The notes: generated from the letters alone by a model not told the origin. A stretch of DNA of 64,000 nucleotides from an uncultured virus (IMG/VR IMGVR_UViG_3300031088_000789) (IMGVR_UViG_3300031088_000789); one strand, 5' to 3'. Numbered from the stretch's first letter, positions 1 through 64,000 are shown. Program-made: numbers and translations.

Positions 1-1
1 T

Positions 2-217
2 TTTCGTGATGATGACGAATTTTTTGACTCTCCTGACAGTCCTGATATGGAATTGCTTCATGAAGGTTTGTCGCGTGAACAAGCCGAAGCACTCGCCAAC
101 GTTTCTACCTATGTTTGGTTGGTTAACTACAAAGGCGAAGGTGAGGGCTTTATTTTGAAAGAATTGGCTTCCAATTTAAGTCGTTATCATGGCAAATGGA
201 ACTATTCTGAAGGTTAG
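2..217 (+). CDS. hypothetical protein, 3' end (truncated by window edge)
   Basis: Open frame FRDDDEFF...WNYSEG to TAG at 215-217, followed by hairpin and U-tract. Confidence 0.7.
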   Translation, partial: FRDDDEFFDSPDSPDMELLHEGLSREQAEALANVSTYVWLVNYKGEGEGFILKELASNLSRYHGKWNYSEG

Positions 218-303
218 TGGTCAATTTGCTATCAAAGGCAACCTACATGGTTGCTTTTTTTATGACTGCAGACTATAATTAGCGAAATTTAGAGGATCGC
301 AGA

Positions 304-885
304 ATGACTAATCATTCTATCTATACCTTGCCAGATGAAGTTTTGGCCCAGAGCGTTGGCATTGCATTTGCCCGTGAGATTTTTCATGAGTCTCAGGATC
401 TCAAACAGCAAGATATTGCATTTTCATGGGGTACTTATGGCGATACGGCTATTCGTATTGCTGTTTCTAACTTGCCTTTATATTTTAGTGAAGTTCCTTC
501 AAATCTTTTAGAGTTGAAGAAAATCACCAAAGTATCTTTTTCAATTGAAGCGAAGCTTCTTGTTGAATCAGCAGGTGAAAGTCTCAATACCGTACAATAT
601 CCAGTTGATGAAATTCGCACTCATCTTCGACAGTATTTTGATCGATATTATGACCAGTTAAAAAGACGCTTTAAACGTGATTTTGGCAATGAACATCCTG
701 ATGGAGCGGCATTGGATTGGCAAATTGCATTCACAAATTTGCATACGCCTACTTATGTTTATAATCAGGCTGTGGACTATCTTGATCGTTATGTTCATGG
801 TAAAGCTATTGACCCTTCTGATATTCATGTTTTACAGGTCGATGTTCGCCAGTATCTTCGTAAGCTTTTTCTAGGTGGCGATTAA
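304..885 (+). CDS. hypothetical protein
   Basis: TATAAT and GAGG upstream; 193 aa ORF. Confidence 0.75.
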   Translation: MTNHSIYTLPDEVLAQSVGIAFAREIFHESQDLKQQDIAFSWGTYGDTAIRIAVSNLPLYFSEVPSNLLELKKITKVSFSIEAKLLVESAGESLNTVQYPVDEIRTHLRQYFDRYYDQLKRRFKRDFGNEHPDGAALDWQIAFTNLHTPTYVYNQAVDYLDRYVHGKAIDPSDIHVLQVDVRQYLRKLFLGGD

Positions 886-959
886 AAAATCTCGATTTTT
901 TGTTGCCTATTTTTAAGATTTTTGCTAAGATAGCATTCTAATTCATAGAGGACATTGAC

Positions 960-1532
960 ATGGGCGTTGGCAAATATTCTCCTACTGTAAGCAATTCTTA
1001 CAGCAAAGACCAAGAATGGTTTGAAAAAAATGGTGGTGGTTTTGGCAATGGCCTGATTCCAGAATCTCAGTATGATAACCAAGGCTATGATGATTATGGT
1101 TATCATGGTTATACTGATCGAGATCGTGCAGGTTATACCGAAAACGATTACCTGACTGACTCCATTGAAGATGGTAGTTCTGGTATTTATGACCGTGTTA
1201 TGAGCTTGTGGGACGGCTATAATGCTCCTACGATTCTTGACCTGTCTGGCGTGATTTCGAATAAAGTTTCAAATGATGCGTTGTTCGCTTTGGATCATTC
1301 CAAAATGGTAGCGATTATTCATATTCATGAATCGGCCAGCACTGCACGTTATAAGCTGGGTGAAGCCTTTAAAGCAGGTGGTAGTGCTGATGGTCACGCA
1401 CACTACCAGAAAGAATTTAAGGCATTCTTTGCTGAAATTGAAAAGAAAATGGTTGAACATACCATGTTCTTGGAAGATTTTTATGAGAAGTTTTTGTATG
1501 ACTTCATAAAAATTCAAAAAAAATTCATTTAA
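960..1532 (+). CDS. hypothetical protein with Y-D-x-x-G-Y repeats
   Basis: GAGG RBS; YDNQGYDDYGY...DRAGY. Confidence 0.75.
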   Translation: MGVGKYSPTVSNSYSKDQEWFEKNGGGFGNGLIPESQYDNQGYDDYGYHGYTDRDRAGYTENDYLTDSIEDGSSGIYDRVMSLWDGYNAPTILDLSGVISNKVSNDALFALDHSKMVAIIHIHESASTARYKLGEAFKAGGSADGHAHYQKEFKAFFAEIEKKMVEHTMFLEDFYEKFLYDFIKIQKKFI

Positions 1533-1593
1533 AAGGTTTGTTATAGCCAGCTAAAAATGCTATAATCACTGCTCAATTCAAGAGGTGTAAAAC

Positions 1594-1824
1594 ATGAAAC
1601 GTCAACTGCAAGCAGACCAAGCTGAATCACAGTCGGAAAGCAGCATTGAAGCCAAAGCACTCGCTACCCTGCGAGCACGCAATGAACGTCTCACTTCCCT
1701 GTTGGGTTGTGTCGTGGAATCCATCACTTTCGACATGAAAGATCAGGTGATGAGTCCACAGTTGCAAGAGGACATTGCAATGGCTAATGAAACACTTGAT
1801 GAATATGAAAAATATCCGCTTTAA
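1594..1824 (+). CDS. hypothetical protein
   Basis: Promoter, GAGG RBS, terminator. Confidence 0.75.
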   Translation: MKRQLQADQAESQSESSIEAKALATLRARNERLTSLLGCVVESITFDMKDQVMSPQLQEDIAMANETLDEYEKYPL

Positions 1825-1952
1825 AGCAGTAACATAGCAAGAATAAAAAGGCCCATTTTGGGCCTTTTTTCATTTCATTCAACTTAATATTCTTGTTTTC
1901 ATTTTAAGTTTTTGATATAATGTTTATCTTCTAAACAAATGAGATTCCTATC

Positions 1953-2480
1953 ATGGGCATTCAAAAATTCCAAGAATTGGTCGTCTATGGCATTCAAGTA
2001 AAAGATACTGATTTTTCTCTTTATACTACTACTCATGATATTGCTCAATGGGGCTATGAGTTTTGGAAAGTTGTAACCGCAACTTTTACTGAGGACGAAA
2101 TTGGTGAAGTTCGCAATATTTCTGTTGCATTGGGTGAAGATATTGAGCGTGCTCGTATGGCTCGTTATGATGAGTTGTATATGCAAGAACGATTGAAGCA
2201 ACCAGTTGTTGTTAATGGTACCTCATATCAAGCTGTCTTTATTTTTGATGTCTTGTGGGAATCTTGGGATTGTGACGCTACTGGTTGGGTTGTCTCTACT
2301 CCATCAGGTAATAAAGTGGTATTCACCAATCATGGTTCTCATTATTTTGTTGAAAATGATGAATTGGATGAGTGCATTAAAGGCTATACCACTATGATTG
2401 AAGCGGGTTCTGGCGATTTTAGTGTTTCGGATTATCAACAAGGTGTTCGTGACATTCAACATGCCATGAGTTTGACTTAA
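1953..2480 (+). CDS. hypothetical protein, paralog of 56010..56537
   Basis: VVVNGTSY...DATGWVVSTPSGNK vs VHVNGVNY...DAIAYIVKTPDGQK. Confidence 0.75.
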   Translation: MGIQKFQELVVYGIQVKDTDFSLYTTTHDIAQWGYEFWKVVTATFTEDEIGEVRNISVALGEDIERARMARYDELYMQERLKQPVVVNGTSYQAVFIFDVLWESWDCDATGWVVSTPSGNKVVFTNHGSHYFVENDELDECIKGYTTMIEAGSGDFSVSDYQQGVRDIQHAMSLT

Positions 2481-2521
2481 TTTATAGTTAAAAAAAAAGC
2501 CTCTTTGGAGGCTTTTTTCTT

Positions 2522-2974
2522 TTATTGTGTTTGATTTGGATAACGACAAATTACATAGTAATTAAAACGGGTATCTGCTCTTTTAAACTCACCTAGCACA
2601 TAGGTGTATTGACCAGACACATATGGAAAGTTTTTTCTTGGTGTGTATACGCTATCAATAATTACACTATCATTCCATTTAATATAACGTACTGTCCCAA
2701 TTGGATAAGTAGCATCTGTATTAAATGTCATTCCGTAGTTAGATGTTTCTGAATATGGCTGACATGTATATCCTTCTCTGTCTTCATCTTTTGGTGGAAT
2801 AGGCTCCGGTTCAGGTTCTGGCTCTGGTTCAACTGGTGGCGTCGTTGATTCTGCTGTTGAGAAAACAATATCACCCGGACTTAAATGTACTTTGGGATCT
2901 ATTATTACTTGATAGTTTGCATATGCAATAGATGACGCTAACAATATAACCATCATTGTTATTATTTTTTTCAT
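2522..2974 (-). CDS. secreted protein (signal peptide, PE-repeat linker, Cys-flanked C-terminal domain)
   Basis: MKK-hydrophobic-AYA signal; EPEPEPEP; C-terminal domain shared with 34064..34690. Confidence 0.8.
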   Translation of the reverse strand: MKKIITMMVILLASSIAYANYQVIIDPKVHLSPGDIVFSTAESTTPPVEPEPEPEPEPIPPKDEDREGYTCQPYSETSNYGMTFNTDATYPIGTVRYIKWNDSVIIDSVYTPRKNFPYVSGQYTYVLGEFKRADTRFNYYVICRYPNQTQ

Positions 2975-3120
2975 ATCCTTTTCTTATTGTTCTTAGTATT
3001 ATAATATATATTTTAAATAAAACATCAAGTGTTCTATTGTTTGAGTCGCTAAAAAAAGCTTGTTTTTATATGATTTTTGTTATATAGTAGCTCTCTATTT
3101 ACACAAAACAAGGTGAAAAC

Positions 3121-3372
3121 ATGACAACTCAAACCCCGAAAGAAAGCGTGATTGAAGAAGCTAATGACATGATTGAGCGTGTTCTGGCAGATGCTCGATC
3201 CAAACTGCAGAAAGCAGTAGAATGTGGTGCTCTGAACATTACTGACGATATGTCACAGCATCTTCAGCAAGGCAAGGTCGTTGCAAAAGCTGTTTTGCTG
3301 GATGCTATCGACAACTGGTTGACTTTGGGTAATCGTGAAAAAGAAGTGAAAAATCTTCTTCGGCATATTTGA
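3121..3372 (+). CDS. hypothetical protein
   Basis: AGGTG RBS; cassette structure. Confidence 0.75.
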   Translation: MTTQTPKESVIEEANDMIERVLADARSKLQKAVECGALNITDDMSQHLQQGKVVAKAVLLDAIDNWLTLGNREKEVKNLLRHI

Positions 3373-3493
3373 ATATTCCTCAAAAAAAAGCGGGCTTCGG
3401 CATGCTTTTTTATCTTTAAATTTGCGAAAAATGTTGTTTTTGATTTAGTCTGCTGTTATACTGCTCCCATCAAAACCAAAGAGGCTTACTATC

Positions 3494-3772
3494 ATGGCAA
3501 TCACTACTGTAACTATCACTTTTCAAGTGGATTCTGCCCTTCGTGATGATACCAATGATTTTTTCCATCTTGACGTTGAAATCCATCACAAGAATGTGTA
3601 TGAGTTTCAAGTGCTGAGCTATGATAAAGCCCGTAAAATTTGTGTGGCTGAACTCTACCTGCACAGTGGTGTAGATGAAAGTAAAGTGCCCTCGATGTTT
3701 GAGTCTTCTCGCCTGTCGGTTAGTGTCGATTGCCGTGAAGTGGCTTACTCTGGCTTGACGGTCAAGGCTTAA
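3494..3772 (+). CDS. hypothetical protein
   Basis: GAGG RBS; cassette structure. Confidence 0.75.
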   Translation: MAITTVTITFQVDSALRDDTNDFFHLDVEIHHKNVYEFQVLSYDKARKICVAELYLHSGVDESKVPSMFESSRLSVSVDCREVAYSGLTVKA

Positions 3773-3900
3773 TCTATATCGTGTCAAAAGGCAGTCCGTT
3801 TGGGCTGCTTTTTTATTTTGAAAAAACTCAATTTTATCTTGCTACTAAACTAGCTTTTTGCTACAATACACTCACTTTAAATCCATAGAGAGTTTTCCAA

Positions 3901-5019
3901 ATGTCTATTTTTCCACGTATTGAAACCCTCGATGACATGATGCCGCACATCAAAGACTGTGCATACATTTCTGTCAATAAACAGTCGAATGGTGCAAGCG
4001 TTGTTTGCTATAACATCAGCAACGGCGAGTCGTTCAGAACCCCAGTGGAAAAAGAAGCTCGCGGGATTACCTTTGATGATGCAGGCAAAATTCTGTCTCG
4101 CCCATTGCACAAGTTTTTCAACTTGGCAGAGCGTGCTGAAGTGCAACCAGCGGTTTTGGATTGGAACACAATGGTTGCAGGCTTTGACAAAATGGATGGT
4201 TCCATGATTTCTGGTGGCTTCTATAAAGGTGAGCTGTTCCTGAAATCGAAGAAGTCTTTCAAGTCGGACGTAGCTGTTTCGGCAGAAGGGTTTGTTGCTC
4301 AAAACCAAAAATATTATGACTTCACTAAATATTGCTCGCAGGCCAACCTGTCGCCAATTTTTGAATTCACTTCACCTAAACATCGTATCGTGTTGCGTTA
4401 TGACGAAGAAAACATGACTTTGCTGCATGTTCGTCATAATGTAACAGGTGAATATCTGATGCCTGTTGAAAAAGAGCGTTTGGCAGCACGGTTTGATATT
4501 CCTGTTAACAAACCTTTGTTTGGTGGTGAATTCGACATGGCTGACCTGTTGAAATCTCTGAACACTGTTGAAGGCATTGAAGGGTATGTTATCCAGTTTG
4601 CAAACGGCGAAATGGTTAAAATCAAAACCAAATGGTATATGAACCTTCACCATGCTGTTACCTTTGTGCGTGAGCGTGATATTGCCCGGTTGGTGGTTGA
4701 TGAAAAACTGGATGACTTCATTGCTTATCTGTCACTGAACGCACCAGAAGCTGATTTGAGCCATATCCACCGTATCAATGATGGTATCAAATCTGACATT
4801 GAAACCCTTGCACAATCAGTAAATGCGGTAGCAGAACAATACAAAGATGTTGATATTAAAACAGCGGCAATTGAACTGAAAGGTCATGAAAACTTTGGTT
4901 TCATCATGGGGGTAATTCGTGGTCACAAAAACGACTACTTGACCTATTATGCACGGAACCGCTTGAACGATTGGTCTTTGGAACAGGTTGATTTGGGTAG
5001 CTTCTCAAACGGAGTGTAA
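3901..5019 (+). CDS. T4 RNA ligase 1 (RnlA)-like RNA ligase
   Basis: EARG, SRPLHKFFN, motif I KMDGS, FEFTSP, motif IV EGYVI, motif V KIKTKWY. Confidence 0.9.
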   Translation: MSIFPRIETLDDMMPHIKDCAYISVNKQSNGASVVCYNISNGESFRTPVEKEARGITFDDAGKILSRPLHKFFNLAERAEVQPAVLDWNTMVAGFDKMDGSMISGGFYKGELFLKSKKSFKSDVAVSAEGFVAQNQKYYDFTKYCSQANLSPIFEFTSPKHRIVLRYDEENMTLLHVRHNVTGEYLMPVEKERLAARFDIPVNKPLFGGEFDMADLLKSLNTVEGIEGYVIQFANGEMVKIKTKWYMNLHHAVTFVRERDIARLVVDEKLDDFIAYLSLNAPEADLSHIHRINDGIKSDIETLAQSVNAVAEQYKDVDIKTAAIELKGHENFGFIMGVIRGHKNDYLTYYARNRLNDWSLEQVDLGSFSNGV

Positions 5020-5138
5020 TCCAGCATTGTCAAAAAGCCCTGCATAAGCGGGGTTTTTTGTTTTGTATAATCTACTTTTTGTTTGCCATTTTCTATCGTT
5101 TGGCGTATAATCAACCTATCCAAACAGAGGTTTATCAT

Positions 5139-5522
5139 ATGAAAGACATTCTTGAAAAAGCTGAACTTGTAGACATTACCAGCGAGGAATTTTTGGAATT
5201 TATCAAACTCTTCCGTGTAGGTCAGCAATCTGCTGTTTGTTGGTCTTTGGTTGAAGATGGATCTTGCAGCATCGAAGAGACTTTGGCTTGCCCGCCAAAT
5301 TTCGAACTTGTCGCACAGATGTTCCCTGACATTTCGGCTGTTGTTATGATGACTTTGGCCAAAAAATTGCGAAGCATCTTTAATTCGTGGTGGATCAGTG
5401 AAGAACCGGAAGCCTATTCTGATCCGCAGTCTTATTACCCTCGTTTCCAAGCAACTATTTTGTATACTCGTTTGTATGCCTTCTATCTTGAAGAAAAAGA
5501 ATCCCTTGAAGCGAAAGCTTAA
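5139..5522 (+). CDS. hypothetical protein
   Basis: Start moved to ATG after GAGG. Confidence 0.7.
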   Translation: MKDILEKAELVDITSEEFLEFIKLFRVGQQSAVCWSLVEDGSCSIEETLACPPNFELVAQMFPDISAVVMMTLAKKLRSIFNSWWISEEPEAYSDPQSYYPRFQATILYTRLYAFYLEEKESLEAKA

Positions 5523-5616
5523 AGTAATCAATTAAAGACAGCTTCGTCTGTCTTTTTGTTTGCTTGTATACAATATTTCATGTATACTCAATATTCTATT
5601 TTATGGAGCTTTGATA

Positions 5617-5934
5617 ATGCCAAAAGTTATTCTTACCTTTGATGCAGAAAATGGTACTCCTTCTGGTGATGCCTATGCTTGTCGTATTGTGAATGCCTTC
5701 CTTGAACAGTCTGGCTTGGTCGAATATTCGACTGCAAACCACAGTGTTGTCAATGCTCTGCGTCTTGCTATCGTTGAGCAACGTATCAGTCATACAGATG
5801 TTAAGTTTTTGTTTGGTGAACAAACTATTCTTTCTAATGCCAAAGGCGAATTGGATGCTTGGCCAGTAGGTTTTTGTGACCATGATCGCAATTGCGTTGT
5901 TGCTATGATGAAAACCCGTCGAGATATGAGTTGA
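5617..5934 (+). CDS. stand-alone DUF3696-like domain (resembles C-terminus of defence-associated ABC/AAA ATPases)
   Basis: STANHSVVNALRLAI...GELDAWPVGFCD matches the recalled pattern HS-x-x-x-N-x-x-R...G-x-L-x-x-WP-x-GF-x-D. Confidence 0.55.
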   Translation: MPKVILTFDAENGTPSGDAYACRIVNAFLEQSGLVEYSTANHSVVNALRLAIVEQRISHTDVKFLFGEQTILSNAKGELDAWPVGFCDHDRNCVVAMMKTRRDMS

Positions 5935-5988
5935 TCTGAAAAGCAGATTTTGTTATAATACTGCCAGCCAATTATGATGGAGATTCAA

Positions 5989-7110
5989 ATGACTTATCAG
6001 AAAAAACTCTACCAGCAACTTATGACGCTGTTGGAAACCAATCCGGGTTCCTTTAAATATCGTGATGAAATTTCGTCGGTTGATGGCGGGACGTATCGTG
6101 TCTTTAACTATGACATTCCCAAACACTCTGAATTCAAACTTCCCGCTGCAAAAGATTGCCGTGGGGTGATGTTCTATATGGGTGGTGAAGAACCCCAGCT
6201 TGTGGCTTTGCCTATGCAAAAATTCTTCTCGTTGGGCGAAACTCCAGAAACGCAAAAAGTTAAACCAGAAGAAGCGGATTTTGCCTACCTGAAACCTGAT
6301 GGTTCTCTACTGACTAGCTATATTTCGCCAGTCAATGATAAGCTCTATTACAAGAGCAAAAAGAAACCAACTTTCAACGACTATGATTTGGTTGAAAAGT
6401 CGATTAGTCCAGCACTCCAAGCCGAAATTGAACGACTCACCCGCACTGGTGTATCGCTTGATTTGGAATTGACCACTCCGAAAAACCGTGTTTTCATTGA
6501 ATACACTGATTACGAAGTGCATGTATTGAAAGCTCGTGACATGAGCACTGGCGAGTATGTTGATATTCGTTCGGCTGAATTTGCTGCTGCATATCCTGTT
6601 ATTGCTGCCCATTTGGTCAAGCGTATTCCTATCAATGAACTCAATGTTAATGACCCTGAAATTGAAGGTTACGTCATTGAAATTGGCCCTGATATGTATA
6701 AGGTAAAGACCATTCCTTACCTGAAAATGTCGGCAGTTGTCAACATTCAAGACCGCTCGAAAGAACGTCAGTTCATCTACGAAGCAACCTTGCATGAAAT
6801 TCTGGATGAAATTCGTTCTCTGTATCATTACCGAACTCACAGTGAAAACTTCCCATTGGCTGAAATTCTGGCCCGCCTTGATGAAGTTGAAGACTATGCT
6901 CGTAAGAGCTATCATTACCTTGTTCGCACTGTTGAAGGCTTCTATGCTGAAAATAAAGACTTGGAACGTGGTGATTATGCTCGAAAAGCAAAAGAAGAAG
7001 CACCTTTGCTGCTTTCTGTGCTGATGAGTAAATATTCGGGTGATGATATTGATTACAAGAAATCGGCCATTATGGTGTTTTCTCGTAAACAAGTCCCCAT
7101 CCCTAATTAA
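5989..7110 (+). CDS. second T4 Rnl1-like RNA ligase
   Basis: DCRG, PMQKFF, motif I KPDGS, LELTTP, EGYVI, KVKT. Confidence 0.88.
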   Translation: MTYQKKLYQQLMTLLETNPGSFKYRDEISSVDGGTYRVFNYDIPKHSEFKLPAAKDCRGVMFYMGGEEPQLVALPMQKFFSLGETPETQKVKPEEADFAYLKPDGSLLTSYISPVNDKLYYKSKKKPTFNDYDLVEKSISPALQAEIERLTRTGVSLDLELTTPKNRVFIEYTDYEVHVLKARDMSTGEYVDIRSAEFAAAYPVIAAHLVKRIPINELNVNDPEIEGYVIEIGPDMYKVKTIPYLKMSAVVNIQDRSKERQFIYEATLHEILDEIRSLYHYRTHSENFPLAEILARLDEVEDYARKSYHYLVRTVEGFYAENKDLERGDYARKAKEEAPLLLSVLMSKYSGDDIDYKKSAIMVFSRKQVPIPN

Positions 7111-7127
7111 ATGTCAGTTCCCGATAG

Positions 7128-7529
7128 CCGTTCTTATAGAGATGAAAAAATCTGATCATCTTGTTCAAACGTTCTGCAGTCGGTCAAACCTCGCCTCTGC
7201 TGTTTACCTTATCTAAGAATTTGATTTGGGTTTCTAAGTCTTTTTTTTGATCGTGAGAAGAAACTCTGGCATAACCAACATGCAATTTATTAGAATTATG
7301 AAGTTTAAGCAAGTCATCGAAGAAAAATCTTCGATGATTGCCAAGGGTTCGAAAAGAACTGATTTTACCAAGTCGCTCCCAACGACGAAGAGTAACAACA
7401 GAAAGGCCAAGAAAAGAAGCAGATTTACCGATAGAAAGAGATTTAATCATAAAAAAAATAGAGGTTGACATCTCTATTTTAACACAAATGATCAGATTTG
7501 ATCAAGGAAATGAGCTGCAGTTAGAAACC
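7128..7529 (-). mobile_element. internally deleted IS607-family element (~400 bp)
   Basis: CC (GG on minus) core at both ends; TGATCA-type subterminal repeats; right end AGAACGG on minus; removal restores perfect terminator AGCCCTAG-ATTT-CTAGGGCT. Confidence 0.8.
7184..7471 (-). pseudogene. tnpA: truncated IS607 TnpA (MerR-type HTH plus start of serine recombinase domain)
   Basis: TLRRWE...RTLGNHRR...VGYARVSSHDQKKDLETQ, then premature end. Confidence 0.85.
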
Positions 7530-7636
7530 CTAGATTTCTAGGGCTTTTTTATTTTTTTTTCGATAAATTCCTTTACCATAAACCATTTTTTTGCTATAAT
7601 CCTTCTTATTAAATTAAAGTTTTATTAGGAGCTTTT

Positions 7637-7915
7637 ATGTCTTTTACTGCAAGTGTTGTGAATCGACATGGTTATCCTCATGCGTTCTGCAAATCCAGTG
7701 ATGGCTATTACTACATGGGTGGCCCTAAGCAAGCTTGTGTGGTTTTTCAGTCGGTTAAAGAGTTTAATGATTTTGTTGAGCACCTTAAAAGCTTGACGGT
7801 TGATGATCCGCGTGTTTCACAATATGATCTTGATGTTTTTAACTTTGTTGAAGGTCGTGTTCAGTTTGATTTGGTGACACCAAAAAATGCAGCACCCGGT
7901 TTTAAACTCCGTTAA
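7637..7915 (+). CDS. hypothetical protein
   Basis: AGGAG RBS; cassette. Confidence 0.75.
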   Translation: MSFTASVVNRHGYPHAFCKSSDGYYYMGGPKQACVVFQSVKEFNDFVEHLKSLTVDDPRVSQYDLDVFNFVEGRVQFDLVTPKNAAPGFKLR

Positions 7916-8010
7916 TATTCCTTGTTAAAGAACCGCTTTCGAGCGGTTTTTTGTTGTCTGTATTTTGAAAGACCTGTATAATTATGTTATCTATTTAATG
8001 AGGTTGCCCC

Positions 8011-8694
8011 ATGAAGCTTAATCACGCAGAAATCATTATAAAACGGATGATGCTTGAAAACCCAACGATATCGAGTAGTCGTTTGTTGGTGCTGGCTCAG
8101 GTTTTATTAAGAGAGCCTTGTGCTTATTGGGGCGATGATGGTTGCGTGCATATTCATGGCATCAAAGAAACAAACCCACGTAAAGCTGTTTTGAAGCTAC
8201 CTGCACATTTGCAGAAGTCTATGTACATTGATCCTGAATTACAAAAATCGATTCCTGATTTTTATGCTGCTCGCCTTGTAGAGCGTGAACTTGAATTGAC
8301 CCAATTTGCGTTCATTGAAAAGCATATTGATAGCCTTGCCAAATATACGCTTACGCACCAAAAAGAGTTTAATACTGACACATTGTCAGCTACTTCTGAT
8401 AAATCTCTTATCTTCAATGTTCCGGCTAATATTGAAGCCAGTTGGAAAACTGCAGCAATTGAACTCGTTGATGCTATTGTCGCTGGACTTTTAAAGCATC
8501 ACTATATTTCAAAAGGGATTTCTTCTCATAATAAAAAAGATCCTATGGATTTAATGAGTTGGAAAGGTGGCTACTGGTTTGCAATGTATCAGAAGTTTAA
8601 AGCCATTCAAGAATCGCTCAAACCACCTATTTCTGAGCAAGCGGTTGCTGACATATCGTCTATTTGGAATTCTGTTATGAATTCGAAGGTTTAA
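8011..8694 (+). CDS. hypothetical protein
   Basis: GAGG RBS; 227 aa. Confidence 0.75.
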   Translation: MKLNHAEIIIKRMMLENPTISSSRLLVLAQVLLREPCAYWGDDGCVHIHGIKETNPRKAVLKLPAHLQKSMYIDPELQKSIPDFYAARLVERELELTQFAFIEKHIDSLAKYTLTHQKEFNTDTLSATSDKSLIFNVPANIEASWKTAAIELVDAIVAGLLKHHYISKGISSHNKKDPMDLMSWKGGYWFAMYQKFKAIQESLKPPISEQAVADISSIWNSVMNSKV

Positions 8695-8822
8695 TAGAAA
8701 AAACTTATTTACCAAAAAGGTGAGTGAAAATATTTTCCTCAACGTGTAAAAAAGGCTTGTTCAAATAGCAGTTTTTCGGTATACTAGACCCATCAAATCA
8801 ACGAGACAAAGGAAATCAAATC

Positions 8823-9443
8823 ATGACCAAGACTATCGTTCTGAATCACTCGGCAATGGCTCTCAAACTGCGTAGCATCTTCACTGCTAACAAAGAGATG
8901 AAAGCAATTTCGAAAATGCTGACCCAAGAGTTCACCCTGTCGAAAACCGATGTTTCGAATGTGATGACTCTGAATATGAAGAATGGTGAATCTCAGTCCG
9001 TAACTGTCATCGACAACCGTTTCGCAGTCATCAGCTACGCCAAGCCAAAAGGTGCTAAACCTAGCACGATTTTCTTGAACAAATCGACGCCAATCACTTC
9101 GATGAAGGCTAGCAAAGTCGTGGTGGTTGACCTTGAAAAACGCACCATCGAAAACGGTGATTCGTTTGTCGGCTTCTCGCTGGACAACGGCGGTAACGTC
9201 CCTGTTGAATTCCTGCTGGGTAGCTCGCTGGAACTTGTAGCGGTTCGTAACTACATCAACCACACTCAGCTCTATGTGGCAACCCTTGACGACAAAGTGA
9301 TGGTTGCGGATAACATCAAAGAAATCCGTGCATTCATCAACGCTGAAATTAAAGTGGTTACCGAGGCATTCTCGCCACGCGAAATGGAAGCGTTCGAAGC
9401 TGACGTAACTGTTGCTCTGGAAGGTTCGGCAACCACTGCCTAA
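8823..9443 (+). CDS. hypothetical protein, highly-expressed-type codon bias
   Basis: Promoter, AAGGA RBS; CTG/CGT/AAC-type codons. Confidence 0.8.
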   Translation: MTKTIVLNHSAMALKLRSIFTANKEMKAISKMLTQEFTLSKTDVSNVMTLNMKNGESQSVTVIDNRFAVISYAKPKGAKPSTIFLNKSTPITSMKASKVVVVDLEKRTIENGDSFVGFSLDNGGNVPVEFLLGSSLELVAVRNYINHTQLYVATLDDKVMVADNIKEIRAFINAEIKVVTEAFSPREMEAFEADVTVALEGSATTA

Positions 9444-9585
9444 CCCTTCAAAGACCTACAAAGCCCTTGACTTGTTCAGGGGCTTTTTGTTTTCTAATTT
9501 TTGTAATTTTTTCAAAAAAACGTCTTGATTAAAAATCACTTTTTGTCGTATAATAAGACGACATTACCTGTATTGAGGAATCACC

Positions 9586-10062
9586 ATGTATCTTGAAGAA
9601 TCGAATGCAGCCCCGACTAAACGTCCAATGGCAGAGCGAAAAAAACCACCTGTTGTTGTAAATACTGGCCCTACTGCAGAAGACATGGCAATTGCGTTCT
9701 TTGATCATTTTGGCTCGCTCAGCCTTCAAGAGTTTTTTAATCGAAATGATTTGTTTAATGTTCGTGAAGTCGTTCAGGACATCATGCGGATTGAAGCCTC
9801 ACAGGACAATCCAGAAGAAACGGGTTACAATAATATTCCACGCAAAGGTTTCCGCTTTGCTTATTTTCCTAACAGTGTTTTTTACGACGACAAAACACCT
9901 CATAGCTTTAATCCAGCCACTACTGAACTGGTTGAGGCATGGGCTAAGCGTCATAATTATTTCTTCTATGTTGATGATGCTTATGCGTATATTGGCATTC
10001 CAGAGGATATGTTCCCTATGCCCTATTTCAACAAGTTTAAAACGGCTTTTGAAGATTTTTAA
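9586..10062 (+). CDS. hypothetical protein, paralog of 51278..51688
   Basis: AYIGIPEDMFPMPYFNKF vs AILGIPESHFDHPYASKL. Confidence 0.75.
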   Translation: MYLEESNAAPTKRPMAERKKPPVVVNTGPTAEDMAIAFFDHFGSLSLQEFFNRNDLFNVREVVQDIMRIEASQDNPEETGYNNIPRKGFRFAYFPNSVFYDDKTPHSFNPATTELVEAWAKRHNYFFYVDDAYAYIGIPEDMFPMPYFNKFKTAFEDF

Positions 10063-10112
10063 ACCAACTACAAGGGGCTTTCATGCCCCATTTCATTTGT
10101 GGAGAACCTAAC

Positions 10113-10385
10113 ATGTCTAAAATTGATCGTTTCATTGTTCCAAAAGCACATCTGGAATTGGTGACTAACCAAGAAAGTATGCCAAATTCATCGACTATCG
10201 TTGTTTTGGCAAGTGATGTTAAAGCCTTACGTGAAAAACTTGGTTTCTTTGAAATCATTGCTAAAGAGCATAAGGCTTTGTTGCAACAACTTCGCTATGC
10301 GGACAATGATGAAGGTGACGGTGACTTTCGGCGTGCTCAGGAAACTATTCGCGTCATTAATCAAAAATTGGATATCGACTGTTAA
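10113..10385 (+). CDS. hypothetical protein
   Basis: GGAG RBS before MSKIDR. Confidence 0.7.
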   Translation: MSKIDRFIVPKAHLELVTNQESMPNSSTIVVLASDVKALREKLGFFEIIAKEHKALLQQLRYADNDEGDGDFRRAQETIRVINQKLDIDC

Positions 10386-10430
10386 TCTATTTTATGATAA
10401 AATAGCCATTATTTTTTGAAGATGATGGTC

Positions 10431-10802
10431 ATGACTAAAAAGAGATTGCTTCTTACACAAAACCAAATCAATGCTGATATTGCGTTGAAATCTCGCCTGT
10501 ATGTTTCAGGTTATCAACTATCCCATGTATTGGTAGGTATTCGGGATGGTGGTATCATAGGCAATGTGGTGTTGCATTATGATGAAACGAATACTCCAGT
10601 TGGTGTTGCTGTTCACATTACTGATCGTTCGTTTATCGGCTACGAGACAATGATTTTTGTCCGTAAATCGAAACGAAGACAAGGTATTGGTTCGCTACTT
10701 ATCAAGCAATTGAATGGTCCTAAGAGTAGTTTTGTAGGCCGTGGTTGTTCGGCTAGTCGTCCTTTTTGGAAAAAAAATGGATATTCCATGGATATTTGCT
10801 AA
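10431..10802 (+). CDS. GNAT-family acetyltransferase-like, paralog of 42056..42418
   Basis: FVRKSKRRQGIGSLL acetyl-CoA motif A; FWKKNG. Confidence 0.7.
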   Translation: MTKKRLLLTQNQINADIALKSRLYVSGYQLSHVLVGIRDGGIIGNVVLHYDETNTPVGVAVHITDRSFIGYETMIFVRKSKRRQGIGSLLIKQLNGPKSSFVGRGCSASRPFWKKNGYSMDIC

Positions 10803-10892
10803 AAAACTAAAATAAAACCAGTTTTTCTTGTGCTCTAGTCAATTTTTGATTATAATAGAGCCTTCTCAGACACAATGACAGAGGTTTACAAA

Positions 10893-11252
10893 ATGGCCAC
10901 TCTTCAACAGTTGAAAAATAAATCGTTCTCCTACAATGAAGATCTTAAGGATCAAATGCATCGTGCTGGTAAAAAGGCTCTCAAGGCTTTGGCCGTAAAG
11001 CTTGAACTCGCGGCGGGTTCGTTTGATGTTCGTAGTAACAAAGGTGGTATTGCTGTTTCGGGTGAAGTCACCTTGCACACCGATAAAGTATATGTTCAGA
11101 TTTTCGAATCGTTTACTGGTAAAGGGCTTCAGGTCATGTACCGCACCTGCAATGGCCTCAAAGATTATTCTGGTGGTCAGAATAACTATGCAACCATCGA
11201 CCAGTTTGAATCGGATGCTTTTGTCAAGCAACTGAAAAAAATGTCAGCTTAA
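10893..11252 (+). CDS. hypothetical protein
   Basis: GAGG RBS; cassette. Confidence 0.75.
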   Translation: MATLQQLKNKSFSYNEDLKDQMHRAGKKALKALAVKLELAAGSFDVRSNKGGIAVSGEVTLHTDKVYVQIFESFTGKGLQVMYRTCNGLKDYSGGQNNYATIDQFESDAFVKQLKKMSA

Positions 11253-11390
11253 TCCCATGCATGGCAAATGACCCGGACATCGTTCCGGGTTTTTCTTTTA
11301 GATAAATCTTATTTTTGATTGAAATCATCATTTATCTTTGGTATACTACATTTATACAAATTAACCTATACCGAAAAAAGAGAATTGAAA

Positions 11391-11786
11391 ATGAATCACA
11401 CGGAACTTGTCAAAAAAGCAATGGAAGCTAAAGAATCGGCTTACGCTCCCTATTCGGAATTTCCAGTGGGTGTTGCTTTGTTGACCAAGAAAGGTGTATT
11501 CTTGGGAGCTAACATTGAAAATGCTTCCTTCTCTATGTGTACCTGTGCTGAACGCACCGCGTTTTGTGTGGCTCACATGCAAGGTTGCCGTAAAGGTGAC
11601 TACCTGAGCATTGCTATCAATGGTGATACTGAACAACCGCTGCCACCTTGTGGAGCTTGCCGTCAGACCATGAGCGAATTTTTGGAACCTGATACTGAAG
11701 TTATCTTGTCTAACAAAGAAGGCAAATTTATGGTTCTTAAATTCTCCGACTTGATTCCTCTTACGTTTACTAAGTTGGACTACTAA
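11391..11786 (+). CDS. cdd: cytidine deaminase (short homotetrameric type)
   Basis: AYAPYS-x-F-x-VG, GANIENAS, CAERTA, PCGACRQ. Confidence 0.92.
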   Translation: MNHTELVKKAMEAKESAYAPYSEFPVGVALLTKKGVFLGANIENASFSMCTCAERTAFCVAHMQGCRKGDYLSIAINGDTEQPLPPCGACRQTMSEFLEPDTEVILSNKEGKFMVLKFSDLIPLTFTKLDY

Positions 11787-11881
11787 TTTCAAAAAACTTA
11801 ATTTTGAGCTAGAAAAACCTTGCCACACTCGCTCAACCTTGCTATACTTACCTCACTTAAACAAGCCAAGGATACAAAATC

Positions 11882-12286
11882 ATGACTACTCCATCGACCC
11901 TCATTCTGCTCATTGGTGCCGTTGTTGGTGCTGTTCATACCCTCGAAAAAAATATGCACGTATTGGACAGCGTGACTGATTTCGATTCGCTAGACGAGCA
12001 AGCAAATCAGCGTTTGCTCAGCAAGCACAAAATGACTGTTGATCGTCTGGATGCCCTTGTCAATATGATGCGTGCTGCCCAAGCAGATGGTGCAAGCTCG
12101 ATTCGTCTGGACCCCATGCAAGCCCATAGCATCAACCGTGCCGTTTTGGGTCAGATTGCCGAACTGGACCAATCCATGGCATATTTCGCTCAGATGGGTG
12201 AATCTGAAATGGTTGTCCGTTCCTTCCAGAAAAAGATTGAAGCCCTGCACTATGCGGTGTTTGAGGCCAATAGCTGGATTCGTTAA
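11882..12286 (+). CDS. hypothetical protein
   Basis: Cassette with AAGGA RBS. Confidence 0.75.
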   Translation: MTTPSTLILLIGAVVGAVHTLEKNMHVLDSVTDFDSLDEQANQRLLSKHKMTVDRLDALVNMMRAAQADGASSIRLDPMQAHSINRAVLGQIAELDQSMAYFAQMGESEMVVRSFQKKIEALHYAVFEANSWIR

Positions 12287-12413
12287 TTCGATTTCACGCT
12301 TAACTGAGGCATTCCAGTAATGGGATGCCTTTTTTGTTTTCAATAAATATTGTTTTTAGTGTGAGCAAGTGTTATACTGTTGACACGATTTTAAATAACC
12401 ATTAAGGTAAATT

Positions 12414-13070
12414 ATGACTCTTTCAATTGATGATGTTAAAACTCTTGTATCAACCTATCAAAAAGAATCGACGTTACTGTATTCTCAGCTTGTTCCTGTT
12501 CCAGAGAGCTTCATGATGCCTTGTGATGGTGATGAAGATGAGCCAGCCGAAACGGTTGCTCATTATGTCAAAAGTATCAACTTGAAAGATATGCCGGAAG
12601 AGGCTATCGCAATGCATGAAAAATTGGTTGCAGATCTAGAACGTTTTGGGAGAATTGTTAATAATAAAGTTCATGAAGCTGCACAATTCAATGACGGCAT
12701 TTATGCAAAAAACAATCAACTCCATGATGAATTGATGGCGAAAATTCAAACCATTCCAGAATTTCAATTTAACGGATGCATTGTTATTAACAAGAAGCAT
12801 ATCCATCCAGATGATTTTGATGCCTTTATTGCTATTTATAAAGATCTTGGGTTTTCGCATTATGTAATCAAGTCAGCTTCAGATTTGTTGTATTATTCTC
12901 GAACGACTGATCACTTCAACAGTATTAAAGAAAGATTCATTGAGGAAATGCCAAAATCTTTGCGTAAACGTTATCCAACTATCTTGAATTACATGCAGAA
13001 TAGCTGGATTCAAACCAGCCCTCTTCATGGTGATGATCTTTATAAAGTCATGGCCGCTCGACAGGCTTAA
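12414..13070 (+). CDS. hypothetical protein
   Basis: 218 aa ORF; cassette. Confidence 0.75.
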   Translation: MTLSIDDVKTLVSTYQKESTLLYSQLVPVPESFMMPCDGDEDEPAETVAHYVKSINLKDMPEEAIAMHEKLVADLERFGRIVNNKVHEAAQFNDGIYAKNNQLHDELMAKIQTIPEFQFNGCIVINKKHIHPDDFDAFIAIYKDLGFSHYVIKSASDLLYYSRTTDHFNSIKERFIEEMPKSLRKRYPTILNYMQNSWIQTSPLHGDDLYKVMAARQA

Positions 13071-13192
13071 ACAACCTGTAAAACCAGAAGGCATATCAGA
13101 GATGGTATGCCTTTTTTGTTTCTGTACCTTGACATACACTTATAACAAGCATAAAAAAACCGGGAAAATCCCGGCTTTTTGCTTCTGGTCAG

Positions 13193-13441
13193 TTAAACGC
13201 TTTGTGTTGATGCTTCACGTTCAACCAGATCGGCCATAGGTCGTTGCAGAGTTTTGCCGTAATGTTCCCACACACCCAGACCCACTTCGCTTACACGATA
13301 GGCATTGTAGGTGTTGACTCCATACCACTCACCATCAACCAGTTTATACCAACTTTCGAGCCAGTCAGGGCTTTCAGGAGCATAGTGGGTAGCTCCTGCA
13401 GGAGCTTCATGCCAAGGAATTTCTTTTTCAGGTGTCTTCAT
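13193..13441 (-). CDS. hypothetical phage-type protein (W-x-x-AP-x-GATHY)
   Basis: PWHEAPAGATHY motif; own promoter and terminator on minus. Confidence 0.7.
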   Translation of the reverse strand: MKTPEKEIPWHEAPAGATHYAPESPDWLESWYKLVDGEWYGVNTYNAYRVSEVGLGVWEHYGKTLQRPMADLVEREASTQSV

Positions 13442-13592
13442 TTTTGATTCCACAGTTAGATTTAGAACCCATATTATAAAGGTTTTTCAACCTTATCACA
13501 AGGTTTTTTACCACTTACAAAAATCTAGAAAATGTTGCCTTATGAATGATCTAGTGGTATAATTCTCCCATATCTTACAGAGAGTTACTGTC

Positions 13593-14036
13593 ATGACTTC
13601 GAAAACCGCTTCCGTGACTAAATTTGAATCCAAAATCAATGCTGTTGCTAAATTGGTTCGTGAGCGTGTTCTGGCTTCTGATTACCCCCACAAAGAAATC
13701 ACTCAAAAGTTGATGTACAATTTGAATCGTGCTGATTTTCAAAACGATTTCAAACTCACTGCCGAACTTTTGAACAATCAAAGCCTGTGTTATGATCTTG
13801 ATCCAGAATTGTTCTTTATGGTTGTTCAGCGTCCAAGCTGGGACGAAGCCCCTGAATGGGCTAATTTCTTGACTGGTAGCAAAGATGGTTTCTGGTGCTG
13901 GCATGAAGACAAGCCAACGTTCAGAGCGTTTGATATGTTTAATCCTGTTCGCCGTATGAAATCTATTGATACTGGCTTGAATAACGCTATGTGGTCGCGT
14001 GATATTTTTGAGCGACCTGTAAAGGCTGTCGCATGA
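13593..14036 (+). CDS. hypothetical protein (WDEAPEWA domain)
   Basis: Promoter; overlaps next ORF at ATGA. Confidence 0.75.
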   Translation: MTSKTASVTKFESKINAVAKLVRERVLASDYPHKEITQKLMYNLNRADFQNDFKLTAELLNNQSLCYDLDPELFFMVVQRPSWDEAPEWANFLTGSKDGFWCWHEDKPTFRAFDMFNPVRRMKSIDTGLNNAMWSRDIFERPVKAVA

Positions 14037-14431
14037 CAGCTTTTAACGTAGGTGATATTTTCGAATATCATAACTATGGTGATTTTCATATTGCGTTTGT
14101 CTTAAAAGATGAACGCATTGTTCTTTTTAATCCAAAAACTAATTATTCAAAATTTTGTGCCCCTCTTACAGATCGAGATCGAATTGATCTTCCCAAAAAT
14201 CCTAAATTCAAACAATTAACGGTTAATGATCTGCCTAATAATGTTAAAGCTTGTTATTTTCAACATTTTTCTACTTTAAAGAAAAGATCGAAAGTTGAAT
14301 TTAACTACCAAGGCACTGTCATTTCTGGTGTCGTTGTTGAACGTGGAAATCTCATCAAGGCTAAATTTGTCGTTGATTCTACTACTATTGAAATCGTTGC
14401 AGAACCGTATCTTTTCACAGAAAAACTGTGA
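14033..14431 (+). CDS. hypothetical protein
   Basis: Translationally coupled ATGA. Confidence 0.7.
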   Translation: MTAFNVGDIFEYHNYGDFHIAFVLKDERIVLFNPKTNYSKFCAPLTDRDRIDLPKNPKFKQLTVNDLPNNVKACYFQHFSTLKKRSKVEFNYQGTVISGVVVERGNLIKAKFVVDSTTIEIVAEPYLFTEKL

Positions 14432-14566
14432 TTTTTCTAGCTTGATTCCACATTTTGTGTTATCATTGTTTCAACATTAAAGACAATGCTAATGCCATGA
14501 AAACGATCAAGAAGTAAAAACTTGAAGCTCAGACTATGGTTTTGGCTTAACATAAAGGAACTTACC

Positions 14567-15055
14567 ATGACACCCCTAAAAAAAGGTGATTTGATTAAAA
14601 GTTGTAAATACACTTTCATTCGTGAACGTCCAGCCATTGGCATTGATGCTTTTAAAAACCATCGACGTTTGAAAGTCTTTTTTCATAAAGGGTTTTCCTG
14701 CGTTACACCTAATTGTAACAATGTAGGCACTCGCCTTATCTATACAATCGCCAAAAATGGTTCTCATCACTGGGACTTGTTCACTGACGATTTAGTTTTG
14801 ATGACGATTGATCATATCATTGCTAAGAAAAATGGTGGTGGTAACGAATTAGAAAATTTACAGCCAATGTGTAGCCATTGCAATACACTGAAAGGACATC
14901 AGGTAATCAGCCTTGAAGAACTCTCTGAACAACGAGTAGTGTGGGATAGGAAACAGGCTATCGAGCTGGAACGTCAGCGTGAAATCAAAGCTGAAAAAAA
15001 ACGGAAACAAAAAGCACGAAAAGCAGCTCAAAAAGCTAAAGAAATGGTTGCTTAA
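14567..15055 (+). CDS. HNH endonuclease
   Basis: TIDHIIAKKNGGGNELENLQPMCSHCN. Confidence 0.88.
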   Translation: MTPLKKGDLIKSCKYTFIRERPAIGIDAFKNHRRLKVFFHKGFSCVTPNCNNVGTRLIYTIAKNGSHHWDLFTDDLVLMTIDHIIAKKNGGGNELENLQPMCSHCNTLKGHQVISLEELSEQRVVWDRKQAIELERQREIKAEKKRKQKARKAAQKAKEMVA

Positions 15056-15149
15056 ATAATCGTTATCATAAGACCGCCTTCATGGCGGTTTTTGTTTTAA
15101 TAGTCTTTTATTTGTGCTATAATGTGGAAAATTTTAGGAGTGTTGGCAC

Positions 15150-15965
15150 ATGAAGAATCCAATTACTGTGATGAAATCTTACTTCTCTGGTAAGTTGGAT
15201 GACATTTATGTAAAGTCTCTATGCCCTGAACACCACAGTATGGCTTGGTTCATGCAAGATTTGATGCGGGCAACTCCTAATCGTAGAACATGGACTCGTT
15301 TTGGATTTGATCCAGACTTTGATCTCTTGCGTTATGCAGGCGATGATATTGGCATGCTTTCTAATGATCATAAGGCCGTCATGCTTTATAATCAGGATTA
15401 TATTCAATCTTTAAAATTGTCTTTTCCTAAAAAGTTTTTGGATTTGAGTAACCATATTTTGCAAGTTGCTTATCTAGCGGCTTACTATTACCCAATTTCT
15501 TGGAATACCCCGGCTCAGGTAAATACTGATATCAAACACATCCAATCTAAACAGGGTGTTTTAAGTCACAACTATGATTTTAATCAGTTGGGCTGTTTGG
15601 AAATTAATAATGAAAAAAGGCATCATTTAAATTCAGACACATTTATTTTTAAAAGAGCATCCAAACCTGATATTTTTATTCATAAGTTTTCAATTCGCTC
15701 TTTTTATTCTTATCAATATGCTATAATTCATATTGGTTTTGATAACGATAACTTGTATTATAGCTTTCGTAATAAAGATGAACCTAATGCTTTCAATACT
15801 TGCCCTATCAATGCTGACGAAATCATGCAAAAACTTAAAGTAGTCTCAAAAAACGAACTTTTCAAATTGGTGAATACTGACATCATCAGCTTTATTCGTG
15901 GTGAACCACAAGATGATATACCAACCTATCGTGATAAATTGTTGATTGACATGACACTTATTTAA
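15150..15965 (+). CDS. hypothetical protein with C-terminal DKLLIDMTLI tail
   Basis: AGGAG RBS; 271 aa. Confidence 0.75.
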   Translation: MKNPITVMKSYFSGKLDDIYVKSLCPEHHSMAWFMQDLMRATPNRRTWTRFGFDPDFDLLRYAGDDIGMLSNDHKAVMLYNQDYIQSLKLSFPKKFLDLSNHILQVAYLAAYYYPISWNTPAQVNTDIKHIQSKQGVLSHNYDFNQLGCLEINNEKRHHLNSDTFIFKRASKPDIFIHKFSIRSFYSYQYAIIHIGFDNDNLYYSFRNKDEPNAFNTCPINADEIMQKLKVVSKNELFKLVNTDIISFIRGEPQDDIPTYRDKLLIDMTLI

Positions 15966-16028
15966 AAAGGTTGCGTCAAAAATCATTTTTGTGTATAATA
16001 ATCTTATCTAATCAATGTGGTTACCCAT

Positions 16029-16247
16029 ATGAAACTTCCCAAAATGGCTATTCCAAATCTCCATAACATCGTTCACGATATTACAATCAATAAAAGGATT
16101 TTTGGTAAAATTGTAACCATTGCCAATGGCCGTGTTGTTTCAGTAATTCCCTCTTTGGCAGGTATTGGTGGTCATACAGAACCGTCAGAAGCTGTTGCTA
16201 TGCTAAAAATTCGTGAACTCAAAGAAGAACGTGGGTTTAAACGTTAA
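16029..16247 (+). CDS. hypothetical protein
   Basis: Promoter upstream. Confidence 0.65.
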   Translation: MKLPKMAIPNLHNIVHDITINKRIFGKIVTIANGRVVSVIPSLAGIGGHTEPSEAVAMLKIRELKEERGFKR

Positions 16248-16298
16248 GTTATAGATCATTGTATTGTTTTATCATTTTATTTTTAAGGAGCTTCATTT

Positions 16299-16901
16299 AT
16301 GACCATTCCAACTTTCACGACTACTGACATTGTTTCTCATTTCAAACGTTCTTTCCTGCAGCTTAATGAAGTTAAAGGTGGCTATGAAAGCATCTTTGGC
16401 GGTCAAAAAAACATTGACCATTTTGTTATCACCAAGCCTTCGGCTATCTGCCTGAGTCTGTATGACAAAAATACTGATGAATTCGTTTTTGTTAAACAAT
16501 TCCGCACTGGTGCCTTCATGCACCCGGATGAAACCAATCCTTGGGTTATCGAACCTGTCGCTGGTCACATTGATCCAAAAGAAGACCCTATTATGGCCGC
16601 TCAGCGTGAAGGTCAGGAAGAAACTAACATGCTGATTAAACTGGAAGACATTCGCTTCCTTTGCAAAGGCTATACCAGTGCTGGTGTCTCTAACGAAATG
16701 CACCACACCTACTTTGCCTATGTTGATTCTTCGACTTTCGACACCTCTCGTTCGCATGGGATTGACGATGAAGACATTCAAATCATCAAAGTCAAACGTG
16801 CTGATGCCCTCGCTATGATTGCGAGTGGTGAGATTCGCACTTGCAGTGCTGTGCTGGCAGTTGCTTTGCCTATCGCACAAGGACTTGTTCCAGCCAAATA
16901 A
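16299..16901 (+). CDS. Nudix hydrolase, ADP-ribose pyrophosphatase (NudF)-like
   Basis: VKQFR, IEPVAGHIDPKEDPIMAAQREGQEET Nudix box, YTSAG. Confidence 0.88.
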   Translation: MTIPTFTTTDIVSHFKRSFLQLNEVKGGYESIFGGQKNIDHFVITKPSAICLSLYDKNTDEFVFVKQFRTGAFMHPDETNPWVIEPVAGHIDPKEDPIMAAQREGQEETNMLIKLEDIRFLCKGYTSAGVSNEMHHTYFAYVDSSTFDTSRSHGIDDEDIQIIKVKRADALAMIASGEIRTCSAVLAVALPIAQGLVPAK

Positions 16902-16966
16902 ACGCTTTACCCCGTAAGGTCTTTGTTATATAATAAAGACCTTCAAACCTTCAAGGATATTTATCA

Positions 16967-17191
16967 ATGAGCCAACGTGCCCAATCGAACGTTCCTGAAA
17001 AAATCACTCTGCAAAAAATCCTGCGTCTTCATAAAGCTGGTGGTGTGCTGCATGATGTTCCTGTTTACCCAACCAGTGCGATTTTGGAAGATACCCCAGA
17101 AGCACAAGAACTTGCGGCATTGTGGGACAACTTCAATAAAGCCAAGCAGGCTTTGGATCTGAAAATCGAGCAGCTATCCGAAACGGTTTAA
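16967..17191 (+). CDS. hypothetical protein
   Basis: Cassette. Confidence 0.7.
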   Translation: MSQRAQSNVPEKITLQKILRLHKAGGVLHDVPVYPTSAILEDTPEAQELAALWDNFNKAKQALDLKIEQLSETV

Positions 17192-17288
17192 AACTCACAT
17201 TTTTCGAGAGCCTATCACTAGATAGGCTTTTTTTGTCTTTCATTTGTGTTATAATCTGTTTTACAAATTATTGAACGGAGCTTTAAAA

Positions 17289-17633
17289 ATGCCTAAAATT
17301 CTTGTGGTTGGTGGTGATGTTGATGTTGTTCGTGCCCTTCAAAATCAACTGCCTGATCATGAAATCGTTACTGTAACGGAACGTGATGCTCGCAAGCATA
17401 TCGTTCTGATTGATGAACACCGTTGTCCTATGGGTGATTTTTTGGCAGAACTCTGTAAACCCATGGAAATTGACGCTATCAATGATCTTCTACTGCAGGA
17501 ATGCATTCAAATCGAAGCCTATCAACCAGATCATTCATTCCGTTTGATGTCAAAACCAAATCCATCCGCACGCTATTACCATAAGTATACTCAACCTTAT
17601 GGTCAAAGTCATCGTAATGGTCGCCGTTGCTAG
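17289..17633 (+). CDS. hypothetical protein, related to 45149..45373
   Basis: ILVVGG start and YYHKYTQPYG end vs IIILGG and YYQKFERPYG. Confidence 0.7.
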   Translation: MPKILVVGGDVDVVRALQNQLPDHEIVTVTERDARKHIVLIDEHRCPMGDFLAELCKPMEIDAINDLLLQECIQIEAYQPDHSFRLMSKPNPSARYYHKYTQPYGQSHRNGRRC

Positions 17634-17739
17634 TTCAAAGGAAGACCTTAAATAAGAAATGAACCCGCTTAGGCGGGTTTTTTTATTGACTTTTTTTTAT
17701 TTCATGCGACGATTTATGAAATTTGAATCGGAGTTTAAA

Positions 17740-18459
17740 ATGAAAATAAAAAAGAATGAGTTACTAATTGCAGTAGCTGGTGGTTTGTTCATATTGGGTA
17801 TGATGTTTATATGCACTAATATAGCGGTAGAATTAATTAATCAGTATGTTGCACGTTCAAGTGACTATCAATATGCACAGTTTGCGACATTTAGTATGGA
17901 TAAATCGTTAATATATTTCCTACTTCCTTTTATATTTGTTTATACTTATATTATTTTACAAACACTTTTCCATTGGATAAACAAAGTAGAATTAAAAAAG
18001 AAAGTATATTTTACGGTTGCTTCTCTTTTACCTTTAATTATGGTTGCTTTTCAATATCAATCTACTGATGAGTTTATGTATCAGCCCATTAATAATTTAT
18101 ACAGTGAAACTGTTAAAGAGAATCCAAATTTTGTAAAATCCCCTGTTGGTATTAAGTTTGCCAAGGCTCTTTCAACACATGATTATGCAACATTGAAAGA
18201 AATTTCAAATGATTTAGACGCTCTTAAAATGATTGATCTTAAAACAAATCAAATTATTGAAGTTGTTAATTTATTCCCATTAAAATCAGTAGATACATTT
18301 AATAAAATGATTACAGATTCACAAGGCTTTGTATCTTTGTCAGACTATAAAAAATTCTATACTAATTTCATGTCAGATTTTAAAAATAGCTCTATTGCTG
18401 ATAAAAAAGAATTCGTCTTTTTAATTGTTATGATACACCCTGATAAGTTAAAATATTAA
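17740..18459 (+). CDS. AT-rich membrane protein (about 3 TM segments)
   Basis: Hydrophobic segments; GGAG RBS. Confidence 0.7.
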   Translation: MKIKKNELLIAVAGGLFILGMMFICTNIAVELINQYVARSSDYQYAQFATFSMDKSLIYFLLPFIFVYTYIILQTLFHWINKVELKKKVYFTVASLLPLIMVAFQYQSTDEFMYQPINNLYSETVKENPNFVKSPVGIKFAKALSTHDYATLKEISNDLDALKMIDLKTNQIIEVVNLFPLKSVDTFNKMITDSQGFVSLSDYKKFYTNFMSDFKNSSIADKKEFVFLIVMIHPDKLKY

Positions 18460-18495
18460 GAGTCACTTTGGTGGCTTTTTTACTTTTTAGAATAC

Positions 18496-18655
18496 AAAAA
18501 AAAAAGAGGCATTTAGCCTCTTTATGTTTTTTGGTATAAGTTCCATCATAGTCTACCACGCTATGATGAGTTACCATGTCGGCAGAGCCTCTGAATGGTC
18601 ATCGGACGCTAGCTTTCAACTCTGAAGAATGAGTGTTTTCTCATTCCGCATCCCC
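18496..18655 (-). ncRNA. candidate structured small RNA
   Basis: Minus-strand TTGCAA-17-TATTAT promoter, several hairpins, terminator GAGGC/GCCTC + U run, no RBS-led ORF. Confidence 0.55.
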
Positions 18656-18743
18656 AATACAATAATATCAAAACACTCATCTGTTTGCAAGCTTTTTTAG
18701 CAACAAAAAACCCGCTTGTGCGGGTCTTTTTTAGAGTTAATTT

Positions 18744-18953
18744 TTATTTCGCAACACGGGCATGTTTCAAAAACAGCCATTTTGGTTCTTTTTTGATTGT
18801 GCCATTTTTATCAGCAAACGACACCACATCGTTTTCCATGCCTTGATAGGTCAGGTTAACGAAAAAACCAAAACGAGCAATCGGATCACCGTTTTTAAAA
18901 CCTTTCAACATCTCTTCAGTAATAGGATGTTCATTGATTTTGTTCTTTGCCAT
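18744..18953 (-). CDS. hypothetical protein
   Basis: GAGG RBS; promoter and terminator on minus. Confidence 0.7.
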   Translation of the reverse strand: MAKNKINEHPITEEMLKGFKNGDPIARFGFFVNLTYQGMENDVVSFADKNGTIKKEPKWLFLKHARVAK

Positions 18954-19022
18954 GTTTGATAATCCTCTTGGTTTGTGTGTTTATTATACAATAACTCACT
19001 GACATACACAAGATTTTTAACT

Positions 19023-19181
19023 TTATTTCTGTGATTTTTTGATATCTATCTGGGTTGTAGCTTCGCTTTTATGATCATTGGTGGATGGCTTTTCTTCGGC
19101 TATTGCCCCTGTTCCAAATAGTCCCATAAACACGCTTAGAACTAATCCTGTCATTTCTTTCTTCACATTTTCTTTTTTCAT
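19023..19181 (-). CDS. small signal-peptide-like protein (52 aa)
   Basis: AGGTG RBS; MKKENVKKEMTGLVLSVFMGLFGTGAIA-EEK. Confidence 0.55.
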   Translation of the reverse strand: MKKENVKKEMTGLVLSVFMGLFGTGAIAEEKPSTNDHKSEATTQIDIKKSQK

Positions 19182-19332
19182 TTTTCACCTTATATAGTTA
19201 GCTTGCTATGTAATTTATAAGTATACTCCTGTTATTTTTGATTACAAGCCTTTACTTTATGAAAGATTTTTCATTGCCATTTTTTCCTTTAAATGCTATA
19301 ATAGACGCTTAAATCAATGGAGAATTTAGACT

Positions 19333-19521
19333 ATGCCACTTGCCCCAGATCCTAATCCAGTTGCAGAAAAATTTGGTATTTGTCCCGGTTGTAACACTCA
19401 AATTGAGCCGCATGATGTCATCTATTGTATTTGTCGTTGCGGTGATCAAGATGCTGATCTCTATGATCGCATGGATGCAGATATGAATGCTAATCCAGTG
19501 GGAGAGTCAAAACCGTCTTAA
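19333..19521 (+). CDS. small zinc-ribbon protein
   Basis: CPGC...CICRC. Confidence 0.65.
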   Translation: MPLAPDPNPVAEKFGICPGCNTQIEPHDVIYCICRCGDQDADLYDRMDADMNANPVGESKPS

Positions 19522-19641
19522 TGGCGGTTTTTCTTAAAAAGAGTTGCTTTTGTTTTTATGATTTGTTAATATAGGTCGCGTTGAAGTTCTGCAGTCGAAT
19601 ACCTCAAACTTTCGTTTAGATAGTCAACTGAGGATACTATT

Positions 19642-19908
19642 ATGACCAAAACAGAACTGATTCACCTGCTGCAAACTGATGTTGATGTACGCTCGGCGGT
19701 TACTGATTTATTGAAAGATTCCATTGTGGATATGATGGCGGTTGATGCTGATTTGAGGTCTGCTGTGACGGCAGTTGTCAAAGAAGATATTTCATTCTGT
19801 TTATCCTGTTCAGATTACTATGACTATGATTACTCAGGTTATAGCATTTCTTTGGAGTTGGATGATTGTCAGGTTACGTCTACTACATTTAGCATTAGAA
19901 GTTCGTAA
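19642..19908 (+). CDS. acidic hypothetical protein with internal repeat
   Basis: DVDVRSAVT / DADLRSAVT. Confidence 0.7.
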   Translation: MTKTELIHLLQTDVDVRSAVTDLLKDSIVDMMAVDADLRSAVTAVVKEDISFCLSCSDYYDYDYSGYSISLELDDCQVTSTTFSIRSS

Positions 19909-20018
19909 ATAAGGCCCCTTTCATGGGGCTTTTTTGTTTTTTAAAAAAAATACTTATTTTATTTGTTTTTTATATTCTTTTTTGTTATAATGTTGCACTA
20001 TTTTAATGAGGTGTATCA

Positions 20019-20096
20019 ATGAGCCTTCCTACTGGTGTTCACATTTTTGGTAATCCCCATGACCAAAAAGGTGTGGGCGACATTTTCTATCGTTAA
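20019..20096 (+). CDS. 25-aa mini-ORF in a complete cassette (possibly a truncated gene)
   Basis: TATAAT, GAGGTG RBS, MSLPTGVHIFGNPHDQKGVGDIFYR, terminator. Confidence 0.45.
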   Translation: MSLPTGVHIFGNPHDQKGVGDIFYR

Positions 20097-20188
20097 CCAT
20101 ATTAAAAGACCTACTTCGGTAGATCTTTTTCATTCATTTGTCAAGAAAATTTTGATGTAAATAATTGAAAAATAAGCGAAAAAAGTGC

Positions 20189-20217
20189 TTGACCCCTACG
20201 ATACTTTTCTCTATAAT
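20189..20217 (+). promoter_or_regulatory. sigma70 promoter of the tRNA/ncRNA operon
   Basis: TTGACC-17 bp-TATAAT with upstream A-tracts. Confidence 0.85.
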
Positions 20218-20262
20218 GGGCACATCAAGACGAAACGGAGAAACAAAATCTTGCAACGGTAA

Positions 20263-20375
20263 ATCAGCACTTCTTACAAGTGGCTTGTTTTGGATAAATA
20301 ACTTCGGTTACCAATATAGCTTGTAAGTATGGAACACTACTCGGTGCTAACATAAATAGAGTAGACCATATTGAT
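20263..20375 (+). ncRNA. candidate pseudoknotted RNA upstream of tRNA-Leu
   Basis: CTTACAAG/CTTGTAAG, TAAC-TTCG-GTTA, TATGG/CCATA, CTACTC/GAGTAG; AGCAC pairs with loop GTGCT. Confidence 0.5.
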
Positions 20376-20380
20376 ATTAT

Positions 20381-20465
20381 GCCCATGTGGTGAAATTGGT
20401 AGACGCGGCGGATTCAAAATCCGCTTCCGCAAGGAGTGTCGGTTCGAGTCCGACCTTGGGCACCA
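20381..20465 (+). tRNA. tRNA-Leu(CAA)
   Basis: Class II cloverleaf, GCGGA-TTCAAAA-TCCGC, GGTTCGAGTCC, CCA. Confidence 0.95.
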
Positions 20466-20472
20466 GCTTTAA

Positions 20473-20736
20473 AGTGAAGGTAGGCATTGCTACTATGACC
20501 AGTTGCTTGGTGATAGGTGTTTCTCAGCAGATGGTATGCTGACAGCCCAAACGAAGGGGTTGAATAAAGAATGTTAGTTTGCGACAATATGGTTTCACAG
20601 GTATTTAATTACCAAGTCTGACTTCTTGTAGAGTTAGATGTGTTTTCTTCTCACGAAGACAGGGCTAGCAAAGGCTCTGAATTAAATCAGATTGTGTTGC
20701 AAATGAAAGTTCGACACTGGTATATTTATCTTCACT
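20473..20736 (+). ncRNA. candidate large multi-helix ncRNA between two tRNA-Leu genes
   Basis: Closing stem AGTGAAGGTAG/TTATCTTCACT and at least 7 internal helices; no ORF. Confidence 0.6.
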
Positions 20737-20741
20737 ATTAT

Positions 20742-20825
20742 GCCCGGTTGGTGAAATGGTAGACACAGAAGACTTAAAATCTTCCGGCGAAAGCCGTGCC
20801 AGTTCGAGTCTGGCACCGGGCACCA
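20742..20825 (+). tRNA. tRNA-Leu(TAA)
   Basis: GAAGA-CTTAAAA-TCTTC, long variable arm, CCA. Confidence 0.95.
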
Positions 20826-20884
20826 GATTGAAAAAAGATGAAAAAAAGAGTTGCAAATGTTGATGAAAAGGCTTAATATAGAGC

Positions 20885-21020
20885 CTTCTTAACTAGGAAC
20901 GGAAAGAGGACTAACAGAGATTTTCGTAGGTTGGCATCCTTCGAATTCAAGCAAATGACCTAAGACCTTTGGTAGACAAATAAATCCAAAGTAGGGGTTT
21001 CAATAAAAAGATTGGAAACC
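20885..21020 (+). ncRNA. candidate small RNA
   Basis: TTGCAA-17-TAATAT promoter, GGA-rich 5' end, three hairpins, no ORF. Confidence 0.35.
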
Positions 21021-21115
21021 GCTTGAAATAGATTGCTAGGTATTTAAACTTTATTATTATACTATTTAATTAAGGATACCGGATGGTTTAGTGCGTCCTA
21101 AATCATCCACCCCAT

Positions 21116-21192
21116 GGGACTTTAGCTCAGTTGGTTAGAGCAACAGACTCATAATCGGCAGGTCACAGGTTCAAGTCCTGTAAGTCCCACCA
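21116..21192 (+). tRNA. tRNA(CAT), Ile2-like (lysidine type), imperfect anticodon stem
   Basis: TAGCTCAGTTGGTTAGAGC...GACTCATAATC...GGTTCAAGTCC...ACCA; two anticodon-stem mismatches. Confidence 0.8.
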
Positions 21193-21202
21193 GATTGTAA
21201 AT

Positions 21203-21428
21203 AACATTAACCGCTAAGATAATCTAATGTAAGTGCCAGATGTGAGCCAATAATGCAGCATTAATACCTAATTTAATCTTATTATTGAATTTAGTATAAT
21301 TGATGATTGCCCTATAACTTTTCTCTCTAAAAACAGTGCCAGAGGTGAGCTACCCATGCAGTAAGTCACTTAACTTATAGATGACTAATTAATAGAGATT
21401 GAAAAACCCCTCAAAGTAGGGGTTTTTT
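21203..21428 (+). repeat. tRNA-trailing module, copy 1
   Basis: Near-identical to 50970..51193 and 51888..52114; internal direct repeat AGTGCCAGAGGTGAGC. Confidence 0.92.
21214..21261 (-). CDS. candidate 15-codon minigene MLHYWLTSGTYIRLS
   Basis: AGGT SD-like site, ATG, frame conserved in 3 copies with synonymous changes. Confidence 0.4.
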   Translation of the reverse strand: MLHYWLTSGTYIRLS

Positions 21429-21534
21429 GCTATTGGCTTTTTGTGTAATTTCAATCATTTATTGTTGTAAATCGTGTGCTTTTTTGATACAATTACCCTA
21501 CTGTAAACGTTCATTCAGCTTTGGAGCCATAATT

Positions 21535-21705
21535 ATGCCTATTACCGCAACTAGCAAGGTAGATCTTTCCACTGGTGCAGTTAGTTTTGAATATGATATG
21601 GATTCTTTCAAAATGACACCAGAAGAAAAACAAAAATATCTTGAGCATGAAGTGCTTTACGCCATGATGCTAGCAGATGTTCGTCAGAATCCACGTTCTT
21701 CCTAA
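21535..21705 (+). CDS. hypothetical protein
   Basis: GGAG RBS before MPITAT. Confidence 0.65.
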   Translation: MPITATSKVDLSTGAVSFEYDMDSFKMTPEEKQKYLEHEVLYAMMLADVRQNPRSS

Positions 21706-21734
21706 ACTTTATTCTCTATCGCTAGGTGATTATC

Positions 21735-21941
21735 ATGCACGAAGAAATCATTAAGACCTATTATCGTAAACGGGCTGATGGAAATTTAGGAGTTGCTGAA
21801 ATAAGTAGCTATAATTATCCAGATCAAGAGCGTTTTCTTCAAGCTTGTTATTTTTTCGAAGCCGAAGGCTACTATGACAATGCAGAGCAGGCTCGTGATG
21901 CTGATTACGTTCCGCCAAAGAAATACCCACGAACTGAATAA
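21735..21941 (+). CDS. hypothetical protein
   Basis: AGGTG RBS. Confidence 0.7.
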   Translation: MHEEIIKTYYRKRADGNLGVAEISSYNYPDQERFLQACYFFEAEGYYDNAEQARDADYVPPKKYPRTE

Positions 21942-22044
21942 CATATTGTCATCCTGATAAAACCGTCTTCTAGGCGGTTTTTTGTTGCTCATTTTTTAGT
22001 TTTTTGGTATACTGCTTTCATCAAAACCATTGCAGGCTTTTATC

Positions 22045-22521
22045 ATGATTTCACTTGTTTCGTATAGTAAACCAGCAGAAAATCCAAAACTAGTAAGTTT
22101 GGTTTATTTTTCTATGCGAAACCGTTATACCTCCGTTTCCGATCCGGCTGGTCTGACTTTTAAAGAGGTCCGTGAAATTCTTGCCAATCAATCTGTCACT
22201 GCAATTCAAGATGGTGATCGGATTGTGGGCATTCTTCGCGTTAGTGAAGTTACTTTTCAAATGAGGCACAAAATGGGCCTTCCTGATGGTGTTGGTTACC
22301 AGAACCTTGGATTGCTCTATATTGCTAAAAATGAACGTGGTAATGGCTATGCCAGTCAAGTAGTTGAACAATGCTTGAAAGAGCATAAAAACTTGATTTA
22401 TATTGTTCATAAAAGCAATGTGGCGAGCAATAAAGTTGCACGAAAATATTTCAATTTCTTTAAGGAAGATAAATTTTGGAGGGCAGTGGAAGCTTATAAT
22501 ATTTACAAAATTGAACAATAA
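22045..22521 (+). CDS. GNAT-family acetyltransferase
   Basis: LYIAKNERGNGYASQ; NVASNKVARK. Confidence 0.8.
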   Translation: MISLVSYSKPAENPKLVSLVYFSMRNRYTSVSDPAGLTFKEVREILANQSVTAIQDGDRIVGILRVSEVTFQMRHKMGLPDGVGYQNLGLLYIAKNERGNGYASQVVEQCLKEHKNLIYIVHKSNVASNKVARKYFNFFKEDKFWRAVEAYNIYKIEQ

Positions 22522-22533
22522 GAGGTTTCAATT

Positions 22534-22896
22534 ATGCCAACATTGATTTTTATTATTTGTGCTGTATTCCTTTTGGGTTGTTTTGGTTGTGCCTTCATGT
22601 ATTACAAGAACAATCCTTACATTGGTTCTACTTTCTTTGTTGATGCTGATGCAGGAAAGGATTCTCCTTTGTATATTGCTAAGTCCGTAGTGGCTGATGG
22701 CTGTGGCCTTCCAGTTCTAAAATTTAAACGAATTTCTTGTGTCCCCGGACACACTTATACTCAGGCTGTTTCTGATTGGTTTTATAATGTCTTTGAAAAC
22801 GCTCCCCTTATTAACCTTGTTCAAATCAGTGAAGAAAAGGCGAATGACATTTACAAGAATCAACGAAAGTATACAAATCAAAATGCAGTAACCTAA
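22534..22896 (+). CDS. N-terminally anchored membrane protein
   Basis: Hydrophobic N-terminus; GAGG RBS. Confidence 0.7.
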   Translation: MPTLIFIICAVFLLGCFGCAFMYYKNNPYIGSTFFVDADAGKDSPLYIAKSVVADGCGLPVLKFKRISCVPGHTYTQAVSDWFYNVFENAPLINLVQISEEKANDIYKNQRKYTNQNAVT

Positions 22897-22988
22897 ATCA
22901 AAAATTAAAGATCTGGTTCTAACCAGATTTTTTTGCTTCAGGTTATTCAATATGCTATAATTCAAGCATACAACTCAGAGGCAATGCC

Positions 22989-23612
22989 ATGAACGAAAAT
23001 GTTATCCCCTCACATGTGTTGGCTTCAGCAGAATCTTTTTTTCATGCAGAACCTTTCTTTTTTGAAGGTTATGTGAATGTTCGTTTTCGTCCCATCAACA
23101 TGATTGCTGAAAAAATTGGTTGCTGTGGTATCGCTACTATGCCTTCTGACGAAGAAATTATCTTTATGAGCTATGGAGTTCCAAATTACCCGTTGGAAGG
23201 GGAGTTTGTTCGGAACCGGGTTACTACGCCTATTAAGAAAGGAAAGAAAAAAGTTCCTTATGATATTGATTTGAACTTGATCCATATTTCAATCAAGTTG
23301 AAACACAAAAACACTTATCGTAATAACATGACGTTCCTATTTAACGAAAATGAACTTCATTCTATTACTTTAAACCAATCGGTAGTGCCTAATGGCTCTG
23401 ATGAAGTTAACTACCTGTTGTATTCATCCGAACTTCAAGCTAAATATCAGTTGAAGCAAAACAACATGCGGGATTTTTATGTATTTCATTATCTGATGAA
23501 CAACTCTGGATTAAAATCTATGTTGACGGCTGCGTCGTATCTGGAACAGTTTGAAGAATTTATGCAATATTATCATTCTAATTTAGACTTGTTGAAAATG
23601 CACGACATTTAA
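22989..23612 (+). CDS. hypothetical protein with C-terminal LDLLKMHDI tail
   Basis: GAGG RBS; 207 aa. Confidence 0.75.
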   Translation: MNENVIPSHVLASAESFFHAEPFFFEGYVNVRFRPINMIAEKIGCCGIATMPSDEEIIFMSYGVPNYPLEGEFVRNRVTTPIKKGKKKVPYDIDLNLIHISIKLKHKNTYRNNMTFLFNENELHSITLNQSVVPNGSDEVNYLLYSSELQAKYQLKQNNMRDFYVFHYLMNNSGLKSMLTAASYLEQFEEFMQYYHSNLDLLKMHDI

Positions 23613-23740
23613 TTGGCATATCAGAGTAATCACTAGATGTATTTTTAGCTTAATCCGGTAGAGATGTCGGATTTTTTTGCTTTAAACTCGTTTTCATGTT
23701 ATACTCATGTTCTGTTATTCAACTCAATCAAGGTGTGATT

Positions 23741-24079
23741 ATGATCGAAATCTCAGTTTCTGACATGGTTTTTGTAAAAAATGTTGCGGATGAACTTGAA
23801 GCTGTTTTTTCTGATATGTCTGGTCGTTTGGTAGAAAACATTCCGGGTTCGTTTAAAGCAGCTTGCTTCCAATCATCGTATGAAATTCATACAAAATTTG
23901 GAACCCATCAGTTTGCTGTTTACAGCTATTTGCGTAGTCGAATTTTAGAAAATCCACAACACGATGTTGTCGAAGAGTTCAACAGTCTACATCAAGTGTT
24001 TATCATGGCTATCAAAATTGCTGGAGAACGTTTTCAGAAAACGTTGGTTGAAGCCCGTGAAAGCCGTGCAATGGGTTAG
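23741..24079 (+). CDS. hypothetical protein
   Basis: AGGTG RBS. Confidence 0.7.
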   Translation: MIEISVSDMVFVKNVADELEAVFSDMSGRLVENIPGSFKAACFQSSYEIHTKFGTHQFAVYSYLRSRILENPQHDVVEEFNSLHQVFIMAIKIAGERFQKTLVEARESRAMG

Positions 24080-24117
24080 TTAAAAAACTCTTTTATATCT
24101 ACTTTGGGAGTGTCATT

Positions 24118-24312
24118 ATGCAATTTACACCTAATGCTCAAATCTATGTTAATGGTCTTGGTGCTTGGTTTCGCATTATTGATCAAACTGATGATACAGT
24201 CCGTTTGGTAGATTGTGACGGTCATGCCAAATGGGAAAGCAAAGCAGAAATTGCTTCTTTGATGGATAAAGAAGAACCGTCTCTGTCCACCGATAGCGAT
24301 ATTCAGTGGTAA
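24118..24312 (+). CDS. hypothetical protein
   Basis: GGGAG RBS. Confidence 0.7.
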   Translation: MQFTPNAQIYVNGLGAWFRIIDQTDDTVRLVDCDGHAKWESKAEIASLMDKEEPSLSTDSDIQW

Positions 24313-24403
24313 GTTGAAAAAAAAGCTTTACACAAAACTTGTTTTTAGATATACTTAACTCATCAAAACGAAACAACACAATCAAATAGTTAGGAGATAC
24401 AAC

Positions 24404-24538
24404 ATGCAAGGTTCTTTCGGTGACGCAACTGAACGTTTCTCGGGTAACAAGAAGCGTGATACTGAAAAGGCACGTTTCAACAAGGCTGACAAACAACGTC
24501 GCCAAAAACGCCGTAATCGACACAACGATGCAGATTAA
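24404..24538 (+). CDS. small basic protein, MQGS family copy 1 (44 aa)
   Basis: AGGAG RBS; MQGSFGDATERFSGNKKR...KRRNRHNDAD; not in ORF track. Confidence 0.85.
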   Translation: MQGSFGDATERFSGNKKRDTEKARFNKADKQRRQKRRNRHNDAD

Positions 24539-24647
24539 GACTCTGCACAAAAAAGGCATCCACTAGGGTGCCTTTTTTTATGACAGAAGATATTGTTTAA
24601 AACTTATTTTTTTGATATACTACCACTTTAAACTAATCAGGTGACTT

Positions 24648-25025
24648 ATGAAAAACTTCATGGTCTTTCAAGAGCGTTCCATCAAGATGGATTATCGAAT
24701 TTATCAACTTGATGATGAAAAGAAATTCTATTGTTCTTTGACGGAAAAGAATATGGGGTTCTCTGTTCAAAAAACGATTGACTACGCCAACAATTTTGAT
24801 TTTTTTGATACGTTGGAAGACGCTCAAATGTTCATTAATGAACGTGTATCTGGTATGGTTGAGCAATCACAAGCGGATGTGTTTTGTCCTATGTGTAATC
24901 GTGGCTATGAAGCCAGTGACATGTCAGAGATGGAAACTGTATGGGTTTATACGAAAACTTGTGCTTGCGGGCATAAATTTAAAGTAGAAGGGCGTCAAAT
25001 TATTTTGTATGCTGTCATTTCATAA
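24648..25025 (+). CDS. zinc-ribbon protein
   Basis: CPMC...CACG. Confidence 0.7.
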   Translation: MKNFMVFQERSIKMDYRIYQLDDEKKFYCSLTEKNMGFSVQKTIDYANNFDFFDTLEDAQMFINERVSGMVEQSQADVFCPMCNRGYEASDMSEMETVWVYTKTCACGHKFKVEGRQIILYAVIS

Positions 25026-25042
25026 CATTTAGGAGAAATATC

Positions 25043-25414
25043 ATGGCTAGAAAAAAAGCTGCACCACTAGAAGTTCCAGTGGACCAAAAATCGTCAGAGT
25101 TTTTAAGCTTTAAAGAGAGCTTAAAATCAGTCACTATGGCCAGTATCAGCAGAAATAAAAAGAGTATTCACGTATCGACTACTGGTTGTGATATTGCTCA
25201 CTCCATTGTTGCTATGCCGCCACACTTTGAAATTGTTAAATTGCTGTTCCCTTCTGTTTCGGTAGATAAATTTATTGAAATTGCTACTGAAATCTATAAA
25301 AAGGCCAGTTCAGATGTGGACGAAGTTCCAGACTACTATGACACTCATTACTTTGAGTATACTTTTAATATTGATTTTGTTGACCTGTATCGGATTTATT
25401 TGAAACACAAATAA
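25043..25414 (+). CDS. hypothetical protein
   Basis: AGGAG RBS. Confidence 0.75.
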   Translation: MARKKAAPLEVPVDQKSSEFLSFKESLKSVTMASISRNKKSIHVSTTGCDIAHSIVAMPPHFEIVKLLFPSVSVDKFIEIATEIYKKASSDVDEVPDYYDTHYFEYTFNIDFVDLYRIYLKHK

Positions 25415-25533
25415 ATCTTTTAACCTGCTAGAATGCAGTAACATAAAGAGATCTTCGGATCTCTTTTTTGTTGCCTTCTAAAATGATTTTTGCTATAATG
25501 AAGACCTTCCCAAACATAACAAGGTGCTTGAAA

Positions 25534-25701
25534 ATGAAAGAAGTTTGCAAAGAAGATGGCGTAATGTCCCCAGAATTCATGGCGGCTGTTGCTGCTGGTG
25601 GTCAAGTTCAACTCAATACTGAAACTGTTGTGGGGTGGATTGACATGTCGGCTGACGATCTGGAATATCGCAATAGCCTCGAATACCGTATTAAATCCTA
25701 A
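25534..25701 (+). CDS. small hypothetical protein
   Basis: AGGTG RBS; structured 3' region follows. Confidence 0.6.
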   Translation: MKEVCKEDGVMSPEFMAAVAAGGQVQLNTETVVGWIDMSADDLEYRNSLEYRIKS

Positions 25702-25856
25702 TCACCTTGACAGTGATTGACCCGTTTGTGATCGTATAGTTTCTGTATGCGATACAACCCCAAACCTGCAGCAATGCAGGTTTTTTATTCTTAAAATATA
25801 TATTTTTCTTTTTTTTCTTGGTATAATGACTCATCACATTTATTGAGGTGTTCAAC

Positions 25857-26066
25857 ATGACCGCACTCTATTCTTTCTATTCCGAATCCACTGGCATCTT
25901 GGTCACTCAGTCTGCTCCTTATATCGAAGATGGTTGGTATATCGAGGCTCATCCAAATGGCAAAATCAAAGTGTTTGAAATCCCGCTGCATGGTGGCGAA
26001 AACATGGAAATGGGTGAATTCACCAATTTCAAAGAAGCCTATGAATTTGCATTGAGCTTAACATAA
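25857..26066 (+). CDS. hypothetical protein
   Basis: GAGGTG RBS. Confidence 0.7.
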   Translation: MTALYSFYSESTGILVTQSAPYIEDGWYIEAHPNGKIKVFEIPLHGGENMEMGEFTNFKEAYEFALSLT

Positions 26067-26107
26067 AATAAGGCTTGATTTTTTACTTACCTTTTGGTAT
26101 AGTTATT

Positions 26108-26240
26108 AAGTCGGCCTTTGAGCCAAGTTCACGGTGTGGGCGTTCCCATGACTCAGTATTGACGAATGCTGTTTAGTTTCCCTTTGAGGCAGTCAGAAGA
26201 CGGTTTTGACTAGAAAAGAGATCTTCGGATCTCTTTTTTT
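26108..26240 (+). ncRNA. candidate structured small RNA
   Basis: Promoter TTGATT-17-TATAGT, GC-richer non-coding body with AGTC/GACT closure, TGGG/CCCA and CAGTATT/AATGCTG hairpins, UUCG terminator. Confidence 0.55.
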
Positions 26241-26287
26241 GTACTCATTTTATGATATAATAGCTCATATTTTAAAGGATGATTACC

Positions 26288-26680
26288 ATGTCTAGTATCA
26301 CCAAGCTTGTTAATTTTGAATCCGAAGAGTTGAATGCAATAGCTTTGGATATTTTGACAAAGTTGGAACGTAAATATGGTCGTCCATCTTGTGGTAATAG
26401 CCGTGCTACTTTTATCAGTAAGCACTGCGTGTTTAAATTTCCACTCAACTTCAAAGGTTTGAGAGACAACACTGTTGAAGGAAAAAAACCTGATGATGAT
26501 TATGCTCAATATGCAAAGAGTCGCCTTATGATGTTGGGTGATTTCAATTGTATTGTTCAAGAAAAATTGATTATGCCTAAATCGTTAGCGGGTTTGCCTG
26601 TTTGGATAATGTCGATTGATTGTTGTCAGGTAGGCTATGATTTGAAAGGTCGATTGAAGGCGTATGATTTTGCTGGTTGA
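26288..26680 (+). CDS. minimal protein-kinase-like fold protein
   Basis: GNSRATF, VFKFP, N-x-x-E, VQE, D-x-x-Q-V-G, AYDF. Confidence 0.5.
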   Translation: MSSITKLVNFESEELNAIALDILTKLERKYGRPSCGNSRATFISKHCVFKFPLNFKGLRDNTVEGKKPDDDYAQYAKSRLMMLGDFNCIVQEKLIMPKSLAGLPVWIMSIDCCQVGYDLKGRLKAYDFAG

Positions 26681-26734
26681 TTCAATAGTCATTTTTTGTT
26701 ATCCTTCAACTATTCTAAAGTTGAGGATTCTCCC

Positions 26735-27118
26735 ATGCCTGTAATTGATTTAATAGTCCAATCTGAAAAAAGTAAGAGTGAATATTTTGATCAATTTGTT
26801 ATTGAGCTAACCTTTGCTCATGATGATGGAGATCTTCACGAAACTGAATGGGTTGTTTTTCCACAGGCTGCAGAAAAAGCTGAAATTATCGAATTTCTTA
26901 ATTTCCTATATGCGGCTAATCAGCATGTCATGAAATATTGCACACATCCAAAACAAGTTGTAGGTTTTGACAAATGGTGCTATTATAGCAATCCGGGGTT
27001 GAGTGGTTGGCCTACTGACACTAACGGTAACTATTTTGGAGATTTGACCTACATCACTGTGCATTTTTATGATAAACAAGGTGTGCATTTTGATGTAGAT
27101 ATTGTCAATCAAGCCTAA
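26735..27118 (+). CDS. hypothetical protein
   Basis: GAGG RBS. Confidence 0.7.
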   Translation: MPVIDLIVQSEKSKSEYFDQFVIELTFAHDDGDLHETEWVVFPQAAEKAEIIEFLNFLYAANQHVMKYCTHPKQVVGFDKWCYYSNPGLSGWPTDTNGNYFGDLTYITVHFYDKQGVHFDVDIVNQA

Positions 27119-27140
27119 TATTTCAGACAGGATATTCGTT

Positions 27141-27608
27141 ATGCGTATCAACAAGAACATCAAATCCATTGCTACCGCTTCAGCAGCGTTTGCAAAGCAC
27201 CGTTTCCCTGTGCAAAATAAATATTATTTCGATACAGCATTGGTATCTATGGATACCGAAAAAAATCTGTTTTCAATTGTTTATTTGGAATCAATCAGTC
27301 AAGATGATGACGAAGATGATTCGTTGGTTTATCAGCGTTGTTCAACTGAGTATTTTGACCTTAACAGCTCCGTTCTGTTGTCTATTGTGAGCTTTCATGT
27401 TTCGCTTGTGTTGCCAAAAGAAAGTCGTAGTGGATGCCGTGAAGTTGCTCGCCAAGTTATCAAGGAAATGAAGCATTCGCATGCTTATTACTATGTAGGC
27501 TGGTATGGTCATTCCAAAGCGTATTATCAGTATTCAATTCCGATTGATACGTTTATTCAAACTGTTATGACACAAGTTATTCCTACTCAACTTCCCGTTA
27601 CTCAATAA
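27141..27608 (+). CDS. hypothetical protein
   Basis: AGGA RBS. Confidence 0.7.
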   Translation: MRINKNIKSIATASAAFAKHRFPVQNKYYFDTALVSMDTEKNLFSIVYLESISQDDDEDDSLVYQRCSTEYFDLNSSVLLSIVSFHVSLVLPKESRSGCREVARQVIKEMKHSHAYYYVGWYGHSKAYYQYSIPIDTFIQTVMTQVIPTQLPVTQ

Positions 27609-27621
27609 ATTGGAGAAAACT

Positions 27622-27900
27622 ATGACCATTTATCATTGGATTGGTGTTGCTGTTTTTGTTTTGTTCTGTATTGCTATGATTTGGCAAATTGAATCAGACA
27701 TGCGAGATACCCAACGGATTATTTTGAAAGGTTATGGTTTTGCAAATGCAACGCATTCAGCACAAACCTTTGAGAAGACAGGTGTTGCTTTGGATACTAA
27801 TGTCAAGTATCTTATGTCTCCTGATAAAAAGTCGAACCGTAACAAACGGAGTTCGGAACCTCCAAAATCTGATGATGACAGTTTTTCTTTTGACATTTAG
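27622..27900 (+). CDS. single-TM membrane protein
   Basis: GGAG RBS; hydrophobic N-terminus. Confidence 0.7.
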   Translation: MTIYHWIGVAVFVLFCIAMIWQIESDMRDTQRIILKGYGFANATHSAQTFEKTGVALDTNVKYLMSPDKKSNRNKRSSEPPKSDDDSFSFDI

Positions 27901-27979
27901 TGCTTGTATAAAAACTCTATTTTGAGTATAATGGCACTCGTAACTTAATAAACGTTTTTCAATTTTATGAGAGGTTCCT

Positions 27980-28342
27980 ATGACTAATCCAAAAGTTGGC
28001 TTTGTACGTAACTTTGAATCGAACAGCTCTTCGTTGCTGTCGCCAGACAGGCATTGGCTGATTATCTCTTTCAAACCACATGGTTACTGGTCGGAAGAGG
28101 CCATTAAGGTTCGTGCTCTGATTCTCAATGGGAAAGATCTTGAACTGGAAGTGACCAACTCGATGGGCGGTTATGCTGACTATGACCCGATTCTTCGTGC
28201 GGAATCTTTCGTTGCAGCTTATACTCAGGCAGTCGTTGATATGAAACGCATTCAGGAAGCGTATGATTCTGGTCTGCGTAATGTTGATGACATTATGAAT
28301 CATGTTCAGGACCAATACATTATTGATCAGCTTGAACGATAA
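27980..28342 (+). CDS. hypothetical protein
   Basis: GAGG RBS; NSSSL motif. Confidence 0.75.
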   Translation: MTNPKVGFVRNFESNSSSLLSPDRHWLIISFKPHGYWSEEAIKVRALILNGKDLELEVTNSMGGYADYDPILRAESFVAAYTQAVVDMKRIQEAYDSGLRNVDDIMNHVQDQYIIDQLER

Positions 28343-28451
28343 CCAATAATTTCTCAAAAACCTTCTTCGGAAGGTTTTTTTATTTCTAAAAATTCTTGTT
28401 TAGAATCTTCTTTTTGTGTATAATTGGCTTACTTTCTTAGGAGATTTACCC

Positions 28452-29195
28452 TTGAAAAATATGACCCCAATGGCAATGCTGAAAACGGAACTGACCTCGT
28501 TCAAAGCGTTGGATTTCATTTCGTATTTTGAACTGAACCGTAAAGAAGAACGTCACAGCTTCGCAAATGATCAAGTGTATGTCTCGGCAGCAGTCACTTT
28601 TGACTTCATGGGCATCTTCAACATTCGTGGTGGCATTCATCACAATGAAAAAGGTCATCAGCGTTTTGATCGTAACTTCGCTTTTTGCTTCAATTTCAAA
28701 GATGGTGAACCGTCTGTTCGTGCCTCAGTCAAATTGCATAAAGAAACGTCTGCAGAATATTCCCCTGAATTTTCGGTGAGTGAAATCAAGCCGAAGATGA
28801 AGGCTTTGCTGGCACTGGGCATTACCGATAAAGAAGAATTCTTGAAAGCCTTCATTCAAGAGTTTGGCATTGTTGTCAGTTCCTCAATGACGTTGATGGC
28901 ACTGCACAACCTTAAAGACGAACGTGTGAAAGAAGTCTTAGCTATCATGGTTGAATTCAAAGCAGCGAACCAAGCTGTTGATGCAACCCGCGAAGAAATG
29001 TATGCCATTGAAATTGCCAATCGTGGCGATTCTCGACTGAAAACTATTCGAGCAAACCTGAGTGAAGCTATCGAAAAGTCCCGTGTCTTGCTGGCCAAAC
29101 GAACTTTCTTTCTGAATGGAAACACCAAAAATATTCCAGCCTATGCTCGTGACCTGTTTTACAAGGATTTGAAAGAACGCAATATCATTTCCTGA
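28452..29195 (+). CDS. hypothetical protein with C-terminal coiled coil, paralog of 54541..55257
   Basis: TTG start after AGGAG; KNMTPMAMLK vs KNTTPMQMMK. Confidence 0.75.
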   Translation: MKNMTPMAMLKTELTSFKALDFISYFELNRKEERHSFANDQVYVSAAVTFDFMGIFNIRGGIHHNEKGHQRFDRNFAFCFNFKDGEPSVRASVKLHKETSAEYSPEFSVSEIKPKMKALLALGITDKEEFLKAFIQEFGIVVSSSMTLMALHNLKDERVKEVLAIMVEFKAANQAVDATREEMYAIEIANRGDSRLKTIRANLSEAIEKSRVLLAKRTFFLNGNTKNIPAYARDLFYKDLKERNIIS

Positions 29196-29294
29196 TAACT
29201 GGCTTCAATTAATTGTTTAATTAAACCCTTAGATAGTCTTTGATTATTTAGGGGTTTTTTGTTATAATGGGTAATCTCCAATACAGGTGACGAC

Positions 29295-29420
29295 ATGATG
29301 ATGGAATCAATTTCTTGGCCGGTGTTCTTGATTGGTAGTGGAGCACTGCTACTGTTTACTGCTATTGAGGTTTGGGGCATGGTTCAAATGAACAAATATC
29401 TAAACAAAAAATATTTATAA
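29295..29420 (+). CDS. small single-TM protein (41 aa)
   Basis: Promoter, AGGTG RBS, hydrophobic core. Confidence 0.6.
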   Translation: MMMESISWPVFLIGSGALLLFTAIEVWGMVQMNKYLNKKYL

Positions 29421-29453
29421 ATACATTGAAGACAGCTTAGGCTGTCTTTTTTA

Positions 29454-29864
29454 TTAATCTATTAACTTGTCTTGAGCCATTGATAATTGTCTTCTAAACT
29501 CAAGTGGGTCAGCAATATAATTAATAGGTGCATTACCATGTCCTGTTCCTGATACAATGATAGTACCAAAATTGAAGATCCTACCCATTAAACCCTGATT
29601 AACTTGTATACTTTCAACTTTTTTCAGATTCAACTCAATTGTATCTCGCTGGATGAATCCTTTTTTCGCAATCAAGCGTTTATTGGTTACTGCTAATTCT
29701 GTACAGCTTTTCTGGATATACACGATTACCAATAAAACAATACCTACTAAGACTGGAATCAATAACACTCCGAACAAGATTTGCCAAAAGAAACCCCAGT
29801 TGCTTAAACTGGCTTCGTATTCGACTTTCTCACCATCCATCAAATTATCACTTACATAACTCAT
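29454..29864 (-). CDS. bacterial PH (bPH_2) domain membrane protein
   Basis: TELAVTNKRLI...KVESIQVNQGLMGRIFNFGTIIVSGTG. Confidence 0.85.
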   Translation of the reverse strand: MSYVSDNLMDGEKVEYEASLSNWGFFWQILFGVLLIPVLVGIVLLVIVYIQKSCTELAVTNKRLIAKKGFIQRDTIELNLKKVESIQVNQGLMGRIFNFGTIIVSGTGHGNAPINYIADPLEFRRQLSMAQDKLID

Positions 29865-29957
29865 AGCAATCCTCCATTGTTCCATATAATATATCAAATA
29901 CTGATGTTTTTTCAAGCCAAATTTATTACTTCCCAGTATTCATTCAAATATATATCG

Positions 29958-30800
29958 CTAAATAATATCTGATTTTTCTAATTCAACTTTTTCTTTGTTA
30001 CTTACAATTTTTTGAAAAACTTCTTGAATACTGAATTGTTCCAAAATATACAAACCACCTACAAATGCAGTAATATATGTTTTTGGTTTGCGGCGTTGAT
30101 CGCCAGTGTCTTCAAATCGTTTTTGACTTGCTGCATTTTGTTCATCTGTTTCACCATTTCTGAGTTCTCCATTTGAAAGTGCGTAAACATACACTTCTGG
30201 ATAGCTGAAACAATGAGCATGAGTTTTATCCATATTGACAATATGGAAATAAAGTTCATCTGTTCTTTCACTTTCTAAAGAGTTAAAAAAGTCACTGTTG
30301 AAAATTTTGTTATCACTATTTTGGATTTCTTTCAATTTAGCGTAATCAATTTTTAAGAGATCGCCATAATTGATGAGTTCACCATTTTTCGTTTTAATGT
30401 TTAAATGATTATCAGTGATACTAACATCAGCGTTTTTCACTTCATATTGATGTGATGATAATTGTTCAAAGCTTAACTCAATATTTAGAGAGTTACCAAC
30501 TTTAAAAAGAACACCTTCTTTTTCTTTTGACATAACGTAACTAAAAAACATTGGTTCACTTTGAACAGTTGAAAAAATAATTTCTTTATTTTTTAAGTAA
30601 TACAACTTGTAAGATGGAATATTAATTTGATTCTTTGGATTGATAATAACTTGAATATAAACCTCATCAGCGTCTTTATCTTTCAAACTTTTTCCAAAGT
30701 TACTGTTGCAGAAAGGTGTATCCATGATTTTTGCAAAATCAAAGTGGAAAATATCACCAACAAGGATTTCTTCATTTTGAAATTTTTTATTGATTTTCAT
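29958..30800 (-). CDS. AT-rich hypothetical protein with internal duplication
   Basis: GDIFHFDFAKI...DEVYIQV vs GDLLKIDYAKL...DELYFHI. Confidence 0.7.
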   Translation of the reverse strand: MKINKKFQNEEILVGDIFHFDFAKIMDTPFCNSNFGKSLKDKDADEVYIQVIINPKNQINIPSYKLYYLKNKEIIFSTVQSEPMFFSYVMSKEKEGVLFKVGNSLNIELSFEQLSSHQYEVKNADVSITDNHLNIKTKNGELINYGDLLKIDYAKLKEIQNSDNKIFNSDFFNSLESERTDELYFHIVNMDKTHAHCFSYPEVYVYALSNGELRNGETDEQNAASQKRFEDTGDQRRKPKTYITAFVGGLYILEQFSIQEVFQKIVSNKEKVELEKSDII

Positions 30801-30840
30801 TGCTCATTATCCTATTTCTGAATTTAATCCTTTGTTTAGA

Positions 30841-31050
30841 TCAAGAACGACCTTCAAGTTTATCAATATATTTTTGCATCCGTTCAATTTTTGATTCAAG
30901 CTTTTCTGTATTGGCCTGTAATTGGGCAACATCAGAAGCCTTAATCCATTCTCCCGTTTCATGTTCTCGAATACGCAAATCATGATATTCATCACCATCA
31001 TAAATGCCACGTCCATATGAGACTTCAATATCAATATTGTAACGTTTCAT
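30841..31050 (-). CDS. phage-type small protein (GEW-x-KASD, coiled coil)
   Basis: AAGGA RBS. Confidence 0.7.
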   Translation of the reverse strand: MKRYNIDIEVSYGRGIYDGDEYHDLRIREHETGEWIKASDVAQLQANTEKLESKIERMQKYIDKLEGRS

Positions 31051-31222
31051 GTGAGTTTCCTTTTTTTTGATTAAGTAGCGGATTATACCACATTTTGATA
31101 ATATAATTCAAGTAGCATTTTTGTGGATATTTTGGACAAAACACATCTTTACATTAAAGAGCTTTTTTGTTATAGTGTCGTATTGAAAATAAATTCCTAT
31201 TTTAAAACTAGGAGATCTAAAA

Positions 31223-31465
31223 ATGACTAAAGTAATTGTTCCTGATATTCCACAAACTGTTCGCCATATGATTTCGGTTGAAGACATGATCGAAGCACTT
31301 CAAAAATTGCCTGCAGGTTCGATGTTGTGCTTGACTCAGCAAGGTCATTATGCTCAATCTGATTTTGGTGATATTTTCTTGCCTTCACCTGTGGTGCTTT
31401 CAGAAGAAAAAACTGAGCGTGAACTGACTGTTTTTGCGGTTGGTGATAGCGATCAGCGTTACTGA
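31223..31465 (+). CDS. hypothetical protein
   Basis: AGGAG RBS; VEDMIEALQKLP. Confidence 0.75.
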   Translation: MTKVIVPDIPQTVRHMISVEDMIEALQKLPAGSMLCLTQQGHYAQSDFGDIFLPSPVVLSEEKTERELTVFAVGDSDQRY

Positions 31466-31584
31466 GTGCTGTTCGGAGGTGAAATTTCGGTTTTATCTCT
31501 AAATACTGCTTGCCAATAAAACTGTTTTTTGATATTATAACCCCATCAAAGCAAAACACTACCTTCAAAACTCGGAGATTTAAA

Positions 31585-32049
31585 ATGACCAAAGTTACCG
31601 CTCTCGAAACCGCAGTCATCGTTAACATCGTTGCTCTCGGTTCTTCGTCGGTCAACGTTCAAGATATCCCAAACGGCCCAGAAGTTGTGAAACTGGCTCA
31701 GGTTAATGCCGTTCTGCTCAACCTGAAAGGGAAAGGTCTGGTCGTTCGTCATGAATCGACTGTCTCGCTGACCGCTGATGGCGTTGCTGTGCATGCAGAA
31801 CTGTTCCCTGCACAGAAAGACCTCGATGCATTGCGTCTTGCCAGCAATATTGAACTGAGCCAACAAGCTCCAGTTTCGGAAGAAGCACAAGCTCTGATTG
31901 CTGCACTGGTGGCTATCCGTAAGTCGGCAAAACGCATTGGTAAAGCAGTTTCTGCTCTGGAAGATGCTGTTAAAGCTGACTCCGACCTGCCAATGGCTCA
32001 CATTGAACCTGCTGACCTGACTGGCCTGCCGGTTCAAGTTCAGGCGTAA
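31585..32049 (+). CDS. putative winged-helix protein
   Basis: VLLNLKGKGLV...VSLTADG; strong codon bias. Confidence 0.6.
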   Translation: MTKVTALETAVIVNIVALGSSSVNVQDIPNGPEVVKLAQVNAVLLNLKGKGLVVRHESTVSLTADGVAVHAELFPAQKDLDALRLASNIELSQQAPVSEEAQALIAALVAIRKSAKRIGKAVSALEDAVKADSDLPMAHIEPADLTGLPVQVQA

Positions 32050-32064
32050 TTCAGAACATTACTG

Positions 32065-32088
32065 AAAAGGGCTTCGGCCCTTTTTTTT
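32065..32088 (+). terminator. recurrent GGGC-TTCG-GCCC intrinsic terminator (near-identical copies at ~38690, 42439, 54446, 55933, 56540)
   Basis: cUUCGg hairpin plus U-tract. Confidence 0.85.
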
Positions 32089-32148
32089 GTTGTTGTTTTT
32101 TGAGGTTTTTGGTATAATAGGCATCTATCAAAACAGAAGGTTTAAGCC

Positions 32149-32322
32149 ATGAGTCTCCATGACGAATCATATCCAGTTACCCGATTTGCACTGCTGCCAC
32201 GAGTTGTCGAAGGCCAATGGATTTGGTTGAAATCTTTCATTTCTGATCGTGTTCTCATTCATGGTCGTAGTGATGGCTGCAGCACCGACATCTATGAATA
32301 TCAAAACCATAGACTGCGTTAA
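32149..32322 (+). CDS. small hypothetical protein
   Basis: Promoter, RBS; FALLPR-x-x-x-G-x-WIWLK. Confidence 0.6.
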   Translation: MSLHDESYPVTRFALLPRVVEGQWIWLKSFISDRVLIHGRSDGCSTDIYEYQNHRLR

Positions 32323-32381
32323 AAATGTTGTTTATGATTGCGATTGATGATATAATAGCCACATTAAACACATAGAGGATT

Positions 32382-32843
32382 ATGTTCATGGCTGCTAATT
32401 TTTACGAAAACATGGGTTTTTATGAAAAATTGAGCTTCCTTTCTTCGGTTGTTCAAGCTCATTGTAAAAAAACTCATTTTACTCTGGTTCATTATGTTCT
32501 GGAATATTCCCGCGACAATAAATCTAAAAAACAGTTGGAAGACTTCAAAAAGTTGTCTTTGGTTAACAACGACTTTGAATTCAACTACAGTTCGTTTGTT
32601 AAAAAATATGGTTATCAACTTGAAGGTCGCACAGGAGGTGTTGCTATTGTCACTCCTGATGAGCTTTTGGCTTTTACCAAGGCATATGAACTTCAAAAAG
32701 ATGAACTCAAAAAAGAAATTGCTGTTCTGACTGGCATTGGAGCATCGAAACAGGTTATTGAACAAGTTGAAAACGATTTGGTGGTCTGGGCAACATTCCA
32801 CAAAGAATTTTACGAACACATTCAAATATATAAGGAGAGCTAA
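32382..32843 (+). CDS. hypothetical protein
   Basis: GAGG RBS. Confidence 0.75.
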   Translation: MFMAANFYENMGFYEKLSFLSSVVQAHCKKTHFTLVHYVLEYSRDNKSKKQLEDFKKLSLVNNDFEFNYSSFVKKYGYQLEGRTGGVAIVTPDELLAFTKAYELQKDELKKEIAVLTGIGASKQVIEQVENDLVVWATFHKEFYEHIQIYKES

Positions 32844-32870
32844 AAGTATCCAGACTTTTAGCTATTCGCT

Positions 32871-33788
32871 ATGGGAAAGATTACTACAAAAGATATCGTT
32901 CAACGATTTGTAGATAAGCATGGTGATCGTTTTGATTACTCAAAAGTTAATTATCAACACTCTGATAAAAAGGTCATTATTATTTGTAAAGAGCACGGAC
33001 CATTTTTTCAAACTGCTTCTGCTCATATTCGTGGACGTGGCTGTGCTCAATGCTCGCAGAAATTTCAATATCATAATCAAGATTCTATGATTAAAAAATT
33101 TATTTCTATTCATGGTAATCGATATGACTATTCGAAATCTATTTATAAAGGTGTAAAAAATAAAATTATCATTACTTGTCGTGAACATGGTGATTTTTAT
33201 CAGCGTGTTGATGGTCATTTTCAAGGAAATGGTTGTAAGACTTGTGCTGATGCACTTGCATCTTCTCGCTTTTATTTTTCGCATGATGCATTAATTGAAA
33301 GCTTTAATAAAGTTCATTTAAATAGATATGACTATTCATTGATTGATTATAAAAATTGTCGAACAAAAATAACCATTATTTGTGATAAACATGGCACTTT
33401 CCAACAAAAACCCAAGGACCATTTAGCTGGCAAGGGGTGTCCATCTTGTAAATCTTCAAAAGGTGAGGCTAAAATCCGTAATTTTTTAGATTTACATGGT
33501 ATTTTTTATCAAGAACAATATCCATTATGTCCTAATCCTTTTACTGGGTTTTCATTGAGATCTGATTTCTATGTACCGTCTTTTAATATGATTATTGAAT
33601 TTGATGGCATTCAACATTTTCAACCAATTTTGCACTGGGGCGGGTTAGATGGTTTTCTTAAAAATCAACAGAGAGATAATATTAAAAATCAATTTTGTTT
33701 GAGTAATAACATTAATTTATTAAGAATTTCTTATTTAGATTTAAAAAAAATAGATATAATTTTGTCAAAAAATTTGATAAATGCATAA
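32871..33788 (+). CDS. homing-endonuclease-like protein: three zinc-binding repeats plus C-terminal PD-(D/E)XK (DUF559/Vsr-like) domain
   Basis: 3x YDYS...IIC-x-x-HG-x-F-x-Q...H-x-x-G-x-GC-x-x-C; SKGE, DFY, IEFDGIQH, RDNIKN. Confidence 0.85.
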   Translation: MGKITTKDIVQRFVDKHGDRFDYSKVNYQHSDKKVIIICKEHGPFFQTASAHIRGRGCAQCSQKFQYHNQDSMIKKFISIHGNRYDYSKSIYKGVKNKIIITCREHGDFYQRVDGHFQGNGCKTCADALASSRFYFSHDALIESFNKVHLNRYDYSLIDYKNCRTKITIICDKHGTFQQKPKDHLAGKGCPSCKSSKGEAKIRNFLDLHGIFYQEQYPLCPNPFTGFSLRSDFYVPSFNMIIEFDGIQHFQPILHWGGLDGFLKNQQRDNIKNQFCLSNNINLLRISYLDLKKIDIILSKNLINA

Positions 33789-33877
33789 AAAAAAGCTTTA
33801 CACAGGTTTACGATTTCGCTATAATTACCCCATCAAGACGAAACACACAATCAAATCAAAAGGTTAGGAGATACAAA

Positions 33878-34012
33878 ATGCAAGGTTCTTTCGGTGATGC
33901 AACTGAACGTTTCAGCGGTGGTAAGCGTAAAGATGCTTACAAATCCAAAGAAAACAAGAATGACCGTGCTTTTCGTGATAAACGCCGTAAACGTCATGAA
34001 TATGCAGATTGA
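33878..34012 (+). CDS. small basic protein, MQGS family copy 2 (44 aa)
   Basis: AGGAG RBS; MQGSFGDATERFSGGKRK...KRRKRHEYAD; not in ORF track. Confidence 0.85.
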   Translation: MQGSFGDATERFSGGKRKDAYKSKENKNDRAFRDKRRKRHEYAD

Positions 34013-34063
34013 TTAACTGCAAAATAAAAAGCCCTAGTGATAGGGCTTTTTTTATTCTTAACA

Positions 34064-34690
34064 TTAAATTGGTGTTCTGCACACTAAATGGAAGGTATAG
34101 TCACCATAGTTAACTCTTTGTTCACCTTTTGTATATTTGTAACCATTAAATGTTTTTTCTGTTAGTTGATATTCATTAGTTTCAAATAATTTTACGCCAT
34201 CCCATATAATATACAGAACTCCAAATGAAGGTGAACCTGCAACCCAACGATAACTACCAATATCACCATTTCCACATTCGGAGACTATTTTATTGCCTGT
34301 TGCCGTTCTTGTCATACTGTAATCGGTTAAGGTTCTCGATTCACTAATAGGGTTTCCTGAATTTCTGTATTCTAATGTGTAGTCATTCTGTTCTCTGTTT
34401 TGAGTAGTTCTCGATTGTTCTTGTGTACAATTGCTGGCAGTTTGTTCAAATGTTGTACCTGATGCTACTGTACTTGGATCTGGCGTCCATGCTGAACAAT
34501 TAGTTGCTGGCCCTACATCAACCCATTCTGACACTGTTGGTTGTGCTTTGACCCATTTCCCTTTTTTTACAAATGTTATATTATCACCACTGATTTGTTT
34601 TTCACCAATGACAACATTATATTGAGCGTTTGTAGTTAATGTAACACTTGCCAATAAAGTACTTGCTAACATGATTATTGATTTTTTCAT
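34064..34690 (-). CDS. secreted protein with thrombospondin-like W/C/R repeat segment
   Basis: Signal peptide; SEW...CSAWTP...QTASNCTQEQSR; C-terminal domain shared with 2522..2974. Confidence 0.8.
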   Translation of the reverse strand: MKKSIIMLASTLLASVTLTTNAQYNVVIGEKQISGDNITFVKKGKWVKAQPTVSEWVDVGPATNCSAWTPDPSTVASGTTFEQTASNCTQEQSRTTQNREQNDYTLEYRNSGNPISESRTLTDYSMTRTATGNKIVSECGNGDIGSYRWVAGSPSFGVLYIIWDGVKLFETNEYQLTEKTFNGYKYTKGEQRVNYGDYTFHLVCRTPI

Positions 34691-35090
34691 GATGTTATTT
34701 TTGTTATTATCTAGTACAAATTTAACATGTTTTTTATAAAATCAAATATATAAAAGTCATATTTAACCCACAATATAAAACATTTTATATTTTTTACAAT
34801 CTTTTAACATTTGATGTAATTTTCCATAATTTCATTTATTTAATATTTAAATATTTTATTAATATAACTTATATATATATATCAATAATATTGTAAATTT
34901 ATTTTTATAAACCCAAAAAAACTTTTATTATCGAGGATTATATGGTAAAATATCATTGCTTTCTACCTAAATGGAGCTTTTACCATGTGTGACAAATGTA
35001 AGGTTTTCAAGAAGGATCAGAAACCAACTGAAAATCAGACTCCAGCACGAAAAGCTGAACCTGTCATCATCAAAACTAAATAGGTACTCT

Positions 35091-35282
35091 ATGCAAACAT
35101 TGCTGACTGAAGAAGAATCTCTGGATTACAAATTGGATGGCATGTCTTTGGATGAAGCGATTGCCTATCTGCAGTCTCTTAAAACCACATTTGAAGGCAT
35201 GCATTGTGTATTGTCTAATGATTGTGTCGATGACATTACGGGTGTTACTGCTCTCAATCTTTATTCTGTTAATAACGCATAA
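35091..35282 (+). CDS. hypothetical protein
   Basis: AGGT RBS before MQTLL. Confidence 0.6.
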   Translation: MQTLLTEEESLDYKLDGMSLDEAIAYLQSLKTTFEGMHCVLSNDCVDDITGVTALNLYSVNNA

Positions 35283-35338
35283 TTTCGTTGTTTACAGTTT
35301 TCATTTATGTTACAATTTTTCTTTTAGGAGTTGGTTAT

Positions 35339-35563
35339 ATGTTATCTTGTAGTTGTCCTAAATGTAGCACCTATGGTAAAGCGTCTTACTGTGTCAATGA
35401 TATTGTTGATGAAGGTAAGGCTGCTTATGTGAAATCGTGGGAGGAATATAAACTTAATCATAAAAAGTCTGTTTTTTGGTTTAAGTTTTCGTTGTGGGCT
35501 GGTGGTATTGGCTTAGCTTTGCCTCTTGTAGTCGGTGTTATTTCAACACTTTCTAAAATCTAA
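35339..35563 (+). CDS. small protein with C-terminal TM
   Basis: AGGAG RBS; CSCPKC; hydrophobic end. Confidence 0.65.
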   Translation: MLSCSCPKCSTYGKASYCVNDIVDEGKAAYVKSWEEYKLNHKKSVFWFKFSLWAGGIGLALPLVVGVISTLSKI

Positions 35564-35588
35564 TAAAAAAGGAACCTTTGGGTTCCTT

Positions 35589-36281
35589 TTAACTTATATT
35601 AATCATGGCAATTAACAATTTATCTTCTTCTGTTAAATCTTCTAATGTTTTTATTTCATTTTCCTTCATATATCTGAAATATTGACTTCTCACATATCTG
35701 ACTCCATTCATATGTATATATTTTTCTTCTACTTTAATGCCTGCTTTCTCTATTGAGTGCATTTCAAAGTTTTCATATTCATATTTATATTCTATTATTA
35801 ATCCTTCATGGTTATTAAATAAATACAACTTATCAAATGCATTACTTTTTAAATATCTCTTACTGATTAATGGGTAGTATATCTTTCGATGCTCATTTAA
35901 ATCAACTATAAAAACACCACTTAAAAATAATATAAAACCGACATTAACACTATTACCAAATATTGTGTTTGTTGTATAATTTGATAAAAAGAACATAACT
36001 GAATAGGTTAATAACAATACAGCTAGATATATTTTTCCATTTTTCCACATATAATTAATTATTTTATGCTCATCTTTTAAATAGGTTGTTTTATAACATG
36101 TTAGTATTCCATTAATAATAAATATTGCGATAATATCTAAAACAATGTAGGTTGCAACAACTTTTTCAAGTGGTGTGTTAAATAAATAGATTGCAAGTGT
36201 TGCTAATGCTAAATAAAAAACGGACACAATTAGTTTATTTATGTATAAGCTATTCTTCAATACTCTGAAATAATTTTTCAT
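35589..36281 (-). CDS. AT-rich 4-TM membrane protein with C-terminal DKLLIAMINIS tail
   Basis: Four hydrophobic segments; AAGGA RBS. Confidence 0.75.
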   Translation of the reverse strand: MKNYFRVLKNSLYINKLIVSVFYLALATLAIYLFNTPLEKVVATYIVLDIIAIFIINGILTCYKTTYLKDEHKIINYMWKNGKIYLAVLLLTYSVMFFLSNYTTNTIFGNSVNVGFILFLSGVFIVDLNEHRKIYYPLISKRYLKSNAFDKLYLFNNHEGLIIEYKYEYENFEMHSIEKAGIKVEEKYIHMNGVRYVRSQYFRYMKENEIKTLEDLTEEDKLLIAMINIS

Positions 36282-36432
36282 ATGAATTCCTTTTTGCTCA
36301 TATGATGTCATTTATTTTCATTTTTTCAAGATCTATTGTTTTTTTTCTTTATCAATCAAGAATTTTCTTGCTTCAAAATCTAATTTTTGCTAAAATATCT
36401 TCATCAAATCAACGACACATAGGTATTTTCAC

Positions 36433-36768
36433 ATGGCACAAGCAAAAAACATCACAAGCCTTCCAGTTAAAAAATATGCTCTGGCTCTCTGCAGTAAAAA
36501 TGTTTGGGGCGTCATTATGTCTGATGAACCCAAAGAAATCACTTTTGCTGATGGTAATTCCAGTGTTTGTCACACTGGCTTCGCTTGCCGTGGCACTGTG
36601 ATTGCTGGTTGGGGTGCAACAGAAGGCACCACAGTGATCAAAAAAGAAGGTGATCTGTGGGCTTCTCGTAATCCACATGTTGTAGCTCATCTGGGTGATT
36701 TGGATGGTTTTGAACTGGATGAAGTCTTGGCATTCGCTCGCCACAAGCTTTCAGCGATGAACCTATAA
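36433..36768 (+). CDS. hypothetical protein
   Basis: Cassette. Confidence 0.75.
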   Translation: MAQAKNITSLPVKKYALALCSKNVWGVIMSDEPKEITFADGNSSVCHTGFACRGTVIAGWGATEGTTVIKKEGDLWASRNPHVVAHLGDLDGFELDEVLAFARHKLSAMNL

Positions 36769-36868
36769 CGTTCATGTTCTATTAAAGCCACCTTTGGGTG
36801 GCTTTTTTACTTGTTCAAAATATAGTTTTATTGTATAATGGGTTCACACTAAACGATGAGGCCATACG

Positions 36869-37156
36869 ATGATTACTTCTGCTTATCTTAGCCGTCCTGT
36901 TACCATCATGAAGGTTCGGGCAGCAGTGGTTGAGGCAACTAAAAATGCAATGGCTACCGATGGTCATGGTCGTGCCTACATCAGTGATTTTGAAAACAAC
37001 AACATCATGCGACTGGATGTTTTTGCTCCACACAATCACGACCTTTTTCCTGATGGTGGTGTCATTGTTTATGGTTCAGAATCTCGCCAAATCACAAAAA
37101 TGGTTGAAGATGCTATTGGTCAACCGTTTAACGAATTATTGAACTTCTCTCAATAA
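36869..37156 (+). CDS. hypothetical protein
   Basis: Cassette, GAGG RBS. Confidence 0.75.
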   Translation: MITSAYLSRPVTIMKVRAAVVEATKNAMATDGHGRAYISDFENNNIMRLDVFAPHNHDLFPDGGVIVYGSESRQITKMVEDAIGQPFNELLNFSQ

Positions 37157-37257
37157 TTTTCATAAATTAATAAAAAGAGCCTTAATGGCTCTTTTTTTAT
37201 TGTTTAATTTAAAATATGAGTTATAGTCTCTTTATTTATTATATAAAGGATTTTATC

Positions 37258-37887
37258 ATGGCAGCAACAAAAAGAAAAATATTAGGAACTGTTGCAGTAG
37301 AAGCAACTATTGTTTTGGGGATTATGATGCTTATAACTGTTTTTACTTTTAAAATTTTTTTTGATGTTAGAGAAAAATTATTTTTTAAACCCTTGGATAG
37401 ATTAGGTTTAATTTACCACCTAACTCTTTCTAACGAAATGAACAATAATACCTTATTGTTAAAATCAGATGAATTATTACCATTACAAAAAAAAGTTATA
37501 ACTACATTAAATTGTGCTACTAATTATTGTAGAGTTTCAGAATACAGAGTACCTCATAATGCTTTTACAATTATTCAATACAACAAGCAATCGATGGTAG
37601 AAGATATAAAAATTTATTTTCCAACTTCAAATTATAGTTCTATATTTTCTTTTAATAAAAGACATGTGCTTACATTTAATGATGATTTTCTAGATAATAC
37701 TGCTATATTTGATGCCAATCCAGATTTTAAATATATATTAGATACTTATCAATATATTAAATATGAATACTACTTAGACAATGATTTAAAACATCCTATT
37801 TCAAAAGAAATTTGCTCCAATTCTGATAATTCATCACGTTGTCTTTATGTGTTACACTATAACAAAAAGATCCTTACTCGAAAATAA
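37258..37887 (+). CDS. pilin/pseudopilin-like protein
   Basis: KRKILG|TVAVE + hydrophobic helix; Cys pairs shared with 39372 and 40054. Confidence 0.6.
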   Translation: MAATKRKILGTVAVEATIVLGIMMLITVFTFKIFFDVREKLFFKPLDRLGLIYHLTLSNEMNNNTLLLKSDELLPLQKKVITTLNCATNYCRVSEYRVPHNAFTIIQYNKQSMVEDIKIYFPTSNYSSIFSFNKRHVLTFNDDFLDNTAIFDANPDFKYILDTYQYIKYEYYLDNDLKHPISKEICSNSDNSSRCLYVLHYNKKILTRK

Positions 37888-37951
37888 TGGTTTTCTTCAT
37901 ATTCGTTTTGGTGTATAATGTAAACTCAATCAGCTAATGAGGTTTTTCTTC

Positions 37952-38155
37952 ATGAGTATTCATCCAGTGGTGCAAGAATTCCTAAATCGTCCCAGTAATT
38001 ATGCTATTCAAGATCACCCACCAATTGATCTTGAAAAAATGAAAGCTAATTTTGAAATGGCTGGAAAAATCATTTCTGGTATCACACCAGAAGAGAAGGA
38101 ACGTGCCAAAAAAGCTGCCAACCTGTGGTTGTTTGGTAAAGAAACTACACGTTAA
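37952..38155 (+). CDS. hypothetical protein
   Basis: Cassette. Confidence 0.7.
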   Translation: MSIHPVVQEFLNRPSNYAIQDHPPIDLEKMKANFEMAGKIISGITPEEKERAKKAANLWLFGKETTR

Positions 38156-38264
38156 TTCTTCACCACATGAAAAAAGACCCTCATTTGAGGGTTTTTTTTG
38201 TTTTCGATTTACACTTTAACCAGATTTTGCTATAATTTACCTATCAAAATAACAGAGATCGAAC

Positions 38265-38672
38265 ATGACCGCGATTATCGCTAGTGACAAAATTAAAGTT
38301 CCAGAAGGTCAAGAAAACAACCCTTGTGTTGGTTGTGGGGCTTGCTGTGCATTCTTTCGTGCGTCGTTCCACTGGCTGGAATGTGCTTCGGCTGGTGGCA
38401 CTGTTCCTGATGATACGGTGGTTCAAATCAGCCCTCACCATGTGGCTATGAAAGGCACGGATAGTTCTTCTGCACCTTACTGCATCAACTTGACTGGTGT
38501 GATTGGTGAATCGGCTTACTGCAGTGGTTATGCGACTCGTTCATCCTCCTGCCGTGATGATTTTCCAGCTTCCTTTGAATTTGGTGAACGGAATGAACGT
38601 TGTGATAAAGCTCGGGCAAAGCATGGGCTTCGTGAGTTGACACCCGATGATTGGGCTTGGAAAAAACTTTAA
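38265..38672 (+). CDS. YkgJ-family cysteine-cluster (zinc/Fe-S) protein
   Basis: CVGCGACC...C...C-x-x-Y-x-x-R-x-x-x-CR-x-x-FP...CDKAR. Confidence 0.85.
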   Translation: MTAIIASDKIKVPEGQENNPCVGCGACCAFFRASFHWLECASAGGTVPDDTVVQISPHHVAMKGTDSSSAPYCINLTGVIGESAYCSGYATRSSSCRDDFPASFEFGERNERCDKARAKHGLRELTPDDWAWKKL

Positions 38673-38766
38673 AATGGTGATAAAAAAATGGGGCTTCGGC
38701 CCCTTTTTTGTTGTTTTTGTTTTCGACTAATGCTACAATTTACCCATACTATCAAGGGGATGCAAG

Positions 38767-39135
38767 ATGAAAACATTGACTGTTGAAGCCACGCAAAACC
38801 AATTGAATGCTTGTGGTGTTATGGTAACAAATTTGTGGAGTGATTTTTCAAAAATCATTTCTGCGAATGTCCATTCCGTTCATGCTCAGCTTTTTTTTGA
38901 AGCAAAAATCAATGCCATTCGCCACAACTTGGCTGCAAAAGATGAGGACTTCAATCCAAAAAACATCGTTTTGTCTACTGCTCCACTTCCGCGTTCGGTC
39001 ATTGTTTACAATGATAAACCTTTCATTGTAGACTGTGCAGATAAAAAGGGCATTTTCCTTATTTCCATGGATGGTGAAGACTTTGAAACTGTCCCTGTTT
39101 ACAATTATCCAGTAATTGGCACCATCACTATTTAA
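38767..39135 (+). CDS. hypothetical protein
   Basis: Cassette. Confidence 0.7.
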   Translation: MKTLTVEATQNQLNACGVMVTNLWSDFSKIISANVHSVHAQLFFEAKINAIRHNLAAKDEDFNPKNIVLSTAPLPRSVIVYNDKPFIVDCADKKGIFLISMDGEDFETVPVYNYPVIGTITI

Positions 39136-39371
39136 GAGACTGTTATGACTATTGAAAAAATGGATGCTGAATAAAAAATTTTTACTATTGGTTTTTCGGA
39201 ATTATTGGCGTAATTGTTGTACTCTTTTCATATTTTTTTAGTGCTTGCAATTATAACCCAACAGGCGTTTTTATTTAAAGACCTCCTTCTAGGAGGTTTT
39301 TTATTTTCTTGATTTTTTATTATTATTTGATAATCTTTTAAGGAAACTTAGAATAGAGAATAAAACACTTC

Positions 39372-40040
39372 ATGCTCATAAAAAAATTAAAGAATATCGC
39401 TGGTGGCGTTACTTTGCTTGAACCACTTATGGGGATTGGTATCATCATGGTGATTATTATAGGGATAATCACCTATTATAATGCTGCTACTAAAAAAGCT
39501 GATTCTGATTTTATTGATATTGTTAATTTTGGATATTTATTAAATGAAGTGCATTCGGATAAAGATTCAATTACTTTAAAATACAATGAAATCGTACCCT
39601 TTCAACAAGATCTCTTTAAGAAATTAGATTGCACTAAACTCATATGTAAGCCTTTTGATTTAATTAAATATCCTCCTAATACTTATTTATCTATTTCTTA
39701 TAAAAACTCAAACTTTGAGTCTTTTAAGATCTATACAAAAATAAGTAGTTCTATATTTGAGTTCACTGATATTCCATATAATGACTGGGTTTCAAAAATG
39801 CCTTATAGTGAATTTACACAACAACAAGAGATATTAGTAAAAAAGGAGTTAAAACGTAATCCTAAACTTAATCCTATCATTGTTAATTTAACCAAACTAT
39901 TTGATAATATTTCTATTTATAAGGCATTAGACAGTGACGGTTCAATTGTCACAGATAGCTATTGTCCAGAATCTACTTGCAGTAGTATTTTAGAATACAA
40001 ACATAAGTCAATTAACTCAACACTTATTACTCATAAATAA
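39372..40040 (+). CDS. type IV pilin-like protein
   Basis: G|VTLLE class III signal, hydrophobic helix, C-terminal Cys pair. Confidence 0.7.
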   Translation: MLIKKLKNIAGGVTLLEPLMGIGIIMVIIIGIITYYNAATKKADSDFIDIVNFGYLLNEVHSDKDSITLKYNEIVPFQQDLFKKLDCTKLICKPFDLIKYPPNTYLSISYKNSNFESFKIYTKISSSIFEFTDIPYNDWVSKMPYSEFTQQQEILVKKELKRNPKLNPIIVNLTKLFDNISIYKALDSDGSIVTDSYCPESTCSSILEYKHKSINSTLITHK

Positions 40041-40053
40041 AGGATGATATATT

Positions 40054-40683
40054 ATGGCTTTAATAAAAATAAAACGAATTACTGGCAGTGTTTCTGCACT
40101 TGATTTTTGCATGCAGTTAGCGATAGTTCTTTTAATTACTGTGCTAGCTCTTCTTGCCTATGGTTCGGCTACTAAAACAAGAATAAATCCATCACTGCTC
40201 AATATTGCTATATTATCTGATCATTTGACTTATTCCACGTCAGATAAAGATATGATTATTTTAAACTATCATGAAATAGTTCCTTTTCAGGAATCATTAT
40301 TCAGTAAGATTGATTGTTATAAATATAGTTGTGAACTCTTTGATATAAATAAATACAATGAAAATACTTACCTTAAAATTTTTTATAAAAACTCCCATTT
40401 ATCCGCATTTTCAATTTATACAAAAGAAAAAGAATCTATTTTTGAATTTAATAAAACACCCTATCTTAGCTGGTTTAAAGATTTTGACAATAATGAATTT
40501 ATTAAACAACAAATAGAAAACACAAAATTAGAAAAAAACCGTAACGATCAAAAAAATAATCATTTATATACCTTTTTAAAAACTATGACTATTTATCCTG
40601 AATCTGATAATGGTCAGCGTTTATATGGTCATGATTGTCATGAAAAAACATGCTCTGTTGTGTTAAATTATAAACTTAATTAA
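40054..40683 (+). CDS. pilin-like protein, tandem paralog of 39372..40040
   Basis: GSVSALD + TM; YHEIVPFQESLFSKIDC vs YNEIVPFQQDLFKKLDC. Confidence 0.65.
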   Translation: MALIKIKRITGSVSALDFCMQLAIVLLITVLALLAYGSATKTRINPSLLNIAILSDHLTYSTSDKDMIILNYHEIVPFQESLFSKIDCYKYSCELFDINKYNENTYLKIFYKNSHLSAFSIYTKEKESIFEFNKTPYLSWFKDFDNNEFIKQQIENTKLEKNRNDQKNNHLYTFLKTMTIYPESDNGQRLYGHDCHEKTCSVVLNYKLN

Positions 40684-40776
40684 GAAAGTTATACTTCTTT
40701 TTTATTTGTTTTATTCAGTGGTCTTTAATAATATATTTCTTGTGGTATATTTTTATTATAATGATGAGATTTATAT

Positions 40777-41988
40777 ATGAAAAAATATTTACCACTTTCA
40801 ATTGCTCTTTTGATGACAGCTCCTAATATATTAGCTGGCTACTCTATGCATATCCCACTTGAAGATGCTATGTTCACAGAGCCTGAAAACTTAACTCTAG
40901 ATGGATCTGTAACCGCAAATAAAACAACTGTAAATTATGGGGATAGTTTTTTAGTTGAATGGGATTATGAAAAACTTACTTCTATTTATATCCCAAATGC
41001 TGGAACATTTACTAGTAATTCAGGTTCGGCAAGCGTTACACCTAATCGTTCAGGTCCATTTAATGTTATTGTGAACAATCGAAGCAAATCAGAAACCACT
41101 ACTTTACCTATGACTGTTATATTCCCGCCTGTTCAAATTGTATCCTTTACATCAGCGGATAGAGGAATTTCTGTAGGTGATAAAATTACTTTGAATTGGC
41201 AAGTTGATGGTGCTGAATCTGTTGAAATAACTTCACTATCTTCAAATGCCAGCGTGCCTGATGGAAGATTATCTAACACCGGCACCTATGTTTCTAATAC
41301 AGGTGGTCTTGTTACGGGTGATGTTGTTAAATATTTATTAACTGCATTCTCTCCTGATGGTGAAACCATTAAAACAGCTACTGTTGAAGTACCTGTTCGT
41401 GGGAGTATGACATTTACAGCTTTCAACATTACAAACCCATTTTCAAGTTATGTTGGAGGTATAGCTATTCCAGTTGGTGGAACTCTAAATACAAATTGGA
41501 CAGGCACTAATATTAAGTCTATTGTTTTATCAGGTGTTGATGCTGATAATCCATATCTTCCTTATACATTTAGTAAGTCTATTCCTAATCCAGATGCCAA
41601 TAGTTATAATATCCCTATGACTACTGTTGGTGACTGGTATGTTAATAATGTTGTAGGTACTGGCTATAATAAGTTTCAAACAAGCCCTTATGTGAATGCT
41701 CGTGTTAGAGTTTATCAACCTAGTAAAATAAACTCATTTACAATAAATGGATTGTCTGCTAGTGAAATTACTATCAAGAAAGGTAATTATCCAATTGTTT
41801 GGACAGGAACCGATCCTCTTCTGAAGTATGTCTTTACAAGTGTTTATGGTGATACTGAGTTATCATCTTCCACTCGTTCAACCAGTCAATTTTTCCTTGA
41901 TCCGGGTGACTACAGAATAAAAATAGCAGCAATTGATTATAATGGCGTTTCTGATAGTCGTGAGATTCTTGTTCACGTTACCAATTAA
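40777..41988 (+). CDS. secreted Ig-like/beta-sandwich repeat protein (possible adhesin)
   Basis: Signal peptide; repeats such as IVSFTS...GDKITLNWQV. Confidence 0.7.
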   Translation: MKKYLPLSIALLMTAPNILAGYSMHIPLEDAMFTEPENLTLDGSVTANKTTVNYGDSFLVEWDYEKLTSIYIPNAGTFTSNSGSASVTPNRSGPFNVIVNNRSKSETTTLPMTVIFPPVQIVSFTSADRGISVGDKITLNWQVDGAESVEITSLSSNASVPDGRLSNTGTYVSNTGGLVTGDVVKYLLTAFSPDGETIKTATVEVPVRGSMTFTAFNITNPFSSYVGGIAIPVGGTLNTNWTGTNIKSIVLSGVDADNPYLPYTFSKSIPNPDANSYNIPMTTVGDWYVNNVVGTGYNKFQTSPYVNARVRVYQPSKINSFTINGLSASEITIKKGNYPIVWTGTDPLLKYVFTSVYGDTELSSSTRSTSQFFLDPGDYRIKIAAIDYNGVSDSREILVHVTN

Positions 41989-42055
41989 TGTTGATTTTGT
42001 TTGTAGTTCTTGCTAAAATAGCCTTACTCAAAAAGGCTTATTTAGGATTCGTTAC

Positions 42056-42418
42056 ATGAATATCACTTACAAAACTGCTGTTGATAAACAACAAGCTCTA
42101 GAATTTTGTAAGCTTGCAAAATCTAACCGTCTGTTTGTCCCCGGATGGAATCTTTCTTGTGATTTGAACTCAGCAATCAATGGCTACATTGATTTAGTTG
42201 AAATCGAAATATCACTTGCTTTTGATGGTGAAAAACCTGTTGCAATTGCCTTTAAAGAGAATAAAATTATCCAATGTTTTGTTCGCTCAGCGTATCGTAG
42301 GAAAGGCATTGGTTCGGAGATTATCAAAACCCATATTAAACCTCGATCTTATTCTTATGTAGGTCTTGATATAAGTCGAGATTTTTGGACTAAAAATAAG
42401 GTTCCATGCCTTAGTTAA
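42056..42418 (+). CDS. GNAT-family acetyltransferase-like, paralog of 10431..10802
   Basis: FVRSAYRRKGIGSEI; FWTKNK. Confidence 0.7.
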   Translation: MNITYKTAVDKQQALEFCKLAKSNRLFVPGWNLSCDLNSAINGYIDLVEIEISLAFDGEKPVAIAFKENKIIQCFVRSAYRRKGIGSEIIKTHIKPRSYSYVGLDISRDFWTKNKVPCLS

Positions 42419-42508
42419 AACCATTATTTTGTAAAAATAGGGCTTCGGCCCTTTTTTTTGTGCTCTCATTTTGATATAATGGTGTTCTTATTTCAGGAGT
42501 TGAACCCT

Positions 42509-42997
42509 ATGAAACCTTCATTTTGGTCTACTTACACGGATCAGCTAAAACTTGGATTTCTCCACAATGTTGTCTATTCAACACTGTTGGTCATCGTTGT
42601 TGCACTGACGCCTGTGAGTTTAGGTTTTCTTTCATGGTATAACACAGAAGTGCCTGCTAAACTGGTTTGGAAAGATCCGAAAGCTTATCCTCATAAATAC
42701 AAGAATCGTATTAGCTATCGGTATTATGCTTCGTTTTACTTTGATGAAATTAAATCAAAGAAAATGATTGAAATTCAAGAAACCACCCACTCTAATGCTA
42801 AAATCGGTGATGTTTACTTGTTTTCTCGTAGTCATAAATTGCAAACAGGTTGGTATAACACCTTTATGATACTGGGTCTTGCGAATATTGCATGCACCAC
42901 ACTGTTATTTTTGGCTCTGGTGTGCAACTTCTTTTCTGTCGCTAACACCTATTTTAGTGTTAAAAAGAAAGACACCTCTTATCCATACCCCGATTAA
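42509..42997 (+). CDS. 2-TM membrane protein
   Basis: AGGAG RBS; two hydrophobic segments. Confidence 0.7.
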   Translation: MKPSFWSTYTDQLKLGFLHNVVYSTLLVIVVALTPVSLGFLSWYNTEVPAKLVWKDPKAYPHKYKNRISYRYYASFYFDEIKSKKMIEIQETTHSNAKIGDVYLFSRSHKLQTGWYNTFMILGLANIACTTLLFLALVCNFFSVANTYFSVKKKDTSYPYPD

Positions 42998-43078
42998 AAT
43001 TGTGTTTTTTGGATAAAATCGTTGTTTTTCTTGTATCAAAGTGGTATACTTATCCCATCAAGAGAAAAGGGGTTAAGC

Positions 43079-43342
43079 ATGAACAAATTCATTATTGCCA
43101 TTATCCTTTGCCTGTTCACCACCTTGGCTTCTGCTGCTAGTGAGCCAATTCGTATTAAATACAATGGCAGTCGTGGTTGGGATTTCTCTTCCCCACTCTA
43201 CAAGAGCACTACCAGTCAAGCTCGCTCGAAAGTGCGTTACTATGAGAACCTACCAAAACGTGAAGTCAAATCGGCTTTCCGTGAATTGGACCGCAATATG
43301 AACCGTAATATCAATCGTAGCCTGAAAAAACTGTTTCGCTGA
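43079..43342 (+). CDS. small secreted basic protein
   Basis: Signal peptide ending ASA. Confidence 0.65.
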   Translation: MNKFIIAIILCLFTTLASAASEPIRIKYNGSRGWDFSSPLYKSTTSQARSKVRYYENLPKREVKSAFRELDRNMNRNINRSLKKLFR

Positions 43343-43408
43343 CAGTCGGTTATTGAAAAACTGATATTTGATGTGTTAAACTGTAAATAACCCAAGAGGA
43401 CTCAAATC

Positions 43409-43528
43409 ATGAAAAATGAACTTGTTTCGCTGGTTGTTTCGGCTGTTGGCATTCCACTTATCATCCCAGCTTACATCGGGTACCATATGTTCTTTGCTCC
43501 ACGAGAAAAAGCCCAAGCAAAACGTTAG
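43409..43528 (+). CDS. small single-TM protein (39 aa)
   Basis: GAGG RBS; hydrophobic core. Confidence 0.55.
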   Translation: MKNELVSLVVSAVGIPLIIPAYIGYHMFFAPREKAQAKR

Positions 43529-43636
43529 TCATCGCAGGATGCGGAAAACCTAAATTGAGAAATTTAGGTTTTTTATTGTTTGTGATTAGTCATTGTTGTA
43601 TAATAGACATTCAATCGCACAGGTTCGGTTCTTATC

Positions 43637-44119
43637 ATGAAAAAGCATTGGCTTAACACCAATCAGGCTACTATCAATAAAGCATTCATGGCTTTTGCGA
43701 TGCATCATTTTTCAAAATACAAAGGTTGTGGTGAAGCCGAAACCTATCCAGAAATAGATGAAAATGGTTGTTTAGCTTACGTGTATGAAGTTTCCAGTCA
43801 TTTTCAATCAAGCTGGTCTGATTCTGATGTATTGACCCATGAAAACAAGTTTTATGGCAAGGAATTTGATCAGATTGTTCGATTCTATGTTGGTCTGGTT
43901 ATTCCACGTCTTCAAACCCGCCATGTTGATGCTATTGCTCAACTTGTAAAGCCAGCGATGACTGAATGCCATCACTCTTGCTCTTCTGATTGGTATACTC
44001 AGATCCGTTTTAATGCAAAAACTATCACCTTACGTCAAGTAGCAGAAATTGCTACCGCTTATTTGAAAGAGCATATGATGTATCGTGAAAAAGATGAATT
44101 TGTTAAAAATATTAACTAA
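43637..44119 (+). CDS. hypothetical protein
   Basis: Cassette. Confidence 0.75.
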   Translation: MKKHWLNTNQATINKAFMAFAMHHFSKYKGCGEAETYPEIDENGCLAYVYEVSSHFQSSWSDSDVLTHENKFYGKEFDQIVRFYVGLVIPRLQTRHVDAIAQLVKPAMTECHHSCSSDWYTQIRFNAKTITLRQVAEIATAYLKEHMMYREKDEFVKNIN

Positions 44120-44133
44120 TTGGAGATTTCTCT

Positions 44134-44358
44134 ATGAGTGCAAAAGAACCACAACCGATGCCAGAAATATTTAAAAGAAATCGTGAAGATGGACAGGCTC
44201 CGATGGCACGCCCAAAACCATCTGCAGCTCCACCTGCATTGAAGAGCACTAAAAATTCACCCACATTTTCGACATTGAAAAGCATTATTATGAACTATGA
44301 TGCACTCTCAGACGAGCAAAAATTTGGGCTTATTGATAAAATTAGTGAGTTGTATTAA
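44134..44358 (+). CDS. proline-rich hypothetical protein
   Basis: GGAG RBS. Confidence 0.65.
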   Translation: MSAKEPQPMPEIFKRNREDGQAPMARPKPSAAPPALKSTKNSPTFSTLKSIIMNYDALSDEQKFGLIDKISELY

Positions 44359-44540
44359 ATAATCATCACTTTGATTGTGACGTGTTGAACAAACAACACG
44401 TCTTATATCAGATGGGTGATTTCAACTTATAAAAATGTTATTAAAATCAATTTCTATAGAGTGTTTAGTTCTTTATCTTTGATTGACCTTCAAGGTTTTC
44501 AGCATTATAATGTTCGCCACTTTGAAGGAGATAGTAAGTT

Positions 44541-45035
44541 ATGATTTTGAAAAACCTTACCATTCTACTGGCTCTTAGTGCTTCTACTGCCTTTGCTGCT
44601 GAAAAAGAAGCTGTTCGCCGTTGTGAATCGAATGATGAATGCTTGAAGCTTGCAGAAGTCCTCTATTTTGAGGCTCGGGGCGAAACCAAAGAAGGCATCA
44701 TTGCCGTTGGTCAAGTTGTTCTTAACCGCACTGCTCGGGCCAACGATACCATCTTTGCCGTTGTAGATAAAAAACGGACAGTTAAAAACAAGACCATTTG
44801 CCAGTTCTCGTATGTTTGCGATGCACTCAATGGCAAATCTAAAAAAATCAAAAATGACCATCTAAAAGTGATTGCTCAGGGCTTACTGGACAACAAATAT
44901 CCCGATTATGCCAAAGGTGCTGACCACTTCTTTAATGCTGCGATTGAGGCTCCAAGTTGGGCTAAGAACATGACTCATGTGGCTTCAATTGGTGCCCATA
45001 TGTTTTATGATTCAACTCGTGGTTCAGACTCCTAA
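44541..45035 (+). CDS. SleB-like cell wall hydrolase (Hydrolase_2) with signal peptide
   Basis: LAEVLYFEARGE...AVGQVVLNR...CQFS...GADHF...IGAHMFY. Confidence 0.9.
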   Translation: MILKNLTILLALSASTAFAAEKEAVRRCESNDECLKLAEVLYFEARGETKEGIIAVGQVVLNRTARANDTIFAVVDKKRTVKNKTICQFSYVCDALNGKSKKIKNDHLKVIAQGLLDNKYPDYAKGADHFFNAAIEAPSWAKNMTHVASIGAHMFYDSTRGSDS

Positions 45036-45148
45036 TCATCTCTATTTAGAAACCCCTTTTGATTGAACTCATTAGGGGTTTTCTTTTTATTGAAATATTT
45101 CCAAATTTGAACTATAATTCATTTCTGTTATTTTTATTTGGAGTTGGT

Positions 45149-45373
45149 ATGTATAGTAAAGATATTATCATCTTGGGTGGTGGAACTAGTCGTCTTGGCC
45201 TAGGCCGATTGATTACTATCTTTTCTAATATGCCTGTTCAGGAAGGTGATTTCGTTATCGATCATTTGGGTTTTGTCGATTATGTTGAAGGAACGCCATT
45301 GAAGCCGGATAATCGTCTCTATTACCAGAAATTTGAACGTCCTTATGGTAAAAATTACCGTCGATCAAAATGA
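45149..45373 (+). CDS. hypothetical protein, related to 17289..17633
   Basis: GGAG RBS. Confidence 0.65.
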   Translation: MYSKDIIILGGGTSRLGLGRLITIFSNMPVQEGDFVIDHLGFVDYVEGTPLKPDNRLYYQKFERPYGKNYRRSK

Positions 45374-45436
45374 ATTTTTTCTAGACAATTACGGTTGAGT
45401 TAGTTATACTTAACACATTGATTAGGAGACTTTACT

Positions 45437-45655
45437 ATGGGTATGGCTTTCGGTGTTACCATTGATGATGTAGCGGCTGTATTGGCACGAAACGGTCAAG
45501 CTAAACGTTCTGATACTGCATTGGATGAATTGCTGGATAATCTAGATGTTGATCGGATTGAGCGTGATGCTCTGTATGGTGACGACATGGATCAGCAAAT
45601 TGACTATGCTTATGCTTCTATTGAAGCCCAACTGAAAGAGCAAGGTGTTCTGTAA
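45437..45655 (+). CDS. acidic hypothetical protein
   Basis: AGGAG RBS. Confidence 0.75.
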   Translation: MGMAFGVTIDDVAAVLARNGQAKRSDTALDELLDNLDVDRIERDALYGDDMDQQIDYAYASIEAQLKEQGVL

Positions 45656-45716
45656 AACCTTGCTTTTGATTTATAAGCAGGGTATAATCAGATCTAAATA
45701 AATAGGAAAGTGAATC

Positions 45717-46226
45717 ATGTCTAACTTCAAATACAATGTTGGTGATAAGGTTATCAACTTGTCAGAATTGTCTTTGTGGGATAACTCGATTCACTTTGAA
45801 CAGTTTAAAAACAGTTTTATCAAAACTGTAACCAGTGCAACTGCAGACCACTTTTCAGTGACTGCGTATGATGTAAATCAACGCATGACCTATAACAGTC
45901 TGAATGATCGTCATATTTTCAATCAAAAAGATGGTAGTTGCCGCGATTACACTTATAGCATTGATAATACCCTTTATCATTTTGTCCATGACCATGACCG
46001 AATTGTTGCTTTCGTCAAGAAAAAAATTGCAGAGTCTTTCGATAAGGCTCAGGCAGATGATGATAAAGAAATTGCTTCACTGGAAGCACAAATTGAGCGT
46101 TTGCAAGCTCGATTGGAGCATATTAAAGCGGGTGGCCGTTCGGCTATTAGTCGCCCCTTCCCACAACGTCAGTTCTTGAAAGACCAAGAGAAATTTATTA
46201 TGAATAGCCTTGGAATTGACGCTTAA
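45717..46226 (+). CDS. hypothetical protein with coiled coil
   Basis: Cassette. Confidence 0.75.
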   Translation: MSNFKYNVGDKVINLSELSLWDNSIHFEQFKNSFIKTVTSATADHFSVTAYDVNQRMTYNSLNDRHIFNQKDGSCRDYTYSIDNTLYHFVHDHDRIVAFVKKKIAESFDKAQADDDKEIASLEAQIERLQARLEHIKAGGRSAISRPFPQRQFLKDQEKFIMNSLGIDA

Positions 46227-46286
46227 ACGTTGTTTTCAAAAGCTGTTTTTGCTATAATAAATCTACCCAATCAATGAGGTTTTACT

Positions 46287-46571
46287 ATGTCTCGTTCTCG
46301 CTATACTCGCAAATCGCTCTATGCTGATCTGAAAGACATTAACAAAGGGCTAATTGGCACGGGTTATTACCTTGCTGCTAACGGACGTAATGGCTACACT
46401 GGTGTTGATGAATACGTTGGTGATGCCAGCGAAGGTACTGGTGGCCGTTGTGTTCGCAATATCAAATGCGGCACTCCCCGTGAATGTCTGGAAGCGGCCT
46501 TGGAATATGAGGCTCCTGAACCACGCCGTGAGCTTCAAGGCACTCAGAAAAGTCCTTTCGGGCCTTTCTAA
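46287..46571 (+). CDS. hypothetical protein
   Basis: GAGG RBS. Confidence 0.75.
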   Translation: MSRSRYTRKSLYADLKDINKGLIGTGYYLAANGRNGYTGVDEYVGDASEGTGGRCVRNIKCGTPRECLEAALEYEAPEPRRELQGTQKSPFGPF

Positions 46572-46651
46572 AAAACTTAAAAATAGCTTGTTCTTCGATT
46601 CTTACTTTGTTATACTAGCCACATCAACCAAACCATAGAAGGAAACATGCA

Positions 46652-46846
46652 ATGACTCAGAAATTCGGTGCTCATGACCTCGTAACTTCGCGTTCTTCCG
46701 GCTACACTGGTCGCGTTATGGCTTCTTATCCCGGTGAGCGTGGCCGTGAAATTCTTGTCCAAGGCGTTCCAGATGTTCGCTCGGGCAAAACCCCAGCTCC
46801 ACAGGTGTTCACTGAAAAGGCTCTGCGTCACACTACCATCGGGTAA
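46652..46846 (+). CDS. small hypothetical protein
   Basis: AAGGA RBS; strong codon bias. Confidence 0.7.
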   Translation: MTQKFGAHDLVTSRSSGYTGRVMASYPGERGREILVQGVPDVRSGKTPAPQVFTEKALRHTTIG

Positions 46847-46943
46847 GTGAACAGAAATCAAAAAAGGCCGTCATTAGACGGCTTTTTTATTTCCTATTTC
46901 AATGATTTATGCTATAATTGAGACTCATAAAAGGAGAGTCCTT

Positions 46944-47546
46944 ATGCAGCTTATCGAACATGTATCTGCACAGTACAAACCAAGAACTGTACACAATGCT
47001 CGTACAGCAGACCTTACCGTCGCTATCGCAGAAGACTTTTCCTCAGCCGGTGAACGCTTGACGAAACGTGAAGCAGGTGAACGTTATGTTGCTATCCATT
47101 TAAGCACTGACCCGCTTGTCGCCGCTCGCATGCTCTATGCGGCTTGTAAAAAACACAATGTTTCGACCTTAAACGTGGCCGGAAACGGTATCTATTCTTT
47201 GTCAGGTGAATGGGCCAAGGATAATCGTCCAGACAAATTCAAAGTATTGGATGAAGCATCGCTTGTGAACGAATCACAAGCTTCTTTGAACCAATGGGTT
47301 TATCTCGTTATCTCTAAGGTTCATGAGTTTTGGCCTATTACTAATCTCATTTCAGGTGGTCAAACAGGTGCTGATTGGGCTGGTGGCATCGCTGGTGAGG
47401 TTTTGGGGATGAACGTGACGATGACATTCCCGAAAGGCTATCTGCAGCGGGATGAACACCACCAAGACTTTACGCAAAGCAAAGGTGATGTTGAAAATAA
47501 AGTCAATGCCTACTTAGATTATGTGGATACTACTCAAAAAATCTGA
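46944..47546 (+). CDS. SLOG-superfamily (MoCo-carrier/YpsA-like) protein, apparently circularly permuted
   Basis: YKPRTVHN...AD, LNVAG, then ISGGQTGAD...PKG near the C-terminus. Confidence 0.7.
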   Translation: MQLIEHVSAQYKPRTVHNARTADLTVAIAEDFSSAGERLTKREAGERYVAIHLSTDPLVAARMLYAACKKHNVSTLNVAGNGIYSLSGEWAKDNRPDKFKVLDEASLVNESQASLNQWVYLVISKVHEFWPITNLISGGQTGADWAGGIAGEVLGMNVTMTFPKGYLQRDEHHQDFTQSKGDVENKVNAYLDYVDTTQKI

Positions 47547-47614
47547 ATTTTTACTTGTTTTCAAATTAGAAATTTGTTAACATAACTATCTAGACTCAAT
47601 GTATGAGGTTTACC

Positions 47615-47797
47615 ATGGCTGGCTATATTCATGATGATGTTCGTGAAATTATGGAAAACGCAGCAGATCCTGAAAACAAAACTGGTCCGTCTACCGTAGG
47701 TTTTACGCCTGAACAGTTAGAAGCTGTTAACATTATGTTGCAGTATAGCTGGAATCGTGGCTATAAATCGGCTTGCCAAGATCGGGATGAAGGGTAA
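47615..47797 (+). CDS. hypothetical protein
   Basis: GAGG RBS. Confidence 0.65.
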   Translation: MAGYIHDDVREIMENAADPENKTGPSTVGFTPEQLEAVNIMLQYSWNRGYKSACQDRDEG

Positions 47798-48010
47798 ATC
47801 TTCAAAAAACAATTGATTTATTCATGATTTTGCAGTAGAATATGATTTCAATAACGCAGCAAACAGTTATGTAGTTGAGCAATAAAAAGTTTTAAAAAGT
47901 TGGCAAAAAAGGCTTGCACAGATACACCAACTTTGATATACTGCAACGCATAAAGGGTAGATGATAAAGTCTACGGGTGGAGGCGGTGACGCGGGCTAGC
48001 CACTAAATAA

Positions 48011-48095
48011 GCCCATGTGGTGAAATTGGTAGACGCGGTGGATTCAAAATCCTCTGTCGAAAGACGTGTCGGTTCGAGTCCGACCTTGGGCACCA
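48011..48095 (+). tRNA. tRNA-Leu(CAA)
   Basis: Paralog of 20381..20465; one U-U mismatch in the anticodon stem. Confidence 0.92.
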
Positions 48096-48109
48096 AATTT
48101 AAGTTTTAT

Positions 48110-48276
48110 GGCTGTTGCTAAACTGGATCGGCTGGAAGTGTCAAACGTGCAGACACCGAGAGTCGTGGATGTGGAGGCGGAGTGAAGATGAAATAACAAG
48201 TCAGAAGAGATTGCACGTACTCCGAGGCTTGTGAAATAGTCCTAACTTGGTGGTTCGACCCCATCAACAGCTACCA
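48110..48276 (+). ncRNA. tRNA-like RNA with large pseudoknotted insert
   Basis: Acceptor GGCTGTT/AACAGCT-A-CCA, T arm GGTGG-TTCGACC-CCATC, ~130 nt interior with 4 interlocking helices. Confidence 0.75.
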
Positions 48277-48385
48277 AACACTAAACCACCTTCGGGTGGT
48301 TTTTTATTGTCTAAAATAATTTGATTTTTATCTACACATTCGTTATAATAAAACTCTATTTTTATCATTATATGAGGATGCATAT

Positions 48386-48682
48386 ATGTCCAACCAACTG
48401 ATTTATTCAGAAGATTACAAGAATCGTCTTGGGGTTGCTATCAATTCCATGCTGTCTGATGATTCTGTGGGTAATGTCTATGTCATTAAACGAGTGGGTG
48501 CAAACCTTAGTATGGAACCTGTCAATTACGATGACATTGTTAATCTGATTGACACTCACTCTTCTTATGAACTTATCGTCTTTGATGGTGGAAACTCCCA
48601 TAGTGACCTTTGGAAATACGCCTTTTATCCAAAATCAGGTATTTTTCACTTTGTTGATGAAAGTGAAATTGTTGCCAATTGA
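48386..48682 (+). CDS. hypothetical protein
   Basis: GAGG RBS. Confidence 0.7.
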   Translation: MSNQLIYSEDYKNRLGVAINSMLSDDSVGNVYVIKRVGANLSMEPVNYDDIVNLIDTHSSYELIVFDGGNSHSDLWKYAFYPKSGIFHFVDESEIVAN

Positions 48683-48838
48683 TTGGTAGCTTCGCATTTA
48701 AAATTTGCTGATTAAGCTCATTTATGCCATCATTGTTTTTGGCTGATGAGCTTTTTTCTTTTCTTACAAAATAATTGTCTAATACACCTTCTTTTGCTAT
48801 ACTAGCAACATCAATCAAACCATAGAAGAACCTTCAAA

Positions 48839-48898
48839 ATGACTCTAACTTTAATGGTCCTGTTAATTTTATTGACAATCATTCTCTTCATGGCATGA
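48839..48898 (+). CDS. 19-aa hydrophobic peptide MTLTLMVLLILLTIILFMA
   Basis: Directly behind a promoter with the CATCAATCAAACC leader; weak RBS. Confidence 0.4.
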   Translation: MTLTLMVLLILLTIILFMA

Positions 48899-48928
48899 GC
48901 ATTTTTGATAATCTTTTTTGGAGTTTAA

Positions 48929-49123
48929 ATGAAAACACGCATTCGAGATGCCATTCGGGATGATGGGCGACAAGTTTACATTTGTGAATACAAATGGTTG
49001 TTCTGGTGGCGTCCATGCAACACTTATCTTACTCATTGGCCAAGAGGTTCTTGCCGGAATGGATATCTTTATAGGGCTGATGCGGAGTCTCGTATTAAAG
49101 ACTTTTTGAACGGGGTTCCTTAA
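48929..49123 (+). CDS. small hypothetical protein (KWLFWW motif)
   Basis: GGAG RBS. Confidence 0.65.
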   Translation: MKTRIRDAIRDDGRQVYICEYKWLFWWRPCNTYLTHWPRGSCRNGYLYRADAESRIKDFLNGVP

Positions 49124-49197
49124 AAAACCTTATTTATCTTGTTGCGTCACCTTTCCTATTTGATGTATAATCTATTCAAATTTAACGAGGCAATCTT

Positions 49198-49779
49198 ATG
49201 ACTTCTCTTGCAAATTTGACTGCTCAACTTGAAGCTCTCAAAGCCCAGCGTTCATCGATCTATGATCAAATCAGGCCGCTTCAAGAACAAGCAACTGCTA
49301 TCTCTAACGAAATGTCGGTTATCACGGAAGCTATCACTGTTGAAACCCTGAAAAGTGAGCAAACTGAACAAGAACGCTTTGATTTTGTCATGACCGAGCT
49401 TGGTTATGGTACAGATAACGTTCGCTATAAAGCAGCTCAACAACTCATTGAGTCTATGGGGCTTCATTCTTCTGGTTATTGCCCTTTTAGCCAGCAACGT
49501 GCGGCTGATGTGGTAATTTTCAAATTTGACACAGAACGCAACCAGCAGTCCATTTCATCGGTCAAAAAACTGGTAACAATGCTCAAACCAATGGATGAAG
49601 AAGGCAACCGCAAATTCAAAGTTTTCTGCCAAGACTATACCATTTTTGCCCACCCAAATGGAACCTTCTCTTTGCGTGACGGTCGTTTCCGTAAAGACTT
49701 TAATACATTGGAAGAATTGTTCACTTATTATGTTGATTACCATGAGTGTTATGATTCTCCTACTGATGATGACGATTGA
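49198..49779 (+). CDS. hypothetical protein with N-terminal coiled coil
   Basis: GAGG RBS. Confidence 0.75.
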   Translation: MTSLANLTAQLEALKAQRSSIYDQIRPLQEQATAISNEMSVITEAITVETLKSEQTEQERFDFVMTELGYGTDNVRYKAAQQLIESMGLHSSGYCPFSQQRAADVVIFKFDTERNQQSISSVKKLVTMLKPMDEEGNRKFKVFCQDYTIFAHPNGTFSLRDGRFRKDFNTLEELFTYYVDYHECYDSPTDDDD

Positions 49780-49941
49780 AATAAGGGCCTGATGGCCCTT
49801 TTTCATTTATTGCTTAAAAATCAACCAATTAGAGATTATTTTTTTCAAAAATAATTAAAAAAAACGAAAATAATGCTTTACAGGCAGCACCAATTTCCCT
49901 ATAATGAACCCATCAAAACGAAACATACAAGGAAAAACGAA

Positions 49942-50070
49942 ATGCAAGGTTCTCACCGCGACATGACCGAAAAGTTCTCTTCCAAAGGCCGTGATAAAGA
50001 AGATCGCAGCTTTGCCAAGAAAGACCGTCAGTTCCGTGATAAACGCCGCAATCGTCATCAAGACGTTTAA
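49942..50070 (+). CDS. small basic protein, MQGS family copy 3 (42 aa)
   Basis: AAGGA RBS; MQGSHRDMTEKFSS...RDKRRNRHQDV; abuts tRNA-Arg. Confidence 0.85.
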   Translation: MQGSHRDMTEKFSSKGRDKEDRSFAKKDRQFRDKRRNRHQDV

Positions 50071-50079
50071 CACAAACAT

Positions 50080-50156
50080 CCGTGCGTAGCTCAGTTGGAT
50101 AGAGCATCCGCCTTCTAAGCGGATGGTCGCAGGTTCGAGTCCTGCCGCATGGGCCA
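50080..50156 (+). tRNA. tRNA-Arg(TCT)
   Basis: TCCGC-CTTCTAA-GCGGA, GGTTCGAGTCC, CCA. Confidence 0.95.
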
Positions 50157-50194
50157 AATTCATTATACAGCACAATTAAATACAGGATACGCTA

Positions 50195-50689
50195 ATGAAC
50201 GCTAATCAATTTCCAGAAACTTTTGATGGTTTTTTGAATATCGTTGCATCGGTTGCTCAGATCTACAAAGGTGAAGATTTCGCAGCCATGGAGTATTCCA
50301 AGCGTTATGACTTGAAGGCAGCCAATAAGAAACCAAAAGAGGGTGCTAAACGTCCAACTGTCAACAAACACATTCACCCACTCGATGACCTGTTTGTAGG
50401 CGTCAACTGGGAAGTTGGTGGTGTTCGTGGAGGTTCATGGCATCCAGAAGCCACTCACGAACGTTTTACATCTGATGCAAAACCTGTTTCGGTCACTCCA
50501 CTGATTTGCAAAATTCTGATTGCGGTTGGCCGAGAACATCTGTCGTTTGTTCAGTATTCGGCTTACATCGAAACACTTTATCGTCATGGGTCTGCTAGCG
50601 AATCTACTGATTGCTATGGTAATTCCTGTGACTACAATTATGTGGCGGTCAATCTGAAAGAACTTTACGAAGCTCTTGTTACACTCTAA
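50195..50689 (+). CDS. hypothetical protein
   Basis: AGGA RBS. Confidence 0.75.
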   Translation: MNANQFPETFDGFLNIVASVAQIYKGEDFAAMEYSKRYDLKAANKKPKEGAKRPTVNKHIHPLDDLFVGVNWEVGGVRGGSWHPEATHERFTSDAKPVSVTPLICKILIAVGREHLSFVQYSAYIETLYRHGSASESTDCYGNSCDYNYVAVNLKELYEALVTL

Positions 50690-50876
50690 AAATCTCTTTT
50701 AATAAATTCATAAAGCCCGTCAAAAGCGGGCTTTTTATTTGTCTGCATTTTCACACATAGTTATGACTCATACATTATTCCTTCAGCATTTTTTTTCATT
50801 TTTTTGAAAATAAATGATTGATTCATCGCCTAAACCTTGCTAGAATAGCCTCATTGAAACGAAACAAGCAATTAAA

Positions 50877-50961
50877 GCCCGGTTGGTGAAATCGGTAGAC
50901 ACAGAAGACTTAAAATCTTCCGGCGAAAGTCGTGCCAGTTCGAGTCTGGCACCGGGCACCA
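50877..50961 (+). tRNA. tRNA-Leu(TAA)
   Basis: Near-identical to 20742..20825. Confidence 0.95.
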
Positions 50962-50969
50962 AATTAAAT

Positions 50970-51193
50970 ACCATTAACCGCTAACATAATATAATGTAAG
51001 TGCCAGAGGTGAGCCAATAATGCAGCATTAACACCTAATTTAATCTTATTATTGAATTTAGTATAATTGATGATTGCCGAATAACTTTAAATCTTAACTT
51101 AAGTGCCCGAGGTGAACTAGCCATGAAGTAAGTAATAAACTTATAGATGACTAATTAATAGAGATTAGAAAACCCCTACTTGTAGGGGTTTTT
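50970..51193 (+). repeat. tRNA-trailing module, copy 2 (antisense minigene 50981..51028)
   Basis: Aligns with copies 1 and 3. Confidence 0.92.
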
Positions 51194-51277
51194 GCTGTAT
51201 ATTGATTTATTTTTGTTTGTGGTTATCTTCTGTGTATGCTATCATAGCTTAAGCAAAAATTTATCTGGAGATTATCC

Positions 51278-51688
51278 ATGCTGAACATGAAACCTAATTA
51301 CACTGCTCACCCAACTGCAATTGCTGATTTTTTAGAAGAAGTTGATAATATTCCAAAAACTGATTTCTTCATTTTTTCTGACATGTGGAAGAATCCCGAC
51401 ATTAAAAGTTTTATTTATTCTCCTACTAATTTGTATGCTGATATTTGTCAGGCTCTTTATTATGTTCCTTCGATGTATTTTCGATATGTGTATTTTTTCT
51501 TAGATAAAAAGACAAATCCTCAGATCCCTCAACATCTGAAGCCATCCGATATTAAAGAAGCATTGGTGAATAAGGGTTACATTTTTGAATTTGACCATAA
51601 AATGGCCATTCTGGGGATTCCTGAATCTCACTTTGACCATCCTTATGCCAGTAAATTGGATTATCTCATGGAAGATCGATTCTGCTAA
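51278..51688 (+). CDS. hypothetical protein, paralog of 9586..10062
   Basis: GGAG RBS. Confidence 0.75.
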   Translation: MLNMKPNYTAHPTAIADFLEEVDNIPKTDFFIFSDMWKNPDIKSFIYSPTNLYADICQALYYVPSMYFRYVYFFLDKKTNPQIPQHLKPSDIKEALVNKGYIFEFDHKMAILGIPESHFDHPYASKLDYLMEDRFC

Positions 51689-51790
51689 CCGTTCTTTTAT
51701 TGTTTTTTCTCTAAAATACTTAAAAAAAATGCTTGCCTCACACACCAGAAATTGCTAGAATAGCATCATTGAAACGAAGCAAGATTTAAA

Positions 51791-51877
51791 GCCCGAGTGG
51801 TGAAATTGGTAGACGCGGGGGACTTAAAATCCCTTTTCTTAATCGGAGTGCCGGTTCGAGTCCGGCCTCGGGCACCA
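51791..51877 (+). tRNA. tRNA-Leu(TAA)
   Basis: GGGGA-CTTAAAA-TCCCT, class II, CCA. Confidence 0.93.
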
Positions 51878-51887
51878 AATTAAAACA

Positions 51888-52114
51888 ACATCAACCGTTA
51901 AGATAATCTAATGTAAGTGCCAGAGGTGAGCCAATAATGCAGCATTAATACCTAATTTAATCTTATTATTGAATTTAGTATAATTGATGATTGCCGAATA
52001 ACCTTTAAACCCCTTATAACCAGTGCCAGAGGTGAGCTACCGATGCAGTAAGTCTCTTAACTTATATGACTAATTAAATTAAGATTGAAAAACCCCTCCT
52101 AATAGGGGTTTTTT
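51888..52114 (+). repeat. tRNA-trailing module, copy 3 (antisense minigene 51898..51945)
   Basis: Aligns with copies 1 and 2. Confidence 0.92.
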
Positions 52115-52198
52115 GTTGTTATTTTTTATAAAATTGTTGTTTTTATTTTCTACTTTTGGTAAAATACTGCCTATCAACCATTCATAAGGTCAGCCATA

Positions 52199-52450
52199 AT
52201 GAGCTATCCACATCTTCTTGACAAAGTTCAGGTCATTGATGAAAACAGTGTGCATTATCTGGCAAAGGGGCGAGTGTGTGATTCTACGATGAATTACTAT
52301 CGCATTGTCGCCCTTGATTGTGGGTGTGTCGCCAAATTCTTTCTGTGTGACATTGCTTGCGAAGGCTATGGTGATAAAGAAGGTCGTTATCCTTACTTTA
52401 ATTCACTTTCTTTGAAAAGTTGTGAAAATCATCAGAACCCATCGAATTAA
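52199..52450 (+). CDS. Cys-rich hypothetical protein
   Basis: Cassette. Confidence 0.65.
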   Translation: MSYPHLLDKVQVIDENSVHYLAKGRVCDSTMNYYRIVALDCGCVAKFFLCDIACEGYGDKEGRYPYFNSLSLKSCENHQNPSN

Positions 52451-52466
52451 TAAGGAAACTTTTATC

Positions 52467-52679
52467 ATGAGCAAAGAAGTTCCACACATTAAAACACCTG
52501 CTTATATCAAGTCACTTGAAGATGACCGTATTCGTCTTCAATATGTTGAAGCTGACAACGCTCGCTGGTTATCTGAAATTAAACGTCTGCGAGAAACCAT
52601 TGCTGAAAAGAATGAAGAAATTCGAGAGTTGTCGAAATTTCAGTTTTATTGCTACAAAAATACTAATTTTCGTGGGTGA
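52467..52679 (+). CDS. coiled-coil hypothetical protein
   Basis: TAAGGA RBS. Confidence 0.7.
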   Translation: MSKEVPHIKTPAYIKSLEDDRIRLQYVEADNARWLSEIKRLRETIAEKNEEIRELSKFQFYCYKNTNFRG

Positions 52680-52789
52680 TTTCAAGGCTGCTATTTAATC
52701 TTTTTAGCAGCGATTTCCTAAAATATCTTCTTTTTTCTTTTGATATGGTGTATAATCAGCCTATCGAAACGAATTAGGAAGATTTTGTC

Positions 52790-53392
52790 ATGGCTAAGCT
52801 TTATTTCCGTTATGCAGTGATGAATTCAGGTAAAAGCCTTGCCTTGCTGCAGGTTAATCATAACTATGTCACAGAAGGTCGAGAAACCGTCCTGTTTTCA
52901 CACAAAATCGATAATCGCTTTGGTGAAGATGTAATTGCTTCTCGTATTGCAGGGGCTAGTATCAAGGCTCCAAGCATCTCTATCAATGAATCCGTAAACT
53001 TGTTTGGTGTAGTTGCCAAGAAAGTGGAAGAAGGCAAAGACATTGCATGTGTGCTGTGTGATGAATCTCAGTTCTATACCCTAGAGCAAATCACTCAGCT
53101 TTCGGATGTAGTTGATGTTCTCGATATTCCTGTCATCTGCTATGGCCTGAAAACCAACTTTAAAGGTGAACTGTTCCCAGCCTCTAAACGATTGGTTGAG
53201 TTGGCGGATGAAATTGAAAGTCTGGATCAGGTCTGCTGGTGTGGTAGCAAAGCCCGTATGAACCTGAAATTCAATGCTGATACAGGTGAAGTTATCCGCG
53301 ATGGCGGGTCTGTTGAAGTCGGTGCTGAAAGCAAATACCGTTCGGTGTGTCGCAAACATTGGAAATTAGGTTTGCTGCATAAACCACAATAA
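52790..53392 (+). CDS. tdk: thymidine kinase
   Basis: MAKLYFRY-x-x-MNSGKS, CDESQF, CYGLKTNF-x-GELF, CWCG, YRSVCRKHW. Confidence 0.95.
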   Translation: MAKLYFRYAVMNSGKSLALLQVNHNYVTEGRETVLFSHKIDNRFGEDVIASRIAGASIKAPSISINESVNLFGVVAKKVEEGKDIACVLCDESQFYTLEQITQLSDVVDVLDIPVICYGLKTNFKGELFPASKRLVELADEIESLDQVCWCGSKARMNLKFNADTGEVIRDGGSVEVGAESKYRSVCRKHWKLGLLHKPQ

Positions 53393-53496
53393 GTATTGTG
53401 AGCATAATTGGGTTTGTTTCTTTTGACGCTACTATACAATTAACTAATGACTTTTAGTTATTAATATTGTATACTTGGCGAAATATGGAGTTTGAT

Positions 53497-54009
53497 ATGC
53501 ACAAAATGTTCATTGCAGCTTATCGTAATCGCCGGGAAAAGACTCAGCTTAAACGATCACATAAAGATGTAAGGCAACAATTGATCCGTGAAATCATTGC
53601 GGATATGGGCTTAGGCCGTCCAGAGACTAAACGGTATCGTGATACTGTCTTTCATTTTCATACCAGAAGGCACTATCTGGGCTTGAATTTGATGCATCTT
53701 ATTCAGATGGTCAAAAAAGAAAACAATCCTCGACTTGCGACCTTCGTAGAACGTATTGTGGGCGATTTTTCATATATTCCTGATGCCAATTCATATTGTG
53801 CCCCTATGATTCGGCTACAAGTTCAATCAAAATCAATTTTGATGCAGCCTGAAGATTTTGCGGCATTATTTGTTGGTATTGAGATCGATAATAGGGAGAC
53901 TGAGTTAAAGGTTAAGCAATGTTGTTCAGCTATTCTAGAATATGAAGTTAGTGAAGTTATGAAAGCAGTAGCAACAAAACTACTATCAGCCCCTGATGTT
54001 GTTCTTTAA
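53497..54009 (+). CDS. hypothetical protein
   Basis: GGAG RBS. Confidence 0.7.
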   Translation: MHKMFIAAYRNRREKTQLKRSHKDVRQQLIREIIADMGLGRPETKRYRDTVFHFHTRRHYLGLNLMHLIQMVKKENNPRLATFVERIVGDFSYIPDANSYCAPMIRLQVQSKSILMQPEDFAALFVGIEIDNRETELKVKQCCSAILEYEVSEVMKAVATKLLSAPDVVL

Positions 54010-54122
54010 TATTTTTAGGAGATAATATATCATCTTTTGATACTTGAATGTGTGATATTTAGGTTGCTCCTGTGAGCATTTTTTGCTATAATCTTACCAT
54101 ATACAAAGACCTTCGGTGACTT

Positions 54123-54422
54123 ATGAAACAGATTTCGGCACTCTTGACCGCATTGTTTGAACGTAAACCTGCTGTTCTTATTCCGATTGAACAACGTATT
54201 CTTCGTGATTTCAGTTTGTCCGAAGCTCGGGCTGGTGCAGAGTTTCGTCTTCGTTGTGGTAAGCCGTTTGAAGTGCTCTCACTTGATCATCAAGACGAGA
54301 ACAATCCACTGTTGAAAGTTCGTATTCAAATCGAAGGCCAACCACTTCCATTCTGTTATTATGAAAATGGTTACTGGAATGAACTCGATTGCTCCGACTA
54401 TGATTTGGTTATGGTTAATTAA
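54123..54422 (+). CDS. hypothetical protein
   Basis: Cassette; FSLSEARAG...LRCG...DLVM. Confidence 0.7.
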   Translation: MKQISALLTALFERKPAVLIPIEQRILRDFSLSEARAGAEFRLRCGKPFEVLSLDHQDENNPLLKVRIQIEGQPLPFCYYENGYWNELDCSDYDLVMVN

Positions 54423-54540
54423 TAACCGAAAATAAATACATGTATAGGGGCTTCGGTCCCTTTTTCGTTTTCATAAAAATAAGTTTCTTTTCCGCTCTCA
54501 GTTTGGTATAATAGCCTTATCCAATACAGGGTAGGTTATC

Positions 54541-55257
54541 ATGAAAAACACCACTCCAATGCAAATGATGAAACCATTGTTGACTCAGTTTAAGACTCTG
54601 CAAGGGTTCACTTGTGTTGAGTTGAATGGGAAGAAAGGTGGTTATACCTTTGTAGGTCGTGATTCTTACCACTCAAACCCTGTGACCTTTGACTATGTGG
54701 TTATTTTGGGCTTTGGTGGCATCTACCATGATCTTGGAAGTCGGAAACGTTTTGTGAATACTATCGCTCTTTCTTTCAGCTACACTAACCGAGAAAACCC
54801 AGTAGTTCGGGCTGGTTGCAGTTATCGTAATCAGGTCGATTATTCTGCTGAATTTGATGTAACCGCCATGAAAGTTTTACTTAAATCTTTCCTTGAATCG
54901 CCAACTGCTGATCGCTTTGTTAGCATTTTTAACATTCTTCGAAGCTCTAAACTTGACAGTGCGGCTGTTCGTCAATTCAAAGCTCCATATGTTGAAAAGG
55001 CAAATGGGCTTAAATCGAAAATTGATGTTGTGCGTGAATCGTTGAGAACCAAAACGAACCATTTTTATGACTTGCAGCGTAAAAATGATGGCAATCTTGA
55101 AAAAGTTCGTAAAGAAGTTGCTGTGCTGAATAACGAATTGGCAGGTCTGCAGAAAGAATTGAATCATATTTTCAACGAAGACACAAAAAATATGCCACAT
55201 GTTGTTCGCCACTCTTTTAACAAAGAAATGGAACAACTGAAAATCCGTTACAGTTAA
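54541..55257 (+). CDS. hypothetical protein, paralog of 28452..29195
   Basis: Alignable N-terminus and coiled-coil C-terminus. Confidence 0.75.
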   Translation: MKNTTPMQMMKPLLTQFKTLQGFTCVELNGKKGGYTFVGRDSYHSNPVTFDYVVILGFGGIYHDLGSRKRFVNTIALSFSYTNRENPVVRAGCSYRNQVDYSAEFDVTAMKVLLKSFLESPTADRFVSIFNILRSSKLDSAAVRQFKAPYVEKANGLKSKIDVVRESLRTKTNHFYDLQRKNDGNLEKVRKEVAVLNNELAGLQKELNHIFNEDTKNMPHVVRHSFNKEMEQLKIRYS

Positions 55258-55404
55258 TTAATTTCTAATCAAATTGTTATTGCTAAGGTCACTTCGGTGG
55301 CCTTTTTCTGTTTCCATTGTTTAGACCTATAGTAATTTTTTAAATCTTGATTCGTCATTTGTTATATGATATTATTGCATCATTCCTTTTATCATAGGTG
55401 CCAC

Positions 55405-55611
55405 ATGACTTTTGAAGTTGTTACCGAAATCGAAGATCAAGACAAGATTGTACAAGTCAGAAAGTATCTTGATGGTCGATATGATGTTGGTTATCTCATT
55501 GATGATGTTTTTGATGTTAAACATCCCGATGTTGGTGCTGATGGGGCAATTCGTGCTCTTGGCTGGTATCTCACTAGTGCATATTACAAACTTTCCAAAA
55601 CCAAACCTTAA
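55405..55611 (+). CDS. hypothetical protein
   Basis: AGGTG RBS. Confidence 0.7.
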   Translation: MTFEVVTEIEDQDKIVQVRKYLDGRYDVGYLIDDVFDVKHPDVGADGAIRALGWYLTSAYYKLSKTKP

Positions 55612-55678
55612 CATATAGCTTTACAAATATTACCTTTTTTGCTATAATTAGTCAACACCATTTAATAGGTATCTTATT

Positions 55679-55915
55679 ATGCGTAGAAATCATGAAGCTA
55701 TCAACAAAAAATGCGAACTGTTGGAACGCTTGGGTTTCGAAATTGAACATGAAGATTCTCGGGTTAGCTTCAATGGACACACTTTCGATTTTTCGGCCAT
55801 CGCTTGTGATGAAGTTTCTATCATGCAAACAGCTCTGCTAGTCATGTTTGAGCATGGTCGTGAACAAGGCCGTAAAGAAATCCAAGAAGGCATCAAAACA
55901 CTGTTGCAACTTTAA
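55679..55915 (+). CDS. hypothetical protein
   Basis: Cassette. Confidence 0.7.
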   Translation: MRRNHEAINKKCELLERLGFEIEHEDSRVSFNGHTFDFSAIACDEVSIMQTALLVMFEHGREQGRKEIQEGIKTLLQL

Positions 55916-56009
55916 CAAAAAATTGTAGACCAAAGGGGCTTCGGCCTCTTTTTTATTGTTTTTATTTTAATCTTGTAGTATACTTTTATTATTTAAAGGT
56001 ATATTTTCC

Positions 56010-56537
56010 ATGATAAATGTTATGATTACTCCAATAGATTTAAAGTTCAAAGATATATCTGTTGATGGCAAGCTGGTCTATAATACGAATGTTATGGATT
56101 TTAAAACTTATAATGATATTACAACTTGGCGTGACTATGTTTTGGTAGCCATGAATCAAGTTATTAACACTAAGAAACCTTATACACCTGCTCAAATTGA
56201 AATGTTGGGCCATGACTTTTCCAGTAAATTTACACGAAGATTAAATGAACTGTATTTGATCAGTCTCGTTAATCATGTTGTTCATGTGAATGGTGTAAAT
56301 TACACTATCTTAGAGGCTATTGCTCTTGATCCTGATGTATTTAAGGTTGATGCCATTGCATACATTGTAAAAACTCCAGATGGTCAAAAGATGGCCGTAA
56401 GTACGCTAGGTAAATTTAAGTTTATTGAGCGTGTTGAATTTTATGAAATGGTTGAGTTGCAAGAACAGCGACTAGCTAAATTGAAAGTTGCTAAAAATCG
56501 TTTAGAACGTATGTTTGATTCGAATATACGCTATTGA
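56010..56537 (+). CDS. hypothetical protein, paralog of 1953..2480
   Basis: See 1953..2480. Confidence 0.75.
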   Translation: MINVMITPIDLKFKDISVDGKLVYNTNVMDFKTYNDITTWRDYVLVAMNQVINTKKPYTPAQIEMLGHDFSSKFTRRLNELYLISLVNHVVHVNGVNYTILEAIALDPDVFKVDAIAYIVKTPDGQKMAVSTLGKFKFIERVEFYEMVELQEQRLAKLKVAKNRLERMFDSNIRY

Positions 56538-56622
56538 TTAAGGGCTTCGGCCCTTTTTTGTTGACCATCTTTCGTTTTTTTGTTATACTACTGCCAATAT
56601 TCACAGCCTTATAGGTAAATTC

Positions 56623-56817
56623 ATGACTGAATATGGCATTGCTCGAAACACCCGTAATCTAGCTGATCCTTCTGGACTTATTTGCACTAACATGACGAAA
56701 GAACAAGCTGAAGATTGGATTGGTGATCATCTTGCTAGTCGAGGTAGCCCAACTGAATTCTGCATCGTCAGCCGTCAAGTAAGTGACTGGGATCTGGCAG
56801 AAGATACTTACTCTTAA
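56623..56817 (+). CDS. small protein, tandem paralog of the next gene
   Basis: EYGIA...MTKEQAEDWI. Confidence 0.75.
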   Translation: MTEYGIARNTRNLADPSGLICTNMTKEQAEDWIGDHLASRGSPTEFCIVSRQVSDWDLAEDTYS

Positions 56818-56855
56818 CATTTCATTCACATTACACTAACTAGGAATCTATTATT

Positions 56856-57035
56856 ATGGCTATTGAATATGGTGTTGCTCATCGTAACGATAAACTGACT
56901 GGTAAGGTTCATCGTTCGGGGATGACTCAACAAGAAGCGGAGCAATGGATCAAAGACTGGGAAGCGGATGGTGGTTTGAAAGGGGCGTTTTACGTTGTTG
57001 AGCGTGAAATACCTGTATGGAAGCCCTCAGCCTGA
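56856..57035 (+). CDS. small protein, tandem paralog (not in ORF track)
   Basis: AGGA RBS; EYGVA...MTQQEAEQWI. Confidence 0.75.
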   Translation: MAIEYGVAHRNDKLTGKVHRSGMTQQEAEQWIKDWEADGGLKGAFYVVEREIPVWKPSA

Positions 57036-57157
57036 TCAAATTTTCGCTTTATTAAAAAGGCCCTTCATGGGCTTTTTTTGTTTTTAAAATAAAGAATTAT
57101 TGATTTTAATGATGGATATTGATATAATACCCCTATGTTAAACAAATGGTGTCTACC

Positions 57158-57577
57158 ATGACTATTCAGAATGACCGCATCTACAATGACCAAGACGTTT
57201 CAGATCTCATGAGCGAATTGGAAGTTGCATTGGAAATGATGTCTCCATACTATGCTCAAAATGGTGGCGGTAAAATGGCACAAGCCTTGCTGACTCGCCT
57301 TCATGACAAGAAAATGGAACTGACGCCTTTCGTGGCCAATATTACAACTGTTTTCGGTTGTGTTGTTTGTGGTCAAGAGTTCTCGCACTCTGCCAGTGGA
57401 AAGGCTCTGTGCAAGTCTGGACAGCAAGGGGCTGTGATGAAACACTTGTCCGAAGCTCATGGTATTCAGGGTAAAGAACGCCGGAAACATGTTAAATTTC
57501 CAGAGGTAATAGAAAAAGAATTCAAAAACCGTAATGAATTTCTGAACTTCCGAAATACAAACGTTCACTTGTTTTAA
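57158..57577 (+). CDS. C2H2-like zinc finger protein, paralog of 60931..61353
   Basis: CVVCGQEF...KHLSEAHG. Confidence 0.7.
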   Translation: MTIQNDRIYNDQDVSDLMSELEVALEMMSPYYAQNGGGKMAQALLTRLHDKKMELTPFVANITTVFGCVVCGQEFSHSASGKALCKSGQQGAVMKHLSEAHGIQGKERRKHVKFPEVIEKEFKNRNEFLNFRNTNVHLF

Positions 57578-57582
57578 ACGTT

Positions 57583-58002
57583 ATGAATAAGATATGTGTT
57601 CTCTGCAATCATGAAAAGCCACTAACTTCTTTCGAGAAGCGTGGTACTTCGTATCGTAATCAATGTAAAGAATGTCGAGCATTAAAAGAAAAAGAACGTT
57701 ACGAAACGTGCCCCAAGTATAACCAATACGTTAAAAACAAATCCCGTAAACATCATTTTCAAAAACAATATGGGTTGTCTATTGAGCAAGTTGATGAAAT
57801 GATTCTTTCAAGAAATTCAACTTGTGATATATGCAATAAAAAAACAAAGAAATTACATGTCGATCACTGTCATGCTACTGGTGAAGTTCGTGGTTTGTTG
57901 TGCGTTCTTTGTAATACTGCTATTGGCAAGTTTAAAGATGACATCAATCTTTTGCAAAGTGCCATTAAATATTTAAAGTTACACAGTAAAAATACTGTTT
58001 AA
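57583..58002 (+). CDS. endonuclease VII-like (His-Me) nuclease
   Basis: CDIC...LHVDHCHATGEVRGLLCVLCNTAIG. Confidence 0.9.
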   Translation: MNKICVLCNHEKPLTSFEKRGTSYRNQCKECRALKEKERYETCPKYNQYVKNKSRKHHFQKQYGLSIEQVDEMILSRNSTCDICNKKTKKLHVDHCHATGEVRGLLCVLCNTAIGKFKDDINLLQSAIKYLKLHSKNTV

Positions 58003-58082
58003 TTTTAGGGGCTTCTACCCCTTTTTTTGTTGCGAATAATTTAGCTTTTTGCTATAATCCTTTCAATCGAAAGAGGTTATTT

Positions 58083-58397
58083 ATGCACAATATTGATGAC
58101 GCTTACTCACAAGAAAATCTGGTATCTGTTGATCCTTTCCAGTATAATGCTGTTTTGTTGGCAGTGGCACGTCAATTATTGCCAGCTTTTGTCAATAAGG
58201 ATTCGGTTCAAATTGATGATCCTTTTATGGGGCTGATGACGGATGGCCGCTATATGATGGTTTTCATTCCTTATCCAGATCGCCGTTTTTATGCTCCAAA
58301 AGTTGACTATGATCTATGGGTTGAATTTGAAAAAATTAATCCAGACGGGGCTAAACCTGTTCTTCGTCCTGATTCTTATCTCGGCCCTGACTCTTAA
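58083..58397 (+). CDS. hypothetical protein
   Basis: GAGG RBS. Confidence 0.7.
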   Translation: MHNIDDAYSQENLVSVDPFQYNAVLLAVARQLLPAFVNKDSVQIDDPFMGLMTDGRYMMVFIPYPDRRFYAPKVDYDLWVEFEKINPDGAKPVLRPDSYLGPDS

Positions 58398-58409
58398 AAG
58401 GGGTTTATT

Positions 58410-58715
58410 TTGAAAAAAGTTCTCTGGTCGATCACTCTGTTTGCTCTGGCTTTTTCTGTTCAAGTAAAAGCAGGTGAAATTTGTAAAGTTCAAGTTTGTA
58501 ACAAAATTGAACGTTTCTCGCTGAATCCTATGTCACACCTTCGTGATAGTATCGGTGAATCTTGTTCTGATGTTATTGTGCCCAAAGAAGAAGCTGTTGA
58601 AGGCCGTCAAATTTCGGCTGAATCTCGCTGGTACCAAGGCTCTTTTAACCCAACGAAAGAATCTGTCACCCGTGTCAAAAAAGTCTATCAATGTAAAGAA
58701 GTTGATTTCAACTAA
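58410..58715 (+). CDS. small secreted Cys-containing protein
   Basis: TTG start; signal peptide ending VKA; 4 Cys. Confidence 0.7.
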   Translation: MKKVLWSITLFALAFSVQVKAGEICKVQVCNKIERFSLNPMSHLRDSIGESCSDVIVPKEEAVEGRQISAESRWYQGSFNPTKESVTRVKKVYQCKEVDFN

Positions 58716-58781
58716 ACAGATTGCAGTTGTAGTCTGTTTTTTGTATAATCAAGATATCTCTCATCACATGGTATTGTCGAA

Positions 58782-59393
58782 ATGACCCAACTGAATATTG
58801 CTAATGTTCGTTTGATTCTTGATTCCTATAGCCGTATGGGTAATATGGATGCTATTTTCTATATGCCTTTTGATTATTCCGATATAGTAAAAAATGGCTA
58901 TTCAGCTTGTTATACCATTACTGAAAAAGATTATGTTATTAGTGATAATTATAAAATTGGCTGTTTGGGTATAAGCCACATGTTAGTTCCAGATGCAAAT
59001 TTCTATATTTCTGATTTGCGGACTTTGATTGAAAATTCAAGCAATCCCTATGCTGGCTTCTATGAAATCATTGAATCTGATACTTTTCAAGTAGACGATA
59101 TTGTTTCATTTGATGTTTGCCATGATGGGAAAAAGCTGTTTGATATTCCCTTTATCATTGTTGGTGAAGATAACGTGAAATTTTATATCAAACCTATCAT
59201 TGAAACATTTGAGAAACCACAAAAGAAAAGTTTTATGGATATTATCACTCGCAATCCTTACTGGAATTGTACTTTTGTTGGTAAAACAGAACTGACTCAT
59301 AAATATCGTAAACTGGCATTCAATGACATTGTTCAAGATGATGATTTGGATGATGATTACGAATTGGCTCTCTCTACACATATTGCCGACTGA
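58782..59393 (+). CDS. hypothetical protein
   Basis: Cassette. Confidence 0.7.
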   Translation: MTQLNIANVRLILDSYSRMGNMDAIFYMPFDYSDIVKNGYSACYTITEKDYVISDNYKIGCLGISHMLVPDANFYISDLRTLIENSSNPYAGFYEIIESDTFQVDDIVSFDVCHDGKKLFDIPFIIVGEDNVKFYIKPIIETFEKPQKKSFMDIITRNPYWNCTFVGKTELTHKYRKLAFNDIVQDDDLDDDYELALSTHIAD

Positions 59394-59489
59394 TTCATTA
59401 TTGCTTGTAAAAGCTCGCTTCGGCGGGCTTTTTTGTTGTTTAAAAATATTTATTATGTTATAATTGTCATACTTTATAGGAGCACGACG

Positions 59490-59864
59490 ATGGATATCCC
59501 TCAGAAATCAAACCCTAGCTTGTGGCTTTTTCTCAAAATGTTCAATTTTGTGACGCAAGAGTTGCAGAACGACTTTTTCAAAAACCGAATTACTGCAGGT
59601 AAATTTTCTGCAGATATGTCCCTGATTTCAGGACTGTCTATCAAATTTCAAAAAGGAGAGACTTCTTTTTCAGTCTCGAAAGCTGAATTTGAGTTGCTGA
59701 GTTCTGCTTATGGCTTGATGAAAGAAGAAGTCCTGAGTTTAACGCCGCAAAGTGAAATGGATCATAAACTTCTCAACGGCTTGTTGGCAAGCTACGACGA
59801 AGGCTTTGCTATCTGGTGTGCTCAACTTCATGTTGAAGAAGCACAATACCCAGCATCGGCTTGA
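59490..59864 (+). CDS. hypothetical protein
   Basis: AGGAG RBS. Confidence 0.7.
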   Translation: MDIPQKSNPSLWLFLKMFNFVTQELQNDFFKNRITAGKFSADMSLISGLSIKFQKGETSFSVSKAEFELLSSAYGLMKEEVLSLTPQSEMDHKLLNGLLASYDEGFAIWCAQLHVEEAQYPASA

Positions 59865-59934
59865 TGGGCTTGTAAAACAATGGCTATCTTGCTATAATCA
59901 GACTTCACCAAAACAAACATTTTAGGAAAATATC

Positions 59935-60333
59935 ATGACCGATAAGAAAAAAGTCTTCTTGTTCTTGGATGATGATGCCTTTCATCCTGACAAGATTCGC
60001 CATCCACGTTACTACTACCCGCTGATTGGTGCTCAGGAGATCGAGAAGATCGCTTATGCTCCTGACACTGAAATCATCAAATTTGCAACGGTAGAGGGTG
60101 CTCAGGACTATATTCAGCGTCATGGTTGCCCCAACTTCATTTCGTTCGATAATGACCTCATGCGTGAACTGGAAGGGGTTGATTTAGCGAAGTGGCTGGT
60201 TGAACAAGACATGGACAATCCAGATTTCTTGCCCAAAGATTTCAATTTCTTTGTGCATTCACAAAATCCGATTGCCAAGGAAAAAATTTACAGCTATCTT
60301 GGTCAATACCTGACCTTCAAGGACCGTCAGTAA
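59935..60333 (+). CDS. cyclic-phosphate-processing receiver-like domain protein
   Basis: LFLDDD...ISFDNDL...G-x-DLAKWLVE...VHSQNP. Confidence 0.75.
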   Translation: MTDKKKVFLFLDDDAFHPDKIRHPRYYYPLIGAQEIEKIAYAPDTEIIKFATVEGAQDYIQRHGCPNFISFDNDLMRELEGVDLAKWLVEQDMDNPDFLPKDFNFFVHSQNPIAKEKIYSYLGQYLTFKDRQ

Positions 60334-60456
60334 GTGTTCGAAAATGCCCTTCGGGGCATTTTTCATTTCATTAAAAAGATCTTTTTTATACAAAACCATT
60401 GAGTATCCAACCTTGTTAGTGGTATAATTTATTACCAACTCAGAGAGATTTCTATT

Positions 60457-60798
60457 ATGATCGATGTGAATAAATCCCACCACAACATCAAGCCTGTTCC
60501 TTTTGTATTGGGCAATTTTTACAGGACTCAAGGTGGAAGCTTGATTCGTTTTGTGAAAGTGCATAATGAAGGCACTTCTTACGAAACCTTTGAAGATGAA
60601 TCGGGTATTCACCGTTATACTCAGCGGGATTTTGGTCGTGTAACTGGCACCTGCCATGAATACAGCGACCCTCGAAACGTTCAGCCTACTTACTCGATTG
60701 ATGTGGTTGATGGTTTGCTGGCTGAAATTGAACTCTTGAAAACACAATTGTCATCTCTGCAACCTGCTCTCGAAGTTGAAGTGTCTGATCTGTCATAG
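60457..60798 (+). CDS. hypothetical protein
   Basis: Cassette. Confidence 0.7.
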   Translation: MIDVNKSHHNIKPVPFVLGNFYRTQGGSLIRFVKVHNEGTSYETFEDESGIHRYTQRDFGRVTGTCHEYSDPRNVQPTYSIDVVDGLLAEIELLKTQLSSLQPALEVEVSDLS

Positions 60799-60930
60799 TT
60801 TGGACACTTTTAAAAAGCTCCTTACGGGGCTTTTTTTATTTCTGTTGATTTAATTGTGAATTAAATAAATCCTTTTTGGTTCTCTTGATGTGTGGTATAA
60901 TGAATCATCAAAACTAATGGAAATACTGTT

Positions 60931-61353
60931 ATGTCTGAAGTCACTCAACAAGAAGTTCAAGAAAAAGAAACTTGGACGAACTCTGAAATGTCGGCTGTTT
61001 TGGATGAGCTTGAAACAGCTTTACACTTGATGGACTACAGTTCTGTTGAAAATGGTGCAGCAGAAAGTGGTTGGGAATTGCTGAATCGTCTTCGCTCGAA
61101 ACAAAATCGAATGGGGCCACATTTTGAGCGTATCTATCAGGATAAGTCTTGCAAGATCTGTCAAAAAAGCTTTGGCCATTCCAGCCGTGGCAGAAAAATG
61201 GATGAACATCAGCAACACAGTTTGGGAATGAGCCATATCAAGGATGTTCATGGTATTGATGATTATGCTGAACGAAAAGCCAATATCGTTGATTCTGGTT
61301 ACGTGGTGGTTGAATTTGTCAATCGACAAGCTTACCTTGATACGTTAAAATAA
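60931..61353 (+). CDS. C2H2-like zinc finger protein, paralog of 57158..57577
   Basis: CKICQKSF...SHIKDVHG. Confidence 0.7.
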   Translation: MSEVTQQEVQEKETWTNSEMSAVLDELETALHLMDYSSVENGAAESGWELLNRLRSKQNRMGPHFERIYQDKSCKICQKSFGHSSRGRKMDEHQQHSLGMSHIKDVHGIDDYAERKANIVDSGYVVVEFVNRQAYLDTLK

Positions 61354-61446
61354 TAATATTTTCAACATTAAGCCACTTCCGAGTGGCTTTTTTATTGCCT
61401 ATAATTTAGATTTATTGTATAATAAGTCATCTCAATAGGTGATCTT

Positions 61447-61845
61447 ATGAAAAATTTAGCTGTAGTAACTCGTGTTCATTACTCTGTTGAACTCACCCAA
61501 AAACAGTTTGAGGTGTTAGAAGCTCGCTTTAATCGTGACTTTTACGCTGATAGTAAATGCGATCTGCTCTCGATCTTGTCTGGGGTCACTCACGCAGATG
61601 AGGTTAATTTTGATGGTCACTTTGGGGCAGCGGTTTATTTCAGCCTTGATGCTGATTATTTGGCTGATGCAGAAGTGATTGCCGCTATGATCAAAATGTA
61701 TGCCAATAAAAAACCATTGGTAAGCATCTTTGAAGAATCATTGAAATCCAATTACAGCCATCGGGAAAATACTAAGTTCATTTCTGGATTTGAGTCCCGT
61801 CTTGGTCGTTATAAAACTTCTGACGGTCAGGTTAAATTCCTTTAA
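61447..61845 (+). CDS. hypothetical protein
   Basis: AGGTG RBS. Confidence 0.7.
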   Translation: MKNLAVVTRVHYSVELTQKQFEVLEARFNRDFYADSKCDLLSILSGVTHADEVNFDGHFGAAVYFSLDADYLADAEVIAAMIKMYANKKPLVSIFEESLKSNYSHRENTKFISGFESRLGRYKTSDGQVKFL

Positions 61846-61916
61846 ACCCTTGTTTTAAATTGACTTATAAAGGTTATTCGTTTAGAATAGCCCTATTAAT
61901 TCAATGAGGTTCTGTT

Positions 61917-62345
61917 ATGACCACCTATGTTTTTCGCACTCGCAAAGATCAAGTTGTTGCTGGTGTTGTCATTGCTGATACAGAACAGGCTCTGTTTGAA
62001 AAACTGGATGTAGAATCTGAGCCTACGCTGTTCGAGTATTCCAAAGTGGGCGATTCTGCTCATTGGTTTGAAGATCGCCAAGTCTGGTTGACTTTTAAGG
62101 ATGATGATTCCTACACCCTTGAACCGGCTGTTGGCTTGCTCAAAGAATTCACGCTTGCTCTTCAACGCGAATTGGCTGATCCTAAGTTTGATGATTACAC
62201 TTGCTTTGTGATGGCCCGCAAAGACCTCGAAAAAGACGATTTGGCAGCAGCCATTGAGCGAATTCTTGTAGATATTGATAAACTCATTTCACTTGATCAT
62301 GATCTTTATGAATATATTCGTTATATTCTTAACGTGACACGATAA
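61917..62345 (+). CDS. hypothetical protein, N-terminal half paralogous to next gene
   Basis: TYVFRTRKD vs TYIIRNRND. Confidence 0.75.
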   Translation: MTTYVFRTRKDQVVAGVVIADTEQALFEKLDVESEPTLFEYSKVGDSAHWFEDRQVWLTFKDDDSYTLEPAVGLLKEFTLALQRELADPKFDDYTCFVMARKDLEKDDLAAAIERILVDIDKLISLDHDLYEYIRYILNVTR

Positions 62346-62358
62346 GGATAGTCTCAAG

Positions 62359-62586
62359 ATGGCGACTTACATTATTCGTAACCGTAATGATAAAAATATC
62401 AGTGGTTGCATTGGTGTTAAAAGCGTTCAAGAGCTTTTTGAGCGAATTGATGAAAATCGGCACCCTTTTGATTTTGAATTCTGCCTTGCTGATCCTCACA
62501 GTTTTTGGTTTGATGAAACCACTAAATGGTTTGTATTCAAACCAATGAAAAACTTCTATGAGGTTCCCCAACTAGTTCAATCGTAA
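62359..62586 (+). CDS. hypothetical protein, tandem paralog
   Basis: TAAGGA RBS. Confidence 0.7.
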   Translation: MATYIIRNRNDKNISGCIGVKSVQELFERIDENRHPFDFEFCLADPHSFWFDETTKWFVFKPMKNFYEVPQLVQS

Positions 62587-62688
62587 TCTTCCTGATACTA
62601 TCAAAACCTGATTAATTTCAGGTTTTTCTGTTTTCTTTTTATCTATTTCCTGATATACTCAGGTATCTAAAAATACTAGGTAACCATT

Positions 62689-63276
62689 ATGTCCGCTTCT
62701 ATTAAATCACTACCTTTGCAAGATGTCATTGTTCAACTTTTGAAATCCAATGGATTAAGAGCTTTGGTTGCTGGCACATCTAATAAACAGGAAACTCAAA
62801 TTGAAGTTTATAATGAAGAACGCCAAACTTATATCTCTATTGGCACTGTTTATGATGGCAACATGGCTTATCTGGATAAAAAGTTTAATTCAAAGGCATA
62901 TAATATTATTTTGAATATGTCAGATAAATCTATTTACGATGTTCTTATAGACGCTTATTCTAAAAATATCATATTTAAGGAAAAATACGATCATCTTTTG
63001 AATCAATCTCGACCTCTACGATATTCTCTTTGTGATCCTGTTTTTTATTACAATAAACGTTCTAAAAAATTATATGCAATTCCACGTATTGACGTTTTGT
63101 CGATGAATTCTTTTTCAACAATTCATTATGTGCCTAGCTTATTGGTAAAGGTAGATGATGCCGTAAACTACACTTATAAAAAATTTTATGATAGTGTTTT
63201 TCAAAAAATTTTAGAAAAACCTTTGAATCAATATACCGAAGATGAACTCACTGTTTTTCATATGGCAAACATTTAA
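62689..63276 (+). CDS. hypothetical protein with C-terminal ELTVFHMANI tail
   Basis: Cassette. Confidence 0.75.
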   Translation: MSASIKSLPLQDVIVQLLKSNGLRALVAGTSNKQETQIEVYNEERQTYISIGTVYDGNMAYLDKKFNSKAYNIILNMSDKSIYDVLIDAYSKNIIFKEKYDHLLNQSRPLRYSLCDPVFYYNKRSKKLYAIPRIDVLSMNSFSTIHYVPSLLVKVDDAVNYTYKKFYDSVFQKILEKPLNQYTEDELTVFHMANI

Positions 63277-63338
63277 AGGGTTGATGGACCCTTTTTTTTA
63301 TTGTATAATAAGCCATCTACAGACAAGGATACCTTGCA

Positions 63339-63500
63339 ATGATTACAGCACTCAACGAAATTAAATCAGTTGAACAATCCACTTTTCTTCTGGATCTTTT
63401 TCAATACCATGTTGATGAAACGGGTCAGCTTCGTTTGTTGAAAATTGATCAGCAGCGTATTCAAGAAGATAATCAGGCCGTAGAAGAGATTTCTGCCTAA
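63339..63500 (+). CDS. small hypothetical protein
   Basis: Promoter, AAGGA RBS. Confidence 0.55.
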   Translation: MITALNEIKSVEQSTFLLDLFQYHVDETGQLRLLKIDQQRIQEDNQAVEEISA

Positions 63501-63541
63501 TTGTCTTAATAACTTTTTATATCAATTTCTGAGGTTTTTCT

Positions 63542-63784
63542 ATGTCTGACGGTAAAGTTGTCAATCCAGCAGGTGAACGCATTTCTGTATGTGGTAATTC
63601 CTACTACTCAGTCCAATATGGGTTGTGTGTTGGCATTGCTTTTTTCAAAGATGATATCTGGTGTTTCACTGGCTATCCGGCTGTTCATACCGACGAACTG
63701 AAGTATGACATGGTGGTTTTCAAGCATATCATTAGACATGATGATTTGCTCACTGATGCGAATCTTCTGCGAGTTAAATCCTAA
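63542..63784 (+). CDS. hypothetical protein
   Basis: GAGG RBS. Confidence 0.7.
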   Translation: MSDGKVVNPAGERISVCGNSYYSVQYGLCVGIAFFKDDIWCFTGYPAVHTDELKYDMVVFKHIIRHDDLLTDANLLRVKS

Positions 63785-63885
63785 TCTTTTTCTTTTAATT
63801 AAGAGCCTTTAATGGCTCTTTTTTATTGCTTAAAAAACTTATTTTTGCTATACTAGACCTATCAAAACCCAATGAGATTATCGCT

Positions 63886-64000
63886 ATGACCAATGTTATT
63901 GAACTCATTTCTGGCTTTCAAACTGCAGCGGCTCAACTGCGTGAGCAGCAAGAGAAAACTCTGCCAGTTTTGGGGTTGTATGGTGATGATTGTCAATACA
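63886..64000 (+). CDS. hypothetical protein, 5' end (truncated by window edge)
   Basis: Promoter and ATG; frame open to the edge. Confidence 0.6.
   Translation, partial: MTNVIELISGFQTAAAQLREQQEKTLPVLGLYGDDCQY

Follow-up and report, generated by a model that had tools for sequence, protein, structure and literature searches.

In Escherichia coli, tRNA-linked repeats such as RtT are repeats of ~100-200 nt that are co-transcribed distal to tRNA genes and released by processing; the RtT RNA of the tyrT operon is presumably the one filed as Rfam RF00391. Phage T4 encodes two small stable RNAs, "species 1 and 2" (rnaC and rnaD), within its tRNA cluster, and type III antitoxin RNAs of the ToxI kind consist of near-identical tandem repeats of 34-40 nt followed by the toxin gene. 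Natural RNAs that act as start-stop or two-to-three-codon "genes" are rare, and to our knowledge the known cases are the lambda bar minigene and the CreT toxins of CRISPR loci.

The minigene literature gives the lambda bar minigene as AUG AUA UAA and reports that peptidyl-tRNA accumulates when peptidyl-tRNA hydrolase (Pth) is limiting (PMC8012679). It further reports that shortening a minigene from 8 to 2 codons raises both drop-off and recycling of ribosomes on the same RNA, that minigenes mainly inhibit genes using the codon of the sequestered tRNA (PMC2490762), and that, with too little Pth, expressing the bar minigene causes peptidyl-tRNA to drop off and starves the cell of tRNA (PMC8012679; PMC2490762). 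CreT acts as an RNA and not through its peptide; it needs an efficient AUG preceded by a strong SD, a mini-ORF of a few codons and, downstream, a hairpin, and its toxicity depends on a pair of rare codons in a row (AGA AGA, AUA AUA) or a pair of prolines (PMC8501985; PMC10097628; bioRxiv 10.64898/2026.06.02.729485).

A two-unit module behind three phage tRNA genes

The window analysed here is a stretch of 64,000 nucleotides from an uncultured virus (IMG/VR IMGVR_UViG_3300031088_000789). Its G+C content is 37%, and nearly all of it is made up of short genes on the + strand, every one of which has promoter-like and terminator-like sites of its own. The recognisable proteins are two T4 RnlA-like RNA ligases, an HNH endonuclease, a thymidine kinase, a Nudix hydrolase and a cell-wall hydrolase, and the closest deposited phage protein to the window RNA ligase, at 42% identity, belongs to a Ralstonia jumbo phage. 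On account of its gene layout, its recognisable proteins and the Ralstonia jumbo phage match, the window reads as part of an uncultured large phage. Its tRNA-rich region is probably an early one. A tblastn search of a 403-aa window protein against deposited phages returned no match, and no related loci were found through this protein. Pfam, applied to 30 window ORFs, named no Cas protein.

The two RNA ligase genes are paralogues of the T4 RnlA type (PHROG 562), located at 3901-5019 and 5974-7110 (E = 5e-71 and 2e-46), and the presence of such a pair in a region rich in tRNA genes suggests tRNA repair. Small and highly basic proteins of one family (42 aa, MQGSHRDMTEKF...RDKRRNRHQDV) are encoded three times in the window, with one copy at 49942-50070 and repeat families D13/D15 also at ~24392-24526 and ~33866-34000. 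One of these genes ends 10 nt before tRNA-Arg(tct), and a homologue at the related locus L001 ends just before tRNA-Leu(taa).

Seven tRNA genes were called in the window by ARAGORN, three of which are directly followed by a module of ~235 nt that ends in a terminator. The three copies (A, B and C) are ~90% alike. An earlier sequence-only reading had noticed a ~225-bp element repeated behind three tRNA genes, and this repetition is borne out: the downstream stretches can be aligned from the CCA of the tRNA through to the terminator hairpin, and an ungapped repeat search finds a 131-nt family (D1; 21194-21324, 50961-51091 and 51878-52008) at 90-92% identity to the reference copy, with two further families (D11, D12) covering the 3' half of the modules. 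The tRNAs are, as that reading had it, non-identical (tRNA-Met(CAT) and two different tRNA-Leu(TAA)), and each module does end in a terminator (hairpins at 21402-21427, 51168-51193 and 52086-52115). Two of its boundaries needed correction, since similarity between the copies begins at the CCA itself instead of ~10 nt after it, and the repeating entity is a unit of ~105 nt present twice per module. The ~29-nt motif that it placed twice in each copy is present as described, its GTGCC beginning at 21233, 21336, 51000, 51103, 51917 and 52023. The features of the three modules are as follows.

21116..21192, +, tRNA-Met(CAT) in front of module A (ARAGORN; Rfam tRNA 66.7 bits)
21193..21428, +, module A: two ~105-nt units, then terminator (alignment; repeat families D1, D11, D12)
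21222..21306, +, unit A1 (profile match, cmsearch, 57 bits)
21253-21264, +, putative minigene of unit A1, ATG CAG CAT TAA (ORF table)
21255..21310, +, AT-rich hairpin of unit A1, overlapping the minigene (fold)
21326..21406, +, unit A2, SD GAGGTGA (cmsearch, 64.1 bits)
21356-21364, +, putative minigene of unit A2, ATG CAG TAA
21402..21427, +, predicted intrinsic terminator hairpin of module A, then T run (inverted repeat, 10 nt arms, 100% complementary)
50818..50846, +, sigma-70-like promoter of tRNA-Leu and module B, TTGATT-17-TAGAAT with TG (consensus match only)
50877..50961, +, tRNA-Leu(TAA) in front of module B (ARAGORN; Rfam)
50989..51073, +, unit B1 (cmsearch, 61.1 bits)
51020-51031, +, putative minigene of unit B1, ATG CAG CAT TAA
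51093..51171, +, unit B2 (cmsearch, 54.3 bits)
51123-51131, +, putative minigene of unit B2, ATG AAG TAA
51168..51193, +, predicted intrinsic terminator of module B (terminator scan)
51733..51761, +, sigma-70-like promoter of tRNA-Leu and module C, TTGCCT-17-TAGAAT with TG (consensus match only)
51791..51877, +, second, non-identical tRNA-Leu(TAA) in front of module C (ARAGORN; Rfam)
51906..51990, +, unit C1 (cmsearch, 61.8 bits)
51937-51948, +, putative minigene of unit C1, ATG CAG CAT TAA
52014..52091, +, unit C2 (cmsearch, 57.1 bits)
52043-52051, +, putative minigene of unit C2, ATG CAG TAA
52086..52115, +, predicted intrinsic terminator of module C (terminator scan)

A sequence profile recovers all six window units, and no score in the rest of the 64 kb is better than E = 0.94. 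The pattern GAGGTGA-N7-ATG-N3-TAA occurs three times in the window and not once in 100 shuffles, so the repetition goes beyond chance. The promoter-like sites before the tRNAs of modules B and C have an extended -10 and, because one of them precedes each tRNA, these two modules appear to belong to small units of promoter, tRNA, module and terminator. A variant promoter-plus-leader (TAGAAT ... CATTGAAACGAAAC) heads both of these units. A related promoter-plus-leader family, D9 (a TATAAT-like hexamer, then CATCAAGACGAAAC), heads protein genes as well as minigene arrays, with sites at 20206-20247, 24344-24385, 33814-33855 and 49894-49935 in the window and others in L003, L005 and L007.

The tRNA(CAT) at 21116-21192 has an A-G mismatch in its anticodon stem where the orthologue in L007 (2837-2913) has C-G, and the Rfam scores are 66.7 and 74.2 bits, respectively. 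This tRNA may be an elongator Met or an Ile2 (lysidine) species.

The modules match no described RNA family

Searching the window and the related loci L001-L007 with Rfam 15 at gathering score identified only tRNAs and left the modules unmatched, in agreement with the earlier reading, which did not recognise the element as a known family. When E values up to 5 were admitted, the module matches (rimP leader, Phe leader, rnk leader and others, all far below their gathering scores) were confined to unit 2's terminator end and the DNA that follows. Comparing tRNA plus module by blastn with 50,697 phage records matched the tRNA part alone. No inverted repeat in 21150-21480 pairs the module ends, those found being internal hairpins and the terminator, so that the modules differ from MITEs in lacking terminal inverted repeats. 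In the literature, a search on tRNA-linked repeats produced nothing relevant, and a full-text search of a limited collection gave no description of tandem minigene arrays in phages.

The modules resemble RtT in being repeated elements distal to tRNA genes, but they have no RtT match at gathering score and their units occur also without tRNAs. As with T4 species 1 and 2, small RNAs would be encoded among phage tRNA genes, whereas the modules showed no similarity to any deposited phage among the 50,697 records, in which only the tRNA part was matched.

A predicted start signal followed by an immediate stop

Alignment of 29 non-identical units from the window and its relatives shows which parts of the unit are held constant. 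Mean column identity is 63%. GTGA (within GAGGTGA), the C that stands two bases after it and the ATG are the invariant columns, and AGTGCC, which immediately precedes the SD, is nearly so. The 5 bases before the ATG vary freely (TACCG, CAATA, TAGGA, TAAAA), yet their number does not, and the distance from SD to ATG is the same in all 29 units. Insertions and deletions occur only 5' of the SD, where they lengthen GAGGTGA to GGAGGTGA. Because SD and ATG are fixed while the spacer is free in sequence and constant in length, this has the properties of a translation initiation region. Consistent with this, the median predicted SD:anti-SD pairing, calculated with a 13-nt tail that we take to be of the E. 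coli type, is -11.7 kcal/mol for 30 units compared with -5.6 kcal/mol for 83 long window ORFs, none of which (0/83) reaches the unit median (Mann-Whitney p = 3e-15).

The reading frame after the ATG is equally distinctive. In all 32 non-identical units an in-frame stop closes frame 0, at +3, +6, +9 or +15; counting the ATG, the ORF has 1 codon in 2 units, 2 codons in 12, 3 codons in 17 and 5 codons in 1. The mean number of codons to the first stop is 2.6 in frame 0, compared with 8.4 in frame +1 and 8.6 in frame +2, and a stop falls within 3 codons in 31/32, 5/32 and 2/32 units, respectively; these counts are inflated and not independent, as the units are related by descent. The stop is TAA in 29 units, TAG in 2 and TGA in 1. 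At the second codon we find CAG (21 units), CCG (6), AAG (2), GAG (1) or the stop TAA (2), and the third codon, preceding the stop, takes nine different values with the stop retained. The NNG codons used are minor among their synonyms in the window's own genes, as distinct from the host's (CAG 33%, CCG 9%, AAG 23%, GAG 18%). On these grounds the "29-nt motif" of the earlier reading is a predicted translation start region made up of SD, ATG and a frame of 1-3 codons.

For a derivation of the motif from tRNA sequence, the sole match is one of 11 nt to the 3' end of tRNA-Met (10/11 bases), which is equalled by 2% of shuffles before correction for 28 comparisons.

RNA structure is not conserved among the units. 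The whole of module A folds barely better than its shuffles, with z = -1.87 for the + strand and -0.30 for the - strand. The long AT-rich hairpin reported earlier does fold, at ~21255-21310, but it is a property of close copies, present in the window, L004 and L010 and partial in L001, and RNAalifold finds no conserved pairs in the 29 units. As for the proposed covariance analysis, the three window copies could be aligned and contain no compensatory pairs. The last unit of each module runs into the GC-rich terminator hairpin; internal units have weak AT-rich hairpins with no conserved pairs. What is conserved is thus a start signal at the level of primary sequence, given the absence of conserved pairs in the RNAalifold consensus. 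A stem closing the start region into a loop was rejected as too weak (-2.5 kcal/mol, compared with -2.0 for mismatched pairings; permutation p = 0.02).

The reading that we prefer is that the units are co-transcribed RNAs composed of minigenes that would engage ribosomes, and we consider it about evenly balanced between right and wrong. Among its competitors, the one that survives best holds that the units form a non-coding RNA in which the ~29-nt motif is a site for protein binding or cleavage or a base-pairing seed, the likeness to SD and ATG being bait or incidental; it might be a decoy, a repeat RNA akin to an antitoxin, or an imitation of a translation start site aimed at an RNase, and ribosomes would not be its partner. 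Such a function could account for AGTGCC, a sequence with no part in initiation whose conservation equals that of the SD, and a tandem array with one promoter and a terminator at its end recalls type III antitoxin repeat RNAs and phage pseudo-ToxI. It does not predict in-frame stops at +3, +6, +9 or +15 with a variable third codon, nor a spacer that is free in sequence at fixed length. Furthermore, units that are ~105 nt long and diverged (63% mean column identity) are unlike the 34-40-nt, near-identical repeats of the ToxI kind, and no conserved protein gene was found adjoining the stand-alone arrays described below. Taken together, we regard this as an unlikely explanation, albeit one with a real chance of being correct.

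Units in related phages and their position relative to tRNA genes

Scanning metagenomes with a degenerate form of the motif identified seven loci, and a looser scan of viral contigs identified eight; a scan of viral contigs with the exact A-variant of the motif had given no match. Five single matches in bacterial or archaeal genomes were judged to be chance, the four that were inspected being in GC-rich DNA. The relatives are found in contigs whose lengths range from 110 kb to 1.86 Mb and in IMG/VR records of uncultured jumbo phages that measure 152-437 kb; two of these records are rated 96% and 98% complete. We assign the relatives to the same phage group as the window because several neighbouring genes are common to both. 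In these relatives the units, again of ~105 nt, are single or in tandem, in arrays of 1-5. A profile built from the 29 units matches 10 units at four sites in a 290-kb record and, in four other records, a single site of three units each, that is, 3 to 10 units at 1 to 4 sites per record. The 6 window units and the 22 matches in these five related phage records all lie on one strand per record, and a reversed-pattern control gave no match.

L001, L006 and L007 come from a single metagenome contig of 1,859,102 bp, at 745 kb, 777 kb and 1,043 kb (300 kb apart), and L003 lies in one of 1,539,155 bp. IMG/VR holds only 179-290-kb "provirus" pieces that were apparently cut from the 1.5-1.9 Mb contigs, as they contain identical arrays. 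These unit-bearing contigs of megabase scale may be very large phage-like genomes, integrated elements or assembly chimeras.

The 16 sites in the window and the related contigs are distributed as follows; some are orthologous to each other, for which reason they are not independent events.

Directly 3' of a tRNA, 7 sites: window (three), L001 (two), L004, L010
Just 5' of a tRNA, 2 sites: L007 (tRNA-Met), L033 (tRNA-Arg)
No tRNA called within 2.5-3 kb on each side, 5 sites: L002/L014, L003/L008, L006/L012, L015, L011/L013
Nearest tRNA or tRNA-like gene ~650-950 nt away, 2 sites: L005, L009

The unit is thus tRNA-associated, a link that is frequent and real, without being dedicated to tRNAs or an appendage of them, since 7/16 sites are 3' of a tRNA and the rest are 5' (2) or have no tRNA adjacent (7). 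This departs from the sequence-only reading, which had described a dedicated tRNA-linked element and had asked whether homologues are always 3' of tRNAs; they are not. The tRNA-linked form keeps a fixed order of type-1 unit, type-2 unit and terminator, and the stand-alone arrays consist of tandem units behind the same type of promoter-plus-leader, with a terminator at the end.

The same distribution bears on a second alternative, in which the module is a cis-acting tRNA trailer that controls tRNA processing, stability or 3' end formation. Every window copy is tRNA-linked, and at 7 of the 16 sites (window, L001, L004 and L010) the module starts right after CCA with the same two-unit order, as a trailer would. 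Against this, the 2.5-3 kb flanking five sites on either side contain no tRNA, two further sites lie upstream of a tRNA and two at a distance of 650-950 nt; within the window, four of the seven tRNAs have no module, and the tRNAs that do have one differ in identity. A trailer function is for these reasons improbable.

We see as little merit in a selfish or neutral repeat, whether decayed gene starts or a small mobile or recombination-prone element with no function of its own that spreads among the short transcription units of the phage. Variation in copy number and position among the related phages (3 to 10 units, 1 to 4 sites), the tandem amplification of units and the location of the L007 unit on the other side of the same tRNA-Met are all what such a repeat would produce. 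It would not be expected to be strictly strand-specific as the units are, and terminal inverted repeats are absent. Moreover, SD, spacing, ATG and early stop have been retained in units that are otherwise only ~63% alike by column, which argues for selection rather than decay and makes this alternative a poor one. Finally, it is very improbable that the units function at the level of DNA (as internal promoters or as some other repeat to which a protein binds), for although TATAAT-like hexamers occur in many units, with TATAAT, TAGAAT or GATAAT recurring ~10-35 bp upstream of the next unit, and promoter-like matches lie directly before unit 1 at 21195-21223 and 51880-51907, these matches score 9/12 where shuffles of the same regions give 4-7 such matches, the hexamers are out of register across units, and the upstream AYYAACCRCT is found at no other window promoter, its 2 matches both being inside modules.

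Some of the related loci have additional features. The stand-alone arrays of L002 (3295-3390, +) and L006 (2850-2935, -) share a conserved tail, ACGGTGYGGT ... TGACAATTTAACGTCYCCCACC, before the terminator, which contains a CCTCC/CCCACC stretch resembling the anti-SD sequence. In L033 (1560-1650, -), two 8-codon ORFs with their own SDs, read by eye as MKEEFDDI and MKDEHDDL, lie between two minigene units in the tRNA-Arg(tct) leader. Rfam places two tRNA matches side by side in L005 (3866-4131, -), 118 and 136 nt long and scoring 38.6 and 44.2 bits; they look like tRNA genes with long insertions, and ARAGORN calls neither.

A candidate role in engaging ribosomes

The anatomy of the units, their conservation, their strand specificity and their reading-frame signature can be read directly from the DNA. 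In the minigene reading, the module would be the distal part of a short transcription unit consisting of a sigma-70-like promoter, a tRNA, two units of ~105 nt and an intrinsic terminator. Each unit would be a minigene in which an unusually strong SD (GAGGTGA, sometimes GGAGGTGA) and a free spacer of fixed length lead to an ATG, and a stop comes after 0-2 further codons (4 in one unit); AT-rich sequence or the terminator hairpin lies beyond it. Most likely the RNA would share a transcript with the tRNA or have a promoter to itself and, because each unit joins a strong SD to an ATG and an immediate stop, it would most likely act by being bound and repeatedly "translated" by ribosomes, with neither a peptide nor a conserved fold as the active principle. 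Ribosomes would thereby be tied up, and possibly also the tRNAs that read the few minigene codons. Lambda bar minigenes and the CreT toxins act in this way. Transcription and ribosome binding, like any effect on the host, are inferences of ours.

For a virulent jumbo phage, such an RNA could plausibly serve to redirect the translation of its host in the early phase of infection. A function in host shut-off is a tentative idea, which we think unlikely as it stands. A bolder version, to which we give the same low weight, is that tandem arrays of minigenes with super-strong SDs are an offensive RNA weapon of jumbo phages against translation, a viral counterpart of CreT. The arrays would be transcribed early from host-type promoters, often in one transcript with phage tRNAs; futile start-stop cycles would trap ribosomes, lock up host tRNAs for CAG, CCG, AAG and GAG, or both; and as an AT-rich phage uses G-ending codons little, host synthesis would fall and phage synthesis go on.

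The design of a minigene or mini-ORF RNA is itself already known, and what appears to be new is that jumbo phages have conserved arrays of it in tandem, frequently fused to tRNA genes. Like CreT, the phage units have a strong SD at a fixed distance from an invariant ATG and a mini-ORF of 1-5 codons with a stop (32/32 units, 31 of them with no more than 3 codons). The likeness that we draw is one of design. Whereas CreT is a single copy beside a CreA guide in the cas locus of a cell, the phage units form tandem arrays in jumbo phages and are often fused to tRNA genes. With 0-2 sense codons after the ATG (4 in one unit), no phage unit has tandem identical or proline codons. The exact two-codon form of lambda bar (AUG, sense codon, stop) is found in 12/32 phage units, but the sense codon is CAG, CCG, AAG or GAG and in no unit AUA, and the phage units differ further in their much stronger SD, tandem arrays, conserved 5' AGTGCC and linkage to tRNA genes. 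Because tandem rare or proline codons are absent, we do not file the phage units as members of CreT or bar.

Several observations fit poorly with the minigene reading. A role in ribosome binding leaves the conserved AGTGCC in front of the SD without explanation, and the SD of unit A1 is weakened to GATGTGA. The start region is predicted to be no more accessible than the remaining RNA (0.45 unpaired in each case). CreT toxicity requires tandem rare or proline codons, which the minigenes do not have, and the five related records contain neither Pth (PF01195; 0/5) nor an RF-1-domain protein (PF00472; 0/5) that would tie the units to peptidyl-tRNA biology. An RNA for shut-off should, in addition, harm the phage's own translation.

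If the minigene reading is true, the units would be a second, independent natural setting for RNAs that act as start-stop or two-to-three-codon "genes" and a candidate for RNA-based control of host translation by a phage. The family is conserved and present in multiple copies, and it has the strongest predicted ribosome-binding sites in the window. It also illustrates that the "intergenic" DNA around phage tRNA genes can contain organised elements that are missed by gene callers and by Rfam.

Contig coverage of the module A region and a further strong-SD minigene

No RNA run is listed among the 23 sequencing runs that carry the window sequence. We also compared the contigs of four sequencing runs with window positions 19000-24000. 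In two runs of one study, which we guess to be RNA-Seq, contigs cover ~19.3-19.9 kb and 20.2-21.43 kb, the latter including the module, and none covers 21.5-23.3 kb; contigs of a DNA run cover all of 19000-24000, including 21.5-23.3 kb.

Behind tRNA-Leu(caa), at 48096-48300, lies a non-coding stretch of ~190 nt with tRNA-like ends, in which the 5' sequence GGCTGTTG pairs with CAACAGC just before ACCA and GGTGGTTCGACCCCATC resembles a T-arm. Neither ARAGORN nor Rfam calls a tRNA here, and the fold is no better than that of shuffles (z = 0.22). Within this stretch, at 48188-48196, is a further putative minigene with a strong SD, ATG AAA TAA.

What the first reader, a model, noticed from the sequence alone, without database searches (positions are those of the whole stretch)
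48110..48276. 167-nt tRNA-like RNA with a pseudoknotted core and an internal SD-ATG-AAA-TAA minigene
Seen: 14 nt after tRNA-Leu(CAA) there is a 7-bp acceptor stem (GGCTGTT/AACAGCT), A discriminator, CCA, a canonical T arm (GGTGG-TTCGACC-CCATC) and a D-loop-like CTGGATC, but no anticodon arm. The interior forms interlocking helices: GTGTC(48138)/GACAC(48152), whose loop ACGTGCA pairs with TGCACGT(48212); CGGAGT(48178)/ACTCCG(48219), whose loop ACAAGTC(48196) pairs with GGCTTGT(48226). GGAG-5nt-ATG AAA TAA lies at 48179..48196, with the SD inside a helix. Established: tmRNA has this tRNA-like-domain-plus-pseudoknot layout but is about twice as long and has G3-U70, which is absent here (C3-G70). 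Inference: a mini tmRNA-like RNA or tRNA mimic (decoy for anticodon nucleases, SmpB or EF-Tu, or a ribosome trap).
Basis: partly seen in the sequence, partly recalled or inferred. Interest (0 to 1): 0.82.

Follow-up and report, generated by a model that had tools for sequence, protein, structure and literature searches.

The report
Anticodon-less tRNA look-alike of jumbo phage
A large uncultured phage makes, together with a leucine tRNA, a conserved 167-base RNA that keeps the top half of a tRNA but carries a knotted fold where the codon-reading arm should be; it is a real gene of a known but unexplained kind, and it is not a small tmRNA.

Summary
The sequence features are real. Window 48110-48276 has a 7-pair acceptor stem (six Watson-Crick pairs plus G1·U72), an A discriminator, an encoded CCA and a canonical T arm, and no D stem or anticodon arm. 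It lies 14 nt after tRNA-Leu(CAA), between a sigma-70-type promoter and an intrinsic terminator.

Two homologues were found, 92% and 87% identical, both 167 nt with no indels. All 26 variable columns fall in the interior. The variation supports three helices:
- hairpin 29-33/43-47;
- helix 69-74/110-115 (G-C, G·U, A-U);
- the loop-to-loop pairing 36-42/103-109.

Neither ARAGORN nor Rfam calls it a tRNA or a tmRNA. There is no G3·U70, no tag-like frame, and its likeness to the E. coli tmRNA ends is at chance level.

Best reading: a non-decoding tRNA-derived stable RNA. The tRNA top half drives processing and stability, and the knotted insert is the working part. Its target is unknown. The closest analogue is phage T4 RNAC, whose role is also unknown.

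It is a new variant of a known kind, of moderate interest.

The parts
47914..47942 (+). Sigma-70-type promoter: TTGCAC, 17-nt spacer, TATACT
   Evidence: Read. The scan lists the overlapping TGCACA-16-TATACT. In the 3-sequence alignment the hexamers are conserved while the spacer varies.
47949..48010 (+). Conserved 5' leader of about 60 nt before tRNA-Leu; it contains GTGGAGGCGG at 47977-47986. The start coordinate is approximate.
   Evidence: The alignment is nearly invariant from CATAAAGGG to the tRNA. One search finds this 10-mer exactly twice in the 64 kb, here and inside the element.
48011..48095 (+). tRNA-Leu(CAA), co-transcribed upstream gene
   Evidence: ARAGORN; Rfam RF00005, 47.9 bits.
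48110..48276 (+). The 167-nt tRNA-like RNA, whole gene
   Evidence: (R1 model 214.8 bits).
48110..48116 (+). Acceptor stem 5' strand (pairs with 48266-48272; G1·U72 wobble plus 6 Watson-Crick pairs)
   Evidence: 7 pairs, invariant in 3 of 3 sequences.
48125..48128 (+). GGAU, tentative helix with GUCC/AUCU at 48239-48242 (element 16-19/130-133)
   Evidence: 4 pairs, 2 with one-sided changes that keep pairing. Weak support; the GG could instead contact the T loop.
48129..48165 (+). Extended hairpin: 20-24/52-56 plus 29-33/43-47, with a 9-nt loop
   Evidence: Pair 29:47 goes G-C to G·U. Pair 23:53 goes C-G to G·U (both sides changed) in L050, but pairs 23:53 and 24:52 are broken in L053.
48145..48151 (+). 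Hairpin-loop strand ACGUGCA of the pseudoknot (pairs with 48212-48218)
   Evidence: 7 pairs kept in 3 of 3 sequences (A-U to G·U once). Chance occurrence is 122 of 20000 shuffles.
48178..48183 (+). Helix CGGAGU with ACUCCG at 48219-48224 (element 69-74/110-115)
   Evidence: pair 70:114 is G-C, G·U and A-U in the three sequences. This is the cleanest double-sided covariation found (23:53 also changes on both sides but is unpaired in one homologue).
48188..48196 (+). AUG AAA UAA minigene in the large loop
   Evidence: AUG AAA UAA in two sequences and AUG GAA UAG in L050. Translation is not supported (see rivals).
48212..48224 (+). Continuous 13-nt strand UGCACGU-ACUCCG that pairs with both the hairpin loop and 48178-48183 (likely coaxial stack)
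   Evidence: The stacking itself is inferred.
48249..48265 (+). T arm GGUGG-UUCGACC-CCAUC
   Evidence: invariant in 3 of 3 sequences.
48266..48276 (+). Acceptor 3' strand AACAGCU, discriminator A, encoded CCA
48283..48308 (+). Intrinsic terminator AAACCACC-UUCG-GGUGGUUU followed by a T run
   Evidence: In L050 the stem reads GCCACC/GGUGGC, a compensatory change.

Best explanation
This is a real phage gene for a stable, non-decoding tRNA-like RNA.

Proposed maturation:
1. Host RNA polymerase starts at a sigma-70-type promoter and transcribes leader, tRNA-Leu(CAA) and the 167-nt RNA up to an intrinsic terminator.
2. The invariant tRNA top half (acceptor stem, T arm, ACCA) makes the RNA a substrate for the host's tRNA-maturing enzymes. 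RNase P would cut before G1, and the 7-nt trailer plus terminator would be trimmed back to the encoded CCA.
3. The RNA then accumulates like a tRNA.

Where the D stem and anticodon arm should be, it carries about 115 nt folded into a hairpin (20-56) whose loop pairs with the strand next to a second helix (69-74/110-115). This gives a compact pseudoknotted core. The RNA cannot read a codon.

I read the tRNA half as a built-in processing and stability scaffold. It may also be a handle for a protein that binds the acceptor/T-arm. I read the knotted insert as the working part.

Shown: the gene, its transcription signals, the tRNA top half, three interior helices and its conservation.
Inferred: processing, accumulation, and that it acts by mimicry or binding.
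Unknown: the target.
For: (1) The tRNA top-half signature is not chance: 0 hits in 30 shuffles against 7 rows in the window.

(2) The transcription unit is complete. The promoter hexamers are conserved over a variable spacer. The terminator carries a compensatory stem change in L050. The AU-rich 14-nt spacer after the tRNA is typical of tRNA operons.

(3) Two homologues were found, L053 (the same sequence as G001:39660-39826) and L050. By my count they are 154/167 and 146/167 identical. All three are exactly 167 nt.

(4) All 26 variable columns lie in 23-133 and none in the 56 columns of the tRNA half.

(5) Only 16,930 of the window's 64,000 bases align to that 290-kb relative at all, in blocks of 67-90% identity. 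The RNA is therefore among the best-kept sequences between the two phages.

(7) The loop-loop pairing has a chance rate of 122 in 20000.

(8) The 3' half is most like another phage tRNA-like gene, G001:129761-129837 (24 of 29 identical). The model R1 otherwise picks up only tRNA-Leu genes at 10-19 bits. This points to an origin from a phage tRNA gene.

(9) Precedent: T4 rnaC (139 nt) ends the T4 tRNA cluster and has a T arm, CCGGG-UUCGAAU-CCCGG, near its 3' end. Its role is still called unknown in the passages read from PMC3014915 and PMC9697503.
Against: - No RNA evidence for a processed 167-nt species was obtained.
- Only three distinct sequences exist. Double-sided covariation rests on two pairs, and the column-shuffle control is uninformative (247-345 of 500 shuffles reach the observed values).
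- The unconstrained MFE is no better than shuffles.
- Helix 20-24/52-56 loses two pairs in L053, and hairpin 88-91/97-100 is absent in the window.
- G8 replaces the usual U8 and there is no D stem, so a tRNA-like L-shape is assumed, not shown.
- Nothing here identifies a binding partner.
- A more distant relative with the same upstream small protein (L087) has tRNAs but no such RNA, so the RNA is dispensable at that distance.
Confidence: 0.6

Rival explanations
1. A decoy of the tmRNA tRNA-like domain. The RNA would bind SmpB (or alanyl-tRNA synthetase or EF-Tu) and block host trans-translation, as proposed for the 'TLD only' tmRNA of mycobacteriophage DS6A.
For: The layout is tmRNA-like: acceptor, stemless D-loop-like segment, pseudoknotted interior, T arm. 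CUGGAU-CGGCUGGA resembles CUGGAUUCGACGGGA of E. coli tmRNA, and five consecutive acceptor pairs (G·U, G-C, C-G, U-A, G-C) are the same but shifted by two. The DS6A precedent appears in passages of PMC4131195 and PMC11915505.
Against: The resemblance is at chance level: 210 of 2000 shuffles (5' end) and 761 of 2000 (3' end) score as high. There is no RF00023 hit at E<=10 on the element or at E<=1 in the homologous record, although tRNAs there are hit. ARAGORN calls no tmRNA, even at an 80% threshold. The G·U pair sits at 1:72, not 3:70. The 3' half resembles a phage tRNA-like gene more than tmRNA.
Confidence: 0.1
2. A ribosome trap or minigene. GGAGG (64-68) or GGAG (70-73) recruits 30S subunits to AUG-AAA-UAA. 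Translation would release fMet-Lys-tRNA or stall ribosomes, in the manner of the lambda bar minigenes (recalled, not read here).
For: AUG-NNN-stop is kept in 3 of 3 sequences, with UAA changed to UAG in L050. It lies in the large, probably unpaired loop 75-87. A GGAGG-type motif recurs in the operon leader.
Against: The codon changes from AAA to GAA, so no single tRNA is targeted. Keeping the stop through one A-to-G change has a chance of about 1 in 3. G67A weakens GGAGG in L053, and G70A removes GGAG in L050, where it is compensated at 114 as a structural pair. The longer frame GCA...UAA is open in all three, but its 12 changes fall 4/3/5 on codon positions 1/2/3 (my count), which is not a coding pattern.
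Confidence: 0.07
3. An aminoacylated, anticodon-independent carrier. A synthetase that ignores the anticodon (LeuRS is the candidate: A73, position beside tRNA-Leu) charges it. The aminoacyl-RNA would then serve a non-ribosomal use or jam a tRNA-binding factor.
For: The acceptor stem is intact and invariant, with A73 and an encoded CCA. The R1 model picks out tRNA-Leu genes as its next-best matches. The gene follows tRNA-Leu in all three loci.
Against: No charging data exist. G8 and the missing D stem remove the tertiary elements that I recall as LeuRS identity determinants in E. coli. G1·U72 is unusual for any elongator tRNA. The tRNA-Leu matches are only 10-19 bits.
Confidence: 0.1
4. An intron-containing or decaying tRNA gene. 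It would either splice to a cloverleaf or be a dead tRNA carrying an insertion.
For: With introns allowed and the threshold lowered to 80%, ARAGORN draws a 'tRNA-Cys(GCA)' with a 70-nt intron. Lak megaphage tRNAs 'larger than expected' were evaluated for introns (PMC6784885 passage).
Against: There is no call at default or 90% thresholds. The 80% setting yields 531 'genes' in the 290-kb relative and 116 in the window, and in the whole-window run it does not list this element, so the call is noise. The drawn cloverleaf has a 3-pair D stem, a 4-pair anticodon stem and an unstructured 27-nt variable region, and its A73 does not fit Cys. It also conflicts with the covarying helix 69-74/110-115. 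Against decay: there are no indels, the tRNA half is invariant, and the RNA is better conserved than nearly all flanking DNA.
Confidence: 0.04
5. Only a processing or stability signal (t-element-like) that defines or protects the 3' end of the tRNA-Leu transcript, with no function of its own.
For: tRNA top halves are used as cutting signals elsewhere; the scan's earlier notes e1-5744610 and e1-3259165 propose this for other phages (unchecked).
Against: It lies at the end of the operon directly before a terminator, so there is no downstream message to release. A signal needs only about 50 nt, yet 115 interior nt are kept at fixed length with pairing-preserving changes.
Confidence: 0.06

Closest known systems
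Phage T4 RNAC (species 1 RNA, rnaC, 139 nt; NC_000866 70908-71046)
   Same: Both are small stable RNAs encoded at the end of a phage tRNA cluster. Both have a canonical T arm near the 3' end followed by an acceptor-like strand, about 100 nt of other structure in place of the D and anticodon arms, and no known function.
   Different: No sequence or model similarity: R1 gives no match at E<=10 in the T4 region. The T4 acceptor pairing is imperfect (5 of 7 by eye) and CCA is not encoded. T4 RNAC folds far better than shuffles (z -4.57) without a pseudoknot.
tmRNA and 'TLD-only' phage tmRNA (mycobacteriophage DS6A)
   Same: Both have a tRNA-like domain without a D stem or anticodon arm, combined with pseudoknotted RNA. 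The DS6A form is proposed to titrate SmpB (passages read).
   Different: There is no G3·U70, no Rfam or ARAGORN tmRNA match, no tag-like frame, and chance-level sequence likeness. At 167 nt it is about half the length of a tmRNA.
Oversized or anticodon-less tRNA look-alikes of large phages
   Same: Same general design: acceptor, T arm and CCA are kept and the centre is remodelled. PMC6784885 mentions Lak megaphage tRNAs 'larger than expected' that could not be classified. The scan's earlier notes list further cases.
   Different: Those are described as intron-bearing or hairpin-capped. This one has a conserved long-range pseudoknot, its own promoter and terminator shared with tRNA-Leu, and no sequence relatives outside three loci.
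Bacterial Y RNA-like YrlA RNAs (tRNA mimics bound by Ro60/Rsr; PMC4201824, listing and abstract only)
   Same: Both are non-coding RNAs with a tRNA-like module, and YrlA RNAs also occur in phages.
   Different: As I recall it, in YrlA the tRNA-like module is internal and the 5' and 3' ends form the Ro-binding stem. Here the ends form the acceptor stem with CCA. No Rfam family of that type matched at E<=10.

Membership tests
tmRNA (Rfam RF00023 / ARAGORN tmRNA) | Match to the tmRNA covariance model or ARAGORN tmRNA call | tested here: not met
   No tRNA-clan hit at E<=10 on 48100-48285. RF00023 at E<=1 over the homologous 290-kb record gives 9 matches, none at 39660-39826. ARAGORN -m gives 0 genes at the default and at the 80% threshold.
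tmRNA (Rfam RF00023 / ARAGORN tmRNA) | G3·U70 alanine identity pair in the acceptor stem | tested here: not met
   3:70 is C-G in 3 of 3 sequences; the only wobble in the acceptor stem is G1·U72.
tmRNA (Rfam RF00023 / ARAGORN tmRNA) | Tag reading frame with resume codon, stop codon and a degradation-tag-like C terminus | tested here: not met
   The frame GCA...AUG AAA UAA is open in 3 of 3 sequences, but it ends in VKMK or VKME and its substitutions are spread 4/3/5 over codon positions.
tmRNA (Rfam RF00023 / ARAGORN tmRNA) | Binding to SmpB and entry into stalled ribosomes | not testable with these tools
   No SmpB gene in the related phage record. The host is unknown.
tRNA (Rfam RF00005) | Cloverleaf with D arm and anticodon arm, detected by RF00005 or ARAGORN | tested here: not met
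   No call or 108 (default and 90% thresholds, introns allowed). The 80% call is noise.
tRNA (Rfam RF00005) | 7-pair acceptor stem, 5-pair T stem with a UUCRA loop, discriminator plus CCA | tested here: met
T4 RNAC-type stable RNA of phage tRNA operons (no curated model) | Encoded in a phage tRNA operon, T arm and acceptor-like ends, 120-170 nt, non-decoding | tested here: met
T4 RNAC-type stable RNA of phage tRNA operons (no curated model) | Sequence or structure homology to T4 rnaC | tested here: not met
   R1 finds nothing at E<=10 in the T4 locus L048.
T4 RNAC-type stable RNA of phage tRNA operons (no curated model) | Accumulates as a discrete stable RNA in infected cells | not testable with these tools
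   No cultured phage. The public runs laid were contigs only.

The most novel reading that the evidence does not exclude
An independent invention of a tRNA-mRNA hybrid, unrelated to tmRNA. The RNA would be a chargeable, anticodon-less tRNA top half fused to a pseudoknotted module. That module displays an SD-like GGAGG and a start-codon-stop minigene. A jumbo phage would use it to occupy or reprogram host ribosomes, or another acceptor-end-reading factor, early in infection. The design may be shared with other odd tRNA-like RNAs of the same phage group that also expose GGAGG-type loops (G001:114546-114651).
Probability: 0.08. Interest if true: 0.9.

Novelty: new variant of a known kind. Interest (0 to 1): 0.45.

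Why it matters
Phage tRNA operons have been known since the 1970s to encode extra stable RNAs with tRNA-like ends, such as T4 RNAC and RNAD, and their roles are still unknown. This RNA is a well-delimited case. It has an invariant tRNA top half, a fixed-length pseudoknotted insert, its own promoter and terminator, and it is among the best-conserved sequences between two otherwise diverged jumbo phages.

If its partner were found, it would show what non-decoding tRNA mimics do for large phages that also carry dozens of tRNAs and two Rnl1-type RNA ligases. It would also give a natural example of the 'tRNA scaffold' principle used in RNA biotechnology.

On present evidence it adds a new family to that class. 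It does not solve the question of function.

Tried and rejected
Searches for more homologues:
- blastn 'distant' against 50,697 phage records gave 151 records. The 40 listed all cover only the tRNA-Leu part (query 95-211), and none covers 80% of the query.
- megablast of 10 kb matched tRNAs only.
- IMG/VR pattern scans:
  - One search gave 1 locus, a true relative.
  - One search gave 45 loci. In one search only L036 had the fitting acceptor/CCA arrangement, and it lies in the contig already found.
  - One search gave 1 locus, the same contig again.
- The metagenome scan gave 6 loci. Two are real (L050, L053) and 4 are chance.
- Two genome-contig scans gave 0 loci.
- Protein-anchored searches with the neighbouring cpYpsA protein returned the same contig only.
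- The conserved 64-aa upstream protein gave one further phage, L087. It has tRNAs but no element; its best R1 matches are tRNAs at 18 bits or less.
- R1 over Xanthomonas phage XacN1 and Ralstonia phage RsoM2USA gave 0 and one 17-bit match, presumably a tRNA (not inspected).

Public runs:
- 20 rows hold the stretch or part of it.
- Laying 4 runs gave contigs over parts of the element in two DNA runs (X12 48067-48231, X11 48207-48320).
- In one RNA library (X16) a contig covers 48182-48319. It runs through the terminator with 4 differences and 2 insertions.
- These are contigs. They show neither transcription nor ends, and X9 has no cover over the element.

Other leads:
- The C/D-box snoRNA-like hits on 48165-48226 (E 0.42-8.4, far below gathering scores) were taken as chance.
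- The shared 10-mer between leader and element is only marginal in a local-alignment shuffle (20 of 500).
- The minus-strand ORFs across the element stay open in the homologues. They lack context and were not pursued.
- The related record has no SmpB, CCA-adding enzyme or peptidyl-tRNA hydrolase.
- The window's own genome is not held.

Full report
**What is there**

Window 48110-48276 (+) reads, from the 5' end:
- GGCUGUU;
- a stemless segment GCUAAACUGGAUCGG;
- about 115 nt of interior;
- GGUGG-UUCGACC-CCAUC;
- AACAGCU, then A, then CCA.

The gene lies 14 nt after tRNA-Leu(CAA) at 48011-48095. Upstream are TTGCAC-17-TATACT at 47914-47942 and a leader of about 60 nt. Seven nucleotides after the CCA comes an 8-pair hairpin followed by a T run.

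A strict scan for 'T arm + 7/7 acceptor + NCCA' finds five tRNAs, this element and one alternative register in the window. It finds nothing in 30 shuffles.

**The surroundings**

The window looks like the early or accessory region of a jumbo phage.
- 99 of 117 ORFs are on one strand.
- It has seven tRNAs.
- It encodes two Rnl1-type RNA ligases, thymidine kinase, endonuclease VII, dCMP deaminase and NUDIX, and a cpYpsA SLOG protein just upstream.
- No genome is held for it.
- The nearest cultured relative by the RNA ligase is Ralstonia phage RsoM2USA, at 42% amino-acid identity.

**Detectors**

- ARAGORN and Rfam at gathering thresholds call nothing here.
- At E<=10 on the 186-nt stretch, no family of the tRNA clan appears. 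There are only weak C/D-snoRNA-like and other chance hits.
- ARAGORN with introns finds nothing at default or 90% thresholds.
- At 80% it draws a poor 'tRNA-Cys' with a 70-nt intron. That setting yields 531 calls in a 290-kb relative and 116 in the window, and in the whole-window run it drops this element. It is noise.
- The unconstrained MFE is no better than shuffles. This is not unexpected for a pseudoknotted RNA, but it gives no support either.

**Relatives**

Only two further versions were found.
- One lies in a 290-kb IMG/VR record (G001:39660-39826; the same sequence is in metagenome locus L053).
- The other lies on a 2.5-kb metagenome contig (L050).

In both, the order is promoter, conserved leader, tRNA-Leu(CAA), tRNA-Leu(UAG), element, terminator.

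Further searches gave no other homologue:
- other pattern scans;
- protein-anchored scans;
- two genome-contig scans;
- blastn against phage records;
- the covariance model R1 run over XacN1 and RsoM2USA.

A more distant phage with the same small upstream protein has tRNAs but not this RNA.

The three sequences are each exactly 167 nt. They are 92% and 87% identical to the window, and all 26 variable columns lie within positions 23-133 (counts are mine from that alignment). Only 16,930 of the window's 64,000 bases align to G001 at all, at 67-90% identity. The RNA is therefore one of the best-conserved sequences shared by the two phages.

**Structure**

Helices that all three sequences can form were listed exhaustively and counted.

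Supported:
- 29-33/43-47 (G-C to G·U);
- 69-74/110-115 (70:114 is G-C, G·U, A-U);
- the loop-to-loop pairing 36-42/103-109 (A-U to G·U), which has a chance rate of 122 in 20000.

The 3' strands of the last two are contiguous (103-115), so the two helices probably stack.

Weaker:
- 20-24/52-56. Pair 23:53 goes C-G to G·U, but two pairs are lost in L053.
- 16-19/130-133. It has two one-sided changes.
- A local hairpin 88-91/97-100, present only in the two homologues.

AA89-90 to UU breaks it elsewhere.

Positions 67 and 117 change together (G,G to A,A), which hints at a non-canonical pair beside helix 69-74/110-115.

With three sequences the shuffle control cannot discriminate. The structural case rests on pairing-preserving substitutions and on the absence of indels.

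**Not a tmRNA**

- G3·U70 is absent.
- RF00023 does not hit the element in the related record at E<=1, although it hits tRNAs there.
- The apparent likeness to the E. coli tmRNA ends is no better than shuffles. That likeness consists of CUGGAU-CG... and five acceptor pairs shifted by two.
- A frame from GCA to UAA is open in all three but shows no coding pattern and no tag-like end.
- The 3' half is instead 24/29 identical to an odd tRNA-like gene elsewhere in G001.
- R1's next-best matches are tRNA-Leu genes.

This points to descent from a phage tRNA.

**The minigene**

AUG-NNN-stop is retained (AUG GAA UAG in L050). The retention has about a one-in-three chance. Each homologue also weakens one of the two SD-like motifs, and one of those changes is a compensated structural pair. 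I give translation a low probability.

**How it most likely works**

The RNA is transcribed with tRNA-Leu and released by RNase P. It is trimmed to its encoded CCA and stabilised by its tRNA top half. It cannot decode.

The invariant top half acts as a scaffold and possibly as a handle. The fixed-length pseudoknotted insert is the effector. The target is unknown.

Phage T4 RNAC has the same layout: a T arm and acceptor-like ends at the end of the tRNA cluster. Its role is still called unknown (PMC3014915 and PMC9697503, passages).

Other precedents:
- TLD-only tmRNA in phage DS6A (PMC4131195 and PMC11915505, passages).
- Oversized unclassifiable tRNAs in Lak megaphages (PMC6784885, passage).
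- The scan's own earlier notes, which list similar anticodon-less look-alikes in other phages (unchecked).

**Verdict**

This is a real, conserved RNA gene. It is a new variant of the known but unexplained class of phage tRNA-operon stable RNAs. It is not a tmRNA and not an intron-bearing tRNA. One of the two proposed pseudoknots is supported. Interest is moderate.

Noticed in passing
window 47949-48010 (also L002:5007-5068 and L050:782-843, approximate): The 5' leader of about 60 nt before tRNA-Leu is nearly invariant in all three phages, more so than the promoter spacer. It has a hairpin (GUAGA...UCUAC) and the 10-mer GTGGAGGCGG, which occurs only twice in the 64 kb; the other copy is inside the 167-nt RNA. 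After RNase P cleavage it could be a small RNA in its own right.
   Followed up: partly
G001:C1:114546-114651 (-), = L069:147-252 (-): A second anticodon-less tRNA-like RNA in the related phage. It is 106 nt with acceptor GGAAGUG/CGCUUCC, A73, CCA and T arm GGAGG-UUCGAAU-CCUUC. ARAGORN does not call it. It matches the tmRNA model weakly (14.6 and 9.5 bits), including an ACUAAGC segment, and it exposes GCGGAGGGGUGG in a large loop.
   Followed up: partly
G001:C1:129761-129837 (-), = L057:1501-1577 (-): A 77-nt odd tRNA-like gene with its own terminator. It has G3·U70 and A73 (an alanine-type acceptor) but an aberrant anticodon loop. ARAGORN makes no call and RF00005 scores 29.5 bits. Its T arm and acceptor 3' strand are the closest match to the 167-nt RNA (24 of 29 identical).
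   Followed up: partly
G001 whole record (ARAGORN): The related phage carries 35-37 tRNA genes, all on one strand. They are dominated by Leu(UAA) x12, Met/Ile-type CAU x7 and Arg(UCU) x4. There are also two CUA-anticodon (amber suppressor type) tRNAs at 179840-179914 and 180849-180923. This could mean partial TAG recoding or help with rare codons in a GC-rich host.
   Followed up: no
window 3901-5019 and 5974-7110: Two neighbouring paralogous T4 Rnl1-type RNA ligase genes (Pfam PF09511, E 1.4e-27 and 1.8e-09). These are tRNA-repair equipment in the same early region as the tRNA genes.
   Followed up: no
window 47603-47797; L002:4661-4855; L050:359-718; L087:3001-3183: A small protein (64 aa, motif IMLQY-WNRGYKSAC, no Pfam match) sits directly upstream of the RNA operon in all three phages. 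In L050 it is tandemly duplicated within one ORF. A 64%-identical copy in a fourth phage also precedes tRNA genes.
   Followed up: partly
L053 (contig Ga0247725_1000001, 1,539,155 bp) versus IMG/VR record of 290,157 bp: The 290-kb 'provirus' record that holds the homologue is a piece of a 1.5-Mb metagenome contig. This means either an integrated or mis-joined jumbo phage or something larger. The bigger record is not held by the genome tools.
   Followed up: no
L061:1501-1606 (Xanthomonas phage XacN1 37188-37293, repeated at 355983-356088): A 106-nt stretch scores 33 bits against the tmRNA model (below the cut-off of 47). It ends in a T arm plus CACGUCC-A-CCA without an obvious 5' acceptor strand, so it may be another truncated tRNA-like piece.
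   Followed up: no
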